Part shown: piece by piece, positions 1 to 32,251 of the stretch
Position numbering within the stretch: position 1 is the first letter of the stretch
Layout of the letters: each line of letters opens with the position of its first letter
Source of the DNA: Candidatus Woesearchaeota archaeon
Lineage (GTDB): Archaea > Nanobdellota > Nanobdellia > Pacearchaeales > GW2011-AR1
DNA length: 32,251 bases
Direction of reading: 5' to 3'
Assembly: GCA_964407005.1 (NCBI GenBank)
Contig: CAYOTW010000003.1
Location: 1 to 32,251 of the forward strand
The notes under the pieces: model-generated
What the model was told of the DNA's origin: nothing
Database searches by the model: none
Seen by the model: the letters and a program-made list of their open reading frames with translations, nothing else
Position numbers and translations under genes: made by a program

Positions 1-231
1 AATATACAAAAAATCGTTTCAAATACTGCAAAAAGAGCAGGGCTAAAAAAGGAAGTCCATTGCCACACACTAAGACATAGTTTTGCAACACATCTTTTAG
101 AGAACAATGTGGACATAAGAAAAATCCAGGAACTGTTAGGGCACAGTAATTTAGCAACAACCCAGATTTATACTCACATCTCTTCAGAAGAACTTAAAAA
201 AATAAAATCCCCTCTAGACAATTTATTTTAA
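1..231 (+). CDS. Tyrosine recombinase (XerA/XerCD-like), C-terminal fragment; 5' end lies outside the window
   Basis: Frame-1 translation reads [76 protein letters not shown], stop TAA at 229-231. HxLRHSFAT, LLGH and the catalytic Tyr in IYTH are the box II signature of tyrosine recombinases. Absent from the ORF track because it has no in-window ATG. Confidence 0.85.
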
Positions 232-446
232 AAATAATCAAAAATTTGATAAACTGCTGAAAAATATGCAATCATTCGCGGAATTTCAATAACTGCAATT
301 TTTTTGATATCTGCTGAATTCAATTTCCTATTCCTCCATAACCTATACCCGAGATCTATGCTAGAACCTGGCAAAAAACATAACTCCACTGCTTTTTTAG
401 TTGCGTCTAACCCGTTTAATTCTTCAAGTTTTTGCTTCATTTTCAA
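228..446 (-). CDS. Hypothetical 72-aa protein
   Basis: ORF only. It is convergent with the recombinase and its start overlaps the end of the upstream ORF by 23 nt. No recognisable motif. Confidence 0.25.
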
Positions 447-879
447 TTTCCTTTAAATAATCCAAAATTTTCAAACCCTCTTTTCCATGAATTTCCATTT
501 TAATTTCCTTCTCTGTTTCATCACACTCAATTGTCCTCATTTCCTCAATACTTAATCCCCTCGCTTTCTTAACAAAACAATAATTATCACAATAAACTAT
601 TTCTTCAATTGCCTCTTCAACTTTCTCTTTTAAAAAATCAGGAGCATTATCCAGTCTTGCTTTTATTTCTTCAATTTCTTTTGCATCATCAAAATAAGAT
701 AAACATCCTTTTTGGTTAGAACAAGGCAGAGTAGAGTTCATAGAATTTTCAGAAACACAAATTCTTAATGTTTCAAAAACATGATATTCATAAAAATAAT
801 AGGCAGTTCCTCCTCCAATAGCCAATAAAACCCCGAAGACAATTCCTACAATCAGTAAAACTGAACCTTTACCATTCAT
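424..879 (-). CDS. Hypothetical membrane-anchored, Cys-rich, acidic protein
   Basis: The ORF track gives 424-954. I prefer Met26 (ATG at 879-877, MNGKGSVLLIVGIVFGVLLAIGG = N-terminal TM helix). A TTTATAAT box lies about 25 nt upstream, and this start removes the overlap with the divergent ORF at 940. Confidence 0.5.
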   Translation of the reverse strand: MNGKGSVLLIVGIVFGVLLAIGGGTAYYFYEYHVFETLRICVSENSMNSTLPCSNQKGCLSYFDDAKEIEEIKARLDNAPDFLKEKVEEAIEEIVYCDNYCFVKKARGLSIEEMRTIECDETEKEIKMEIHGKEGLKILDYLKEIENEAKT

Positions 880-939
880 ATTAAAATATATATTATAAAC
901 ATTATAAATCTTTTTATACTCTGCTTTTGATTTTTTAAT

Positions 940-1323
940 ATGACACAATTTCAAAATATTCCCTTACAAAAACAAGACGCAATTTCAACAGTCCTCGGCA
1001 ATCTTTGTGGAAGGTTAAGAAATATAACAATTTATAAAGATTATGTGGAAGGGAAATGCGTTCTTAAAAAAGGACCTTGTTCAAGCAAATTACCTATGTC
1101 TGAACATGCTGCAAAAAATTGCAACTATATTAAAGAGACTTATCGCTCATTACCCTTTAAAGAACATCTTAGGTTCATTGACGATTGCAGTCTTGCAGGA
1201 ATCAAAAAAGAAGATTTAGTGAGAAAATTAGATTCAATTCCAACTAGCTTTTGGTCAAGTCTTTTAGACAGAGATACAAGGGAAAATGACCAAGCGTTTA
1301 CAGATAAATTTTATGCAGATTAA
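940..1323 (+). CDS. Hypothetical 127-aa protein
   Basis: ORF only, with no motif recognised. It sits 32 nt upstream of the recombinase-domain gene on the same strand. Confidence 0.45.
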   Translation: MTQFQNIPLQKQDAISTVLGNLCGRLRNITIYKDYVEGKCVLKKGPCSSKLPMSEHAAKNCNYIKETYRSLPFKEHLRFIDDCSLAGIKKEDLVRKLDSIPTSFWSSLLDRDTRENDQAFTDKFYAD

Positions 1324-1354
1324 ACTATTTAAACCACCCATTCCTTAGTTTTTC

Positions 1355-1888
1355 ATGACATGTGAAAAATGTGGCTATAAAGATAAAAAAGAGGTTAAGA
1401 TTTTTGAAACATCTTTATGCAGGGTTTGCGCAACATTCTCCCCTAAAAATAATAAAATGTTTGAAAAATATATTTCAGAAAAACTAGACTGGAAAAGTTT
1501 AGAAACTTTTAGAAAATATAATCAATCTCCGGGCGAAAGACAAAAACAAGGAATGAATAACAAAGCTAAAATCGGAAAAATCGTAACAAGAGCCCCTTTT
1601 GGATATGATGTTATCGAGGGCAATTTAGTTCCAAATGAAGATTCAGCAAGACTCCATTCTTTATTTAAAACATTTTTAAATCGCCCGTATTCTCTAAACT
1701 CCTTAGCAAAAAATTTCTCCTTATCTGTAAATGGATTAAAGAAAATTCTAACAAACAGGACATACCTAGGAGAAATAAAATTTGCAGGAAATCTTTACAA
1801 AGGAACTCACAAGCCCCTTGTTTCAGCAGAAATCTTTTATGCCACTCAAAGAAAACTCAACGAAATTCTAAGATCTAAACAATCTTAA
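1355..1888 (+). CDS. Zn-ribbon plus serine-recombinase 'Recombinase' (DNA-binding) domain protein without a resolvase catalytic domain
   Basis: N-terminus is CxxC-x16-CxxC (CEKCGYK...CRVCATF). The segment APFGYDVIEGNLVPNEDSARLHSLFKTFLNRPYSLNSLAKNF...LKKILTNRTYLGEI...HKPLVSAEIFYATQRKL follows the PFGY / NE-EA / IL-N-Y-G / H-I-F-VQ pattern of the domain that follows the catalytic domain in large serine recombinases. No YxRVS-type Ser-nucleophile region is present. Confidence 0.7.
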   Translation: MTCEKCGYKDKKEVKIFETSLCRVCATFSPKNNKMFEKYISEKLDWKSLETFRKYNQSPGERQKQGMNNKAKIGKIVTRAPFGYDVIEGNLVPNEDSARLHSLFKTFLNRPYSLNSLAKNFSLSVNGLKKILTNRTYLGEIKFAGNLYKGTHKPLVSAEIFYATQRKLNEILRSKQS

Positions 1889-1976
1889 ATTTTATTAAAT
1901 CCTCATCTTATTCAATAACTCTTTTCATACTATGGTTAAAAAACATAAAACCTCTTCAAAAATCTAAAATTAAAAT

Positions 1977-2390
1977 CTATCTATAACTGGTCTGTCTATT
2001 TGCCCTTGCTTTTGAATCGCCTGGCTTATATGACTCTTTCCTTCTAATATCTGCAATTAACATATTTCTATCATATGCAAGATAAGCCTCTTTCAATTTT
2101 TCACTTTTCTTAAATTCTACAATTGCTCTTGCAATCGCCAATCTTGAAGCCTCAATCTGAGAACTCATCCCTCCCCCCTTAACATTAACAGAAATATTAA
2201 AATCTAATTTTCCTAAAATTTCTTTTGCAATTAAAATAGGTTCCAAAATTTCTAATCTTTTCAACTCATGTAAACTCGCTATATCCTTTTTATTAATTAC
2301 AATCTTTCCCTCACCTGCTTTGATAGTTGCTTTAGCAATTGCAGTCTTTCTTTTTCCTGTAATAACTAAATTCTTTTCAATCTTTGCCAT
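1977..2390 (-). CDS. rps9: 30S ribosomal protein S9 (uS9)
   Basis: GKRKTAIAKA...GGGMSSQIEASRLAIARAIV... with C-terminal RQTSYR. Position after L13 matches the conserved order. Confidence 0.95.
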   Translation of the reverse strand: MAKIEKNLVITGKRKTAIAKATIKAGEGKIVINKKDIASLHELKRLEILEPILIAKEILGKLDFNISVNVKGGGMSSQIEASRLAIARAIVEFKKSEKLKEAYLAYDRNMLIADIRRKESYKPGDSKARANRQTSYR

Positions 2391-2794
2391 TATCCTAATG
2401 CCTCACTAATCTGTTTAATTGTAACTTTTTTTAGGGGCCGATTATGTTTTAAAACTATAACATTTTTCATTTCTTCCTCACTCAAGTCATTTCCAGAATA
2501 ACATCTCAGCCGTTTAAAAGCATCTCTTCCCCTTGCTTTATCCCATGGCAACATTCCCCTAATCATTCGTTTTAAGACTCTCTCAGGCAATCTAGAGACT
2601 CTTGGACCCTTTCTACTAGTTCCACCCATTGCTCTTAATTTTTCAACCTTTGAAATAGCTACTTTTTTATTTCCCGAGATTATTGCTTTATCTGAATTAA
2701 TAATATCCACACTATTCCCTTTTAACAATTCCTTTGCCGCAAAACTACCAAGTCTTCCTACAATTGCATTTTCACCATTAACTATAACTTTCAT
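2390..2794 (-). CDS. rpl13: 50S ribosomal protein L13 (uL13)
   Basis: IVGRLGSFAAKELLKG...RMIRGMLPW...G motifs. Its stop and the rps9 start overlap by 1 nt. Confidence 0.93.
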   Translation of the reverse strand: MKVIVNGENAIVGRLGSFAAKELLKGNSVDIINSDKAIISGNKKVAISKVEKLRAMGGTSRKGPRVSRLPERVLKRMIRGMLPWDKARGRDAFKRLRCYSGNDLSEEEMKNVIVLKHNRPLKKVTIKQISEALG

Positions 2795-3144
2795 CTCAAG
2801 ACCTCCAGCCCTTTCAACTCAGGATTTTTCTTAATTTCTTCAACAACTTCAACAAAATTTCCACCAGCTTTCTTTATTTTTTCTTTAGCCTTATCACTAG
2901 CATCCCATGCCACTACTTTGATTTTTTTATCAAATTCACCAAAAGATAAAACCTTTCCAGGAACAAAAACATCTTTTCCTAATTCAGAAATTTTGTATAA
3001 ATTTACTCCAGCCCACAATCTTTTTGGCATTGCTAAAAGTTTTGCAGCTTCAGGATTTTTCTTTTTCAATTTAATGATAGCCTCGACTAGAATTGGATTA
3101 TTCTTCTTTTGCATTCTTTTTTCAATTTTTGTTTTACTAACCAT
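2791..3144 (-). CDS. rpl18e: 50S ribosomal protein L18e (eL18)
   Basis: 117 aa, basic, with NPILVEAIIKLKK...VPGKVLSFGE pattern. Sits in the conserved L18e-L13-S9 order and has a 4-nt overlap with rpl13. Confidence 0.88.
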   Translation of the reverse strand: MVSKTKIEKRMQKKNNPILVEAIIKLKKKNPEAAKLLAMPKRLWAGVNLYKISELGKDVFVPGKVLSFGEFDKKIKVVAWDASDKAKEKIKKAGGNFVEVVEEIKKNPELKGLEVLR

Positions 3145-3171
3145 TTTTTATTCTCTAATTCCTAAGTACAA

Positions 3172-3285
3172 GCCATTTGCTCTTGACTATCCTTTCTTCC
3201 ACTTCAAGAGTGAATTCGGGGAGAGCGAGCCATTTGCTCTTGACTATCCTTTCTTCCACTTCAAGAGTGAATGGGGAGAGAAGGA
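3172..3285 (-). repeat. 57-nt tandem duplication (2 copies: 3172-3228 and 3229-3285) carrying a degenerate second copy of the tRNA-Leu 3' end
   Basis: Plus-strand unit gccatttgctcttgactatcctttcttccacttcaagagtgaa occurs twice exactly. Copy 2 ends in the true tRNA 3' end (tggggagagaagga). Copy 1 ends in tcggggagagcga. Each unit holds a 7-bp hairpin, ctcttga-N17-tcaagag. Confidence 0.9.
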
Positions 3286-3356
3286 TTCGAACCCTCGCAG
3301 GCATTTAAACCAACGCGGCCTTAACGCGTCCCGTTTGACCGCTCCGGCATCTCCCC
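3272..3356 (-). tRNA. tRNA-Leu (class II, long variable arm); anticodon reads AAG in the only 5-bp-stem/7-nt-loop fold
   Basis: Minus strand: GGGGAGA TG CCG GAGCGGTCAAA CGG G ACGCG TTAAGGC CGCGT TGGTTTAAATGCCTGC GAGGG TTCGAAT CCTTC TCTCCCC A (85 nt). It lies between rpoD and rpl18e, where a tRNA-Leu is found in other archaea. Confidence 0.85.
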
Positions 3357-4064
3357 TTATTTCAAAGCCTTTACAACTTCTGAAATATTTGATTTTAGTG
3401 CCTTACAAGATTCAATAAATACATCCTTTACTGTAATCTGTCCCCAAGATTCAATATAAAATATTAAATCATCTTTCAACTCAATTTCCACTCCAGGATA
3501 TTCTTTCATATCTTCGTGATCTAAATCACATTTCCACTCATCAATAACTTTTAATTTATCTTCAAATGAAAAAATTTCAGGATATAATTCAGCCAATTCT
3601 TTTTGTTTCTCGCCTTCTTTAGAAATTTTTATATCTGGCCGATGTTTATAATATATCAATCCCGGAAGATGCTTTGCATGGTCTTTACCAGTTCCCACTT
3701 TTGCTCTTGCAACTACCTCTACTTCCTGACCTTTCTCTAAAATTACAATTGGCATTTCTCCAAAAACAACATTTTCCCCTAATTCTCCTGAAAGGACCAC
3801 TCCACTATCTTCCTTAGCCTTGACTTTTAATTTCATTTCAACACTTCCGTCTTTTTTCAATTTCTGATTTTTTAATGGAACTAATCCCAATCTGCTTGCT
3901 ACAACTTCATCATATAATGCCGTATCATTTTTGTAAATATCTACTTCTTCAATAGCAAGGGTTTCTACCTCATTTAAACTCCTTCTTATAGCATTAGCTA
4001 AAGAAATATTCATATCGGTTTTAATAACCATCTTCTCATTATTTTTTTCTAGTGCTTCCATCAT
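3357..4064 (-). CDS. rpoD: DNA-directed RNA polymerase subunit D (Rpo3)
   Basis: N-terminal ...ISLANAIRRSLNEVETLAIEEVDIYKNDTALYDEVVASRLGLVPLK is typical of Rpb3/RpoD. Position after S11 fits. Confidence 0.9.
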   Translation of the reverse strand: MMEALEKNNEKMVIKTDMNISLANAIRRSLNEVETLAIEEVDIYKNDTALYDEVVASRLGLVPLKNQKLKKDGSVEMKLKVKAKEDSGVVLSGELGENVVFGEMPIVILEKGQEVEVVARAKVGTGKDHAKHLPGLIYYKHRPDIKISKEGEKQKELAELYPEIFSFEDKLKVIDEWKCDLDHEDMKEYPGVEIELKDDLIFYIESWGQITVKDVFIESCKALKSNISEVVKALK

Positions 4065-4095
4065 TTTAATTCACAAACTTAATTTTTAAAGTTAT

Positions 4096-4482
4096 TTATA
4101 CTCTCCTTCCTCTCCTTCCGCCTTTCTTCTTTGGCCCTCCTCGTGGAACCTTTGTGACATCAGAGATACTTATGATTTTAAATCCTTCTTTTGTTAATGT
4201 TCTAACAACCGCATGTGCTCCAGGGCCTGACCCAGCTGCACCGGTTTTTCCTCTAATTCTAACATAAAATTCTGTCATCCCCTGATCTTTTGCCATGCCT
4301 GCTAATCTTTTTCCAATAAACATCGCAATAGTTGGGTTTGCTTTTAGACGATTGTGTTTAGTAACCTGCCCTCCAGAAATTCTTCCAACTGTATTTCCTG
4401 CTAGGTCTGTAATTTGCGCAATTGTATTATTAAAACTCGTATGAATTGAAATTATTCCTGTTCCCTCATTCTTTTTTGCCAT
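4096..4482 (-). CDS. rps11: 30S ribosomal protein S11 (uS11)
   Basis: IHTSFNNTIAQITDLAGN...GPGAHAVVRTL...G and a C-terminal GGRRGRRV tail. Confidence 0.95.
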   Translation of the reverse strand: MAKKNEGTGIISIHTSFNNTIAQITDLAGNTVGRISGGQVTKHNRLKANPTIAMFIGKRLAGMAKDQGMTEFYVRIRGKTGAAGSGPGAHAVVRTLTKEGFKIISISDVTKVPRGGPKKKGGRRGRRV

Positions 4483-4963
4483 CTTCTACCTCCACTGTTT
4501 GAACTTGCTTATTTTCTTTAATCTTTAATTTATTTTCTAAATCTACTGTTACTGTAAATGAAGGGATGTTCACAATATTTTCATCAACTAAAACTTTTTT
4601 ATGGACAATAAGTTGTCTTGCTTGTTTTGGAGTATTTGCAAAACCTTTTTTATAAATAAAAGTCTGCAATCTTCTGCCCAACCAATCTTCTTCAGTCAAT
4701 GCTAAAACATCAGAGATATCAACAACCTTAAATCCTAACCTATTTAACTTTTCAAAAAATTCTTTTTGGTCTTCTTTTCCTTTAGCAATTAACATTTTAG
4801 CTCTTCTTCTAATTTTAGAAATCTCACTTTTTGCTTTCCAAACTTCTTTTTTATTTTTTAATCCAAATTCCTTTATAATTTTGTTCTCACTAGTAATTCT
4901 TTCACTGTCAAACAACATTTTTGGTGTTGTATATTTTTTACGTTTTCTTTTTATATCTCCCAT
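4466..4963 (-). CDS. rps4: 30S ribosomal protein S4 (uS4)
   Basis: GDIKRKRKKYTTP...S4 domain ...ARQLIVHKKVLVDENIVNIPSF. Conserved S13-S4-S11 order. Confidence 0.93.
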   Translation of the reverse strand: MGDIKRKRKKYTTPKMLFDSERITSENKIIKEFGLKNKKEVWKAKSEISKIRRRAKMLIAKGKEDQKEFFEKLNRLGFKVVDISDVLALTEEDWLGRRLQTFIYKKGFANTPKQARQLIVHKKVLVDENIVNIPSFTVTVDLENKLKIKENKQVQTVEVEDGKKE

Positions 4964-4964
4964 A

Positions 4965-5429
4965 TTATTTCTTCTTTATTCCTGTTGCTCCTTTTCGTTT
5001 ATTTTTCCTAAAGTTTGCCTTTGTTCTCTGGCCCCTTACAGGAAGACCCAACCCGTGTCGTATGCCCTTATAAGATTTAATCTTCCTCTGTCTTTTTATA
5101 TCAAATTCTTTTCTTAAATTTAAATCAGAACCATGAAAATGCAAATCCTCTCCAGAATCTAAATCTTTTTGCCTATTCATTAGAAAAGACAGAATCTCTG
5201 GATTTGACATGAATTCTGTGATTTTTTCAATATCTTCTTTTGATAAATCTTGTATTTGTTTGTCGACATCAATATTTAATTTTCTACAAATTGCATTTGA
5301 AATTGCCCAAGAAATCCCTTTAATTTTTGTAAGTCCCACTAAAACTTTTTTGTCTCCTCTGATATCTTTTGCGAGGATTCTAACTAACCTTACTTCTTGC
5401 TCTTCTTGATTTCTTTGTTCTGCCATCAT
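4965..5429 (-). CDS. rps13: 30S ribosomal protein S13 (uS13)
   Basis: VRILAKDIRGDKKVLVGLTKIKGI...YKGIRHGLGLPVRGQRTKAN. Confidence 0.95.
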   Translation of the reverse strand: MMAEQRNQEEQEVRLVRILAKDIRGDKKVLVGLTKIKGISWAISNAICRKLNIDVDKQIQDLSKEDIEKITEFMSNPEILSFLMNRQKDLDSGEDLHFHGSDLNLRKEFDIKRQRKIKSYKGIRHGLGLPVRGQRTKANFRKNKRKGATGIKKK

Positions 5430-5962
5430 TTTATAAATAGATTATGCCTTTGAATCTCTGTTAGTTCCTCAAAGATCCTTTTTTCTATAGCTTTTTTAGG
5501 ATCAGGAATGTTTGTTACCCTTTCCTTAACATCTTCAAAGCTTTGAAATTCTTTGTCTTTCCTCGCTTCTAATATTGCCTTTGCATGCTTTTTACCAAAT
5601 CCTGGAAGCAACTCAAATTGATGCAACCGAGTATTCATTGCTTGGGCTTTATTAAAAAACTCTACAAATTTTGATTCGTTTTCTTCAACTTGTGAATGTA
5701 TAAACTCTTCTAACTGACTTTTTGCAGTTTCAGTTAGATTCTCTCTTGGAAGTCTTCCAAGGATATATAAAACTTTTTCTCTTTTGCCCTCACCAATATA
5801 AACTTCTTCTTTAACATCAAAAGTCATACCTCTTCGAGGAACAATCTGTAAAAGCGTAAAATTTTTATTTCCCACAGCCTGAGCTATAGGCATCATTTTT
5901 TTCTCTAAAGGATATCCATATGGTAGGAAATCCAACACAATTGCGTATTCTTCTTTCTCCAT
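5426..5962 (-). CDS. DUF655/COG1491-type predicted RNA-binding protein (OB-like N-terminus plus helix-hairpin-helix C-terminus)
   Basis: EEYAIVLDFLPYGYP... followed by ...MNTRLHQFELLPGFGKKHAKAILEAR. Its neighbourhood next to rpoF/rpl21e is conserved in archaea. Confidence 0.75.
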   Translation of the reverse strand: MEKEEYAIVLDFLPYGYPLEKKMMPIAQAVGNKNFTLLQIVPRRGMTFDVKEEVYIGEGKREKVLYILGRLPRENLTETAKSQLEEFIHSQVEENESKFVEFFNKAQAMNTRLHQFELLPGFGKKHAKAILEARKDKEFQSFEDVKERVTNIPDPKKAIEKRIFEELTEIQRHNLFIK

Positions 5963-5964
5963 TT

Positions 5965-6267
5965 TTACTTATATTTTTTAACAACCTCAAGTATCTTGTT
6001 GACTTCATCTTGATTTAATGAAACATCTGCAATCACCTTATTAATTTCAACAGCACTTTCAGGCATAAAATCAACAATCTTCACAAGATGTTTTTCCCTT
6101 AATTTAATTAAATCTAATTGAGATAATTCCTCTTTCATTTCCTTAGCTTTTTCTACAGAGATATTTGAAAATTTTTTAATAAAAGATTTAACTTCTTTTT
6201 CTCTATCTGAATCTCCAGCTAGGTCTGCTACCTCTGCTAGTGTTAATGGTTTTGAATCTTTAATCAT
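5965..6267 (-). CDS. rpoF: RNA polymerase subunit F (Rpo4, Rpb4-like)
   Basis: 100-aa helical protein, PLTLAEVADL...KAKEMKEEL...KIVDFMPESAVEINKVI. Conserved L21e-RpoF-DUF655 order. Confidence 0.8.
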   Translation of the reverse strand: MIKDSKPLTLAEVADLAGDSDREKEVKSFIKKFSNISVEKAKEMKEELSQLDLIKLREKHLVKIVDFMPESAVEINKVIADVSLNQDEVNKILEVVKKYK

Positions 6268-6512
6268 TTTAACTCCTTTAGATGAACTGGATGAATTATA
6301 AAGGTTTTTGTTTTGTTTCCAGTTTTAATTTCTACTAATTTATGTGTTCCTCTTGAACCTTTTATAACTCCACTATTTCCTAAAAGCCTATGTGGAAAAC
6401 TTGCTCTAACTCCATATTCTCTTACAACAGACACTCTTGCTCCGTCTTCTAATTTTTTAAAGTACTTACTAAAACCAATCTTTCCTTTTTTTCTTATTCT
6501 TTTGCCTTTCAT
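6264..6512 (-). CDS. rpl21e: 50S ribosomal protein L21e (eL21)
   Basis: GKRIRKKGK...FKKLEDGARVSVV...PHRLLGNSGVIKGSRG. 4-nt overlap with rpoF. Confidence 0.9.
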   Translation of the reverse strand: MKGKRIRKKGKIGFSKYFKKLEDGARVSVVREYGVRASFPHRLLGNSGVIKGSRGTHKLVEIKTGNKTKTFIIHPVHLKELK

Positions 6513-6817
6513 TTTTTTACAATTTTTTCTGTTTCATTTAGTATCTTTTTTAGAACAGCATCAATCAACACAAAAGGATTTCTCCCTTGTGATTCTGAAT
6601 TTGCTCTCTCTCCATCAAATATAAGAAGCGCCTTTATTTCAAAAAGTTTACTATTTCCTTTTGAATGGCTTTTCATATCAATCTTGAGTTCTTCATAGTT
6701 AGCAAGTGTTTTTATTCTTTTTGCATAATTGCCAACAACCTTTCTAACAATAACCATCTCTTGGCTATCTAAATCAAATCCTTCTAACACTATGTTGCCT
6801 CCAAGGTTTTGACTCAT
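6509..6817 (-). CDS. Hypothetical 102-aa protein at the head of the L21e-RpoF operon; sequence pattern loosely resembles the HPF/RaiA (S30AE) fold
   Basis: 4-nt overlap with rpl21e. The layout NIVLEGFDLDSQEMVIVRKVVGNYAKRIKTL ... FEIKALLIFDGERANSES ... PFVLIDAVLKKILNETEK mimics the beta-alpha-beta-beta-beta-alpha layout of RaiA by eye only. Confidence 0.6.
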   Translation of the reverse strand: MSQNLGGNIVLEGFDLDSQEMVIVRKVVGNYAKRIKTLANYEELKIDMKSHSKGNSKLFEIKALLIFDGERANSESQGRNPFVLIDAVLKKILNETEKIVKK

Positions 6818-6858
6818 AAAATATCAACAAAAAATCGCTTTAAAAACCTTTTTACTCT

Positions 6859-7113
6859 TTAAAAGGAAGAAAAGTCCTGTTTTGGAATCGCTAAACTTGG
6901 ATCCTCGGGGCTTAATTCAACAGCAGCCTCTGTATTATGTGTTTCACTTACTTTTCCAAGCTCCATATTCCCCTTTTCTCTTTCTTTTTCCATTCCCGCT
7001 AATATTGCAGAAGACATCTTTGGACCCCAAACTTGATACATACATCCCTGACAAATATCAACTACTGCATCTTGAGAAATCTCAGAATTGCAATAAACAC
7101 ATTTTTTCACCAT
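6859..7113 (-). CDS. Small Zn-ribbon protein (84 aa)
   Basis: CVYC-x13-CQGC near the N-terminus with an acidic tail. AT-rich upstream region. Confidence 0.5.
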   Translation of the reverse strand: MVKKCVYCNSEISQDAVVDICQGCMYQVWGPKMSSAILAGMEKEREKGNMELGKVSETHNTEAAVELSPEDPSLAIPKQDFSSF

Positions 7114-7190
7114 CTTTCATTTTTTCAGACAACTATCTTTTTAAATCTTTTTATAAAAACCTTTAAAAACAATATTGTCTTTAAAAAATC

Positions 7191-8033
7191 ATGAAAAGAG
7201 GATTTATGGCTTTATTTATATCGTTATTGCTATTAGGTTTAGCAAGTGCTACCTGTGAATTAGATGTAACAAAGTTAAATCAGGATCCTTACCCCGCAGT
7301 TCCAGGAGAATATGTCGATATAGTCTTCCAGGTTAAAGGCGTAGAAAACCCTGATTGTGAGGATGTGAAATTTGAGTTAGTAGAAGAATATCCTCTAAAA
7401 CTGGATCCAAATACTTCTCCAGCAGTTTATATAAAAGGGGGAACTTTTGTAAAAGACTTTTCTTCATTTTTAATAGTTCCCTATAAAGTTAGGGTGGATG
7501 AAGACGCTCTTGACGGAAAAAATACATTTAAGGTAAAATATTATTCAAATAACAAAAATGTTTATCAAGAAAAAACATTTAATCTAACTGTTGCAGATGC
7601 AAGAGCAGAGTTTGAAGTATTTATTAGTGAATATGAGGCTGAAACAAATATTCTTTCTTTTGAAATTTTAAATATTGGAGAGCATGACGTTGAGGCTGTT
7701 ACTTTAGAAATAGAACAACAAGAAAATGCCGACGTAAAAGGTTCAAAAAGACAAATTATTGGAGATCTTGATTCAAACGAATACACTTCTGCAGATTTTG
7801 AGATTATTCCTTCTAAAGGGAATATAAGTGTTAATATTTATTACACCGATACAATAAATAAAAGAAGACAAACTGCTGTTTCTGTTCCTTTTGAACCTGC
7901 TTATTTTGAACAAAGAGCATCACAAAAAGTAGAAACGCCCTGGACAACATATATTTTTGCAACATTATTAGTTTTATTAATAATCTATTGGATCTACAGA
8001 AAAAGAAAAAAACGTAAAAAAAGAAAGGGTTGA
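7191..8033 (+). CDS. Secreted, C-terminally anchored S-layer-domain-like protein (COG1361/CARDB-like)
   Basis: Signal peptide MALFISLLLLGLASA, two beta-rich ~110-aa segments, a C-terminal TM helix (YIFATLLVLLIIYWIY) and a KRKKRKKRKG tail. This type of protein commonly accompanies archaeal MacB-like ABC systems. Confidence 0.65.
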   Translation: MKRGFMALFISLLLLGLASATCELDVTKLNQDPYPAVPGEYVDIVFQVKGVENPDCEDVKFELVEEYPLKLDPNTSPAVYIKGGTFVKDFSSFLIVPYKVRVDEDALDGKNTFKVKYYSNNKNVYQEKTFNLTVADARAEFEVFISEYEAETNILSFEILNIGEHDVEAVTLEIEQQENADVKGSKRQIIGDLDSNEYTSADFEIIPSKGNISVNIYYTDTINKRRQTAVSVPFEPAYFEQRASQKVETPWTTYIFATLLVLLIIYWIYRKRKKRKKRKG

Positions 8034-8073
8034 AATTCCTATTTTCAATAGAGTTCCTTAGCCTAAAAAATTT

Positions 8074-9282
8074 TTATTCATACCTTAACGCATCAACTGG
8101 TTTTATTTTTGAAGCATTAATTGCAGGCACTACTCCTGAAATTGCTCCAGTAATTATTGCAAATAAAACCAATCCAGCAAATAAACTAACTGAATAATAA
8201 GGCTGTAAAAATCCCCAACCAAGATTTTTCAAAAAAATTCCTGCAGTGTATGTAATTACCCCCCCTAACAAAACACCAATAACTCCTGCAACAAAACCTA
8301 AAAAAGCAGATTCAAATAAAAATAATCTTAATACTTCAGAATTTTTAGCTCCAATTGATTTTATTATTCCAATTTCTTTTGTCCTCTCTAAAACTGAGGT
8401 AATCATCGTATTTGCAGTATTTATAGCAGAAACAAACACTGAAATCAAGGCAATCAAAATTACAAATCCAATAACTACATCAAGCGCACTCGAATATGCC
8501 TCAACCATGTCCTCAAAAGATTGAACAAAAAAATCTTCTTTGCCTTTTTCAACATCTCGTGATTTTCTTAAATTTTTTTCAATACCTTCTATTGTTTGTT
8601 CCATTTCATCAATGTCTACTTTTGCAACAATCCATCCATAAGATTCATTTTTAGAATATAACTCTTCAATAAAACTTGCTGTGACATAGACTTGAGAATC
8701 ATCTTGAGGATTTCCAACCGATTCAAAAAAACCAACAGCCCTCAACTCTTGCCCCTCTACTTCAATTTTTTCATTTAACCCAATTGCCTTTGGAAAAATT
8801 TTATCTTTAATTTGGTAGTTATATCCCAGAACCGCCTTTCCTTCATCGCCTTTTCTCAACATCCTCCCTTTATCAATATCTATATCAAAGACATCTAATA
8901 CCAACGGGCTTTTTGGATCATAACCCATCAAAAAAGTATATTTTCTCGTATCTTCTTGATAAACTTCTGCAACTTTAAAATAAACTCCTGTGGCTTCTCT
9001 TACTCCATCTGTATCTTGAACAGCCCTTAAATCCTTATCATTAAGCTGGAAAGAATCATCTAAACCTGGCGCACCTATTCCTTTTGCTTGCACTATAATC
9101 TTGTCTGCAGAAGAGCTCGTAGTGACAGATTCAATATAATTATAAAGCCCCGCCCCAAAACTAATAAAAATAAAAATCGTCGCAATCCCCACAAAAATGG
9201 ATAGTATTGTTAAAAAACTCCTAGTTTTTCTATGTGCCAAATTCTTTAAAGAATATTTAACAATTTCTTTACTGATTACCAT
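8074..9282 (-). CDS. ABC transporter permease, MacB/FtsX family
   Basis: N-terminal TM helix, a large extracytoplasmic domain, and a C-terminal FtsX domain (TMITSVLERTKEIGIIKSIGA). Confidence 0.9.
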   Translation of the reverse strand: MVISKEIVKYSLKNLAHRKTRSFLTILSIFVGIATIFIFISFGAGLYNYIESVTTSSSADKIIVQAKGIGAPGLDDSFQLNDKDLRAVQDTDGVREATGVYFKVAEVYQEDTRKYTFLMGYDPKSPLVLDVFDIDIDKGRMLRKGDEGKAVLGYNYQIKDKIFPKAIGLNEKIEVEGQELRAVGFFESVGNPQDDSQVYVTASFIEELYSKNESYGWIVAKVDIDEMEQTIEGIEKNLRKSRDVEKGKEDFFVQSFEDMVEAYSSALDVVIGFVILIALISVFVSAINTANTMITSVLERTKEIGIIKSIGAKNSEVLRLFLFESAFLGFVAGVIGVLLGGVITYTAGIFLKNLGWGFLQPYYSVSLFAGLVLFAIITGAISGVVPAINASKIKPVDALRYE

Positions 9283-9439
9283 TTAGTTTTTTCTCCATTT
9301 TAAATTCATCAAATTTTATTTCTCCAAATCCTAACTTTATTTTTTCATTAGAATAATACTCATATTGTTTGATTATACATTTTTCAATAAATTGTTTTAG
9401 CTCTTTAATTCTAGAATTAGTTACCTTTTTGATTTCCAT
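9269..9439 (-). CDS. Possible 56-aa protein wedged between the two permease genes (not in the ORF track)
   Basis: The ATG at 9439-9437 directly abuts the TAG stop (9440-9442) of the upstream permease. Its TAA at 9271-9269 overlaps the downstream permease start by 14 nt. Translation: MEIKKVTNSRIKELKQFIEKCIIKQYEYYSNEKIKLGFGEIKFDEFKMEKKLNGNQ. Confidence 0.4.
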   Translation of the reverse strand: MEIKKVTNSRIKELKQFIEKCIIKQYEYYSNEKIKLGFGEIKFDEFKMEKKLNGNQ

Positions 9440-10654
9440 CTAACCTCTTAAAGCCTCCACTGGATTTTGCTTAGCTGCTTGTAAAGCCGGACCTACTCCT
9501 GAAACAGCGCCGATTAAAAAACTTCCCGCCAAAGAACCAAAAATCAAAATTAAATCAAAATTAATACTCGCCTCTGAACCTAAAAAAGAATTAATACTTG
9601 CTATCCCTAAAAAAGCAAGACCAAGACCTAAAATAATCCCCATCAAACCTCCAATTAATCCAACCAAACCTGCCTCAACAAAAAATTGAAAAAACACATT
9701 TTCATTTCTCGCCCCAATTGCCTTCATAATTCCAATCTCATTTCTTCTTTCTAAAACAGAAGTAGTCATTGTATTAATAATCCCAATAGCTCCCACTAAA
9801 ATAGAGATAGATGCAATAATAACAATAAAAACCTGAATATACCCTAAAATACTATTAACCGTCTCTAATGTAGCTTCAGGAGTAGAAACCTCAAAATTTT
9901 CCTCTCCCTCTTCAACATCCCTTCGTTGCCTTAACAACCTTTCAATTTTTTCCTTAGTCCTATCAATTAACTCTTTATCTTTTGCCCTAACAGCAATAAT
10001 ATCAACCTCATCTCCATAGCCTGCCAAATCTTCTAAAGCATCATTATTCATAAAAATCACGCCATCAAAAATAAAACTGCCTTTTTTTTCTAAAATCCCT
10101 ACAACTTCAAATTTCTTTCCCTTCACTAAAATTCTATCCCCTACTCTGAGAGCCTTATCAAAACCTGATCTGTCTTCTAATCCATAATTATAACCCACTA
10201 AAACTTCATGATTGTCTCCCTCATCTAAAAGCCTACCTTTTTCAACATTTAGCTCAAAAAATTCATAAAACTTTTTTCTTTCCTCAGGAATACTTGTAGC
10301 ACTTGTGAATGTTAATTTATCATTAAAATCTACATCAACTGTTTCAATATTCCTTGTAAAGACTATATCAACTTCAGATATTTTTGATATTGCATCAGCA
10401 TCATCTTGCGTTAAAGGATCCGAAACACCTGTTCCAGGGGCCCCAAACCCTGTCAAACCACCTGCCTGAACACTAATCAATTCAGTAGAAGAAACTCCAA
10501 ACTGGGCATTTACAGCAGTCTTTAAACCGTCCCCAATAGAAATTAAAGAAATAACAGCCGCAACGCCAATAAAGATTCCAATCAAAGTTAGCCAACTCCT
10601 AATCCCCTTTCTTCTTAAATTCTTTATAGACAAAACAAAATAGTCTTTTATCAT
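9440..10654 (-). CDS. ABC transporter permease, MacB/FtsX family (paralog)
   Basis: Same architecture as 8074-9282 (TMTTSVLERRNEIGIMKAIGA). Confidence 0.9.
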   Translation of the reverse strand: MIKDYFVLSIKNLRRKGIRSWLTLIGIFIGVAAVISLISIGDGLKTAVNAQFGVSSTELISVQAGGLTGFGAPGTGVSDPLTQDDADAISKISEVDIVFTRNIETVDVDFNDKLTFTSATSIPEERKKFYEFFELNVEKGRLLDEGDNHEVLVGYNYGLEDRSGFDKALRVGDRILVKGKKFEVVGILEKKGSFIFDGVIFMNNDALEDLAGYGDEVDIIAVRAKDKELIDRTKEKIERLLRQRRDVEEGEENFEVSTPEATLETVNSILGYIQVFIVIIASISILVGAIGIINTMTTSVLERRNEIGIMKAIGARNENVFFQFFVEAGLVGLIGGLMGIILGLGLAFLGIASINSFLGSEASINFDLILIFGSLAGSFLIGAVSGVGPALQAAKQNPVEALRG

Positions 10655-10662
10655 TTTTTAAC

Positions 10663-11400
10663 CTACTCCCTACACTTAATCCACTTGCCATTTTTCTTTT
10701 TTGTAACCTTCTCAATTTTCCCATCTGTAAGCCAATAAATTTTTTTAGCGTGCTTCATAGCCACATCCTGGTCATGGGTAATAATAATTATAGTCTTGTC
10801 TTTTTTATTTAATTCATCTAAAAATTTCATAACCTTCTCACCCGTTGTTGTGTCCAGATTTCCTGTAGGCTCGTCAGCTAAAATCACATCAGGATCATTT
10901 GCCAAAGCTCTTGCAATCGCAACTCTTTGTTGTTGCCCTCCGGAAAGCTGATTCGGATAATGGTCCATCCTATCCTTTAAATCTACAAGGCCCAAAACCT
11001 TTTCAGCATCTTCTTTTCTATCTAACTCATCAATTCCCTGAAACATCATCGGTAGCATAACATTTTCTTTTGCAGTTAAATTAGGAATTAAATTAAAACT
11101 CTGAAAAATAAAACCAATTTTCTTTCCCCTAATTTGTGCCAAATCACTCTCAGACAAATAAGAAATATCTTTTTTATCCAAATAAATAGAGCCCCTTGTT
11201 GGTACATCTAAACTTCCGATTAAATTCATCGCAGTACTTTTTCCACTCCCAGAAGGGCCCATGATAGAAACAAATTCCCCTTTTTTTATAGAAAGATTAA
11301 CATCTTTTAGTGCATTAACCTCATTCTCCTGACCCTGATTATAAATCTTCCAGACCTTTTTTAAGCTAATAACCTCTTTTTCCATAAATAAATTAGGCAA
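10663..11400 (-). CDS. ABC transporter ATP-binding protein (MacB/LolD-type)
   Basis: Walker [10 protein letters not shown], signature [15 protein letters not shown], Walker [12 protein letters not shown]. The start may be Met6 (11385). Confidence 0.95.
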
Positions 11401-11437
11401 TTCCTGTTTTTAATTCTTTTTAATGAAAACACAAGAT

Positions 11438-11445
11438 TTAAATAA
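11438..11445 (+). promoter_or_regulatory. TATA box (TTTAAATA) about 25 nt upstream of the rpoN ATG; implies a leaderless mRNA
   Basis: Sequence match and spacing. The same spacing recurs at other genes in the window. Confidence 0.45.
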
Positions 11446-11465
11446 CCAAAATTCGCAATTTAAAT

Positions 11466-11663
11466 ATGATAATTCCAATTCGTTGCTTTAGTTGTGGAAA
11501 GCCAATTGCTCATTTGTATATAAAATACAAAGAGCTAGTTGCCCAAGGAAAGACTCCAAAAGAAGCATTAGATGAACTAGGTTTAGAAAGATACTGCTGC
11601 AGAGCAGCATTCTTAGGTCAGACAGACACACTAGAACTAGTGAATAAATTCAAAAAATTCTAA
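11466..11663 (+). CDS. rpoN: RNA polymerase subunit N (Rpo10, Rpb10-like)
   Basis: MIIPIRCFSCGKPI...LGLERYCCR is the Rpb10 zinc-bundle signature. 65 aa. Confidence 0.93.
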   Translation: MIIPIRCFSCGKPIAHLYIKYKELVAQGKTPKEALDELGLERYCCRAAFLGQTDTLELVNKFKKF

Positions 11664-12029
11664 GAATTATTCTATTATTTTTAATATAGAGTTAAACTCT
11701 GAAGAAAATCTAATTTACGAGGCCATAATTTCTGCTAGAAAAATACAAGATTTTTTATTGGGATTTCAAAATAGTAAATGGGATTTGGAAGAATGGAAAA
11801 GAATGCTCAGAAAAAGGGTAAAAAAGATAGACAAAATAGGCTTTAAAAAACCTCATGCTATTGCAGAATTAAAAAAAGACTTTTACAAAATACAGCAATA
11901 TCTATTAACTTATTAAATAAATTAAATAATAATTGCTTTGCCAATGACAATTGTAATATTCCTTCAAATTTAGAAGATTATAAAAAATAGGAAGTTAGTC
12001 AAGCCTCTTTATCATTAAAAATCTTAAAA

Positions 12030-12233
12030 CTATTTTTCCCATTCAACAATCTTTTCTATTTTTGTTGGACTATTATCTCTCTTAGATTCTTTAGAAATAT
12101 CTTTGGTACTAAAATATCCTGCCAAACAAATTCCTGCTCCAAAAAGTGCCCCTCCTGCAACAACAAGAAGATAATATTTAAAATTGTCAATAGACTCTTG
12201 ATATTTCATTTCGCGCCTTTCTTTCAAGGACAT
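12030..12233 (-). CDS. Hypothetical small membrane protein (start moved to an internal Met)
   Basis: The ORF-track start at 12299 lies inside the 5S rRNA. Met23 (12233) or Met31 (12209) avoids this. One TM helix (YYLLVVAGGALFGAGICLAGYF). Confidence 0.35.
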   Translation of the reverse strand: MSLKERREMKYQESIDNFKYYLLVVAGGALFGAGICLAGYFSTKDISKESKRDNSPTKIEKIVEWEK

Positions 12234-12273
12234 CTTCAAGTTTTTTCTAGAGCACCTTTTTAAAATAATAAAG

Positions 12274-12383
12274 TAGACAGCTCCATGCTTTCCCATCAAA
12301 AGACAGTACCGACATGAACATAGGAAGCTTAACTTCTGTGTTCGGAAAGGGAACAGGTGTGACCAACCTATTATGGCTGTCTA
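12274..12383 (-). rRNA. rrf: 5S rRNA (orphan, not linked to 16S/23S in this window)
   Basis: Minus strand: UAGACAGCCAUAAUAGGUUGGUCACACCUGUUCCCUUUCCGAACACAGAAGUUAAGCUUCCUAUGUUCAUGUCGGUACUGUCUUUUGAUGGGAAAGCAUGGAGCUGUCUA. Terminal helix AGACAGC/GCUGUCU, the CCGAAC..AGAAGUUAAGC loop C/helix III signature and GUACUG are all present. A T-rich tract follows the 3' end. Confidence 0.9.
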
Positions 12384-12446
12384 AAAATATTACAATTCCA
12401 GGCTTTTTAAGCTTTTCTTTTTGTAATTTTGAAATTAAAACGAAAA

Positions 12447-12454
12447 TTTAAATA
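12447..12454 (+). promoter_or_regulatory. TATA box (TTTAAATA) about 26 nt upstream of the ATG at 12476
   Basis: Sequence match and spacing. Confidence 0.45.
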
Positions 12455-12475
12455 GTAACACTGTGAACACTTTTT

Positions 12476-12934
12476 ATGAGAAAAATAATTGGAGGATTAA
12501 CAGGATTATTGCTTTCTGCATCTGCAATAGCATCACCAATAGAATTTGATATTTCTGCCCCTAAAAATGTTCAACCTAATGTTCCTTTTTCAGTTTCAGT
12601 AATTCCAAATGAACCAACCACTGAAGAATATGATTTAAAATTATCTCCAGAAAAAGACGGCTCAAGAGTTAACTCTGAACTTTATAACCCAGAAGACTCA
12701 GAATGGCAATCTACATATTATTATCTTTCTAATTCCTTTCCCTCTCACGAGTCATATAATTTAAACATTACCGAGGAAGATTTAGTTGGAGAAACATTAA
12801 ACTTAAACGCAATCTTAAGAGATTCTTCAAACAATAAATATACAGCAACAACAAATGTTAACGTAGTTCCGGAACCATTTATCCTTCCAGCATTATTGGC
12901 TCCTGCATTATTATTCAAAAAAAGAAGAGAATAA
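12476..12934 (+). CDS. Small secreted protein with a PEP-CTERM-like C-terminal sorting signal
   Basis: Signal peptide MRKIIGGLTGLLLSASAIA. The C-terminus VVPEPFILPALLAPALLFKKRRE is a PEP motif, a hydrophobic helix and a basic cluster. Confidence 0.7.
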   Translation: MRKIIGGLTGLLLSASAIASPIEFDISAPKNVQPNVPFSVSVIPNEPTTEEYDLKLSPEKDGSRVNSELYNPEDSEWQSTYYYLSNSFPSHESYNLNITEEDLVGETLNLNAILRDSSNNKYTATTNVNVVPEPFILPALLAPALLFKKRRE

Positions 12935-12942
12935 TTTAAAAA
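12935..12942 (+). promoter_or_regulatory. TATA-like box (TTTAAAAA) about 27 nt upstream of tRNA-Leu(CAA)
   Basis: Sequence match and spacing. It begins immediately after the stop codon of the upstream CDS. Confidence 0.4.
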
Positions 12943-12965
12943 TACTATTTCTGTAACTAGTTTAT

Positions 12966-13066
12966 GAGGGAGTGCCGGAGCGGTCAAACGGGACGGACTC
13001 AAGATATACGATTAATGAGTAATCCGTTGGCTTATGCCTACAGGGGTTCGAATCCTCTCTCCCTCA
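12966..13066 (+). tRNA. tRNA-Leu(CAA) with an 18-nt intron at the canonical 37/38 site
   Basis: GAGGGAG TG CCG GAGCGGTCAAA CGG G ACGGA CTCAAG[atatacgattaatgagta]A TCCGT TGGCTTATGCCTAC AGGGG TTCGAAT CCTCT CTCCCTC A. CTCA (anticodon loop) pairs with TGAG (intron) between 3-nt bulges, forming a bulge-helix-bulge motif. Confidence 0.88.
13004..13021 (+). other. tRNA intron (canonical position, BHB motif)
   Basis: See the tRNA-Leu(CAA) fold. Mature length is 83 nt after removal. The boundary is ambiguous by 1 nt (a/a). Confidence 0.75.
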
Positions 13067-13157
13067 TTAGCAGGATTCGAATAGTTCGAATCACTTCAAT
13101 CTTGCAAAAGTTGAAGTCCCAGAAATTTTCAATTTCTGAGCTCTCTCCCTCATTAGC
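13067..13157 (+). repeat. tRNA-Leu 3'-end echo unit 1: T-loop look-alikes, the 48-nt two-hairpin module (13093-13140), then an exact copy of the tRNA 3' end plus flank (ctctctccctcattagc, 13141-13157)
   Basis: ttcgaatc|MODULE|ctctctccctca. Deleting the module restores the tRNA sequence 13047-13066 exactly. The 52 nt at 13089-13140 are identical to 14849-14900 and 14930-14981. Confidence 0.9.
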
Positions 13158-13270
13158 CTATCAAAGATAGGCTGGAGACGAATGCTATAAACTCTCTATA
13201 ATTTTATTACAGGGGCGAATAATTCGCTTCGACAACTATCTGTATAAGATGGAGATGCAAATTGTGAGCA

Positions 13271-13433
13271 GAATCCTCTCTCCCTCATTAGCAGGATTCG
13301 AATAGTTCGAATCACTTCAATCTCTATGCAGAACGCAGTGGACAATTTCAAAGGAAAGTTGAGCCACAAGAAAACCTTGGTTTTCTTAGGAGTTGAAGTC
13401 CCAGAAATTTTCAATTTCTGAGCTCTCCCCCTA
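13271..13433 (+). repeat. tRNA-Leu 3'-end echo unit 2: a 53-nt exact copy of 13050-13102, a long variant of the module, and a degenerate tRNA 3' end
   Basis: 13271-13323 equals 13050-13102. The 8-nt tip of hairpin 1 (tgcaaaag) is replaced by 69 nt (13324-13392), which contains a 9-bp hairpin aagaaaacc/ggttttctt. The rest of the module (13393-13422) is identical. It is followed by ctctcccccta. Confidence 0.88.
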
Positions 13434-13446
13434 TCAATGCTTAAAC

Positions 13447-13454
13447 TTTTATAC
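13447..13454 (+). promoter_or_regulatory. TATA-like box (TTTTATAC) about 27 nt upstream of tRNA-Arg
   Basis: Sequence match and spacing. Confidence 0.4.
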
Positions 13455-13476
13455 CTAAATTTCTAAAATACTTTAT

Positions 13477-13552
13477 GCCCTTGTAGCTCAGCTTGGATTA
13501 GAGCACTTCCCTCCTAAGGAAGGGGTCGCAGGTTCGAGTCCTGCCGAGGGCG
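13477..13552 (+). tRNA. tRNA-Arg(CCT)
   Basis: GCCCTTG TA GCTC AGCTTGGATTA GAGC A CTTCC CTCCTAA GGAAG GGGTC GCAGG TTCGAGT CCTGC CGAGGGC G. 76 nt with a standard cloverleaf. Confidence 0.9.
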
Positions 13553-13598
13553 TAAAACCTGCTCGCAAGTTCCACATAAAGTGTACCCACAAGGGGCA

Positions 13599-13618
13599 GA
13601 GTCCTGCCGAGGGCGTAA
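13599..13618 (+). repeat. Exact 20-nt echo of the tRNA-Arg 3' end plus 3 nt of flank (gagtcctgccgagggcgtaa equals 13536-13555)
   Basis: Direct repeat separated from the original by 43 nt (13556-13598). The echo starts inside the T-loop (TTC|GAGT). Confidence 0.9.
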
Positions 13619-13619
13619 C

Positions 13620-14699
13620 CTAAACTTTCAAATGCCTAAAAACCGAATTTAAAGAAAATCTCTTAACACTAACAACATCATCTGCCCCCCCAGAATATAA
13701 TAAAATATCTTTTTTATCTATTACCGCTCCAGAGGGAAAAACAACATTTCCAATAAATCCTTCTTTTTCATATTTCTGATCTGGTTTAATAAATGGCTCA
13801 TTTAATGGCGAACGAGCAAGAATATGTTCAGGATTTTTCAAATCCATTAAAACAGCTCCTGCACTATATTTTATCTTTCCTTTTCTTTTACTAACTCCAT
13901 GATAAAAACTCAGCCATCCTTTCTTAGTTTTCATTGGAGGCGTTCCCCCTCCAATCCGCTCATATTCCCAATTAGATTTCTCTCTAGGCTGCATAATACT
14001 TCTTTCTTTTCCCCAATAAATCAAATCTTTAGAATAAGACACCCAAATCGAAGGTTTAGAAAAAACAAAATTCCCCTCAGGCCGATGCAATGCAACATAT
14101 TTTCCTTTTATTTTATTTGGGAACAAAACAACATCCTTATTTTGTTCTCTAAAAATTAATCCAAGCCTCTTCCATTTTTTTAAATCCTTAGATTCAGCAA
14201 GATAAGTAGAAACCCCTTCATTTAAAGAAACACCCACATAAGTCATATAATATTTATCTCCAATCTTTGTAATTCTTGGATCTTCAACCCCATAATCTCC
14301 TTCTCCTTCAACACCAAAAAAACTAGGAAAATCTGCAATTTCTTCAACAGACTCTCCATCCCTTGACAATTTAATCTTTTTAAAATGAGAAAATGTAGTA
14401 AGTCTAAATAACCCCTGTTTAAGATAAACAATTCTTTTGCCTTTTTTTAAAATTCTCATTTTTCCAATCTTTTCATATTTAACATCATACGCATCCTTGG
14501 ACGCAACAACTGGAAACCTCATTGACTGATTTTTATGATTAATTGGGGCCTCTGCAACTCGCGCAAATAAATTAACCCTTCCATCTTTTTTAACGGCAGC
14601 AGGATTTAAAATTCCCTTGACTTCCCAATCAGGAAAACTAGGTTGGATATCATCTGGATTTAAAAGAAGTTTACCCCTCATGTATTTTAAAACAATCAC
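13620..14699 (-). CDS. GH130/DUF377-family glycosidase or glycoside phosphorylase (beta-propeller)
   Basis: GILNPAAV...VEDPRITKIGDKYYMTYVGV...GGGTPP... is characteristic of COG2152/GH130. Confidence 0.8.
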   Translation of the reverse strand: MIVLKYMRGKLLLNPDDIQPSFPDWEVKGILNPAAVKKDGRVNLFARVAEAPINHKNQSMRFPVVASKDAYDVKYEKIGKMRILKKGKRIVYLKQGLFRLTTFSHFKKIKLSRDGESVEEIADFPSFFGVEGEGDYGVEDPRITKIGDKYYMTYVGVSLNEGVSTYLAESKDLKKWKRLGLIFREQNKDVVLFPNKIKGKYVALHRPEGNFVFSKPSIWVSYSKDLIYWGKERSIMQPREKSNWEYERIGGGTPPMKTKKGWLSFYHGVSKRKGKIKYSAGAVLMDLKNPEHILARSPLNEPFIKPDQKYEKEGFIGNVVFPSGAVIDKKDILLYSGGADDVVSVKRFSLNSVFRHLKV

Positions 14700-14729
14700 T
14701 CCTATATAAATATTTTTAAAACAATAAAC

Positions 14730-14737
14730 TTTAAAAC
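14730..14737 (+). promoter_or_regulatory. TATA-like box (TTTAAAAC) about 27 nt upstream of tRNA-Gly
   Basis: Sequence match and spacing. Confidence 0.4.
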
Positions 14738-14760
14738 TTAAGTTTTAATTATAACTTAAA

Positions 14761-14831
14761 GCGTGGGTAGTTTAGTGGCAGAATCTTTGGCTTCCAACCA
14801 AATGACCCGGGTTCGAATCCCGGCCCGCGCA
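14761..14831 (+). tRNA. tRNA-Gly(TCC)
   Basis: GCGTGGG TA GTTT AGTGGCA GAAT C TTTGG CTTCCAA CCAAA TGAC CCGGG TTCGAAT CCCGG CCCGCGC A. 71 nt. Confidence 0.9.
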
Positions 14832-14993
14832 TTTCTTGGCCGGGATGTAATCACTTCAATCTTGCAAAAGTTGAAGTCCCAGAAATTTTCAATTTCTGAG
14901 CCGGCCCGCGCATTTCTTGGCCGGGATGTAATCACTTCAATCTTGCAAAAGTTGAAGTCCCAGAAATTTTCAATTTCTGAGCCGGCCCGCGCA
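14820..14993 (+). repeat. 81-nt perfect tandem repeat (2 full copies plus a 12-nt third start). Each unit is the tRNA-Gly 3' end ccggcccgcgca, a T-arm look-alike, and the 48-nt two-hairpin module
   Basis: 14820-14900 equals 14901-14981 exactly, and 14982-14993 repeats ccggcccgcgca. Module copies lie at 14853-14900 and 14934-14981. Confidence 0.93.
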
Positions 14994-15038
14994 TACGCAA
15001 TCGAACAAAGTGAGATGCGTGTTGGATTCTAAGCAGAA

Positions 15039-15117
15039 CCGGGTTCGAATACAACAAATTGCTTTGCAATTTGTGTTGCCAAAATTATGAAAGAATTTTT
15101 AGCACCCGGCCCGCGCA
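15039..15117 (+). repeat. Partial tRNA-Gly T-arm/acceptor copy interrupted by a different 54-nt two-hairpin cassette
   Basis: ccgggttcgaat|acaacaaattgctttgcaatttgtgttgccaaaattatgaaagaatttttagca|cccggcccgcgca. Removing 15051-15104 restores tRNA positions 49-73 exactly. Confidence 0.88.
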
Positions 15118-15167
15118 CACTTTTTCAATTAAAGCTTGACGGCACTAAAAATCTTTGATTTTTTTAG

Positions 15168-15179
15168 CCGGCCCGCGCA
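15168..15179 (+). repeat. Fifth and last exact copy of the tRNA-Gly 3' end (ccggcccgcgca)
   Basis: Preceded by a 50-nt insert (15118-15167) that contains the hairpin aaaaatc-ttt-gattttt and ends in ag. It is followed by tac, as is copy 3. Confidence 0.88.
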
Positions 15180-15205
15180 TACATAATTCCAATAAAAACA
15201 AAAAA

Positions 15206-15538
15206 TCAACGACCTCTTCTTAATCTTCTAACATCTCTTCTAAACTTTTCCTTAATATTCTGCGGATTTAAATTTCTAGGCAATCCAACACTTCTTCTAG
15301 GAGAACCATTATTCCAAACAGCCCCCGACCTCCTAATAACCCTTCCTCTAGAATCCCTTGTAACCCCATAACTACTTCCCCTATAACCCGGACAATGATT
15401 AATAACCCGTGTCCTTTGAGGAAATTGATAATATCTTGGATTAGAATAGCCTTGATAATAATTAGAAGGCAAACAACCAGCCATAGAAGCCCCTAAGAAA
15501 ATAGAACCAATAAAACCAATTAACCCAGTTTTATTCAT
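15206..15538 (-). CDS. Small Arg-rich putative lipoprotein
   Basis: Preferred start is Met15 (ATG 15538-15536), with a TTTATATA box about 25 nt upstream. Signal plus lipobox-like MNKTGLIGFIGSIFLGASMAGC. Confidence 0.5.
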   Translation of the reverse strand: MNKTGLIGFIGSIFLGASMAGCLPSNYYQGYSNPRYYQFPQRTRVINHCPGYRGSSYGVTRDSRGRVIRRSGAVWNNGSPRRSVGLPRNLNPQNIKEKFRRDVRRLRRGR

Positions 15539-15559
15539 ATAAAAAATAAGTAAAACACC

Positions 15560-15567
15560 TATATAAA
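15560..15567 (-). promoter_or_regulatory. TATA box (TTTATATA on the minus strand) for the lipoprotein gene
   Basis: About 25 nt from the ATG at 15538. Confidence 0.4.
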
Positions 15568-15584
15568 CTTTACTTTGCAAACCC

Positions 15585-15592
15585 TTATAAAT
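15585..15592 (+). promoter_or_regulatory. TATA box (TTATAAAT) about 25 nt upstream of the secF ATG
   Basis: Sequence match and spacing. Divergent from the previous box. Confidence 0.45.
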
Positions 15593-15612
15593 AGGTTTTA
15601 TTAAGAATAAAT

Positions 15613-16620
15613 ATGTCCTTTGAAAAGTTTTATAATAAGAACTACAAAAAATTACTCATAGCCCCAGCCTTGCTACTTTTACTTTCATTAGCATATTTAG
15701 GTTATTTTTTTATAGAAAATAATGATATAATTAACAAAGACGTATCTCTGACGGGGGGGACAACAATAACCCTATTTACAGATAAATCAGTGGCAGATAT
15801 TACAAACGAGCTCTCAAAAGAACTACGGGACTTTGACATAAGGGCAATCACTGGTTCACAAGGAGACCAAAGAATTACAATAATTATTCAAACAGAAAAG
15901 ATTGAAACTGTTGAAACTATTTTAGAGAATTTGATTGGAGAAGAACTTTCGCAAGAAAATTCCAGCATAGAAACCACCTCTTCTTCTCTAGGGCAGGATT
16001 TTTACAAACAACTTATCATTGCAGTTTTATTAGCCTTCTTTTGGATGGCCGCCGTTGTATTTTTAATCTTTGCTGACAACAAAAAAATCAAAACCTATGT
16101 TGTCTTATTAAATATTTTTTTAGGATTTTTCCTAGGTTTAATCTTTTTCAAACTAAACATTTCATTGTCTATAATTCTCTTTTTAATTCTTGCAGGAATT
16201 TTAATTTATACATATGCAAGATATTCTACCCCTGCATTTGCAGTAATGTTCGCAGCTTTTGCAGATATTGTAATGACTCTTGCAGTTGTAAATTTAATTG
16301 GAATGAAAATTTCTTCAGCAGGAATTGTGGCTTTCTTAATGCTTATAGGTTATTCAGTAGACACAGACATCCTACTAACAACAAGAGTATTAAAAAGAAA
16401 AGGAAAAATAAACTCTGCAATGTTCAATGCCTTAAAAACCGGAATGACAATGACCTTAACCTCTTTGATAACTGTTGCAACAGCCTTAATTGTTGTTTAT
16501 TCTTTCGGTAGTATATTAAATCAAATATTCTCAATCTTGTTAATTGGTTTAGGATTTGATCTATTCAACACATGGGTCTCAAACGCATCTTTAATTAAAT
16601 GGTATGCAGAGAAAAAATGA
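15613..16620 (+). CDS. secF: Protein-export membrane protein SecF
   Basis: N-terminal TM helix, a periplasmic-type domain and six C-terminal TM helices, with ...LIGYSVDTDILLTTRVLKR. Adjacent to secD. Confidence 0.85.
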   Translation: MSFEKFYNKNYKKLLIAPALLLLLSLAYLGYFFIENNDIINKDVSLTGGTTITLFTDKSVADITNELSKELRDFDIRAITGSQGDQRITIIIQTEKIETVETILENLIGEELSQENSSIETTSSSLGQDFYKQLIIAVLLAFFWMAAVVFLIFADNKKIKTYVVLLNIFLGFFLGLIFFKLNISLSIILFLILAGILIYTYARYSTPAFAVMFAAFADIVMTLAVVNLIGMKISSAGIVAFLMLIGYSVDTDILLTTRVLKRKGKINSAMFNALKTGMTMTLTSLITVATALIVVYSFGSILNQIFSILLIGLGFDLFNTWVSNASLIKWYAEKK

Positions 16621-18161
16621 AATTCACATTTAGAATATGGCTGTTGTTAATTTTTATAAGTCTTTCATTACTTTCAATATTTGTAAATTCAAGTGGAATA
16701 ACATTTTTACAAGAGGGAATAAAAGTAGATTCTATAAACCAAGAATCAAGACTTTTTGAACAAGGATTAAAACAAGGAGACATTATTATTTCAATAAATA
16801 ATCAAGAAATAGATTCTTCTGAAGAATATTATAATTTAATCTCTCAATACGGAGAAGAATCTGAAAAGATTATTTTAAAGACACAACAACAGGAAATTGT
16901 GGCCCTTGTAAATGGTTCTGCCTTTTCTTCTATTGCTGTCTCAGAGCTACCCTCAACAAGGCTTAATACAGGGTTAGATTTGCAAGGGGGGACTAGGGCA
17001 ATAATTAGACCAGAACAAAGATTAACAGAACAAGAACTTAATGACCTAATCTCAGTTTCAGAACAAAGATTAAATGTTTATGGATTAACAGACGCAAAAT
17101 TTTACAAAGTAACAACTTCCGACGGAGAGAACCTAATGGGTGTTGAAATTGCCGGCTCAACAAACCAAGAGATAGAAGAACTTGTAGCACAACAAGGAAA
17201 ATTTGAAGCAAAGATTGGAAACCAAACTGTTTTCACAGGGGGAGAAAAAGATATAACTCATGTAGGAAGAACAGGTCAAGACGCGATGATCACAGATTGT
17301 TTTGAGGTTCAAGGAGGACACGCCTGTAATTTTAGGTTTGTAATCTATCTAAGCGAACAAGCAGCCCAAAGGCATGCAGACATAACTTCAAACCTTTCTT
17401 TAAATCAAACAAATCCTCAATATTTAGAAAAAAGAATAACTTTTTATGTTGATGATAAAGAAACTTCTTCATTAAATATTGGTGCAGACCTAAGGGGAAA
17501 CGTAGCTACTCAAATTCAAATTTCTGGTTCAGAATCTGCAGAGACTAGAGAACAAGCATTAGATGCCACTAAAAATGAAATGAAAAAATTACAAACAATC
17601 TTAATTACAGGTTCCCTTCCATACAAATTAGAAATTGCCAAGATAGACAGAATTTCCCCAAAACTTGGACAAGAATTTGGACAACAAATTCTTCTAGCAT
17701 CAATCTTTGCAATTCTTGCAGTTTCACTAATTGTCTTCATAAGGTATAGAAAAATAAAAATCTCTGCAGCATTAATTGCCGTTTCACTATCAGAGGTTTT
17801 AATTATTTTAGGAGTAGCTTCTTTAATCAGTTGGAATCTTGATCTTGCATCTATTGCAGGGATTATTGCAGCTATTGGAACCGGGATTGATAGCCAGTTA
17901 ATAATCATTGATGAATCACATGAAAGATCAGAATCAATCAAACAAAGAATCAAAAAAGCCTTGTTTATCATAGTAACTGCATTTACAACAACTTTTGTTG
18001 CATTAGTTCCCTTAACAGGCTGGTTAAGCTTCATGGGAATTGGAGCAGTTTCAGCAGGCCTATTAAAAGGATTTGCTTTAACAACAATGATTGGAATCAC
18101 AACAGGTGTTTTAATCTCACGACCTGCATTTGCAGATATTGCAAGACAAATGGAGGAATAA
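16617..18161 (+). CDS. secD: Protein-export membrane protein SecD
   Basis: GLDLQGGTRAII motif and a C-terminal 6-TM domain. Start chosen at the ATG overlapping the secF stop (ATGA). The ORF-track alternative is 16599. Confidence 0.85.
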   Translation: MKFTFRIWLLLIFISLSLLSIFVNSSGITFLQEGIKVDSINQESRLFEQGLKQGDIIISINNQEIDSSEEYYNLISQYGEESEKIILKTQQQEIVALVNGSAFSSIAVSELPSTRLNTGLDLQGGTRAIIRPEQRLTEQELNDLISVSEQRLNVYGLTDAKFYKVTTSDGENLMGVEIAGSTNQEIEELVAQQGKFEAKIGNQTVFTGGEKDITHVGRTGQDAMITDCFEVQGGHACNFRFVIYLSEQAAQRHADITSNLSLNQTNPQYLEKRITFYVDDKETSSLNIGADLRGNVATQIQISGSESAETREQALDATKNEMKKLQTILITGSLPYKLEIAKIDRISPKLGQEFGQQILLASIFAILAVSLIVFIRYRKIKISAALIAVSLSEVLIILGVASLISWNLDLASIAGIIAAIGTGIDSQLIIIDESHERSESIKQRIKKALFIIVTAFTTTFVALVPLTGWLSFMGIGAVSAGLLKGFALTTMIGITTGVLISRPAFADIARQMEE

Positions 18162-18616
18162 TGCTCCCAAGACACCACATAACAATAGGGCTAATAATCT
18201 CATTAAGCTTATTTCTAACACCTCTAAAAGACCTAGAAATACTATTATTCTTTTTTTCTTCCTGGCTTTTAATCGACCTTGACCATTACTTTAGATATAT
18301 CTATATAAAAAATAATTTTTCAATAAAAAATTTTTTAAAATTCTCAAAAAAAGAAGCAGAAAAATGGGCATTTATTTCAAAAAAACAAAAAACCAATTAC
18401 AAAAAACCAATTTTCATATTTCACAATATTGAATTTTTATTTATACTTTTTATAGTCTCTTTATTTTTTCCAATAATCTCCTTCTTAATTCTGGGTTTTA
18501 TTCTCCATCTTTTTACAGATTATACTTATGCAATCTTAAAAAAAGAACCAATCCTACATAAAATCTCATTAATAGCAACATTAGCAACAAATAAAAATAA
18601 GAAAAGATTTATTTAA
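18161..18616 (+). CDS. Small polytopic membrane protein, possibly DUF457/YdjM-like
   Basis: TAATG overlap with secD. His/Asp motifs (HHITIG, DLDHYF, FHN, HLFTDY) lie in TM segments. The family call is tentative. Confidence 0.6.
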   Translation: MLPRHHITIGLIISLSLFLTPLKDLEILLFFFSSWLLIDLDHYFRYIYIKNNFSIKNFLKFSKKEAEKWAFISKKQKTNYKKPIFIFHNIEFLFILFIVSLFFPIISFLILGFILHLFTDYTYAILKKEPILHKISLIATLATNKNKKRFI

Positions 18617-18618
18617 AC

Positions 18619-20145
18619 ATGGTTCAAGAATCTTTAACAGAATCAACTCTTAAAAATTCAACATACAACTTTATAGAAACATTTATCTGTAGATTTGGGG
18701 GCCTTGCCTTTTCAATAATTTTAGCAAGAATTTTACTCCCGGAACTTTTTGGACTCTATTCATTAGTTTTATCTTTACTATCTATAGTAATAATTTTTAC
18801 AGATTTAGGGATGGGCAAAACTCTTGTGAGGTATGTCTCAGAAGCACTAGGAAAAAAGGATAGGTCAAAAGCAAACGTATATATAAGATACCTAATGAAA
18901 TTAAGATTCTTTCTTTTTATAATAGTCTTATTTACTATCTTAATTTTTGGCAAGTTTATATCAAATACATTATTTCAGAAACCAGAGATATATTTTCCAT
19001 TACTAATGTCTTCTTTTTATGTTTTAATGAAGATATCTTTTGATTTTTTCAGATCCTTATTTGTTTCATCAAAAGATTTAAAAAATTTTACAATGATGCA
19101 ACTAATCTTTCAATTATCTAGAATTGGCCTAGTTTTATTGGCTATTTATATTCTTTCAGAAAAAATAATTGTTTCGGGGATATTTATTTCTCTAGCCATT
19201 TCTCTCTTTTTAACCTCATTATACGCCTTTTTTAAGATAGACCGAGAATTAATTTCCATCAAAAATAACAAACAACAAATAGATAAAAAAAGAATTTTAC
19301 ATTATTTAGGGTTTGTTAGCATCGTAAGTGTTTCAACTACTTTCTTTGGTTCAATAGATACCTTAATGCTAGGTGGCTTCGTTTCTACACCCTATATAGG
19401 ATTTTATAGGGTCGCTTTAAGTTTAACAACAGCAGTTGCAGGATTATTTGCATTTGGATCTGTTTTGTTACCAATTTTTACACAACTTGAAGATAATAAG
19501 GTTGAAAGAGGATTTAAAAAATCATTAAAAGGCATATCAATGTTTACGATACCTTCTGTTTTTGGATTATTGATATTTTCAAGACAAATAATCAAACTGA
19601 TATATGGGGGCGAATACTTGATGGCCACAATACCTCTGTATGCCTTGAGTTTGATCATATTAACAACCCCCTTAATTGTGTTATATTCTAGTTTTTTTGA
19701 ATCCAAGGAAAAACCAAAAATACTCGTAAAAGCAGTCTTATTTTCATTATTTTTGAACATAACTTTGAATTTTTTTCTTATCAAATATCTTCCAACCATA
19801 TTTAATAAAGGTCCCGAATTTGCAATTTTGGGTGCTGGAATCGCAACAGTGACAAGTAGGGCAACTTATTTATTTTTCTTAAAGAAAAGCATGAAAAAAA
19901 TCTCTAAAATAAAAGGAGAACTAAGTTTATTGAAAAAACCCTTCATCGCAAGCATAGTTATGTCTGTTTTTTTATTATTTTATATATCCTATTTAGATTT
20001 GAATTTAATCCTAGGAATTCTAGGGATAATTTTTAGTATAGTCCTCTATTTTGGATTTTTATATTTAATTTCTGGTTTTGAAAAAAAGGATTTACTTGTT
20101 ATAAAAGATATTTTTAAAAATAAGTTTAATAAAAAAGCACCCTAA
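18619..20145 (+). CDS. Polysaccharide/oligosaccharide flippase (MOP superfamily, Wzx/AglR-like)
   Basis: 508 aa, about 14 TM helices, typical N-terminal ...FGGLAFSIILARILLPELFG... pattern. Borders the glycan gene cluster. Confidence 0.8.
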   Translation: MVQESLTESTLKNSTYNFIETFICRFGGLAFSIILARILLPELFGLYSLVLSLLSIVIIFTDLGMGKTLVRYVSEALGKKDRSKANVYIRYLMKLRFFLFIIVLFTILIFGKFISNTLFQKPEIYFPLLMSSFYVLMKISFDFFRSLFVSSKDLKNFTMMQLIFQLSRIGLVLLAIYILSEKIIVSGIFISLAISLFLTSLYAFFKIDRELISIKNNKQQIDKKRILHYLGFVSIVSVSTTFFGSIDTLMLGGFVSTPYIGFYRVALSLTTAVAGLFAFGSVLLPIFTQLEDNKVERGFKKSLKGISMFTIPSVFGLLIFSRQIIKLIYGGEYLMATIPLYALSLIILTTPLIVLYSSFFESKEKPKILVKAVLFSLFLNITLNFFLIKYLPTIFNKGPEFAILGAGIATVTSRATYLFFLKKSMKKISKIKGELSLLKKPFIASIVMSVFLLFYISYLDLNLILGILGIIFSIVLYFGFLYLISGFEKKDLLVIKDIFKNKFNKKAP

Positions 20146-20155
20146 AAAACAAAAC

Positions 20156-21427
20156 CTATAATTCCCACAAATAACAATTTCTTTTTCCTTCGTGAATAGA
20201 ATCAAAACAAATTAACTTATTTTGAAAATCAAACCTTGGATGCAAGTCACATCTCAGTCCACTATTCTCCCATTTTTTCCATGCATTTTTCCCCTTAACA
20301 TATTTTTTATCAGGAAGAGAAAAAAAGTTCCCAACTATTTTCTTCTTTTTTCTTTTTAGGTCATAAATAATAAGTTTTCTTTGGTGTTTCTTGTTTGGAT
20401 AGGTATCGGTAACAATATACTTCTCATTTTCAGAGAAGCTAGGATGCCCATCCTCATTATGAATATTTAACCTTTTCACTTCTTTTGTTTTATCCTTTAA
20501 TATATAATACCCTACTGGAAGTGCTCTCTTTCTAATAAATTTAGGGATTATTTTTCTATAAATCGGCAAAACTTTTTCAATCAAAAAATTTGATCGTTTG
20601 CCCCCTTGTCTTATTTTACCGAATTTTTCTGAAGCACTACACCATCCAAATAATTCTTTATTATTTTTCCATGCAAAATGGGAATAAAAACCACTATCTC
20701 TGAAACAATGCAGTTTTTTCCCATTTAAGTTACACGTAAAAAACCGAGTATGCGATAACCCTCCTTCAATGTTCCATCTATGAAAAAAACAAAACCTGTC
20801 TCCTCTTGGATTAAACTTCAAATGATTAACCCAATGTTTTCCCTTGCACATGGAGTCAATAGGGTTATAATCCTTTAAATCCTTAAGAGAGATTATTCTT
20901 TTGCTTTTATTTTTGTTTAAGTCAATTAAATATATCCCTTCATCAATAGGTACTTTTTTGTCATAATTCTTGTCTCTTAAACCAGGATAGCCATAACCTT
21001 TTCTTAAATTGTCTAATCTTGAAAAATTGAGAGACAAGAAATACTTTCCAGAAGGATGCACTTCATAAACAGGCCCCCCAATAACCCTCTCTTCTCTTTT
21101 ATTTTTTATATCCACTATAACTGCTACAAATTTTCCTCCCCTTAAATCATTGAATATTATTTTTGAATTATGGTCGGGAGGAAACCATTGCAACATGCAT
21201 CCTTGTTGCCAGTTCCAGGCCCGAGTTTCAGAAATTTTTTCTTGTTTTCCGGTTTTTAGATCAATAAGAAGGATATCGGCTTTCTCTTTTCCAGAGGGAA
21301 ACCGATCAATAAAATCGACCCCTAAGACCAAAGCATATTTTCCATCCTTGCTTACTTGAGGCAAGTCATAATAGCCAAAGAAATAATGCCTAGCTCCTTT
21401 TACTAGTTTTTTTATTTTTTGTTTCAT
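20156..21427 (-). CDS. Hypothetical protein, probably a beta-propeller; last gene of the minus-strand glycan operon
   Basis: 423-aa ORF with repeated short beta-strand/Gly-Lys turns (DGKYALVL, GKYFLSL, GDRFCFF). No catalytic motif recognised. Confidence 0.7.
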   Translation of the reverse strand: MKQKIKKLVKGARHYFFGYYDLPQVSKDGKYALVLGVDFIDRFPSGKEKADILLIDLKTGKQEKISETRAWNWQQGCMLQWFPPDHNSKIIFNDLRGGKFVAVIVDIKNKREERVIGGPVYEVHPSGKYFLSLNFSRLDNLRKGYGYPGLRDKNYDKKVPIDEGIYLIDLNKNKSKRIISLKDLKDYNPIDSMCKGKHWVNHLKFNPRGDRFCFFHRWNIEGGLSHTRFFTCNLNGKKLHCFRDSGFYSHFAWKNNKELFGWCSASEKFGKIRQGGKRSNFLIEKVLPIYRKIIPKFIRKRALPVGYYILKDKTKEVKRLNIHNEDGHPSFSENEKYIVTDTYPNKKHQRKLIIYDLKRKKKKIVGNFFSLPDKKYVKGKNAWKKWENSGLRCDLHPRFDFQNKLICFDSIHEGKRNCYLWEL

Positions 21428-21989
21428 TTTTATATAGGTCTATAAGATAATACACTTCACCTGCAAATAGGTTCGGGTATATTTTTGCAAGAATCTTTCT
21501 CACGGGAATTGGTAAGAATTTTGCACCACTACAGGCAAACCAATATTCTTTTTTCACATATTTCCCAAAATATTTTTTAATAAATTTCTCTATACTAGGC
21601 ATCGTAAAAAAATGTTTATGGGTATAAGGGTCATAAGTTTTTCTTAACTGGCGCCCAAAAAGCATTTTTATACGGCTACTATATGTCAATTCATTCGGAA
21701 GACCAATTAAAACATATCTTTTTGATACCCTCTTAATTTCTTCACATATTTTTTCAAGGTAACAAAGGTGCTCCAATATCTGATTTGCTACGACAAGGTC
21801 AAAAGAGTTTTCTTTTAAGGGCAAAGTTTGCTTTAAATTTAAATCTTGTTTTATGTCTGCTTTTTCAACAACATCAACAGTAGTTGTTTTATAATCTTTA
21901 AACAATTCTCCTCTGCTTCCAATATCTAAAACAAGTCCTACATTTTTTGGGATTATTTTACATATCTGCTGTTTTCTATATTCATTCAT
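21390..21989 (-). CDS. Class I SAM-dependent methyltransferase
   Basis: VLDIGSRGE (motif I) and DLVVANQILEHL. Start set at the ATGAATGA overlap with the upstream GT stop. The ORF-track alternative is 22046. Confidence 0.8.
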   Translation of the reverse strand: MNEYRKQQICKIIPKNVGLVLDIGSRGELFKDYKTTTVDVVEKADIKQDLNLKQTLPLKENSFDLVVANQILEHLCYLEKICEEIKRVSKRYVLIGLPNELTYSSRIKMLFGRQLRKTYDPYTHKHFFTMPSIEKFIKKYFGKYVKKEYWFACSGAKFLPIPVRKILAKIYPNLFAGEVYYLIDLYKNETKNKKTSKRS

Positions 21990-23184
21990 TTTTGTTTTTT
22001 TTAACATATTTAATTGCATCAATAATTCCTTGAATGTCTCTATCAAAATTCCAATTTAAAACAGTTTTTAAGGCTTCCTCCCCTAGCTCCTTTTCCTTAC
22101 TTCGACTTTCCAATATCATTTCGATATACTCAGTTAATTTATCAATGTCTCCTAGATTATATATAAAACCATTTTTGCCAGGATTTATCATATCTCTTGC
22201 AGTAGCAACCCTATCTGTTGTTATAATTGGAATGCTAAAGTTCATTGCCTCATTCATCGCTTTCGGGGACCTATCTTCTTCTGAAGAAACGATAAATAAA
22301 TCTGATATAAAATAATATTTTGAGATCTCTGAAGGTTTTTTAAACCCAAAAAATTTAATATTGCTTAACCTTTTCTTTTTAACATATTCTTCTAATTCTT
22401 TTTTCTTGTCCCCTTCTCCTATAAAAATAATGCTTGTTTTATTTTTTATTTTTTTTTGGAGTTTCTCATAGGCATAGATTATATCAAAAGGCCTTTTTAT
22501 ATCAATGATTCTTCCAGTGAAATTAATTACCTTGTTATCTTTAGGGATTCCTAGATTCTTCTTTATTTCATTTTTTTTGCCTCTCATTTTTTTTGCCTCT
22601 TTTTGAAAATATTCATTATCTACTGCACAGGGATGGAAAAATAATTGTTCTTTTTTTACACCATAATGCTTATAAAAATCTGCATTCAAGCTGTAACTAT
22701 AAAGAAAAGCATCAGGTATCTTCCAGAGCATATTGTAGATCATATTTTTTAAGGACCCTTTAAATCCTCTCGATTGTTTAAGAAAATCTATCTCATCTCT
22801 AAATATAACCCGGGTGTTTAATAAAGATGAAGAAAACAAAACAAGTTTATTAGTAAAGGCAGAATAGCCGTAGATTAAAAATGCATCATAATTATTTTTC
22901 TTTATTTCATTTAAAATTCCTGGATTGATTAAGCCTCTTGGAGGGTGCGGCTTTTTTTTAAATGGATAATAGTTCTTTAAAACATAGTAATTAATGCCTT
23001 CTAAGGATAACCCCCAATCTATTCTTTTATTATATAATTCATTATAACTCTTTTTTAATGAAGATCCAGAACAAAAATAAACTGTTAATTCTATTTCTGG
23101 GTGCCTTGCCAATTTTTTATAAATAGGAATCCTATAATGGACAGGATAGATATCTAATATTGCTAATTTATGCTTTTTTGCCAT
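21982..23184 (-). CDS. Glycosyltransferase family 4 (GT-B)
   Basis: The C-terminal half contains ...FIGEGDKKKELEEY...EDRSPKAMNEAMNFSIPIITTD...GKNGF. Confidence 0.85.
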   Translation of the reverse strand: MAKKHKLAILDIYPVHYRIPIYKKLARHPEIELTVYFCSGSSLKKSYNELYNKRIDWGLSLEGINYYVLKNYYPFKKKPHPPRGLINPGILNEIKKNNYDAFLIYGYSAFTNKLVLFSSSLLNTRVIFRDEIDFLKQSRGFKGSLKNMIYNMLWKIPDAFLYSYSLNADFYKHYGVKKEQLFFHPCAVDNEYFQKEAKKMRGKKNEIKKNLGIPKDNKVINFTGRIIDIKRPFDIIYAYEKLQKKIKNKTSIIFIGEGDKKKELEEYVKKKRLSNIKFFGFKKPSEISKYYFISDLFIVSSEEDRSPKAMNEAMNFSIPIITTDRVATARDMINPGKNGFIYNLGDIDKLTEYIEMILESRSKEKELGEEALKTVLNWNFDRDIQGIIDAIKYVKKNKNE

Positions 23185-24352
23185 TCCTAATAATGATTTT
23201 TTTTAATTTTGCTACAGATTTCTTAATAAGATATTTCTTTTTAAATTCTTCCCTTATTTTTTTAAATTCTTGTTTTTTATATAAATTTTTTTCTAACCAA
23301 TGAAAAATCTCTTCAGGTTGCTTATTTTTTGAAACAAAGCCAAGATAATCTTTATCAATAATCTCTTCTATTGAGGCTGTGTCATATGATGCAACAGAAA
23401 TCCCAAACATAAAAGCCTCAATTATTACTAATCCAAATGTTTCATATTCATATTTTGTAGGGAATATTAAAAAGTTTGTTTTTTTCAAAATTTCTTTTTT
23501 CTCTTCTCCATATTTTGGCCCTAGATATTTGCATTTGTCTTTTAAATTATATTTCTTAACGAGATTATAAAATTTCTTCTTGGTTTTTCTCTCTTTCCAA
23601 TTTCCCACAAACCAACATTCAAAATCTTTTCCATTTTGTTTTAATAATTGACATATTTTTAAAACCTCTAAAGGCCCCTTAGATTCGATCATATTTGAAA
23701 GAAACAAAAGAATAGGCTTTTTGTTCCTCTTTCTTTCTCTCAAAATTTCCTTAAACTCAATATCAGAAATTTCATCAGGAATCCCATTAGGAATAATCTC
23801 TATATTTTTTTTAGGAATAATCTCCCCAATATCCTCATATAATCTTCTAGATAATATAATTACTTTTGTATTTTTAAAAACAGAGAGATAGTATTTCTTT
23901 TTTAATTCATTGTTGAGAGATTTTTTTCTAAACTTCGCATGTAAATGAAATACAATTTTTTTCCTAAACAGTTTGCACAACCAAACATATAGGCTATCTC
24001 TGAAAAATGCAAAACCATAAAGGGCAATTTCAAAATAAACTACTTTTGGTCTAAAAAAAGTAAGTTTCCATAATAATTTAAACAACACAATAAAGATTCC
24101 TAAAAACTTTAAAAAATTTAATCTCCCTATTTCTTCTAAATTATTTGAATAATTTATTTTTATCTTTTTAATCTCCCTATTTTTATCTTTTTTTAATTCA
24201 TTGAAATATAACTCATTCATTCTTGCCGCCCCATGCATTGGAGGGGAAAACCTCCCCAAAAAAAGAATCCTTTTTACCATCTCTTTTATTAATTTAAGGG
24301 CATATATAAAACATTCTAATCTCTTCCTAATCTTCTCAGAATTCGTATCCAA
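23168..24352 (-). CDS. Glycosyltransferase family 4 (GT-B)
   Basis: ...YEYETFGLVIIEAFMFGISVASYD... is the E-x7-E-type motif. The likely true start is Met25 (24280, MVKRILFLGRF). Confidence 0.85.
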   Translation of the reverse strand: MDTNSEKIRKRLECFIYALKLIKEMVKRILFLGRFSPPMHGAARMNELYFNELKKDKNREIKKIKINYSNNLEEIGRLNFLKFLGIFIVLFKLLWKLTFFRPKVVYFEIALYGFAFFRDSLYVWLCKLFRKKIVFHLHAKFRKKSLNNELKKKYYLSVFKNTKVIILSRRLYEDIGEIIPKKNIEIIPNGIPDEISDIEFKEILRERKRNKKPILLFLSNMIESKGPLEVLKICQLLKQNGKDFECWFVGNWKERKTKKKFYNLVKKYNLKDKCKYLGPKYGEEKKEILKKTNFLIFPTKYEYETFGLVIIEAFMFGISVASYDTASIEEIIDKDYLGFVSKNKQPEEIFHWLEKNLYKKQEFKKIREEFKKKYLIKKSVAKLKKIIIRNGKKA

Positions 24353-25073
24353 ATAATTCTAAATCTTTTTTATATCTCTTTTCAACAAGTTTTTTTGTTT
24401 TTTTGTTATAATATCTTTTGTAATCTTCTCTATTCTTGCTTCTATTTTTTTTAGGCAATTCTTTAGGTTTCATTCCAATTCTTTTACATATTTTTTTATA
24501 ATCTTTTTCTAGGCTTTCAAATCTTCCAAGAAAATCTACAAGAAGTTTTCCAGTCTTTTTATCTTCTATAAAAAAGGATTGCGATTTAATATGTTGGTCT
24601 GCCCTTATATCAGGGATTTTTGAAACTCTTACAACAAATTCCTCAAATGAAATTCCCCGAGGCAAGTTATTCCGGATGTTAATTGCTTCATCTGTTTTAC
24701 TTTCAAGAATTTTATTTTTATAACAACTAACGAGTCTATCATATGGATTTCTTACAAATGCAAATTTAAAATAATTCTTATACTTTTTAAAATAATCCCT
24801 TTTGTCTGCTAATTTTTTATGCCTTGCGCATCCAAAAACACTTAATAGTGTTCTTGTAGCTACTTTTTCTATGAAAAAATAGATTGCATTATGGTTTTCT
24901 AGTATAGCTCCTTTGTGTTTTTTTCTGAGATTATTTAGCAATTTAAGTAAAAAGTTTTTTATCCTTATTGCTCCTCTAAAAAATAAATTTGAGCTCTTAT
25001 TCTTTTCAATAAATCCTGCTAACTTTTTTATTTTTTTATTCTGTTCTAATTTAAGGCCCATCACCAGTAACAA
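24336..25073 (-). CDS. Sulfotransferase (Sulfotransfer_2-like)
   Basis: FIEKVATRTL (PAPS 5'-phosphate-binding-like) and FAFVRNPYDRLVSCYKNK (3'-phosphate-binding-like). An alternative start, Met5 at 25061, overlaps the upstream stop (TGATG). Confidence 0.7.
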   Translation of the reverse strand: MLLVMGLKLEQNKKIKKLAGFIEKNKSSNLFFRGAIRIKNFLLKLLNNLRKKHKGAILENHNAIYFFIEKVATRTLLSVFGCARHKKLADKRDYFKKYKNYFKFAFVRNPYDRLVSCYKNKILESKTDEAINIRNNLPRGISFEEFVVRVSKIPDIRADQHIKSQSFFIEDKKTGKLLVDFLGRFESLEKDYKKICKRIGMKPKELPKKNRSKNREDYKRYYNKKTKKLVEKRYKKDLELFGYEF

Positions 25074-25987
25074 CCTCCCTCAATCCTATTGTGTTTTTTT
25101 GGGATATCTTCCTTTAAAGGCGACGTCCAGTATTCATTTTGACCTGGTTCATTTTCCCACCTTTTTCCCTTTATGCCAAATAAGAGCTGTAAAATCCCTC
25201 CGAGATGGACGGCCTGTTTTCCTTTAGACTTCACGTAAGAAGCAAGAGGTAACCCATAGGCCCCACATCCAATAAGCGCCACATCAAAATCTTTTCCATC
25301 TATCTCTTTTTTCATGTAATCTAACGCCTCAAACCAATCCTTAAACCGAGGGTCTTCGTTATCTGCAAGTGTTTGAACAGCCCGAATAACCTCCAGTTTT
25401 TTAAGTTTTGGCAAAATTTTCAATTTATCCATTTTTTTATATTGGCTTTCAATTGTTTTTTTAAATGGATGGACAATTAAAACTTTCTTATTTTTTAAAG
25501 CATTTTTCCAAGATTTTCTAAATCCCATTGATTTTGTAGGGATAGCATAGTTTATATTTGGAAAGTTTTTAATCCATCTTAGTTTTTTCAAAAAATGATT
25601 TTTATAGTTCAAAACTACAAGGATGTCTATATCTTTAGAACTTTCAAAATAAACCTTCCTAAATTTTGGCAAAAGGTTTTTATTATTTGGAAAAAACCCA
25701 GAGTAAAAACACAATAAATCAAAATCATCCTGGCCTGCCAAGTTTCTAAATTCTGTCGTGCCATATCTTGTTAACATAAATGGTTTTCCAGATGAAATTG
25801 CATTCTGAACAAGTTTGTCTCCTTGTTTTTTTCCTAGCAATTTTATTCTTTTTCTGCCATTAAAAAAACCAATATGTTTTGCAAAAGCATTTTTAAGCCA
25901 CCACAATCCGATAGTGTTACCATAAATTTTTTTCAATAAACCATAAAGAACCGGTTTTTCTCTAAGATAATTCAGTAAAATTTTCAT
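25061..25987 (-). CDS. Putative GT-D/DUF1792-like glycosyltransferase
   Basis: TRYGTTEF resembles the RFGDGE motif. VLIVHPF... and ALIGCGAYGLPLASYVKSKGKQAVHLGG resemble the DUF1792 nucleotide-sugar pocket. Assessed by eye only. Confidence 0.6.
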   Translation of the reverse strand: MKILLNYLREKPVLYGLLKKIYGNTIGLWWLKNAFAKHIGFFNGRKRIKLLGKKQGDKLVQNAISSGKPFMLTRYGTTEFRNLAGQDDFDLLCFYSGFFPNNKNLLPKFRKVYFESSKDIDILVVLNYKNHFLKKLRWIKNFPNINYAIPTKSMGFRKSWKNALKNKKVLIVHPFKKTIESQYKKMDKLKILPKLKKLEVIRAVQTLADNEDPRFKDWFEALDYMKKEIDGKDFDVALIGCGAYGLPLASYVKSKGKQAVHLGGILQLLFGIKGKRWENEPGQNEYWTSPLKEDIPKKHNRIEGGCYW

Positions 25988-26763
25988 TCTAAATTCTTAT
26001 TCTTTATCTTATTAATAAACTTTTTCATGCCCTGAGAAAGAATGCCTACATCAGTAGAATACGCAATATATTTTATTCCCATCTTTGCGTATTTTTCCCC
26101 CATTTCAACATCATCAACAAAAATTCCAAGATACTTTCCTCTTTCCTGACATTTTTTAATAACTTCCTCAATCTTTTCTAAAACAAATGGATTTTTTATG
26201 TCTCCAGGCATTCCAAGAGAAGCAGATAAATCATATGGTCCAATAAAAACAACATCAATACCCTCAATTTCTAAGATGGAATCAATATTTTTTATACCTT
26301 CTATTCCCTCTATATGTATTATGTTAGCCACAGTCTCATTTTGCTCTAAAAAATATTTTTCTTTTTCCTTTAATGAAAAATCTGCAGCAGAGACATACTT
26401 GCAAACTCCTCTTTTTCCAGAAGGATACTTTTTTGAATTAAATTTTGTAAACTCTATCACTTTTTTTGCATCTTCCTTATTTTGAATCTGAGGGATCTGA
26501 ATCCCTCCAACCCCTAAATCTAATATTCTTTGTATTTCAATATCCTCTAATTTGCCAACGCGGACTACAGGATGAGTTTTTGCTTCTTTAGCCGCTAAAA
26601 CGAGGTTATATGTTTCTCTCACAGAATTAGGGCCATGCTCATTATCTAAAATTATAAAATCTGCTCCAGATTTTCCCAAGGCACCAATCACCAAAGGATC
26701 ATTTGTTTTACAAAAAACCCCAAACAAATTCTCTTTTTCTTTAAGTGATTCTTTTAAGCCCAT
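25984..26763 (-). CDS. HpcH/HpaI-family (class II, pyruvate-dependent) aldolase
   Basis: GADFIILDNEHGP, VVRV, ILDLGVGGIQIPQI, YPSGKRG, IHIEGIEGIKNID, VVFIGPYDLSASLG match the family pattern along the whole length. Confidence 0.85.
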   Translation of the reverse strand: MGLKESLKEKENLFGVFCKTNDPLVIGALGKSGADFIILDNEHGPNSVRETYNLVLAAKEAKTHPVVRVGKLEDIEIQRILDLGVGGIQIPQIQNKEDAKKVIEFTKFNSKKYPSGKRGVCKYVSAADFSLKEKEKYFLEQNETVANIIHIEGIEGIKNIDSILEIEGIDVVFIGPYDLSASLGMPGDIKNPFVLEKIEEVIKKCQERGKYLGIFVDDVEMGEKYAKMGIKYIAYSTDVGILSQGMKKFINKIKNKNLE

Positions 26764-26793
26764 AGTTTTCTATACCCTATAAACTTATAAACT

Positions 26794-27558
26794 TTATGAA
26801 TTTTCAGAGGGATAATCTTTAGACTTTATTTCAGTTAAGGACCTCCATAATCTTTCAGCTAAATAAAAATCTTCAATCCAATCTATATCAAGATTTTCAA
26901 TATCATCTGTTTTAAAATAATAAGGGTTTTTGCCTACCCTATCTCCAATTTTTTTCATTAATGAAAAGTCAATTAAAAATATCCCTGAATTAATCAAATA
27001 AACAGGATCTATTGTTTGGGTTTTTGGCCACCTTCCTTGTTTTTTTAAATCATAATTAACAGGGGCATTATTTTCATACCAAACATACCCCCTTATCCTT
27101 TTTACAGAAACTAGAGAATCATATTCATTTAAATTATTTAGATATGTTTTAATCGCTCTTGAATACGTTTTTTCTGTAACAAAAGGAGATGTGACATGCG
27201 TGAATAATAAATGGCCTTCTATTTTGAGTTTCTTTGCAAAATATTTTACAAACTCATCGTTAGAACATTCAGAACTAGCATAATGCTCTTCCCTATGCTC
27301 AATCTCTATTTTATCTGCGTCTATCTCTTCAGCAATCTCTATAACTCTTGGATCATTTGTAGAAATAATTATTTTAGAAATCTCTGGAACATTTAATAAC
27401 TGATGTATTTTTATTTTTAATAAGGATTCTCCTGCAAAATTTCTTGTATTTTTATTTTTAACTCTTTGAGAACCAAGTCTGCAAGGCACTAATGCGACAA
27501 TATTTTTATTTTTAGAAAGATTTTCTTTTTCAATAATTTTGCCATCTTCTTTTCCCAT
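26794..27558 (-). CDS. Cytidylyltransferase of the CMP-NeuAc/CMP-Kdo synthetase family
   Basis: IVALVPCRLGSQRVKNKNTRNFAGESLL is the N-terminal P-loop-like motif of NeuA/KdsB-type enzymes. Confidence 0.85.
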   Translation of the reverse strand: MGKEDGKIIEKENLSKNKNIVALVPCRLGSQRVKNKNTRNFAGESLLKIKIHQLLNVPEISKIIISTNDPRVIEIAEEIDADKIEIEHREEHYASSECSNDEFVKYFAKKLKIEGHLLFTHVTSPFVTEKTYSRAIKTYLNNLNEYDSLVSVKRIRGYVWYENNAPVNYDLKKQGRWPKTQTIDPVYLINSGIFLIDFSLMKKIGDRVGKNPYYFKTDDIENLDIDWIEDFYLAERLWRSLTEIKSKDYPSENS

Positions 27559-27668
27559 ATAAATAAACCCAAAACAATATTTATAAAATTAACTGACGTA
27601 AAAAATTTTAGTAATCAAATGAATCTATCCAGGCAAAGTTTTAAATACAATAATTATATAATTTATTT

Positions 27669-28421
27669 ATGATGGCAAAGAAAAAGCTTAGAATGATTGA
27701 CAGAATTCTAATGAATTTGAAAAACATATTTTTAGAAGAAACTTGGAGATTAACCCATCCTTCTTCTATCTTTGAAAAAGAGGGTTGTAAGTTTTTTCTG
27801 CCTGATAGAAGAGATTTTATTCAACAAAGAATAATTTCAAGGAATGATTTTTATGAGAGAGAGAGACTAGAAGAATTAAAAAAATATGTTAAAAAAAGTT
27901 TTGTTTATTTAGATATTGGGGCAAATATCGGGCATCATACGATTTATTTTTATAAAAAATTAGGAGCTAAAAAAGTTTATAGTTTTGAGCCCCATAAACA
28001 TCTAGTTGAAATAATTAATAAGAATCTAAAGATTAATAAGATCAAGAATGGAAAAGTTTATAATGTAGCGGTTGGAAATAATGAAAAAAGAGTTAAAATT
28101 TATACCCCAAAACCTAAAAGATTTTTAAGGAAGAATTTTGCAGTTGTGAGAGTAGATAATCATAAAGGGCAACAAGAAACAAATATGGTTAGAATTGACA
28201 GTTTAAAATTTAATAATAAAATAGATGTTATAAAAATTGACACTGAAGGTTTTGAGAAAGAAGTTTTGAGAGGAGGAGTAAAACTTATAGAAAAAGACAG
28301 ACCCTTAGTTTGGGTTGAAGTTAAAAAAGAGAATGAAAGTTTTGTTTTTGATTTTTTTAAGAAAAGGAATTATAGGAGAATTCTTGTCAAAAGAGAAGAC
28401 AATTTTTTTATACCCAAGTAA
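27669..28421 (+). CDS. FkbM-family methyltransferase
   Basis: YLDIGANIGHHTIYF ... SFEP ... VIKIDTEGFEKEVLRG. Confidence 0.85.
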   Translation: MMAKKKLRMIDRILMNLKNIFLEETWRLTHPSSIFEKEGCKFFLPDRRDFIQQRIISRNDFYERERLEELKKYVKKSFVYLDIGANIGHHTIYFYKKLGAKKVYSFEPHKHLVEIINKNLKINKIKNGKVYNVAVGNNEKRVKIYTPKPKRFLRKNFAVVRVDNHKGQQETNMVRIDSLKFNNKIDVIKIDTEGFEKEVLRGGVKLIEKDRPLVWVEVKKENESFVFDFFKKRNYRRILVKREDNFFIPK

Positions 28422-28516
28422 AAAAATTTGCGAACTAATTGTAACTTTTGGATTAAAGAATGTAAATAATCTTGTATCTACCCTAATTCATTTGCTATAG
28501 ATATATAAAAACAACT

Positions 28517-29296
28517 TCATCTCAATTTCTTGTATTTTACAAAATTTGTTGCAGGACTATTCTTAGAGGCTGAAAAGATATTTTTATACTTTTTTGAAAG
28601 TATTTTTATAACTTCTTGATCGGATTTTGCATGAGGAAACTTGTAACCTCCTTTATCTTTTGCCCAAAAATGATGGCCAAATCCCCCATCCATTCCTATC
28701 AAATAAACTTCTTTTGCACCAAAATAAAGTGCATATTGTAATAATCGAATCCCGGAAGAATAACCTCCCGGTAAATTTAGCCTTTTTAACATATTGCTTA
28801 ATTTCATAGGACTAATCAATTTTTTTAAATAATAATTATTAAGAGTATTATCTTTCAAGATATAGTGCCCCTCATCAATATTAAAATCAGATATGAAATG
28901 CTTTATCTTATGCCCTTTTAATAAATCCTTTAAATCCATCCCTCTTCCTATATAATCCCAATAAGCTTCCCTAGGAAGGTAATAAACATCAATTTCTCTG
29001 TCAATTTTTTTATTTGTTAAAATCTTTGGCCCACTATTGCAGGTTAGGATGACAACATCTTTAGGTATTTTTTTAAGGTCTTTGATAGAAGGACCAGAGC
29101 CCAGGATTAAAACTTTTTTATTTTTTATACATTCTACAAACTTTTTATTCTTTCCCAGCCTTTCTCTTCCAATATACAAATCATATTTCTTTAATGGATA
29201 AAATATAATTCTTTTTAAAACTCCCAAAAAACCTGCTCGTTTATACTCATTTCTTATAACATACTTAGCAGCTCCAGGTATTTGATTAATTTTCAT
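28517..29296 (-). CDS. Cst(GT42)/Maf(DUF115)-like transferase, putative CMP-ulosonic-acid transferase
   Basis: VLILGSGPSIKDL...VVILTCNSG and SSGIRLLQYALYFGAKEVYLIGMDG parallel the VIIAGNGPSLKEI...FRCNQF and TSGVYMCAVAIALGYKEIYLSGIDF motifs of Campylobacter Cst-II as I remember that sequence. Start moved to Met20 (29296), just after the rSAM stop. Confidence 0.65.
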   Translation of the reverse strand: MKINQIPGAAKYVIRNEYKRAGFLGVLKRIIFYPLKKYDLYIGRERLGKNKKFVECIKNKKVLILGSGPSIKDLKKIPKDVVILTCNSGPKILTNKKIDREIDVYYLPREAYWDYIGRGMDLKDLLKGHKIKHFISDFNIDEGHYILKDNTLNNYYLKKLISPMKLSNMLKRLNLPGGYSSGIRLLQYALYFGAKEVYLIGMDGGFGHHFWAKDKGGYKFPHAKSDQEVIKILSKKYKNIFSASKNSPATNFVKYKKLR

Positions 29297-29297
29297 T

Positions 29298-30299
29298 TTA
29301 TAACCACCAAACTGTTTTTTTATTACAGTTCTTACAAACAGGTATTTTGTCAAATTCGCCTTTTTTATGTAATTCTCTAATCTTCTTTAATTTTTCCCCA
29401 AACCAGATATCCTTAATAGAGTGTTCCTTAACGTTGCCTAATATAACTTGGTGGTTCCAACAATCACAACACAAAACAAAATCCCCATTCCAATCTATCA
29501 CTAATTTTTGCCAAAGCAGCTTACAAGGGGGACGACTTAATCCATTTTTGGTATGAAAACTTTTTTTAAAATTCTCATTAGATTCAATATTCCCTGCCCA
29601 ATTTCTTAAATTAATAACAGAGATATGGTCTACTTTTTCTTTCCACTCCTTATAAAATGCACCTACTTCATCGGTATTGCTTTGCTGTTCAACTAAAGAT
29701 AGGCTAATTTTTGGATTTTTTTTGTTCATCTTTTTCTTTAACTTAATAAGCCCTAAAATATTTGACCTCACTTTATCAAAATTCAGATTTTTCCTAATTT
29801 TTTCATAAGTCTCTTTTTTATAGCCATCAAAACTAATGATAATTGAATCTAGCCCCGTCTCTATAAGTTTTTTTGCATTTTTCTCATCCAAAAGAGACCC
29901 ATTACTAAAAAATACAATACTCATTCCCTTTTCTTTTGTATACTTTATTTTTTCAAACACCCCTTTATCAAGCAACGGTTCTCCAAAGAAAGTTAAACTA
30001 ATATTTTTAACACCCATTTCATGAGCCTCATCAATTATTTTTTTATAGGTTTTAAAATTCATTGTTCCAAATTCTTTTAATTTAGAGTGGGGGCACATAA
30101 TACAATTAGCATTACATAAGTTAGTCGTACCAATGTCAATAGAGGGAGGAGATTGCTCCAACTTCTTCATCTTATTTTTTATATGTCTGGAGTGTAGTCT
30201 TGTATAAATTGGGTTTTTATTTATAAAACTAGATGAAAGAATCTTGCTACCAATGGCATACCCTATTTTTGTATTTCTAATTTTGCTTAATAATTTCAT
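29298..30299 (-). CDS. Radical SAM protein with a C-terminal SPASM/twitch Cys cluster
   Basis: CNANCIMC (CxxxCxxC) followed by FFGEPLL. C-terminal Cys cluster: PPCKLLW...VLCCDCWN...IPVCKNCN. Confidence 0.85.
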   Translation of the reverse strand: MKLLSKIRNTKIGYAIGSKILSSSFINKNPIYTRLHSRHIKNKMKKLEQSPPSIDIGTTNLCNANCIMCPHSKLKEFGTMNFKTYKKIIDEAHEMGVKNISLTFFGEPLLDKGVFEKIKYTKEKGMSIVFFSNGSLLDEKNAKKLIETGLDSIIISFDGYKKETYEKIRKNLNFDKVRSNILGLIKLKKKMNKKNPKISLSLVEQQSNTDEVGAFYKEWKEKVDHISVINLRNWAGNIESNENFKKSFHTKNGLSRPPCKLLWQKLVIDWNGDFVLCCDCWNHQVILGNVKEHSIKDIWFGEKLKKIRELHKKGEFDKIPVCKNCNKKTVWWL

Positions 30300-32251
30300 C
30301 CTCTAAACTTCAAATCATCCAATCCGCCATACTTTGCATCTTCTGGAAGGTTTTTTTGATAAAACTCTTCATGGGTCAAAATCTCTTCTGGATAATTTGT
30401 CTCCCAAATTTTAATTGGGCCTCTAAACCCTTGATAATAAACAAATTCTTCTACAGGAGCCCCTTGTTCTTGCAACCCAGAAATAACAGGAGAATCCTGG
30501 GCATGAGCTAGTTCAAAAGGATAAAGGTCTTGAGGATCATTCATTAAATATAATTGTGCAAACAAACTATCTTGAGTCCTTTCAGACAAATAAATCAATG
30601 CCCCAATCCTATCAATAGATAAACCCTGCTGAGATTGCCCAACAGAAGGAATCAAAATAATAGTATTTTCAATACCTTCTTCAAATTCAAAAAATTCATT
30701 ATTGTAATAAACATTTTTTAAAGGAACTTCATACTGCTGATTATTATACCTAAAAATTCCTTTAGGTTGTTTTAAGTCTTCCCCCATCTCTAATAAAACT
30801 CCTGCAAAAACAGCCCTACCTTTAGGTAAAAGAATATCATTATACATTATATCCTGATCAATATAATTTCCTCCTTGGTAAAAATAAGTAACAGAATTAT
30901 TTTTTTCAATAGTCTGTTGAGGATTTTTGATTGCAATTGGAATCTGTGAAGCCCTATCGCTCACTTCCTCACTATCTCCAATAGAGGAATAAGCTCCATA
31001 CTTTCCTAAATCTGTTTGATCAATTAATAAATAAGAAACATTTCTAGTTTTAAGTAAACTCATTGCACTATCTGGATTTGGAGTGGTCAAAACATATCTC
31101 CCAAAATAATGATTTAAAATTCCCTGAAAATGTCCTCCGTCTGAAATAGTCGGCCTTTCTCCTAAATATTGGACCCAATAACCATAATCCCACCAGTGTG
31201 CAAAAACATCATCTTCAGAAGTATTTTCCTTCACCCAGGACATTGCTTTTTGCCATTGAGCATTTGCAGAAGGCCCAGTATACTGGGCTTGAGAAGAGAT
31301 AACTGCAACATTAGTATTTAGACTAAATAATGTAGCTATAATAGCTATAATTAATAAAGCTCCTAAAATAACTTTAAGAACATCGTCTTTTGAATCTTTT
31401 AATTTTTTATAAACCAGGATTATAAACCACCCAGCCATAAACACGACAAAAGGGGTTATTGCAAAGAATAATCTCGCAGCCCCTCTTGCAGCAATCAACA
31501 TAAAAATTGTCCAAGAGAAAACAAAAATCTCTGCATTATTTATTTTTTCAATCTTCTTATTCAAATAAAGCCACAACGAATAAATAAATAATCCAATAAT
31601 CGGCAACACATAAAATAAAATACTCAAAAAACTAGTTCCATTTAAGATTAAGGAATTTGGAGAAATTCTCGAGAAAATAATCCCAAAAATCATTAAAACC
31701 CATAATAAACTAAACCCTATTTGGTGTTTTTTCTTTTTAACAAATCTTGAAAAATTTATCCCAAATAAAATCAAGCCTCCAAAAAATAACCAAAACAATA
31801 TCTTTCCAGTTTGGTTAATCCAATCACCTAAGTAAGGTTGTTTATTCTCTGCAACTGTCAACCCGAGCCTACTAGTCCCAAAAGGGTGTAACAGTCTATG
31901 AAAGATGTCTGAAAGGGTATCAAAAAGGTTTCCACTTAAAACTAAAAATAATAATCCTAATATTAAGATAATAATAAAAGAATAAAATACCCTATATTTT
32001 TTATTAACCTTCTTAAAATTTTTCTTAACTAAAATGTAATCAATTATAATAAATGCAAAAACAAAAGATGCAAGCAATCCTGAAGAAGAAAAAATATATT
32101 TTGTTAATACATTAAAACCTGCAAAAATTCCAAATAATATCGAAGAAATAAACCAAGAGGAATAAAATAAAATACCTTTCAAATTTTGTTTATTCACAAT
32201 CCAGTAAATCAAAAAAGCCAAAGGAAAAATCATAAAAATAAACTTGGCAAT
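30296..32251 (-). CDS. aglB: Oligosaccharyltransferase AglB (STT3 family); N-terminus probably outside the window
   Basis: WWDYGYW motif (AHWWDYGYWVQY), a multi-TM N-terminal half and a soluble C-terminal domain. The frame stays open from the ATG at 32233 to the window edge. ATGA overlap with the rSAM gene. Confidence 0.9.
   Translation of the reverse strand: MAKFIFMIFPLAFLIYWIVNKQNLKGILFYSSWFISSILFGIFAGFNVLTKYIFSSSGLLASFVFAFIIIDYILVKKNFKKVNKKYRVFYSFIIILILGLLFLVLSGNLFDTLSDIFHRLLHPFGTSRLGLTVAENKQPYLGDWINQTGKILFWLFFGGLILFGINFSRFVKKKKHQIGFSLLWVLMIFGIIFSRISPNSLILNGTSFLSILFYVLPIIGLFIYSLWLYLNKKIEKINNAEIFVFSWTIFMLIAARGAARLFFAITPFVVFMAGWFIILVYKKLKDSKDDVLKVILGALLIIAIIATLFSLNTNVAVISSQAQYTGPSANAQWQKAMSWVKENTSEDDVFAHWWDYGYWVQYLGERPTISDGGHFQGILNHYFGRYVLTTPNPDSAMSLLKTRNVSYLLIDQTDLGKYGAYSSIGDSEEVSDRASQIPIAIKNPQQTIEKNNSVTYFYQGGNYIDQDIMYNDILLPKGRAVFAGVLLEMGEDLKQPKGIFRYNNQQYEVPLKNVYYNNEFFEFEEGIENTIILIPSVGQSQQGLSIDRIGALIYLSERTQDSLFAQLYLMNDPQDLYPFELAHAQDSPVISGLQEQGAPVEEFVYYQGFRGPIKIWETNYPEEILTHEEFYQKNLPEDAKYGGLDDLKFRG

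Follow-up and report, generated by a model that had tools for sequence, protein, structure and literature searches.

About 50-nt hairpin modules in archaeal tRNA trailers look like a miniature mobile element landing in tRNA-derived DNA

Why does one and the same 48-nt sequence interrupt partial 3' copies of two unrelated tRNAs at one tRNA coordinate? The question concerns a 32,251-nt stretch of a Candidatus Woesearchaeota archaeon contig (the window), in which an initial annotation had located three exact copies of this module, here called M, and an expanded form. All of them were recovered on the forward strand (Table 1), and no exact copy is expected by chance (100 shuffles). The first 10 nt of M, part of repeat family D8, recur at 13314-13323 and the equivalent of nt 17-48 (the last 32 nt) at 13391-13422, and these two matches bound the expanded form. 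In our best reading, a family of about 50-nt non-coding modules, with M as its youngest and multi-copy member, behaves as a non-autonomous dispersed repeat in DPANN archaea of the Woese-/Pacearchaeota type. Rather than a gene or an intron, the modules resemble a miniature mobile element, so far undescribed, with tRNA-derived DNA as its landing site. We favour, at a little below an even chance, the account in which a non-autonomous dispersed hairpin element builds the arrays by inserting repeatedly, in att-like fashion, at the 3' ends of tRNAs with the help of a trans-acting enzyme.

Table 1. Positions of RNA genes, trailer units, modules and the recombinase fragment in the window
Feature	Position	Strand	Description
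Tyrosine recombinase, C-terminal 76 aa	1-228	+	Cut by contig end; TIGR02249 integron integrase, 105.7 bits
tRNA-Leu(AAG) trailer	3171-3271	-	44-nt unit twice (3228-3271, 3171-3214) around ctctcccc echo (3218-3225)
tRNA-Leu(AAG)	3272-3356	-	Rfam
5S rRNA	12272-12384	-	Rfam
tRNA-Leu(CAA), intact	12966-13066	+	Rfam tRNA, 43.9 bits; heads Leu array
Leu unit 1, left flank	13067-13092	+	ttagc + AGGATTCGAA (reverse complement of tRNA nt 54-63) + tag + ttcgaatc
M copy 1	13093-13140	+	48 nt
Leu echo 1	13141-13152	+	ctctctccctca, tRNA nt 62-73
Leu unit 2	13208-13287	+	tacagggg (13208-13215), 55-nt filler M3 (13216-13270), gaatcctctctccctca (13271-13287)
Leu unit 3	13288-13436	+	Same 26-nt left flank (13288-13313)
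Leu unit 3, expanded M	13314-13422	+	Diverged member M' (13341-13390) in H1 apex
Leu unit 3, decayed echo	13423-13436	+	ctctccccctatca
tRNA-Arg(CCT)	13477-13552	+	Rfam
tRNA-Arg(CCT) trailer unit	13553-13615	+	Inverted copy aacctgc (13556-13562); direct quasi-copy tcgcaagttc (13563-13572); ~22-nt filler; ggcag (13595-13599); echo gagtcctgccgagggcg (13599-13615)
tRNA-Gly(TCC), intact	14761-14831	+	ARAGORN and Rfam; heads Gly array
Gly units 1 and 2	14832-14993	+	Exact 81-nt tandem (repeat D1)
Gly units 1 and 2, left flank			tttctt + GGCCGGGAT (reverse complement of tRNA nt 59-68) + g + taatc
Gly units 1 and 2, M	14853-14900; 14934-14981	+
Gly units 1 and 2, echo	14901-14912; 14982-14993	+	ccggcccgcgca
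Gly unit 3	14994-15117	+	Spacer, then decayed partial tRNA-Gly, anticodon arm to T-loop (15022-15050)
Gly unit 3, module M2	15051-15104	+	Insertion at 60/61
Gly unit 3, echo	15105-15117	+	cccggcccgcgca
Gly unit 4	15118-15179	+	Module C4 (15118-15167) between two echoes; echo ccggcccgcgca (15168-15179)

All four tRNAs of the window are followed by downstream copies of their own 3' ends, here referred to as echoes, and the 5S rRNA is not, just as the initial annotation had stated. There are two exact echoes and a decayed one behind tRNA-Leu(CAA), one behind tRNA-Arg, four behind tRNA-Gly, and one of only 8 nt behind tRNA-Leu(AAG). The exact direct repeats of intact tRNA 3' ends measure 12-17 nt, the repeat lengths taken together are 8, 12, 13 and 16-17 nt, and the DNA between repeats (50-120 nt) is non-coding, with no integrase, mobile-element gene or remnant. 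ARAGORN and Rfam calls place intact tRNAs directly upstream of the interrupted fragments, and the right flanks of M proved to be the exact tRNA remainder, namely the final 12 nt, for Leu and Gly. The junction proposed for both, 61/62, is the same by our own parsing. None of the 9 units has an unbroken block of tRNA identity; the break always falls within or beside the T-loop. tRNA-Leu(CAA) itself has an 18-nt canonical intron (reported as i(38,18) by the ARAGORN intron option), and its D-arm and class II architecture match those of tRNA-Leu(AAG); ARAGORN overlooked this gene without the intron option and wrongly called it Met with the option.

M consists of two hairpins, H1 (acttcaa/ttgaagt with a GCAA cap) and H2 (cagaaatt/aatttctg). 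The predicted fold, at -13.5 kcal/mol (z = -4.15; 0 of 200 shuffles equally stable), agrees with the two hairpins first drawn. H1 begins at nt 1 and H2 stops 2 nt short of the end of M, their sequences are unrelated to each other, and the H1 apex varies from 4 nt to a branched insert of 75 nt. The termini, ACTTCAA... and ...TTTCTGAG, are not mutual inverted copies, and M is without terminal inverted repeats. The same boundaries, ACTTC...CTGAG, are found in four unrelated flank contexts, that is, Leu, Gly and two metagenome loci (L005 and L010), and no target-site duplication surrounds M in the latter two.

M belongs to a family of two-hairpin modules of about 50 nt with the 3' end (T)AG, including also M', M2 and C4. 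With a homologue from another lineage (L015, see below), they are mutually similar at z = 3.4-8.1 against shuffles (M/M', 3.4; M'/C4, 8.1; C4/M, 4.5; M2/L015 homologue, 5.4). All members in the window sit in the trailers of tRNA-Leu(CAA) and tRNA-Gly; a covariance model (R1) and an nhmmer profile recovered the known copies only and no member elsewhere in the 32 kb. This wider family, the palindromic flank and the homologues in other lineages had escaped the initial annotation. In the Leu array, unit 2 without M3 aligns to gene nt 73-101 with only 'ttc' missing, and the D8 repeat spans 53 nt at 100% identity. The whole tRNA-Gly array is filled by M-family modules. Its unit 3, when M2 is removed, is identical to tRNA-Gly nt 27-71 in 38 of 45 columns and is a 45-nt att-like partial tRNA, which M2 interrupts exactly at the T-loop end; the place of M2 inside this partial tRNA points to tRNA-derived DNA as the module's target. 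Unit 4 is a minimal cassette of a module and a 12-nt echo. The array also has a polarity, with two identical units next to the tRNA and diverged ones further away. Together with the decayed third Leu echo, this polarity matches the serial integration of tycheposons at tRNA sites (10.1101/2020.12.28.424599).

The left flank had been described as a T-loop look-alike of the local tRNA. A short direct T-loop copy is indeed present, the flanks ending in ...ttcgaatc (Leu) and ...gtaatc (Gly), but the flank is mainly an inverted copy of tRNA nt ~54-68. The inverted match of 10 nt in the Leu flank was reached by 1 of 2000 shuffles, and so was that of 9 nt in the Gly flank. Without M, the units become perfect palindromes of 9-10 bp formed by the T-loop/T-stem 3' segment and its own reverse complement (Leu, a perfect 10-bp hairpin of -12.7 kcal/mol; Gly, a hairpin of -17.4 kcal/mol). 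Standard site-specific recombination leaves this palindromic flank unexplained, which speaks against our preferred reading. It is what would be expected if no dedicated element existed and the units came from fold-back or template-switch errors at tRNA genes, with filler, amplified by unequal recombination, M having spread via short homology in the T-loop. The tRNA-Arg trailer fits such errors, since it has the same architecture of inverted and direct copies around an unrelated filler in place of an M-family module; this unit is present too in an independent Logan contig (L001). The block common to Leu and Gly (aatc + M + c) is edged by sequence common to both T-arms, the variable repeats (8-17 nt) are accompanied by exact tandem duplications of 81 nt (Gly), 57 nt (Leu-AAG) and 53 nt (Leu-CAA), and the hairpins form equally well on either strand; these also suit the errors. 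As for the Leu-AAG trailer, its 44-nt unit (repeat D9) is weakly related or unrelated to M (z = 2.9). However, on their right side the Leu and Gly copies share just 1 nt of homology, L005 and L010 have a sharp-ended M without T-loop homology, H1 is conserved like a tRNA and with a compensatory change, and a family member at the same coordinate of another tRNA in another lineage would demand the same rare accident repeatedly. Copying errors of this kind are, in our judgement, an unlikely origin of the units that still deserves some weight.

The evidence from other lineages is as follows. The initial annotation held that confinement of the module to two loci would weaken the idea of mobility, but M occurs in three further metagenome contexts. 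Two of these, L005 and L010, are not recognisably tRNA-linked, with no tRNA flank and no Rfam match in either; the contigs of KaiC-like homologues, followed for L010, begin just upstream of the gene and gave no extension. In a Pacearchaeota-like lineage (L015-L018, four assemblies identical over 430 nt), the sequence behind a tRNA-Met runs from a left flank through a 56-nt homologue of M, inserted at 60/61, to the echo cccaccctcgcta. The tRNA flanks looked for in copies elsewhere are found in the tRNA-Met homologue and not in L005 or L010. Another M variant lies at the same tRNA-Met place in L008. Between L008 and L015 the identity is 88% in H1, 59% in the trailer and 68% in the upstream spacer, H1 being conserved as strongly as the tRNA; moreover, a compensatory T-A to A-T swap is found in the H1 stem, a kind of change that had been suggested as a check. 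The unit is absent in relatives, as in L022 and L024 nothing but a T-run stands at the end of the orthologous tRNA-Met, and L025 is also without it. Independent assemblies (L001 and L008) break at M, which indicates multi-copy behaviour as for a repeat. That only about five independent loci are known, and that L005 and L010 show no recognisable tRNA flank, weighs against our preferred reading. The miniature non-autonomous element first proposed is supported in outline by these breaks, by the discrete ends in four contexts, by the presence or absence of the unit at tRNA-Met and by the nested and decayed relatives.

Could the modules be functional RNAs instead? Co-transcribed with the tRNA and freed by 3' processing, with a helix of left flank and echo, they might serve as stable small RNAs, as elements for processing or termination, or as mimics of the tRNA 3' end. 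All tRNA-linked copies are oriented as the tRNA, with no T-run between tRNA and unit, and the left flank changes with the tRNA sequence of the lineage. One and the same three-way junction, with GGCCGG/CCGGCC or GGUGGG/CCCACC as closing helix (z = -2.8 and -3.6), is predicted for the Gly and the L015 units. Compensatory change keeps the hairpins, and in L010 the cap is GUAA in place of GCAA. However, the closing helix is absent from the fold of the Leu unit, no Rfam family matched M at the gathering threshold or at E <= 10, and the distal units and echoes (Leu echo 3, Gly units 3 and 4) decay, unlike a selected RNA. Related lineages manage without the unit, and the Leu repeat runs 5 nt (ttagc) beyond the tRNA into the trailer, which suits an event at the DNA level better than selection on the tRNA sequence. 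Moreover, the opposite strand of M folds as well or better, and the G-U pairs have no sense-strand enrichment. Equal folding on both strands gives no specific pointer to RNA, and the G-U wobble was withdrawn as evidence for one. A functional RNA is thus rather improbable in our estimate. Ribozymes (hammerhead, twister, pistol) were rejected for lack of an Rfam signal, and C/D-box or H/ACA sRNAs because, apart from a 3' CUGA, there is no C box, C'/D' spacing, ACA or pocket. A scan for sigma-70 promoters and intrinsic terminators is uninformative for an archaeon.

An intron-like insertion had also been suggested. M would then be an archaeal tRNA intron in a non-canonical place of the T-loop, or would belong to a split or permuted tRNA. 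Its position, 60/61 or 61/62, falls within the range of known non-canonical intron sites, and a role as intron vectors has been proposed for tRNA att copies (PMC3293823; PMC8371274). But no bulge-helix-bulge (BHB) or relaxed variant (hBH/HBh') is found at the junctions in the Gly, Leu and L015 folds, where the 5' junction falls in an unpaired stretch of 9-11 nt and H2 lies 2 nt away from the 3' junction. The hosts are non-functional fragments without D arm and 5' acceptor strand, with the anticodon arm in the decayed Gly unit 3 only, and an intact tRNA lies directly upstream. We give this suggestion hardly any credence. The transposed non-canonical BHB introns of Thermoproteales, discussed under 'attP as intron vector' (PMC3293823), are similar in being near-identical short inserts at the same coordinate of unrelated tRNAs and in their link to integration-derived tRNA copies; the modules differ from them in having no BHB and non-functional 3' fragments as hosts, and in that a working tRNA neither requires the insertion nor has it removed.

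The element was initially compared with hairpin-ended IS200/IS605 derivatives targeting GAATC. According to this idea, M would be a palindrome-associated derivative moved as single-stranded DNA by a Y1 transposase or, in a variant, what remains of a guide RNA, the T-loop taking the part of the target-adjacent motif and the echo that of the guide. M itself has no flanking target duplication and carries a hairpin at either end, and the order of AATC, element and sequence identical to the intact site mirrors the geometry of IS605 homing. GAATC, however, holds for the tRNA-linked copies and fails for the others: the bases directly 5' of M-family copies are AATC, AATC, TTAA, AAAA, AAAT and CAAA, with no conserved tetranucleotide. 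H1 and H2, unrelated and, unlike the hairpins of that family, flush with the ends, leave no room for cleavage or guide segments, 48 nt is far smaller than any known omega or reRNA scaffold, and neither TnpA nor TnpB is encoded in the window or the fetched loci. Kinship with IS200/IS605 was therefore not supported, and we regard it as highly improbable.

In the preferred reading of a mobile element using tRNA 3' ends, att-like insertion would occur serially at or beside the T-loop/T-stem-3' junction of a tRNA or of tRNA-derived DNA. Each event would regenerate a working tRNA upstream and shift the older cassettes downstream to decay there, and the modules would pile up behind tRNAs as short cassettes, in each of which a module is joined to a direct repeat of the final 12-17 nt of the tRNA. 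The enzyme would act in trans, the most natural candidate being a tyrosine recombinase that uses the tRNA T stem-loop or 3' end, with the hairpins and the palindromic flank as its possible recognition features. We infer that the units originated by insertion rather than duplication and that the mobile unit is either M alone (48 nt) or a cassette of 62-110 bp. Attachment sites are known to use the T stem-loop and the 3' end as sublocations (PMC8371274; 10.1101/2020.12.28.424599; PMC9897764), and tRNA loops serve as overlap regions (PMC8371274). The trailers resemble the attL/attR partial-tRNA repeats of tycheposons and archaeal plasmids or viruses in the intact tRNA with a downstream direct repeat of its 3' part, in the serial repeats with older ones further from the tRNA, and in Gly unit 3, whose 45-nt copy from anticodon arm to 3' end is typical of attR. 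Unlike such scars, they have only short non-coding DNA without integrase or cargo between repeats, their units are interrupted by a module and carry an inverted left flank, and the same module is found at different tRNAs. Classical attR scars are contiguous blocks of tRNA identity; with all units interrupted, a 'scar first, module later' order needs a very high hit rate. Further points against the preferred reading are that a double-stranded circle of 80-110 bp as Campbell-type intermediate is physically implausible and that repeats of varying length are hard to square with a staggered cut at fixed distance.

It also counts against this reading that none of the units is linked to a recombinase, transposase, Cas1 or reverse transcriptase. 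The tyrosine recombinase fragment at the contig end, the sole one seen and 3-13 kb from the units, may be considered a candidate for the trans-acting enzyme. The 177-aa 'Recombinase' protein (1355-1888) was rejected in this role because it has a large-serine-recombinase DNA-binding domain only, and no catalytic domain. The top NCBIfam match of the fragment is the integron integrase, and integrons occur in Nanoarchaeota (10.1101/2022.02.06.479319), which would suit a cut-and-fill integrase of the casposase/Cas1 type or an integron-like system, with the tRNA as leader, its 3' end as repeat, and the modules as inserts or attC-like sites. XerD, XerC and XerA score nearly equally, however (about 100-102 bits), and the fragment may simply be XerA. 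Gly unit 4, a module and 12-nt repeat between two repeats, also suits such a system, and tandem casposons share the target duplication at tRNA-Leu 3' ends (PMC4779613). As in casposons and CRISPR-like arrays, a short duplicate of the tRNA 3' end lies between inserts beside an intact tRNA, and insertions were seemingly added on the tRNA-proximal side. But casposons are kilobase-sized, with terminal inverted repeats, Cas1 and PolB, and a fixed duplication (14 bp in M. mazei) (PMC4779613), whereas the inserts here are about 50 nt without inverted termini, the repeats vary in length, and no Cas1 or PolB is seen in the window. With integron attC sites the modules share an R''/R'-like hairpin base with an extrahelical T, a variable apex, occurrence in arrays and a recombinase of the Xer/IntI kind nearby. 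The R''/R' consensus of attC is RYYYAAC/GTTRRRY, and H1 minus its bulged T (CTTCAAC...GTTGAAG) matches it in 6 of 7 positions. Compared with a two-box attC, however, H1 is too short and lacks an L box, its pairing being R-like only, the cassettes contain no ORFs, and the attC crossover would fall inside M and not at its ends. Both versions together seem very unlikely to us.

A further reading, for which we see only a small chance, regards the trailers as new acquisition arrays. The tRNA would be the leader and its last 12-13 nt the repeat, and two-hairpin modules of about 50 nt would be inserted at the T-loop/T-stem junction by an unrecognised structure- or sequence-guided mechanism. The palindromic copies would then be safe landing pads that spare essential single-copy tRNA genes and possibly seed T-loop insertions in working tRNAs.

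Among dispersed repeats, M is comparable with REP/BIME/REPIN sequences, Correia elements, Rickettsia palindromic elements and archaeal MITEs, which are likewise tens of nucleotides long, non-coding and palindromic. It also shares with them an occurrence at several loci, an intergenic position at the 3' ends of transcription units, nested or decayed copies and a tendency to break short-read assemblies. It differs from them in the lack of terminal inverted repeats and of target duplication around M itself, in having two dissimilar hairpins where they have one repeated palindrome, and in its strong preference for one coordinate of tRNA-derived sequence, with no cognate RAYT or IS transposase identified.

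We also searched for M more widely. A scan of a genome collection of species representatives, which does not include the source genome, with the 20-mer TTGAAGTCCCAGAAATTTTC gave two chance matches in Bacteroidota coding sequence. Five of the eight matches in a metagenome scan were due to chance, four in nusA coding sequence (motif EIEVPEIF) and one in sequence unrelated to M. Patterns for the M core, M H1, the L015 variant and the Leu-AAG module matched no viral contig, and blastn against phages and plasmids gave no match. Synteny around the GH130 gene led to homologues that are only about 60% identical at the nearest, non-syntenic and with no tRNAs close by.

If mobile, the element (48-56 nt) would rank with the smallest known ones that prefer a site and would be a first example in DPANN archaea, whose mobile-element biology is, to our knowledge, almost unknown. 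It would make testable how tRNA genes that are constantly targeted survive in reduced genomes, for which the regenerated tRNA and the decoy copies suggest a strategy, and, as a question in archaeal tRNA evolution (PMC3293823; PMC8371274), whether insertion-bearing att-derived tRNA fragments spawn non-canonical tRNA introns and split tRNAs. If the units are repair scars only, they record an unusual and recurrent direct-inverted-direct duplication centred on the T-arm. In practical terms, such arrays break short-read assemblies at tRNA loci and give false or partial tRNA calls in the annotation of MAGs.

The finding reported in the initial annotation is real and richer than described, and the literature searched contained no description of such arrays. 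The 48-nt two-hairpin module, here M, occurs in three exact copies, where chance predicts none, and in one expanded form (see the table). Its fold into hairpins H1 (capped by GCAA) and H2 has a z of -4.15. Directly 3' of every copy stand the last 12 nt of the upstream tRNA, exact, and 5' of every copy in the window is sequence closing with the T-loop ...aatc. Among the four tRNAs and the 5S rRNA found with Rfam, all four tRNAs are followed by a repeat of their 3' end (an echo), whereas the 5S rRNA has no echo and ends in a T-run. The copies and expanded form, right flank, fold and echoes thus agree with what the initial annotation had claimed. The tRNA-Leu(CAA) gene is missed by ARAGORN in default mode and, with introns allowed, is called tRNA-Met(CAT) with the register off by one base. 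The window, an entire 32,251-nt contig from a DPANN archaeon, has an archaeal operon for ribosomal proteins and RNA polymerase, along with SecDF and glycosylation genes. Both NCBI and one Logan run have records of its GH130 protein, and the closest homologues, about 60% identical, are annotated as Nanoarchaeota, Woesearchaeota or Pacearchaeota.

Features of the window and of related metagenome loci (L handles)
Feature	Sequence	Position	Strand	Remark
Tyrosine recombinase, last 76 aa only (...KSPLDNLF)	window	1-228	+	gene cut by contig start
Two small ORFs	window	940-1888	+	adjoin ribosomal protein S9 gene
tRNA-Leu(AAG) trailer	window	3171-3281	-	between rpoD and L18e gene
tRNA-Leu(CAA)	window	12966-13066	+	18-nt canonical intron
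M, exact copies	window	13093-13140; 14853-14900; 14934-14981		
M, expanded	window	13314-13422		
M'	window	13341-13390		nested in H1 apex of expanded copy
M2	window	15051-15104		
C4	window	15118-15167		
53-nt Leu block	window	13050-13102; 13271-13323		100% identity, 221 nt apart
Left flank in 53-nt block	window	13067-13092; 13288-13313		
M copy	L005, Hainich groundwater contig			one extra T in H2 loop; between two protein genes
M copy	L010, same Hainich sample			two substitutions; upstream of KaiC-like gene
M copy	L008, contig end			behind tRNA-Met; H1 apex different
Direct repeat left of M	L010	1030-1195		
Second trailer and left flank copy	L015 (also L016-L018)	3640-3745	-	
tRNA-Met and tRNA-Ser(GCT)	L025 (also L026, L027)	9530-9870	-	
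rve-family transposase gene	L020	2784-3632		
Inverted segment	Gly unit			GGCCGGGAT, reverse complement of tRNA nt 59-68
Inverted segment	Leu unit			AGGATTCGAA, reverse complement of tRNA nt 54-63
Inverted segment	L015 unit			GGTGGGATTT, reverse complement of tRNA nt 57-66
Inverted segment	L008 unit			CAGGATTTGAAC, reverse complement of tRNA nt 53-64

M belongs to a family of modules that together fill the arrays. Relatedness among these modules was scored by pairwise alignment against shuffles, which gave z values of 8.1 for M' with C4, 5.4 for M2 with the module of L015, a locus of another lineage, 4.5 for M with C4, 3.6 for M with the L015 module, and 3.4 for M with M'. A covariance model of M and an nhmmer family profile, applied to the window and to about 150 kb of related loci, yielded no further members, and within the window the family is restricted to two tRNA trailers. 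The tRNA-Gly is followed by two units of flank, M and echo, then by a decayed partial tRNA with M2 and echo, and finally by C4 and echo. The first two units form an exact 81-nt tandem as assembled from short reads, and the copy number may differ. This array is polar, with young identical units proximal to the tRNA and diverged ones distal; in the Leu array, echo 3 is decayed. The 53-nt Leu block, comprising the tRNA T-loop end, echo, left flank and first 10 nt of M, points to a recent segmental duplication or conversion within the array. In the tRNA-Leu(AAG) trailer, a 57-nt stretch is tandemly duplicated (94% identity) around 8 nt that echo the end of the tRNA; the 44-nt unit there forms a stem of 7 bp, ctcttga/tcaagag, and its kinship to M is at best weak (z = 2.9).

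Outside the window, a metagenome scan with a single 20-mer gave three true M copies, and the known independent loci number only about five; of the source genome, the search covered this contig. The association with tRNAs seen by the initial annotation extends to the copy behind tRNA-Met and not to L005 and L010, where no tRNA or other Rfam RNA was detected and the flanks of M bear no relation to its flanks in the window. Of the two substitutions at L010, one gives a U-G or U-A pair and the second turns GCAA into GUAA. M itself is not flanked by a duplication. M starts with ACTTCAA and stops with CTGAG in all copies despite unrelated flanks, so the element has sharp ends. At L010 the sequence immediately left of M (…ccattcaacgtttcgaggagattaaa) is a direct repeat, 80% identical, of a stretch 126 nt upstream, and M there too therefore lies within a duplicated end of upstream sequence, though this sequence is no recognisable tRNA; the stretch separating the two repeats contains tRNA-like fragments (cccggaggtcgagag). 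Bacterial nusA genes (L004, L006, L007, L011) contain the 20-mer TTGAAGTCCCAGAAATTTTC by chance, as part of the codons for their conserved EIEVPEIF motif, and pattern searches with that part of M must allow for such matches.

Relatives of L008 were fetched through the RNase HII gene adjoining its tRNA-Met. Four assemblies (L015-L018), identical across 430 nt, carry tRNA-Met (...ggttcaaatcccaccctcgcta), a 30-nt trailer, a 56-nt module (ACTTCAAAAGCAATGCCTTTTGAAGT-CG-CCAAAATTTCTTTTAGAAATTTTTAGTG) and the echo cccaccctcgcta. This module lies between tRNA positions 60 and 61, with the T-loop copy ttcaaat on one side and the 3' strand of the T-stem on the other, and the unit folds like those of the window (closing helix GGUGGG/CCCACC, H1 and H2; z = -3.6). 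L008 and L015 are 88% identical in H1, which includes a paired T-A to A-T difference, 87% in the tRNA, 59% in the trailer and 68% in the upstream spacer. The more distant L022 and L024, with gene order kept, have a plain T-run behind tRNA-Met, and L025 likewise has no unit; the unit is thus a variable, lineage-restricted feature. Past the tRNA-Met echo, L015-L018 hold the second trailer and left flank copy (ttttaataaatctgggaggatttttcaaat, 87% identical), followed, where a module would stand, by tatttctcccccc; this arrangement, with its GGGAG...CTCCC hairpin, may represent the unit in an older or empty form. In the Pacearchaeota-like L025-L027, tRNA-Met (intron of about 44 nt) and tRNA-Ser(GCT) (71-nt intron), both interrupted at the canonical position, lie back to back beside RNase HII with no echo units. 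In L020, a close relative whose RNase HII is 93% identical to that of L008, the transposase gene stands at the place of the tRNA-Met and unit found in the other relatives.

Without M2, Gly unit 3 aligns with nt 27-71 of tRNA-Gly (38/45 identical); it is an att-like copy from anticodon arm to 3' end, split exactly past the T-loop. Leu unit 2 without its 55-nt filler (M3) reads tacagggg---gaatcctctctccctca. The trailer of tRNA-Arg is organised in the same way, with a filler that is short and unrelated. The left flank, described initially as a T-loop look-alike, does end in the ...aatc of the T-loop, but it contains an inverted tRNA copy: the inverted match in each of the Gly, Leu, L015 and L008 units was equalled in 0-1 of 2000 shuffles. 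For the L015 flank, agreement is closer with the reverse complement of the echo than with the 5' T-stem strand of the tRNA itself, in which a T is bulged out. Once M is deleted, the unit forms a perfect hairpin (9-10 bp, loop of 3 nt), and the remainder of the acceptor strand comes next. M lies within the 3' arm of this palindrome, its position constant by tRNA coordinate and not by hairpin. Fold-back or template-switch repair, the main rival explanation, gives the best account of such direct-inverted-direct copies; however, it accounts poorly for sharp-ended copies in unrelated contexts, and we regard it as unlikely.

The units are probably transcribed. That they are structured trailer RNA is quite improbable, even though they are always co-oriented with the tRNA, no T-run precedes them, the Gly and L015 units have a common three-way-junction fold, and the tetraloop change keeps a GNRA. 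M has no Rfam match up to E = 10, the opposite strand folds with equal or better energy, the sense strand shows no enrichment of G-U pairs, the distal units are decayed, and the repeat in the Leu array runs 5 nt past the tRNA into the trailer. On balance, we favour a DNA-level repeat: M has sharp ends and lies in several contexts, the unit is present in some lineages and absent from others, there are nested and decayed copies, the arrays are polar, and assemblies break at M.

Archaeal integrases usually target tRNA genes. Their known sublocations there include the T stem-loop and the 3' end, with loops as overlap regions and the tRNA regenerated (PMC8371274). During serial integration, older elements are displaced outward and partial tRNAs stay behind (10.1101/2020.12.28.424599; PMC9897764), and in tandem casposons the copies are separated by duplicated 3' segments of tRNA-Leu (PMC4779613). 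The arrays share this general logic, but their inserts are gene-free and 50-120 nt long, the repeat length is variable, the identity block is always broken at the T-loop end, and the flank is palindromic. With slightly less than even confidence, we propose that an enzyme supplied in trans would insert a non-autonomous hairpin module into tRNA-derived DNA where T-loop and T-stem meet, and that arrays would grow from the tRNA side. The initial annotation's interpretation is partly right: its small dispersed element agrees with the sharp ends and several contexts, but its IS605-like character does not, some defining features being absent. A casposase- or integron-like reading also lacks defining features and is improbable. 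The annotation's intron-like insertion is likewise discarded, with defining features lacking and no BHB motif that can be drawn at the junctions.

The tyrosine recombinase at the contig start is, by inference only, a candidate for the trans enzyme. The best NCBIfam match of its 76-aa fragment is integron integrase TIGR02249 (105.7 bits, the alignment reaching the very end of the model), with XerD, XerC and archaeal XerA at about 100-102 bits. As for the two small ORFs, the upstream one (127 aa) has no match, and the 177-aa product, in which the catalytic resolvase domain is absent, combines an N-terminal CxxC...CxxC zinc ribbon with the 'recombinase domain' of large serine recombinases (PF07508) and matches A118 integrase 4kis at E = 3.6e-06.

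What the first reader, a model, noticed from the sequence alone, without database searches (positions are those of the whole stretch)
13271..13433. A long variant of the module: the GCAA-capped tip of hairpin 1 is replaced by a 69-nt insert with its own hairpin
The second Leu(CAA) echo copies 53 nt of the tRNA end, trailer and module start exactly (13271-13323 equals 13050-13102). The tip of H1 (tgcaaaag) is then swapped for ctatgcagaacgcagtggacaatttcaaaggaaagttgagccacaagaaaaccttggttttcttaggag. After that the module resumes identically (ttgaagtcccagaaattttcaatttctgag).

Both H1 stem strands are preserved around the variable segment. This is how expansion segments behave in structured RNAs, and also how internally deleted MITEs relate to their parents. 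The 48-nt form could be the deletion derivative of this 109-nt form.

The trailing tRNA 3' end here is degenerate (ctctcccccta against ctctctccctca), as expected for an unselected outermost scar.
Basis: seen in the sequence. Interest (0 to 1): 0.6.

Follow-up and report, generated by a model that had tools for sequence, protein, structure and literature searches.

The report
Hairpin module carrying a nested insert
Behind a tRNA-Leu gene of a tiny DPANN archaeon, one copy of a 48-base two-hairpin repeat carries an extra 69 bases at the tip of its first hairpin, and most of that extra piece is a copy of a promoter-like hairpin motif found across the whole order, so the long form looks like one small repeat nested inside another, not the parent of the short form.

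Summary
13271-13323 repeats 13050-13102 exactly (53 nt). The module resumes at 13391, and only the H1 tip differs: 6-8 nt in the short form (S) against 67-69 nt in the long form (L).

The genome is a 1.2-Mb DPANN MAG whose relatives are labelled Pace-/Woesearchaeota. About half of its tRNA genes are followed by arrays of tRNA-specific trailer + hairpin module + 12-18-nt echo of that tRNA's 3' end.

The short module A occurs in at least 20 genomes of the family, and their H1 spans are 26-41 nt. Long tips occur only here, in at least 5 copies behind 3-4 tRNAs, and once in another genus with an unrelated 57-nt insert at the same spot. So the H1 tip is the permissive site, and S is ancestral, not a deletion product of L.

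The insert is composite. X (13324-13349) is private to this genome. P (13350-13390) is a discrete 41-nt motif found across the order. In relatives P ends 8-12 nt before tRNA +1 or a leaderless ATG, which fits BRE/TATA geometry. It also lies in tRNA introns, in an rRNA spacer, and once directly before a tRNA echo.

Best reading: a nested mosaic of small portable hairpin elements. How they spread is unknown.

The parts
12966..13066 (+). tRNA-Leu(CAA) gene with a canonical-position intron. It anchors the array, and its last 12-17 nt are the 'echo' sequence.
   Evidence: Rfam tRNA, 43.9 bits. Sequence read.
13067..13092 (+). tRNA-specific frame of unit 1: trailer 'ttagc', a complement of the T-arm (aggattcgaa, pairs with 13047-13056), and a forward T-loop copy (ttcgaatc).
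   Evidence: Inverted repeat I5. The same layout, with other tRNA-specific sequences, stands behind Gly, Lys, Arg-TCT and Ile-TAT.
13093..13140 (+). Short module A (48 nt): H1 (ACTTCAA/TTGAAGT with a GCAA tip), then CC, then H2 (CAGAAATT/AATTTCTG), then AG.
   Evidence: 100% identical copies at 14853-14900 and 14934-14981 behind tRNA-Gly.
13141..13152 (+). Echo 1: tRNA positions 62-73 (ctctctccctca).
13153..13270 (+). Middle unit with a different module (family B). 13212-13268 is a 57-nt repeat present on more than 15 contigs. It ends just before echo 2 and has an AT-rich TATAAGA about 21 nt upstream of that echo.
   Evidence: BLAST against the own genome. Census.
13271..13287 (+). Echo 2: tRNA positions 57-73 (gaatcctctctccctca).
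13288..13313 (+). tRNA-specific frame of the long unit, identical to 13067-13092.
13314..13323 (+). H1 5' strand of the long module (acttcaatct).
13324..13349 (+). X: the 26-nt 5' part of the insert (ctatgcagaacgcagtggacaatttc). It is private to this genome. It also occurs in the long copies on C11 and C13.
   Evidence: No exact match in 185,579 species genomes or in JGI metagenomes.
13350..13390 (+). P: a 41-nt promoter-like motif, AAAGGAAAGTTGAGCCACAAGAAAACCTTGGTTTTCTTAGG. The BRE-like GGAAAG starts at 13353. The TATA position is occupied by TTGAGCCAC. The 9-bp hairpin is 13368-13376 / 13379-13387.
   Evidence: 40/41 identical to G019:C22 in another genus. The motif is found in 20 or more genomes.
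13391..13422 (+). Shared 'ag', then the H1 3' strand (ttgaagt, 13393-13399), ccc, H2 and ag, identical to 13109-13140. If P is active, the predicted start is about 13390-13394, reading rightwards.
   Evidence: The start-site inference comes from P-to-start distances in relatives.
13423..13433 (+). Echo 3, degenerate (ctctcccccta).
13476..13553 (+). tRNA-Arg(CCT), 43 nt downstream of the array. It has its own TATA-like box (cttttatacc) and its own 43-nt insert plus 20-nt echo (13536-13555 = 13599-13618).

Best explanation
The long variant is a composite. An ordinary module-A copy received a second small element in the apical loop of hairpin 1. That element is a 26-nt private piece X plus a 41-nt portable promoter-like hairpin motif P.

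Module A belongs to a set of short, non-coding, hairpin-forming repeats in Pace-/Woesearchaeota-type DPANN genomes. These repeats survive in the few places where extra DNA is harmless: behind tRNA genes between repeats of the tRNA's own 3' end, in tRNA introns, and in an rRNA spacer. They also nest into one another.

The base of H1 and H2 are the conserved, presumably cis-acting parts, so the H1 apex tolerates cargo. The composite then spread as a unit to at least 3-4 tRNA arrays of this genome by the same process that spreads or homogenises module A. That process is unidentified. I infer either ectopic recombination/gene conversion between module copies or a hairpin-recognising recombinase or transposase acting in trans.

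Shown: the anatomy, the copy census, the restriction of length variation to the H1 tip, the conservation and contexts of P, and the ancestral status of the short form.

Inferred: insertion as the event, promoter activity of P (predicted start about 13390-13394, reading rightwards through H2 and the echo towards tRNA-Arg), and the mode of spread.
For: 1. Exact repeats flank a single replaced tip.
2. Short module A with 8-21-nt tips occurs in about 18 genomes of a 401-genome scan, and also in G029, G024 and G037. The inner H1 pairs covary: CTT/AAG, CTC/GAG, AAAG/CTTT, ATTG/CAAT. The H2 pairs covary too: GAAAT/ATTTC, GAGAA/TTCTC, GAGAT/ATCTC, GAAAA/TTTTC.
3. Long tips occur only in G000 and once in G029:C3. 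The G029 insert is an unrelated two-hairpin 57-mer at the same position. A homologous two-hairpin piece interrupts a P copy in G083. Nesting is therefore recurrent.
4. The C13 long copy keeps the short-form tip 'tcttgtaaag' just before the insert.
5. P has sharp borders and is 40/41 identical to a copy in another genus that has different flanks.
6. Of about 35 P copies in relatives, 7 end 9-12 nt before tRNA +1, 5 have a leaderless ATG 8-9 nt after GGTT, and 1 is followed at +9 by a tRNA 3' echo.
7. The long form occurs behind Leu-CAA, Arg-TCT and Ile-TAT, and in a unit ending with the Lys-TTT echo. Each copy has tRNA-specific flanks.
8. All folds keep H1 as the closing stem.
Against: - No empty-site/filled-site pair at one orthologous locus was available, so 'insertion' rests on distribution and on the C13 junction.
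- In the window copy the short tip is replaced (ctatg instead of tgcaaa), not simply interrupted.
- L and the longer L2 are mosaics of each other. L has the intact P and L2 has the intact S tip. Recombination between copies must therefore also be invoked.
- P's TATA position here is G+C-rich (TTGAGCCAC), and the near-identical G019 copy is not next to a gene start. This P copy may be inactive.
- Some P copies point the wrong way for a promoter: antisense in tRNA-Asp introns and in a 16S-tRNA spacer.
- No enzyme could be tied to the modules. G008 has module A but no tyrosine recombinase or Y1 transposase hit.
- No expression data were available.
Confidence: 0.55

Rival explanations
1. Structured RNA with an expansion segment. 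The arrays are transcribed together with the tRNA, module A acts as an RNA (for example a spacer, processing or stabilising element), and the long variant is an RNA-level expansion of the H1 apex.
For: - Both hairpins covary.
- Many H1 tips are GNRA-type tetraloops (GCAA, GTAA, GTGA) closed by covarying pairs, with a conserved one-base bulge.
- tRNA-Cys on C13 sits 14 nt after the last echo of the Arg-TCT array and has no TATA box of its own. This suggests read-through of that array.
- The long form keeps H1 closed and folds into a three-hairpin junction.
Against: - The module is multi-copy, tandem and 100% identical between unrelated tRNA loci. It is not a single conserved orthologue.
- No Rfam family matches, even at E <= 5.
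- In G229 the inner part of H1 is inverted relative to other genera. That is neutral for a DNA palindrome but not for an oriented RNA loop.
- The long form discards the GNRA tip.
- DNA folds score as well as or better than RNA folds.
- This reading is compatible with the best explanation, not exclusive of it.
Confidence: 0.2
2. Parent and derivative, the first reader's MITE reading. The 109-nt form (or a still longer form) is the original element, and the 48-nt form arose from it by internal deletion.
For: - Long copies are the most tRNA-distal module-A copies in the four arrays whose end is assembled. They would be the oldest if arrays grow next to the tRNA.
- The echo after the window's long copy is the only degenerate one.
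- A graded series of 48, 109 and about 143 nt exists.
Against: - The short form with the same tip type is the widespread state across genera. X is found nowhere outside this genome.
- The C13 long copy contains the intact short tip.
- The longest copy is non-coding. Its extra 33 nt interrupt P, whereas P is intact in the shorter L and in another genus.
- No larger element was found by BLAST of the genome.
Confidence: 0.1
3. Recombination hybrid. L arose by unequal or ectopic recombination between a module A copy and a separate P-bearing sequence at the shared AAAGTTGA stretch, not by insertion of a discrete element.
For: - Module A's 3' half and P share the layout AAAGTTGA, then N, then an A/T-rich hairpin, then AG, along with weak sequence similarity. 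A P profile hits 7 of 14 module copies in one register, against 13 of 700 shuffles.
- The copies are mosaics.
- One unit on C11 has the frame of one tRNA and the echo of another.
Against: - The nhmmer scores are very low, at most 3.5 bits.
- In L both a full P and a full H1 3' strand/H2 are present in tandem. A single crossover at the shared motif would not give this.
- The G029 long tip has no such homology.
Confidence: 0.1
4. Assembly artefact. The long form is a chimera made by the assembler at a repeat.
For: The MAG is fragmented (244 contigs, several N gaps inside other arrays). Contigs often break at these repeats.
Against: - The window copy lies in gap-free sequence inside a 32-kb contig.
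- The same insert junctions recur on three other contigs with sequence differences of their own.
Confidence: 0.03

Closest known systems
Partial-tRNA direct repeats (attL/attR) left by integrative elements that target tRNA genes, including tandem remnants
   Same: The intact tRNA is followed by direct repeats of its own 3' end, starting in the T-loop or T-stem. The outermost repeat is degenerate.
   Different: The stretches between repeats are only 45-220 nt and non-coding. The same module stands behind at least 5 different tRNAs, each with tRNA-specific flanks. Each unit also holds an inverted copy of the T-arm. No integrase lies inside or next to the arrays.
Mosaic palindromic repeats of bacteria (REP/BIME, REPIN), with RAYT/IS200-IS605-type Y1 transposases, and archaeal PATEs
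   Same: Short imperfect hairpins of several families are combined in variable mosaics in intergenic DNA downstream of genes. They are multi-copy, non-coding, and conserve structure more than sequence.
   Different: Here the elements are tied to tRNA 3' echoes, tRNA introns and rRNA spacers. No similarity to the IS200/IS605 copies of this genome was seen. Y1 transposases do not co-occur with module A across genomes.
Integron attC sites (folded single-strand recombination sites with a variable terminal structure)
   Same: A conserved stem base with an unpaired base, and a hairpin apex that varies from a few bases to branched structures of more than 100 nt without loss of propagation. The arrays are ordered, with a fixed anchor at one end. 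Basis: my reading of the title and abstract of PMC2727003 (listed; the full text was not read) plus prior knowledge.
   Different: No IntI-type integrase, attI site or gene cassettes were identified. The repeated core is a tRNA 3' end.
Mobile GC-cluster palindromes of yeast mitochondrial DNA and Rickettsia palindromic elements
   Same: Very short hairpin elements that insert into one another and into RNA or protein genes where they are tolerated, in reduced genomes.
   Different: The hairpin cores here are A/T-rich, the organisms are archaea, and the elements are associated with tRNA 3' ends. It is not a test.
Archaeal BRE/TATA promoters (for the P part)
   Same: A purine-rich GGAAAG followed by TTTAATAAA/TTTGATAAA lies at about -36 to -22 from tRNA +1 or a leaderless ATG in relatives.
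   Different: The conserved 9-bp hairpin AAGAAAACC/GGTT(G/T)TCTT between the TATA position and the start is not a standard promoter element. The motif also occurs where a promoter makes no sense. The native tRNA promoters of this genome are CTTTAAAAA boxes, not P.

Membership tests
MITE (miniature inverted-repeat transposable element) | Terminal inverted repeats | tested here: not met
   The module ends, ACTTCAATC... and ...ATTTCTGAG, are not inverted copies of each other. The inverted repeats are internal (H1, H2).
MITE (miniature inverted-repeat transposable element) | Target-site duplication of fixed length | tested here: inconclusive
   A 12-18-nt direct repeat of the tRNA end flanks each unit. 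Its length differs by module family (12-13 nt for A, 17-18 nt for B), and it sometimes extends into the trailer.
MITE (miniature inverted-repeat transposable element) | A longer autonomous relative sharing the ends | tested here: not met
   BLAST of the genome finds nothing longer than the 143-nt non-coding copies. X is absent from the public collections scanned.
Scar of a tRNA-targeting integrative element | Direct repeat of the tRNA 3' part bounding the element | tested here: met
Scar of a tRNA-targeting integrative element | Integrase gene and cargo, or their remains, between the repeats; one element type per tRNA target | tested here: not met
   The units are 45-220 nt with no ORF. An identical module stands behind Leu, Gly, Lys, Arg and Ile tRNAs. 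Xer-like recombinase genes are elsewhere.
Archaeal BHB tRNA intron | Interrupts the only functional copy of the tRNA and is bounded by a bulge-helix-bulge motif | tested here: not met
   The upstream tRNA is uninterrupted at this position. By inspection, the bases at the two module borders cannot form the 4-bp central helix. This was a weak test and no dedicated BHB search was run.
Structured non-coding RNA with an expansion segment | Compensatory changes in helices | tested here: met
   Inner H1 and H2 pairs covary across genera.
Structured non-coding RNA with an expansion segment | Expression as a discrete RNA | not testable with these tools
Structured non-coding RNA with an expansion segment | Membership of a described RNA family | tested here: not met
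   No Rfam match at gathering score or at E <= 5.
Archaeal promoter (P motif) | BRE/TATA-like elements at a fixed distance from transcript or gene starts | tested here: met
   This holds for relatives: 13 of about 35 copies have a tRNA +1, a leaderless ATG or an echo 8-12 nt after GGTT. The window copy has a G+C-rich TATA position, so its activity is doubtful.
Archaeal promoter (P motif) | Mapped transcription start | not testable with these tools
Integron attC-like folded recombination site | IntI-type integrase next to the array, with R/L boxes | not tested
   Only a general Pfam tyrosine-recombinase scan was run. The hits look Xer-like and are not adjacent to the arrays.

The most novel reading that the evidence does not exclude
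The arrays are an archaeal, tRNA-anchored counterpart of an integron. The tRNA 3' end would be the fixed attachment core. The hairpin modules would be folded single-strand recombination sites whose apex is free to vary (the long variant). The units could then carry portable promoters (P) that fire exactly at the junction with the tRNA fragment, so that new transcription starts, or small tRNA-3'-end RNAs, are seeded behind tRNA genes.
Probability: 0.1. Interest if true: 0.85.

Novelty: new variant of a known kind. Interest (0 to 1): 0.55.

Why it matters
DPANN archaea have some of the smallest and densest genomes known, yet this one keeps hundreds of bases of hairpin repeats behind about half of its tRNA genes.

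The long variant shows three things:
- The repeats are modular and nest into each other.
- The hairpin apex is the tolerated cargo site.
- The cargo can be a motif that looks like the strongest conserved promoter type of the order.

This gives a concrete handle on how regulatory DNA could move around in genomes that have almost no classical mobile elements. It also gives a testable link between tRNA 3' ends, tRNA introns, rRNA spacers and small portable hairpins. I found no description of either the echo arrays or the P motif in the literature searched.

Tried and rejected
- **X part in public collections:** there were no exact matches in genome contigs or metagenome contigs. A 29-mer of the module found one Hainich groundwater contig (L086) with a module-A-like copy in a different, non-tRNA-looking context. 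I did not pursue it.
- **16-mer scan with 2 mismatches:** this was mostly noise, with many hits inside a peptidase gene. Only the hits with at most 1 mismatch were useful.
- **MAFFT/RNAalifold on module copies:** the loops were mis-aligned and only 4 H2 pairs were recovered. I used single folds instead.
- **P as part of an rRNA processing stem:** rejected. The 16S stem of G424 is formed by other sequences, and P lies inside it as an antisense passenger.
- **P hits in L019/L021:** these are a hairpin inside RNase P RNA, a false positive of my loose pattern.
- **CRISPR-like array:** rejected, because the 'spacers' are conserved modules.
- **Remote 11-mer matches of tRNA ends on other contigs:** these are chance hits in coding DNA, except C41.
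- **Link to IS200/IS605 or tyrosine recombinases:** no sequence similarity and no co-occurrence.
- **Homology of module A's 3' half with P:** only suggestive.

Full report
**1. Observation**

- The repeat finder gives 13050-13102 = 13271-13323 (53 nt, 100%) and 13109-13150 against 13391-13432 (42 nt, one mismatch).
- The short module A (S) is 13093-13140 (48 nt). The long one (L) is 13314-13422 (109 nt).
- They differ only between the two strands of hairpin 1: tgcaaa (13103-13108) against 67 nt (13324-13390).
- The echo after L (13423-13433) has one substitution and one deletion relative to ctctctccctca.
- tRNA-Leu(CAA), with an intron, is at 12966-13066 (Rfam). ARAGORN misses it or mis-types it.

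**2. Setting**

The window is contig C3 of a 1.2-Mb, 244-contig assembly with 36.8% G+C. Genomes of the same family and order carry record titles such as Candidatus Pacearchaeota, Woesearchaeota and Nanoarchaeia. tRNA introns and leaderless genes also fit a DPANN archaeon.

A census of all tRNA genes shows that about 17 of about 33 are followed by one to four copies of their own last 12-19 bases, separated by 45-220 nt of non-coding DNA. Each unit reads, in order:
- the tRNA end,
- a short trailer,
- an inverted copy of part of the T-arm,
- a forward copy of the T-loop,
- a module,
- the echo.

There are at least three module families.
- **A:** the echo starts at position 61/62. It stands behind Leu-CAA, Gly-TCC, Lys-TTT, Arg-TCT and Ile-TAT.
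- **A':** the same two-hairpin layout with other bases. It stands behind Tyr, Ser-GGA, Ser-CGA and Glu-TTC.
- **B:** the echo starts at about position 57. The window's 13153-13270 belongs here.

Three earlier notes of this scan describe the same arrays. I took them as leads and re-derived the facts used here.

**3. Is the variable region always at the H1 tip?**

Within this genome, module A occurs at 12 or more places. In a pattern scan of 401 genomes of the order (ACTTCA, N3-160, TGAAGTYCCAGAR), genuine copies appear in about 18 genomes, all of one family. Contexts checked are all tRNA, frame, module, echo.
- H1 spans 26-41 nt in every genome except this one.
- Many tips are GNRA-type loops (GCAA, GTAA, GTGA) closed by covarying pairs (CTT/AAG, CTC/GAG), with a one-base bulge after ACTTCAA.
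- Another subfamily has a 10-11-bp H1 (for example AAAG/CTTT, ATTG/CAAT).
- H2 covaries as well: GAAAT/ATTTC, GAGAA/TTCTC, GAGAT/ATCTC, GAAAA/TTTTC.

Long tips are of three kinds:
- the window's 69 nt;
- about 102 nt on C11, C13 and C26, which is the same insert plus 33 nt;
- an unrelated 57-nt two-hairpin insert in G029:C3 at the same place.

I found no copy with a length change in H2 or between H1 and H2. All long forms fold with H1 as the closing stem and H2 untouched.

**4. What is the insert?**

It has two parts.

X (13324-13349) recurs only in the other long copies of this genome, at 93-97% identity. It has no exact match in 185,579 species genomes or in the JGI metagenome contigs.

P (13350-13390, AAAGGAAAGTTGAGCCACAAGAAAACCTTGGTTTTCTTAGG) is a discrete unit.
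- A copy in another genus (G019:C22) is 40/41 identical, and the similarity stops exactly at both borders.
- Looser copies (GGAAAGTT, N5-9, AAGAAAACC TT GGTTGTCTT) occur in 20 or more genomes of four families.

Among about 35 copies I examined in relatives:
- 7 end 9-12 nt before position +1 of a tRNA;
- 5 have an ATG that opens a long ORF 8-9 nt after GGTT;
- several more precede ORFs that have Shine-Dalgarno-like leaders.

With the common middle TTTAATAAA/TTTGATAAA, this places a TATA-like box at -30 to -22 and GGAAAG at -36 to -31. That is the geometry of an archaeal BRE/TATA promoter driving leaderless transcripts. This is an inference from established promoter architecture, and no start sites have been mapped.

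P is not only a promoter, however.
- It lies inside canonical tRNA introns: sense in a tRNA-Leu, antisense in two tRNA-Asp genes.
- It lies antisense between a 16S gene and the 3' strand of that gene's processing stem.
- It points into the 3' end of a convergent tRNA.
- In one genome it takes the place of module A directly before a tRNA 3' echo (L067).

The native tRNA promoters of this genome are CTTTAAAAA boxes, not P. The window copy has a G+C-rich TATA position, so whether it fires is open. If it does, the start would be near 13390-13394, reading through H2 and the echo towards tRNA-Arg(CCT).

**5. Nesting is recurrent**

- The extra 33 nt of the longer L2 form sit inside P, in its variable middle. 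P is intact in L and in G019.
- In G083 a 54-nt two-hairpin piece (CCGC...GGGGCC...GCGG) interrupts a P copy at the same place. A homologous piece is the H1-tip insert of G029:C3.
- An H2-like hairpin lies in the long intron of a tRNA-Gly(GCC) that is split over C39/C41.

These genomes therefore hold several families of short hairpins, each with an A-rich and a T-rich strand and G+C clamps. They are combined as mosaics in DNA that is removed from, or lies outside, mature RNAs.

**6. Direction of change**

The short form is the widespread state, and its tip (TCTTG-YAAA-AG) is nearly the same in other genera. X is private to this genome. The C13 long copy reads acttcagtcttgtaaag|cagaacgcag...cttaggag|tgaagt. 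That is the intact short tip followed by the insert, as an insertion would leave it.

L and L2 are mosaics of each other. L has the intact P and L2 has the intact S tip. One unit on C11 combines the frame of tRNA-Ile with the echo of tRNA-Lys. Exchange between copies, or an assembly chimera in that single case, must be assumed.

At the Leu locus the frames of S and L are 100% identical over 53 + 31 nt. The S module is 100% identical to the two copies behind tRNA-Gly 1.8 kb away. Modules are thus exchanged or homogenised between loci, while the tRNA-specific frames are duplicated locally.

L-type copies are the most distal module-A copies in all four arrays whose end is assembled. That is the one point in favour of the parent reading.

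**7. Mechanism**

I could not identify the enzyme.
- Xer-like tyrosine recombinases occur in several copies at contig ends, one at window 4-189. Y1 (IS200/IS605-type) transposases are also present. Neither lies by the arrays.
- Neither co-occurs with module A across genomes. G008 has the module and no hit for either.
- The module shares no sequence with the IS copies.
- A profile of P hits module A's 3' half weakly but in a constant register: 7 of 14 copies, at most 3.5 bits, against 13 of 700 shuffles. The echo starts 2-3 nt after H2, about where tRNA +1 lies after P's hairpin. I record this as a resemblance, not as homology.
- Hairpin covariation and GNRA-type tips favour selection on a folded single strand. 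RNA and single-stranded DNA cannot be told apart here. DNA folds are at least as significant as RNA folds, and one genus has H1 inverted.

**8. Comparison with known systems**

The arrays share the tRNA 3' direct repeats of integrative-element scars, but they lack genes, an integrase and target specificity. The modules behave like mosaic palindromic repeats (REP/BIME-like, PATE-like) and, in the free apex of a conserved stem, like integron attC sites. They are not MITEs in the strict sense, having no terminal inverted repeats and no autonomous relative. They are not BHB introns of a functional tRNA, and they are in no Rfam family. Literature searches turned up no description of these arrays or of P in DPANN archaea. 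The search is limited to open-access text.

**9. Verdict**

The long variant is best read as a nested composite: module A with X + P in the H1 apex. It is derived from the short form and was then copied among several tRNA arrays.

The finding is one facet of a genome-wide, apparently undescribed system. What this report adds is the H1 apex as the cargo site and the identification of P as a portable, order-wide, promoter-like element. Function and mode of spread remain inferred.

Noticed in passing
whole genome G000 (for example C1:24237-24540, C10:11737-12100, C29:8783-9300, C53:1831-2087, window 14761-15180): About 17 of about 33 archaeal tRNA genes carry downstream arrays of 12-19-nt echoes of their own 3' end, separated by at least three families of hairpin modules (A, A', B and others).
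   Followed up: partly
L065 (CAZBOY010000005.1) 2430-2586; L010 (G018:C12); L071 (CAYORV010000027.1): The P motif lies inside canonical tRNA introns. It is sense in a tRNA-Leu(TAG) and antisense in two tRNA-Asp(GTC) genes of different genomes.
   Followed up: partly
L066 / G424:C2:142613-142642: P lies antisense in the 16S-tRNA spacer of an rRNA operon, between the 16S 3' end and the 3' strand of the 14-bp 16S processing stem.
   Followed up: yes
L067 (CAYHYK010000033.1), about 5780-5990 on the minus strand: P followed after 8 nt by an echo of the upstream tRNA's 3' end (ctgtcggagcca). P here substitutes for module A in an echo unit.
   Followed up: no
L016 (G035:C36) 1390-1545; L015 (G049:C5); L011 (G030:C29): Tandem arrays of 3 or more P copies stand directly upstream of an ORF or a tRNA. 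In L016 each repeat also holds the reverse complement (aggcatat) of the ORF start (atatgcct). This is the same 'inverted copy of the target' feature as in the tRNA echo units.
   Followed up: no
G000 C39:1-110 (minus strand) and C41:100-345: A tRNA-Gly(GCC) appears to be split over two contig ends by a long, internally repeated intron. The intron contains an H2-like hairpin (caagaaattgaaaatttcttg). It is followed by its own 107-nt insert and a 19-nt echo.
   Followed up: no
G000 C13:14790-14875 (minus strand): tRNA-Cys starts 14 nt after the last echo of the tRNA-Arg(TCT) array and has no CTTTAAAAA-type box of its own. It is probably co-transcribed through the array.
   Followed up: no
window 4-189; also the ends of C37, C23 and C39: C-terminal part of a Xer-like tyrosine recombinase at the very start of the window. 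It continues from the end of C37. Similar fragments lie at two other contig ends, so this is a multi-copy gene that breaks the assembly.
   Followed up: partly
G229:C17:12935-12967 compared with G008:C3:19235-19267: The inner part of H1 (AAACAAGTATATTT against AAATATACTTGTTT) is inverted between genera while the outer stem and H2 stay in place.
   Followed up: no
G000 C147:142-1840: A dense cluster of 8 tRNA genes with atypical 3' ends sits on a 1.9-kb contig. It looks foreign (phage-like or contamination).
   Followed up: no
window 13599-13618 and 13536-13555: tRNA-Arg(CCT) has its own 20-nt echo after a 43-nt insert of yet another type. Related 'tttcccac(a/t)gggat' inserts stand behind tRNA-Gln (C14) and on C41.
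   Followed up: no
C11:150-190 and C13, inside the L2 copies: By eye, the 33-nt extra piece of L2 (gaacgagcttgcgagctcttgca) resembles the 5' hairpin of module B (gcgaacatctttgctcttgac). This suggests the modules are mosaics of shared sub-hairpins.
   Followed up: no

Follow-up and report, generated by a model that had tools for sequence, protein, structure and literature searches.

Behind the tRNA-Gly(TCC) gene of the window (the whole 32,251-nt stretch of DNA that was analysed), small non-coding units follow one another in an array, and such units are frequently found downstream of the tRNA genes of Pacearchaeota, ultra-small DPANN archaea with reduced genomes. Arrays of this kind look like an undescribed type of miniature mobile or structured-RNA element and not like the ordinary scar of an integrated island. 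This view rests on the anatomy of the units, their spread across tRNA types and genomes, a conserved single-strand fold, the existence of filled as well as empty sites, nested copies, and the lack of any integrase or ORF. Our tentative preference, held with a little less than even confidence, is that they form a lineage-specific family of non-coding miniature elements targeted to T-arm-like hairpins, their copies having been multiplied by recombination between tRNA ends, a mechanism that we infer.

The tRNA-Gly(TCC) gene lies at 14761-14831 on the + strand and has no encoded CCA (ARAGORN; Rfam tRNA, 68 bits). Its last 12 nt (14820-14831) are the first of five exact copies of CCGGCCCGCGCA, which start at 14820, 14901, 14982, 15106 and 15168, all on the + strand, as the earlier note had reported; no sixth match exists in the window with 2 mismatches allowed, the chance expectation is 0.04 and 5 matches were reached in 0 of 100 shuffles. 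The perfect 81-nt tandem repeat described for the first two units was recovered as well, TRF giving 14820-14994 with a period of 81, 2.2 copies and 100% identity. Insert lengths of 69, 69 and 50 nt were correctly given; the third insert measures 112 nt, the value of 111 being correct when copy 4 is taken as the 13-nt CCCGGCCCGCGCA from 15105. TAC directly follows copies 3 and 5 and TTTCTT follows the tRNA, again as described, the hexamer being found 3' of copy 2 too, and the folds indeed offer GGCCGG(G) two alternative partners, the CCGGCC upstream of it and the one downstream. The description of the array as gene-less is also accurate, the sole overlapping ORF of at least 80 aa being a mechanical 89-aa reading frame (14763..15032) with its start within tRNA-Gly.

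Each unit consists of a short spacer and then a pseudo T-arm with the 3' acceptor strand (about positions 49-73), split by a structured insert; in the Gly units the split point lies near 61/62, at the T-loop/T-stem junction. The left part of unit 1 (14832..14852, + strand as for all features of this array; sequence and folds) opens with the spacer TTTCTT, continues with GGCCGGG (14838-14844), a complement of CCCGGCC in which the 5' strand of the T-stem, CCGGG, recurs in direct orientation, and closes with a degenerate T-loop and C61, ATGTAATC (14845-14852). The insert of units 1 and 2 is a 48-nt module, M, which reads hairpin (GNRA loop)-CC-hairpin-AG; its first hairpin, H1, has 7 bp, a bulged U, 3 bp and a GCAA loop, and its second, H2, has 8 bp. 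The M copy of unit 1 (14853..14900; CM R1, 72.4 bits, E 3.7e-16; covariation) is followed by copy 2 of tRNA-Gly positions 62-73 (14901..14912, exact match). Unit 2 has a left part (14913..14933) that is the same as 14832-14852 (TRF, 100%), an M copy (14934..14981; CM R1) identical to the first and copy 3 of positions 62-73 (14982..14993, exact match). Units 3 and 4 carry diverged inserts with the same layout as M. The body of unit 3 (14994..15104; sequence reading and fold) has at its start an inverted T-loop-like ATCGAAC (15000-15006), holds a pseudo-tRNA-Gly devoid of a D-arm, made of GCGTG (15017-15021), an anticodon-arm-like part (15022-15038) and CCGGGTTCGAAT (15039-15050), and ends in the diverged two-hairpin insert, which comprises a hairpin (15051-15078) and CC-hairpin-TAGCA (15079-15104). 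It is followed by copy 4, which by sequence match covers 13 nt, tRNA-Gly positions 61-73 (15105..15117). In unit 4, whose body was read from the sequence (15118..15167), the hairpin CTAAAAATC-TTT-GATTTTTTTAG (15145-15167) abuts the fifth and last copy of positions 62-73 (15168..15179, exact match, then TAC), and CM R1 matches weakly, in the H2 part only (15147-15163).

Covariation identifies H1 and H2, which the earlier note had proposed, as real conserved hairpins. Indeed, the M fold is paired in 97.7% of cells with 69 double-sided changes, which was equalled by 0 of 500 shuffles, and the copies show 20 G.U against 5 A.C; together, the covariation and the G.U bias speak for a single-strand fold of M. 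GNRA loops are present in 27 of the 51 M copies. Furthermore, the nucleotides at the M junctions are conserved, the 8-nt left flank of M, which lay outside the search pattern, is kept as a T-loop-like TTnRAW(C/A)A, and a T-rich stretch is usual about 12 nt past M. The module begins with ACTTCAA and ends with TCTGAG, with no terminal inverted repeats. A general closing helix around M was not significantly better than the control, with 6.6 enclosing pairs vs 4.5 for mismatched flanks, and folding energy was discarded as a guide to the strand since the two strands are both predicted to fold stably (z -4.0 and -5.3). The arrays had no match among the Rfam 15 covariance models even at E <= 5, and at gathering thresholds 0 module copies were matched in 20 module-bearing loci; among these loci an RT-16 RNA motif occurs in L099 only, 3.4 kb from an M copy. 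On inspection, several known folds were rejected: a type II hammerhead, which is matched at A15.1/U16.1 and GUC but would need a CUGANGA strand that M lacks, a hairpin ribozyme, which M resembles in sequence only, a C/D box sRNA, as M has no C box, and a bulge-helix-bulge intron, whose central helix the insert does not form.

Own 3'-end copies lie downstream of all four tRNA genes of the window. An intron-containing tRNA-Leu(CAA) (12966..13066, + strand), assigned from Rfam and from its orthologues in L004 and L006 and wrongly named Met by ARAGORN, heads a second array of like kind (13067..13432, + strand), recognised by 3'-end copies, M modules and a 'type-B' unit. The 3'-end copies are found at 13141-13152, at 13271-13287 and, in degenerate form, at 13423-13432, and the type-B unit at 13153-13270. 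The module at 13093-13140 is identical over its 48 nt to that of the Gly array, and in each array the flanks are specific to the tRNA. A second M is divided into its H1 5' strand (13314-13323) and the remainder (13391-13422) by a 67-nt insert nested in the H1 loop (13324-13390), and such a nested H1-loop insert was also found in L143. The tRNA-Arg(CCT) locus (13477..13618, + strand; tRNA search and sequence) comprises the tRNA (13477-13552), a 46-nt insert and a 20-nt 3'-end copy (13599-13618). On the - strand (3171..3356; tRNA and repeat calls), tRNA-Leu(AAG) (3272-3356) is trailed by two 57-nt units (3171-3271), between which 8 nt of its 3' end recur as CTCTCCCC (3218-3225).

The sample of relatives comprised 83 Pacearchaeota loci with 185 tRNAs, and a 3'-end copy was sought within 600 nt. 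A downstream copy of the own 3' end was found at 30 of these tRNAs (~16%), compared with 0/185 upstream and 0/185 on the reverse complement, and the distance from tRNA to copy was mostly 80-125 nt. Module M was found on ~70 metagenome contigs, and a degenerate pattern gave 77 metagenome loci, with H2 intact in 64 distinct copies. When M lies no more than 260 nt behind a tRNA on the same strand, the own 3' end of that tRNA follows it in 15 of 19 copies. Moreover, M was found behind at least 10 isoacceptors, each with its own positions 62-73, and one 48-nt insert behind so many tRNA types is not what a single site-specific integrase would be expected to give. Tandem arrays occur in independent assemblies (L053, L111, L121 and L098). 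Arg-type units are found at the same tRNA in L001, L006 and L037, with 3' copies that match the acceptor stem of each genome, and this persistence and tracking could reflect selection for function. The module 26-mer had no match in the GTDB species genomes, nor in IMG/VR. No 'naked' duplication of the tRNA 3' part, devoid of an insert, was seen; hence duplication and insertion may be one event, for which the two-step model favoured here has no explanation.

Comparison with relatives agrees with the claim that the Gly array is an insertion. Indeed, the end of tRNA-Gly(TCC) lies at most 66 nt before secF in 37 of 59 relatives, L001, L004 and L006 being among those with tRNA-Gly directly ahead of secF, and 781 nt before it here. 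The idea that the last copy plus TAC is the ancestral trailer was not confirmed, 433 nt separating copy 5 from secF, an interval that contains a small ORF on the opposite strand. Filled loci (L091 and L160) compared with an empty one (L103) display a precise insertion of M with no duplication of the target. A simple target-site duplication by M was thus rejected on this pair, and also on the position of the 5' part of the pseudo T-arm, which lies between the tRNA and M. Direct repeats flanking the units, where present, are 9-25 nt long, and the units contain direct as well as inverted copies of the local T-arm. M is sense in nearly all trailers and antisense in every tRNA intron seen, namely the long introns of L092, L127 and L155; antisense copies also precede T-loops in L098, L106 and L121, and M is present at non-tRNA sites too.

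The topology of the Gly array is as claimed, with the intact tRNA-Gly proximal and the 3' fragments distal. The ends do not look like an integrase-made attL/attR pair, given that the insert splits a pseudo T-arm, leaving the T-stem 5' strand, T-loop and C61 on one side and positions 62-73 on the other. Nor was the tyrosine recombinase that had been attributed to the window recovered, no such domain being found in the 30 window ORFs scanned with Pfam. ORF 1355-1888 was rejected as a recombinase: its 'Recombinase' domain is of a non-catalytic type and the only one present, and the gene is a host gene of a conserved family (~177 aa, ~65% identity) that is found across Pacearchaeota. The scanned ORFs, all from the 32-kb contig, include neither Cas1 nor PolB, no Y1 (HUH) transposase was seen among them, and the units could not be tied to any transposase, reverse transcriptase or recombinase. 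On viral contigs, the degenerate M, H1-only and type-B patterns either had no match or hit coding DNA by chance, outside any hairpin or tRNA context. At the related loci no 3'-end copy was seen that lay kilobases from its tRNA beyond a set of element genes; out of three far copies (L106, L056 and L125), the one examined, in L106, was rejected as a sign of a full-length island, since it belongs to another tRNA-Leu gene, identical at the 3' end, on the far side of a ribosomal-protein operon.

In the reading that we tentatively favour, M and its relatives would be mobile, miniature non-autonomous elements. They would insert at the loop/3'-stem junction of hairpins, in a fixed orientation to the T-loop-like TTnRAA motif, with neither terminal inverted repeats nor target duplication, and only insertions in non-essential T-arm copies, trailers and introns would survive. 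Identical tRNA-end copies may then recombine or slip, whereby whole units would be multiplied, lost or exchanged; such multiplication is proposed as the source of the perfect 81-nt tandem pair. The enzyme, the route (DNA, single-stranded DNA or RNA) and the origin of the first pseudo T-arm copy at a new tRNA are matters of inference. However, both the 5' strand of the pseudo T-stem and the inverted pieces of T-arm vary in step with the local tRNA, which a simple mobile element does not predict, and the strong conservation, the GNRA loops and the mostly sense trailers would also fit a functional RNA. In another, unlikely reading, the units would act as small functional RNAs or as processing cassettes transcribed together with the tRNA; M would be a protein-binding or catalytic RNA domain, and the tRNA-like 3' tail and pseudo T-arm would let tRNA-processing enzymes define the ends or would sequester the extra 3' strand. 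Covariation, sense-strand G.U bias, GNRA loops, conserved junction nucleotides, the usual T-rich stretch after M, the orientation split between trailers and introns and the Arg-type units that persist at one tRNA in three distant genomes all speak for such a function, while the patchy occurrence (~16% of tRNAs, with tRNAs that differ by genome and a site that is empty in most relatives), the nested and degenerate copies, the antisense trailer copies and the absence of an Rfam family match weigh against it. Still less likely, in our opinion, is a new mobile system at the RNA or single-strand level, in which M would be a small catalytic or enzyme-recruiting RNA domain that gets copied into T-arm-like hairpins, the landing pad or the primer being provided by the tRNA 3' end; with every event the tRNA would be restored and the older units moved outward, and the arrays would be chronological, CRISPR-like records made with neither Cas1 nor an integrase. 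In a weaker version, M would be a putative new self-cleaving or processing RNA that sets the 3' ends of tRNA transcripts.

Archaeal tRNA fragments are known to originate by site-specific integration (PMC9897764, PMC4383910), and the proximal intact tRNA, the distal 3' fragments and the relatives with an empty site are in line with a classical scar of serial integration by a tyrosine integrase at the tRNA 3' end, with later deletion of the interiors, the kind of model to which the earlier note points. We nevertheless consider it improbable, given a window with no integrase, unit sizes that are tight at 80-125 nt instead of scattered, no distant copy with intervening element genes, one insert behind at least ten tRNA types, an insert that sits inside a pseudo T-arm and is not att-flanked, and viral contigs that lack M and the type-B motif in a tRNA context. 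The units could also be by-products of replication or repair, template switching or slippage at a hairpin-prone, heavily transcribed tRNA 3' end giving direct-inverted-direct partial duplications with the hairpins as passengers. The inverted and direct copies of the local T-arm and the perfect tandem repeats would suit this, but a foreign 48-nt module kept across dozens of genomes with compensatory changes, and also found at non-tRNA sites, is left unexplained, which makes this origin improbable too. Finally, the contig is a metagenome-assembled fragment and short reads size a perfect 81-nt tandem repeat poorly; yet units 3 and 4 are unique sequence between the copies and equivalent arrays are found in many independent assemblies and sample types, so that an assembly artefact of a short-read metagenome bin is hardly credible.

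If the mobile-element reading is true, Pacearchaeota harbour an undescribed family of 50-120-nt structured elements that colonise T-arm-like hairpins, tRNA trailers and tRNA introns, and tRNA 3' ends are duplicated by elements that need no integrase. Arrays of tRNA fragments, taken as markers of integrated islands, would then give false positives here. The results also bear on the origin of inserts and fragments in the T-loop region of archaeal tRNA genes and on the content of the unusually long tRNA introns of Pacearchaeota. The 48-nt module is in itself a well-defined new RNA or single-strand DNA motif, open to cleavage, protein-binding and transposition assays.

Several known systems share features with the array. 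In tRNA-targeting integrative elements (Islander-type islands, archaeal proviruses and plasmids), attL is the restored tRNA and attR the displaced 3' fragment. As with these, the inserted DNA lies between direct repeats of the 3' part of the tRNA, the working gene is on the proximal side, the site is empty in relatives, and serial events would leave the oldest unit distal. However, the Gly inserts are 50-112 nt and not kilobases long and contain no integrase or other gene, an identical module is found at many tRNA types where one family uses one tRNA, the insert splits a pseudo T-arm and the identity block is only 9-20 nt; a free viral or plasmid form with an attP was not found in the viral-contig scans. 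Like MITEs, REP/BIME, Rickettsia palindromic elements and IS200/IS605-derived PATEs, the units are small, non-coding, hairpin-forming and multi-copy, and they are intergenic, nested and patchy as prokaryotic miniature repeats are. In contrast to a MITE, a derivative of a DDE transposon, M has neither terminal inverted repeats nor a fixed-length target-site duplication. In this, as in a conserved motif on one flank (TTnRAW, on the left) and an orientation specific to the target, it may resemble IS200/IS605 derivatives (PATE), but its two hairpins are dissimilar and directly adjoin the element borders. The GNRA loop on H1, the T-loop-like target motif at the loop/3'-stem junction and the coupling of the units to a tRNA 3'-end copy set them apart from prokaryotic miniature repeats, and we know of no partner transposase.

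Target-duplicating integration of the casposon/CRISPR type (Cas1) at a tRNA 3' end would likewise give leader-proximal repeat-insert-repeat arrays. Casposons themselves carry terminal inverted repeats and cas1/polB genes and give duplications of 14-15 bp (PMC5137440). In the present case the copies vary from 9 to 20 nt, there are no inverted terminal repeats, no cas1 was found among the scanned window ORFs and M inserts with no duplication. The Neurospora mitochondrial retroplasmid is kilobase-sized and integrates at tRNA genes via hybrid cDNAs, which requires a reverse transcriptase. The array resembles it in an element placed next to a tRNA 3' end, with tRNA sequence duplicated around it and no site-specific integrase, and in a tRNA part templated from the local tRNA, but no reverse transcriptase is linked to the units. 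Related inserts in different tRNAs are also a feature of archaeal tRNA introns, and intron transposition has been proposed in Thermoproteales. In ARMAN-2, also a DPANN archaeon, non-canonical T-loop introns occupy positions 53/54 and 59/60 (PMC3239211), and the inserts described here are likewise short, structured and at nearly the same positions (before 54; 60/61 to 61/62). Unlike archaeal tRNA introns, however, they lie in non-functional downstream copies, the working tRNA being intact, and the M copies within real introns are antisense; unlike in bulge-helix-bulge introns, the 4 nt before the 5' junction are, on inspection, unpaired with the 4 nt before the 3' junction. M is also seen inside long anticodon-side tRNA introns. 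Taken alone, the 3' side of the M insert (UCUG-AG/C-helix) recalls half of a bulge-helix-bulge motif.

The tRNA-Gly(TCC) gene (14761-14831; Rfam 68 bits) ends in CCGGCCCGCGCA. These last 12 nt (positions 62-73) hold four T-stem bases of the 3' side, followed by the 3' strand of the acceptor stem and the discriminator. The earlier note had claimed five exact copies of this 3' end, a perfect 81-nt tandem repeat and an array without ORFs, and all of these hold. Beyond the tRNA itself, exact repeats start at 14901, 14982, 15106 and 15168, with no further match in the window when two mismatches are allowed; five matches compare with 0.04 expected by chance, and 0/100 shuffles reach this number. TRF places 2.2 perfect copies of the 81-nt unit at 14820-14994, and the sole overlapping ORF is a mechanical one starting within the tRNA. 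The insert lengths are 69, 69, 112 and 50 nt; the third had been given as 111 nt, a value obtained if copy 4 is taken to start at 15105. The array is a real and highly non-random feature.

The many units read share a common plan. Behind the tRNA end come 3-15 spacer bases and, in many cases, the T-loop and T-stem of that tRNA in inverted form; the T-stem 5' strand then recurs in direct orientation together with the T-loop. A hairpin-rich insert separates these from what is left of the T-stem 3' strand, which leads into the acceptor 3' strand and ends with the discriminator. The inverted copies follow tRNA-specific variants, such as GGGAATCGAAC in L042 (L-numbers denote related or metagenome loci compared with the window) and GATTTGAACC for a T-loop of TTCAAAT. 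Gly unit 1 reads TTTCTT-GG-CCGGG-ATGTAAT-C, insert, CCGG-CCCGCGC-A, a layout in which each unit amounts to a pseudo T-arm joined to an acceptor 3' strand and interrupted between positions 61 and 62. Unit 3 contains a D-arm-less pseudo-tRNA-Gly (15017-15050), with the T-loop, a diverged two-hairpin insert and then positions 61-73. In 4/4 Gly units a hairpin-(T)AG(CA) immediately precedes the copy. No bare duplication of a tRNA end lacking an insert was found among the many units read, and the shortest, of 46-63 nt, still hold a small hairpin.

Copies of the own 3' end are present downstream of every tRNA gene in the window. Behind the minus-strand tRNA-Leu(AAG) (3272-3356) stand two 57-nt units separated by CTCTCCCC; tRNA-Arg(CCT) has a 46-nt insert and then a 20-nt copy behind it, and the intron-containing plus-strand tRNA-Leu(CAA) (12966-13066) heads an array of 366 nt whose copies lie at 13141, 13271 and 13423. 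The intron of the latter is 18 nt long and canonically placed; this gene was detected by Rfam, while ARAGORN overlooks it by default and, in intron mode, wrongly reports a tRNA-Met. Among 185 tRNAs from the window and from loci obtained only via SecF similarity, 30 carry an exact own-3'-end copy of at least 9 nt within 600 nt downstream, compared with 0/185 in both the upstream and the reverse-complement controls, and the tRNA-to-copy distances concentrate at 80-125 nt. Three copies lie more than 1 kb away; the one inspected (L106) belongs to a further tRNA-Leu gene whose 3' end is identical, rather than to the boundary of an integrated element. The window arrays are part of a lineage-wide phenomenon, of which no description was found in the literature searched.

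The window is an entire contig of 32,251 nt from a Pacearchaeota (DPANN) archaeon. It encodes AglB, SecDF and an intron-containing tRNA, all of which fit an archaeon, and the closest SecF shares 67 % identity. The order tRNA-Leu(CAA), tRNA-Arg(CCT), tRNA-Gly(TCC), secF is kept among relatives. In an empty-site comparison, as proposed in the earlier note, the tRNA-Gly(TCC)-secF gap is at most 66 nt in 37/59 relatives having that pair and 781 nt in the window, so the Gly array was added in this lineage. The last Gly copy is separated from secF by 433 nt more, holding a small minus-strand ORF (15206-15580; ~110 aa from MNKTGL...) without a match in Pfam or NCBIfam. Its N-terminus resembles a signal peptide or lipobox and its tail is rich in Arg, Gly and Tyr; relatives lack a gene at this position. 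A minus-strand GH130-family (mannoside phosphorylase-like) gene (13620-14699) lies between tRNA-Arg and tRNA-Gly; since these are only 40-130 nt apart in relatives, it is a lineage-specific insertion in the tRNA cluster. A solitary 5S rRNA gene (12272-12384, minus strand) is located just upstream of this cluster.

Gly units 1 and 2 carry as their insert a 48-nt module, M (14853-14900 and 14934-14981), found identically in the Leu(CAA) array (13093-13140), where the first hairpin loop of a second M holds a nested 67-nt insert. A degenerate pattern matched M in 77 metagenome loci and gave only chance matches in coding DNA among viral contigs, and an M 26-mer had no match in GTDB species genomes. 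In 51 distinct copies the fold consists of hairpin H1 (7 bp, bulge, 3 bp, loop), a CC spacer, hairpin H2 (8 bp) and an AG tail, with 97.7 % of cells paired, 69 double-sided changes and 0/500 shuffles reaching the observed score. The stems contain 20 G.U against 5 A.C, and the H1 loop is GNRA in 27/51 copies, which indicates that the fold is selected on the sense strand, as single-stranded RNA or single-stranded DNA. The covariance model R1 scores sense copies at 72 bits versus 19 for antisense; it has no window match beyond the M copies, and one strong (L081) and five weak matches in the SecF-selected GTDB loci. GTTGAA, GTCCCAGA and TCTGAG were preset by the search pattern and their invariance is no evidence; the pattern placed no such constraint on ACTTCA, the left flank of M or the covarying stems.

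For M copies at most 260 nt behind a same-strand tRNA, the tRNA's own 3' end follows in 15/19 distinct cases, the tRNAs including Leu(CAA), Leu(TAG), Gly(TCC), Gly(GCC), Arg(CCT), Asp, Thr and two Ser. On the left side of M, the adjoining eight bases, outside the pattern, are conserved as a T-loop-like T-T-n-R-A-W-(C/A)-A. In L098, L106 and L121, antisense M closely precedes the T-loop in tRNA-end copies, at the identical TTCGAA motif on the opposite strand. M is often enclosed by a closing helix, yet not significantly above control. M is also found away from tRNAs, in some cases in terminator-like hairpins with covarying strands (CCATCGCC/GGCGATGG in L153, CCACTGCC/GGCAGTGG in L161). One site is empty in L103, with uninterrupted GAGGAGATTCAAAAA-GAACCAGTGGGTTC, and filled in L091 and L160, a precise insertion with no duplication; 12-15-nt direct repeats flank a unit at two non-tRNA sites (L094, L131). 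M is antisense to the tRNA in three long introns: Lys (L092), Tyr (L127, L147) and Gln-like (L155, L099, L118). The Pacearchaeota tRNA genes at L092 4767-5104, L127 7668-7860 (minus strand) and L155 5976-6186 have very long inserts or introns of ~150-270 nt dense with hairpin elements, and ARAGORN and Rfam fail on them.

Other units behave similarly. A type-B unit (GGCGAAcAATTCGCTTCGA ... GAGATGCAAATTGTGAGCA) stands behind tRNA-Leu(CAA) in the window (13153-13270), L106, L011, L021 and L007, and behind both tRNA-Arg and tRNA-Gly in L008, there preceded by the local tRNA's T-stem 5' part and followed by the local 3' end. An Arg-type unit is common to L001, L006 and L037, its 3' copy matching each genome's own acceptor stem. 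A second repeated element of ~55 nt (..ATTTCAyyGGAGGCATTTAGAAAT..GAGGARTTCAAAA, a hairpin and a T-run) was seen around M in L164 and L093 and also in L103 and L091; it occurs in tandem and within tRNA introns, and M interrupts the 3' strand of this element's stem.

The earlier note was right about the topology of the array, but its reading as the scar of a tRNA-targeting integrase is unsupported because the units are geneless and of a tight size class, one insert occurs at many tRNA types and sits within the pseudo T-arm, and no free form was seen among the viral contigs scanned. The patchy distribution, identical copies at different loci of one genome, nested copies, occurrence in either orientation, sites seen both filled and empty, conserved flank motif and strand-specific fold fit a family of miniature non-autonomous elements. 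Their mechanism can only be inferred: the elements would target T-arm-like hairpins, and whole units may be multiplied via recombination between tRNA-end copies. Against this model stand the tRNA-specificity of the pseudo T-arm copy, which would have to be made at each new tRNA, and the lack of bare duplications. A serious rival is that the units are functional co-transcribed RNA, in favour of which are the sense orientation in trailers, the antisense orientation in introns and the persistence of Arg-type units. In the DPANN archaeon ARMAN-2, T-loop intron sites are known at 53/54 and 59/60 (PMC3239211), near the unit insert positions (before 54; 60/61-61/62), and this likeness suggests that the units may be connected with the way inserts enter archaeal tRNA genes.

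The scan of 30 window ORFs detected no tyrosine recombinase, Cas1, transposase or reverse transcriptase. A plus-strand ORF (1355-1888) encodes a 177-aa protein with only an N-terminal Zn-ribbon and a 'Recombinase' domain, the non-catalytic DNA-binding domain of large serine recombinases. Considered as the island integrase, it was rejected for this domain and for its family, which is of constant length (~177 aa), ~65 % identical and conserved on hundreds of Pacearchaeota contigs; by this conservation it looks like a host gene. The arrays and M match no Rfam family, and hammerhead, hairpin-ribozyme, C/D-box and bulge-helix-bulge readings fail by inspection. An Rfam match to RT-16 RNA, a motif linked to reverse-transcriptase genes, lies at 9866-10014 of L099, a groundwater Pacearchaeota-like contig, 3.4 kb from an M copy.

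Follow-up and report, generated by a model that had tools for sequence, protein, structure and literature searches.

In the window, that is, the whole 32,251-nt stretch of Candidatus Woesearchaeota DNA analysed here, a partial tRNA-Gly copy is interrupted at positions 15051-15104, which raises the question of whether this 54-nt segment is inserted DNA and, if so, what kind of DNA it is and how it came to lie behind a tRNA gene. The initial annotation had placed the interruption at tRNA-Gly positions 60|61 and reported that its removal restores positions 49-73. The sequence is as quoted there: deletion of 15051-15104 yielded GAACCGGGTTCGAATCCCGGCCCGCGCA, which matches the tRNA sequence GACCCGGGTTCGAATCCCGGCCCGCGCA in 27 of 28 nucleotides (tRNA-Gly positions 46-73), and the junction at 60|61 is not shiftable. 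While restoration of the T arm was confirmed, the copy turned out to be longer than noted. Local alignment of 15022-15050 (+ strand) with tRNA-Gly positions 27-60 gave a score of 31 (shuffles: mean 11.8, maximum 20), identifying a decayed copy of the anticodon arm, variable region, T-stem 5' strand, and T loop. Together with 15105-15117 (+ strand), which carries the T-stem 3' strand, acceptor 3' strand, and discriminator (positions 61-73; core match and alignment), it forms one interrupted tRNA-Gly copy spanning positions 27-73. The segment 15051-15104 is a true DNA insertion into this T-arm copy at an exact junction.

The inserted cassette (+ strand) consists of an A, a first hairpin (H1, 15052-15078), CC, a second hairpin (H2, 15081-15099), and TAGCA. 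Both hairpins had been described before; H1 indeed has a core with a perfect 9-bp stem and a TTT loop (15054-15074), whereas H2 comprises just six A-T pairs and is marginal, so that the a-H1-cc-H2-ag layout proposed to be shared with a 48-nt module located further upstream is weak for the 54-nt cassette. Measured against shuffled sequences, the fold of the whole cassette does not stand out on the + strand (z = -1.0) and does so to some extent on the - strand (z = -2.6). The window, 30 related loci, and viral contigs yielded no second copy. H1 and the hairpin of the 48-nt module (the common hairpin, see below) are both missing from the viral contigs, in which the 9-mer repeat pattern GCCCGCGCA..GCCCGCGCA gave noise only; loci L027-L146 were accordingly disregarded. 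A fuzzy search of all loci returned no copies of the cassette hairpins or of the hairpins of array units 3 and 4 (see below). That cassette and module are unrelated, as first stated, is not certain given a faint likeness between the cassette (CC-AAAATT..AATTTT-TAG) and the common hairpin (CC-CAGAAATT..AATTTCTG-AG). Mobility of the cassette may be argued by analogy together with this likeness.

One alternative is a further tRNA-Gly gene whose T loop is interrupted by the cassette as a BHB intron. Non-canonical T-loop introns exist in archaea, and a canonical intron is indeed present in the tRNA-Leu(CAA) gene of the window (12966-13066, + strand). In BHB scans, however, this control scored 9/10 and the best score for the 54-nt cassette was 7/10; the cassettes' scores of 7-8 equal the background and never fell at the junctions that restore the T arm. 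A BHB-compatible T-loop site, inferred from BHB geometry, would moreover be 59/60, the motif of two 3-nt bulges separated by a 4-bp helix was not found at the junctions, and the unit has no D arm and no 5' acceptor strand and remains an incomplete host after cassette removal. The intron explanation is thereby effectively refuted. A hidden tRNA was rejected as well, as neither ARAGORN, run with the cassette removed, nor Rfam detects a tRNA in this unit of positions 27-73 with its decayed anticodon arm. The same applies to a split or permuted tRNA piece, since an intact tRNA-Gly lies directly upstream and the pieces are merely 12-13 nt long and without BHB.

The interrupted copy is part of an array behind the intact tRNA-Gly(UCC) gene (14761-14831, + strand; ARAGORN; Rfam tRNA 68 bits), whose last 12 nt (14820-14831, positions 62-73) constitute the core. 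The core CCGGCCCGCGCA occurs five times within 360 nt, i.e. four times besides the gene's own, with 0.04 occurrences expected, and alternates with spacers (S) in the order core-S-core-S-core-S-core-S-core. Behind the gene follow two exact tandem 81-nt units (14832-14993, + strand; repeat family D1, 100% identity), each composed of a 21-nt left part tttcttggccgggatgtaatc, a 48-nt two-hairpin module (14853-14900 and 14934-14981, + strand), and the core (14901-14912 and 14982-14993, + strand). The 81-nt unit folds with a closing stem, ggccgg/ccggcc, that encloses two hairpins (z = -2.8). Unit 3 starts at 14994-15021 (+ strand) with an imperfect hairpin, ACGCAATC..GAGATGCGT (14995-15020), and continues with the interrupted copy. 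Unit 4 (15118-15179, + strand) consists of a 50-nt spacer and the last core copy (15168-15179), after which tacataat presumably represents the original flank. Its spacer ends, as already recorded in the initial annotation, with the hairpin AAAAATC-TTT-GATTTTT (15147-15163) plus TTAG; this hairpin sequence is also present at the start of locus L019.

Copies of a tRNA's own 3' end lie downstream of all four tRNA genes of the window and likewise of several tRNAs of related Pacearchaeota. The region behind tRNA-Leu(CAA) (13067-13152, + strand) holds a palindrome, GATTCGAA-TAG-TTCGAATC (13074-13092), the 48-nt module (13093-13140), and the tRNA's own core, a copy of positions 62-73 (13141-13152) with identity running to 13157. 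Here, the module lies within a T-arm copy, preceded by GTTCGAATC and followed by ctctctccctca, and the previously proposed 61|62 junction of the module is therefore solid for tRNA-Leu, whereas the left flank ggccgggatgtaatc of the tRNA-Gly 81-nt units resembles a T arm no more than expected by chance (score 11, shuffle mean 10.5). A second interrupted tRNA-Leu T-arm copy, together with a second palindrome and module, occupies 13208-13432 (+ strand) and comprises 13208-13215 (positions 46-53), a 55-nt insert, and 13271-13287 (positions 57-73); this second module carries a 69-nt insert (13324-13392) nested in its H1 loop and is followed by a decayed core (13423-13432). Overall, the module is present in four copies behind two tRNAs and is 100% identical behind these different tRNAs, each time followed by the respective tRNA's own positions 62-73. 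Behind tRNA-Arg(CCU) (13476-13553), a 44-nt spacer and a 19-nt own-end copy, agtcctgccgagggcgtaa (13600-13618), make up 13554-13618 (+ strand), and behind tRNA-Leu(AAG) (3272-3356, minus strand) a tandem repeat of ~57 nt (3171-3271, minus strand) re-copies the tRNA end ctctcccc (3218-3225). Across cases, the re-copied ends (core identity) measure ~8-9, 12, 13, 15, 17, and 19 nt, and inserts or spacers 41-112 nt. The tRNA cluster of the window also contains a GH130 gene that is absent from the relatives examined.

The 21-nt common hairpin of the 48-nt module, CAGAAATTTTCAATTTCTGAG, recurs at 20 loci in 14 other DPANN genomes, all intergenic and in either orientation. No tRNA lies near 20 of the 21 common-hairpin loci outside the window, and the process that places it is thus not tRNA-specific; flanking direct repeats were found at none of these 20 non-tRNA loci. 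On the unrelated metagenome contig L150, in contrast, the hairpin module lies between copies of tRNA-Arg(GCG) positions 45-60 and 61-73, again with a 60|61 junction, so that the same hairpin module adjoins three different cores. Bases flanking the common hairpin pair in a context-specific manner (covariation score 0.145 vs 0.084, reached in 0 of 500 shuffles), which fits a location of the hairpin within other, local hairpins. The distal P12 of the RNase P RNA of L020 carries a 52-nt cassette (ATCCA, hairpin, GGACGC, hairpin, AG) that includes the common hairpin and is flanked by GAG|..GAG| only. This cassette is absent from the otherwise similar RNase P RNAs of the relatives L151 and L154, which argues that such cassettes really are inserted DNA; synteny beside the L020 gene is partly kept, with L153 lacking an RNase P RNA and L151 being cut at the locus end. 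In the multicopy L002 family, a 50-nt two-hairpin cassette occupies the 5' stem/loop border of two hairpins in different copies, with cassettes being present or absent in the hairpin loops. Multicopy subfamilies of cassettes also occur in other genomes.

Exact conservation of the common hairpin across distant lineages, its covarying extension helix, and its presence in RNase P RNA, which also handles tRNA, might point to a functional RNA, with trailers transcribed together with the tRNA and acting as processing or decoy elements that mimic the tRNA end, or as carriers of protein-binding hairpins. In addition, tRNA-Arg(CCU) trailers with an own-3'-end copy are kept in two related genomes, L021 and L026, with homologous spacers, yet each copy matches its own tRNA, a pattern that could reflect either function or duplication by the insertion event itself. 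We nevertheless regard an RNA function as very unlikely. Rfam 15 identified only tRNAs and 5S rRNA in the window, leaving the trailers without a family, and gave no match at E<=1 for eight hairpin loci. Moreover, the orientation of the common hairpin relative to neighbouring genes is random, two relatives lack the hairpin in their RNase P RNAs, all six related loci examined lack the array behind tRNA-Gly, and neither the number nor the content of the units is constant. The stems pair perfectly, with neither G-U pairs nor tetraloops, and the 54-nt cassette folds poorly as + strand RNA.

Template switching is known to generate perfect RNA hairpins (PMC8794818). Local replication errors alone could in principle account for the trailers if the GC-rich T-arm hairpin stalled replication in this genome of 31% GC, with template switching or slippage then creating inverted and direct T-arm copies and new perfect hairpins in place and no mobile element being involved. 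In line with this, the hairpins are perfect and have 3-nt loops, reverse-complement copies of the T loop stand directly behind the tRNA in the window (13074-13092), L150, L147, and L021, exact tandem duplications are present, and the hairpin loop of one L002-family cassette is inverted between copies (TTC vs GAA). However, this explanation accounts neither for an identical 48-nt module at two loci nor for a 21-nt hairpin shared by 14 genomes and an RNase P RNA, and no local template was found for the 54-nt cassette. We therefore consider it quite unlikely that replication errors were the sole cause.

The locus was compared with that of relatives. An exact look-up of the window's SecF returned no record, and the best SecF hit outside shares 67% identity, which leaves no close strain for a direct before/after comparison. 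The gene order tRNA-Leu, tRNA-Arg, tRNA-Gly, SecF, SecD is kept in L026 and, except for tRNA orientation, in other relatives, and where tRNA-Gly faces SecF the tRNA ends 10-90 nt before the gene. Copies downstream of tRNA-Gly were found in none of six related loci (about five relatives). The kept gene order and the relatives without tRNA-Gly copies together indicate that the array is a lineage-specific addition.

Interrupted T-arm copies themselves are not confined to this locus: four genomes contain a minimum of six or seven cases between them (tRNA-Gly and tRNA-Leu of the window, L150, L147, and L026). All known interruptions fall within tRNA positions 53-65; because copies were found via their 3' tail, the search is biased towards this zone, and some of the clustering of insertions in the T loop stems from ascertainment. 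The initial annotation had suggested a site- or structure-specific process acting at essentially one tRNA coordinate, to be abandoned if no other interrupted T arms existed or if interruptions were spread over the whole tRNA. Neither was observed, and the recurrence in T arms and the inserted nature of the cassettes give such a process partial support, but the interruptions define a zone rather than a single coordinate, and the process extends beyond tRNAs. For the repeated tRNA 3' ends, a second explanation is needed beyond the one offered there.

Partial copies reaching from the anticodon or T arm to just past the 3' end, such as unit 3, are a classical att signature, and tRNA fragments left by a recombinase-bearing element have been documented in archaea (PMC3293823). 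The arrays might accordingly be scars of plasmids or viruses with tyrosine integrases that repeatedly integrated in tandem at the tRNA 3' part and were then almost completely deleted, leaving att copies separated by attP-adjacent arm sequences, with the hairpins as leftover arm sites. Direct repeats of the tRNA 3' part are present (five core copies, and copies of other tRNA ends), in relatives, inversion breakpoints coincide with tRNA genes, and the GH130 gene in the tRNA cluster would fit such a history. Yet many independent near-total deletions would be needed, all leaving 40-110 nt, and no integrase gene or fragment and no element genes were found beside any array, neither in the window, where the spacers measure 50-112 nt, nor in the gene tables of the related loci. 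Furthermore, a core-specific attP would not give the same module next to three different cores, and the hairpin occurs in 20 places without an att-like repeat and inside RNase P RNA. An origin as integration scars thus appears rather unlikely.

Another candidate mechanism is integration by staggered cuts, in which an enzyme nicks one strand where T loop and T stem meet and the other strand just beyond the tRNA 3' end, and gap repair then duplicates positions 61/62-73. Each unit (spacer plus core) would then correspond to one integration event in a CRISPR-like record growing at the tRNA, and the 'interrupted T arm' would be insert DNA lying beside the duplicated target. In this way, casposases and Cas1-Cas2 duplicate the target or repeat that adjoins a palindromic 'leader'. 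Indeed, the arrays behind tRNA-Gly in the window and in L147 begin and end with a core, the copies equal the local tRNA, and inserts are homologous between hosts or tRNAs (window Gly and Leu, L150; L021 vs L026). In A. boonei, T-arm sequence of tRNA-Pro serves the casposase as its leader, and the 15 bp that become duplicated overlap the end of the tRNA (PMC5137440). Against staggered cuts, the duplicated lengths vary from 8 to 19 nt, the inserts have neither terminal inverted repeats nor common ends, and tRNA positions 27-60 (unit 3) and 45-60 (L150) stand left of the cassette, which is unexpected for an imported insert. In addition, none of the 20 non-tRNA hairpin loci has a flanking direct repeat, and the scanned window ORFs include no Cas1. 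We consider this mechanism unlikely.

A Pfam scan of 20 window ORFs revealed no transposase, integrase, Cas1, or other mobile-element gene; among the 20 outside loci, L009, the only one whose ORFs were Pfam-scanned, has an IS6-type transposase nearby. For the cassettes, inspection of the units revealed neither a target-site duplication nor terminal inverted repeats, and no consensus target emerged. An IS200/IS605-derived element would have subterminal hairpins and insert 3' of one fixed 4-5-nt target; in the cassettes, subterminal hairpins are present and the 5' flanks differ (GAAT, AAAT, AATC, TGAG). C/D-box, hammerhead, Helitron/IS91-like ends, and abutted IS ends were rejected by eye, as their defining motifs are missing.

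Taken together, we favour, with a probability of about 0.5, small two-hairpin cassettes that are inserted at the DNA level into hairpin loops, in this case that of a redundant T-arm copy. Hairpins are concentrated in the trailers: of the 14 perfect hairpins whose stems have 8 bp or more, nine fall within the two trailers, which account for ~2% of the window, and nearly all have 3-nt loops. According to this model, the 54-nt segment would be a non-coding two-hairpin insertion at the T-arm loop/stem border of a non-functional partial copy of tRNA-Gly(UCC), and would be one of a class of two-hairpin cassettes, roughly 48-54 nt long, that are added to DPANN genomes as DNA. Some process recognising DNA folded into hairpins may mobilise such cassettes in trans or copy them in, and they would persist where they are harmless, i.e. 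in intergenic DNA, at helix tips of structural RNA genes, and in spare T-arm copies, with selection presumably eliminating insertions that hit the real tRNA. In this lineage, the T arm and the 3' end would be the part of tRNA genes most prone to duplication and insertion, where events spare the working gene and stack 'core-insert-core' units behind it, and the cassette itself probably has no function for the cell. The cassette model requires a separate, unproven process for the spare tRNA-end copies. Only tentatively do we propose the stronger version, in which a previously undescribed ~50 nt DPANN cassette is placed structure-specifically at the loop/stem border of DNA hairpins, with the T arm favoured, and the same process re-copies the tRNA 3' end to build CRISPR-like arrays behind the intact gene.

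Copies of tRNA 3' ends with ~50-base hairpin inserts behind DPANN tRNA genes are so far undescribed. If mobile, the cassettes would rank with the smallest mobile DNA units on record and would be the first such units described for Pacearchaeota and Woesearchaeota, whose genomes are tiny and in which intergenic bases are unusual. The arrays provide a testable case for how archaeal tRNA genes fragment and why their T arm and 3' end attract foreign DNA, and the repeat-insert-repeat order beside a palindromic leader resembles the target logic of casposon integration and CRISPR adaptation; if this link is real, it bears on their origins. In practical terms, the trailers can mislead annotation of tRNAs and non-coding RNAs in DPANN genomes, and insertions into RNase P RNA lengthen helices otherwise used for alignment.

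Among known systems, REP/BIME and Rickettsia palindromic elements are likewise short extragenic palindromes that are clustered, occur in either orientation, and at times persist within genes whose products are structured. REP hairpins serve as insertion targets for some IS elements. In contrast to a single 20-40-nt palindrome, the cassettes are two-hairpin units of ~50 nt linked to tRNA ends and without a GTAG-type tag, and no RAYT/TnpA-like gene was seen. Non-canonical T-loop introns likewise comprise tens of bases whose removal restores the arm, whereas the cassettes have no BHB motif, sit at position 60|61 or 61|62, and interrupt a copy that is not a tRNA. As to MITEs and other small palindromic elements, the 48-nt module is multicopy, unlike the single-copy 54-nt cassette, and presence/absence differences were seen for L020 vs L151/L154, the L002 family, and the tRNA-Gly array vs six loci; terminal inverted repeats with a target duplication matching a known transposase family were not found.

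Casposons and CRISPR similarly combine a T-arm palindrome with an adjacent duplicated segment, and their repeat-insert-repeat arrays can grow in tandem (PMC5137440). However, casposons span kilobases, have terminal inverted repeats, encode Cas1, and give a duplication of fixed length (14-15 bp), while the inserts described here measure 41-112 nt, have no inverted ends, show variable duplication lengths, and come without Cas1 in the scanned ORFs. Archaeal att-site remnants also include partial tRNA copies ending at the 3' end, with rearrangements and foreign genes alongside (PMC3293823), but here there is no integrase or element body, and tiny units share hairpin modules across different tRNAs. 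Yeast mitochondrial GC clusters (e.g. GC42) and the tRNA-flanking GC-rich palindromes of Neurospora mitochondria differ in being GC-rich, with an AG target duplication, whereas the cassettes are AT-rich without a consistent duplication, lie in hairpin loops, are coupled to tRNA 3'-end copies, and reside in archaeal hosts rather than organelles. Like the cassettes, they are non-coding hairpin elements of ~40-50 nt in an AT-rich compact genome, multicopy and presence/absence polymorphic, merging and nesting, and often beside tRNA genes; the yeast GC clusters provide a precedent for small palindromic mobile DNA whose machinery is unknown (PMC4478555).

The intact tRNA-Gly(UCC) gene (14761-14831; 68 bits against Rfam) is followed by an array with further exact copies of its terminal 12 nt, CCGGCCCGCGCA (positions 62-73), at 14901, 14982, 15106, and 15168; this makes five copies, compared to 0.04 expected. 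Spacers of 69, 69, 112, and 50 nt separate them, with units one and two forming an exact 81-nt tandem repeat. In the third unit, the sequence quoted by the initial annotation at the interrupted copy was correct on re-reading, and its claim that excision of a 54-nt cassette (15051-15104) restores positions 49-73 of tRNA-Gly perfectly was borne out, with 27 of 28 positions identical over 46-73. Because the junction cannot be slid, the cassette lies at position 60|61. The interruption is therefore real, but the copy extends beyond the T arm to which it had been assigned: 15022-15050 aligned to tRNA-Gly positions 27-60 with a score of 31 (shuffles: mean 11.8, maximum 20), indicating that what the cassette interrupts is a decayed copy covering the 3' two-thirds of tRNA-Gly.

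The cassette consists of a first hairpin with a perfect 9-bp stem and a TTT loop (15054-15074) and a second, weak hairpin of six A-T pairs. Folding as plus-strand RNA was no better than that of shuffles (z = -1.0), and minus-strand folding was somewhat better (z = -2.6). No second copy was detected in the window, the related loci, or viral contigs, and the latter contained none of the hairpin or cassette sequences. Based on its position, size, and layout, together with a faint likeness between its second hairpin and the common hairpin (the second hairpin of a 48-nt module located behind tRNA-Gly and tRNA-Leu(CAA)), the cassette is best read as one ~50-nt two-hairpin insertion.

Several other readings of the interrupted unit were rejected. 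In a scan for bulge-helix-bulge (BHB) introns, cassettes scored 7-8, which corresponds to background, and never at the T-arm-restoring junctions, whereas the tRNA-Leu(CAA) intron reached 9/10; judging from BHB geometry, a compatible T-loop site would be 59/60. Against a hidden tRNA, the unit has neither D arm nor 5' acceptor strand, and ARAGORN finds none after cassette removal. Rfam searches did not match a known RNA family.

The duplication and insertion pattern of tRNA-Gly was seen at every tRNA of the window. Behind tRNA-Leu(CAA) (12966-13066) follow a T-loop-derived palindrome, GATTCGAA-TAG-TTCGAATC, a 48-nt module identical to that of tRNA-Gly, and ctctctccctca, which equals positions 62-73 of tRNA-Leu(CAA). 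A second interrupted T-arm copy behind this gene comprises 13208-13215, a 55-nt insert, and 13271-13287; downstream, palindrome and module appear again, with a 69-nt insert in the first hairpin loop of this module. The end of tRNA-Arg(CCU) is copied over 19 nt, 44 nt behind the gene, and on the opposite strand a trailing tandem repeat re-copies the end of tRNA-Leu(AAG). Two trailers, i.e., the DNA directly behind a tRNA gene, account for ~2% of the window and hold nine of its 14 perfect hairpins (stem length 8 bp or more), nearly all of which have 3-nt loops.

A single metagenome scan, requiring the common hairpin within 20-50 nt after a T-loop motif, recovered one contig (L150). Its tRNA-Arg(GCG) (252-393), missed under default ARAGORN settings, carries an unusually long intron of 66 nt at the canonical position. 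In order behind it lie its T loop in reverse complement, its positions 45-60 copied with one deletion, a 53-nt module (A-H1-CC-hairpin-AG), and its positions 61-73 copied exactly. The module junction, 60|61, matches that of the 54-nt cassette. Counting the window, the hairpin-bearing module thus occupies the T-loop/T-stem border in copies of three different tRNAs, from two organisms.

The window, an archaeal contig of 31% GC, encodes one 5S rRNA and four tRNAs, one with a canonical intron. Its SecF shows a best similarity of 67%, to proteins named Candidatus Pacearchaeota, indicating a DPANN archaeon without a close database relative. Six related loci, found through SecF homologues, retain the neighbourhood of tRNA-Leu, tRNA-Arg, tRNA-Gly, SecF, and SecD, with tRNA genes inverted in some. 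Where tRNA-Gly faces SecF, the tRNA ends 10-90 nt before it; none of the six carries anything behind tRNA-Gly, so that the window array is a lineage-specific addition. Own-3'-end copies do occur in relatives behind other tRNAs: tRNA-Leu of L026; tRNA-Arg(CCU) of L026 and L021, with homologous spacers and a copy matching the tRNA of each genome; and tRNA-Leu of L147, in two exact 73-nt units. L148 holds a decayed copy of a tRNA 3' end. Several of these spacers start with a reverse-complemented T loop, and in L147 and L026 short hairpins again interrupt the T-loop part of the tRNA copy. Upstream of SecF, the order and orientation of the grouped tRNA-Leu/Arg/Gly genes vary between L147, L148, L149, and L026, which suggests repeated inversions with breakpoints at tRNA genes. 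Between tRNA-Arg and tRNA-Gly, the window harbours a GH130 gene (13620-14699, minus strand; beta-1,4-mannooligosaccharide phosphorylase-like), for which the relatives have no counterpart at this site; their tRNAs are more closely spaced, and the gene was probably captured at the tRNA hot spot. Array and SecF are separated by an ORF of 124 aa (15206-15580, minus strand) whose N terminus is signal-like; it has no Pfam match, and in most relatives the corresponding gap is short.

The common hairpin, CAGAAATTTTCAATTTCTGAG, matched exactly at 20 loci in 14 different DPANN genome bins, all of them intergenic and in either orientation to neighbouring genes. At none of the 20 was a tRNA found nearby, even allowing for long introns, nor were flanking direct repeats. 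The flanking bases usually pair with each other despite sequences that differ by site (covariation score 0.145 vs 0.084; reached in 0 of 500 shuffles). In the window (13120-13138), the hairpin reads CAGAAATT-TTC-AATTTCTG and resembles a T arm, CAGG-TTCAAAT-CCTG, with the loop turned into stem. Judged against tRNA-Arg T arms of relatives (e.g., L026 ~355-371), TTCAATTTCTG and TTCAAATCCTG match at 9 of 11 positions, and a tRNA T arm may be the origin of the hairpin. Same-style hairpins, including CAGGAATTTTAGATTCCTG, CAGGATTTAACAATCCTG, and CAAAAATCAAAGATTTTTG, adjoin it at L006 (~1600-1750, minus strand) and L009 (~7540-7560), which suggests a family of related, clustering hairpins. A transposase was seen at only one hairpin locus, L009, the outside locus whose neighbouring ORFs were scanned against Pfam; there, an IS6/IS240-type DDE transposase gene (6151-7059, minus strand) starts ~110 nt from the hairpin and adjoins a type I restriction-modification fusion gene.

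Five loci (L002, L003, and L005 in one genome, L010 and L018 in another) belong to a multicopy, structured non-coding element of ~250-350 nt; its ends show long-range complementarity (taaaaatttgaccat .. atggtcaaattttta), and the hairpin cassettes nested in it vary. Depending on the copy, a 50-nt two-hairpin cassette occupies the 5' stem/loop border of one of two different hairpins. No Rfam match was obtained at gathering thresholds, and the element may be either an RNA gene of its own or a larger host element.

One match of the common hairpin lies in distal P12 of the archaeal RNase P RNA of L020 (135.7 bits). Alignment with the RNase P RNAs of two relatives (L151 and L154), reached via a neighbouring gene, revealed a 52-nt block, ATCCA-CAGAAATCTTCGATTTCTG-GGACGC-CAGAAATTTTCAATTTCTG-AG, that both lack, with flanks aligning base for base. 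The block represents a cleanly inserted two-hairpin cassette that shares size and layout with the 48- and 54-nt pieces of the window. In the L154 RNA (3104-3499), a different extra block of ~70 nt with the hairpin TAAATTCC-TTT-GGAATTTA stands in place of the short loop of L020 and L151; this RNA gene has thus received a second hairpin-rich insertion, independent of the first.

The simplest account of these patterns has two layers. In these organisms, the T arm and 3' end of a tRNA gene would repeatedly yield extra partial copies while the working gene stays intact, and ~50-nt two-hairpin cassettes would be added at the DNA level, persisting in harmless sites and clearly favouring hairpin loops, among them the T arms of spare copies. 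A function of trailers and cassettes as RNA is disfavoured by their patchy distribution, random orientation, and perfect, triloop-type stems. Rival candidates for the source of the spare copies are staggered-cut integration duplicating positions 61/62-73, as casposases duplicate a target next to a T-arm leader (PMC5137440); integrase-borne elements that accrete and then decay (cf. PMC3293823); and template switching at the GC-rich T-arm hairpin (cf. PMC8794818). No integrase, transposase, or Cas1 was found among 20 window ORFs scanned.

In the literature searched, such elements are not described for this host group, and we found no account of a ~50-nt two-hairpin unit, of its occurrence within the hairpin loops of copied tRNA genes and of RNase P RNA, or of a coupling to tRNA 3'-end arrays. 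A new mechanism of structure-directed insertion may underlie the cassettes, although this is less likely than not. The nearest known systems are small palindromic mobile elements in compact, AT-rich genomes, for instance the GC clusters of yeast mitochondria (PMC4478555), along with bacterial REP-type elements and the Rickettsia palindromic elements; no dedicated machinery is known for any of these either.
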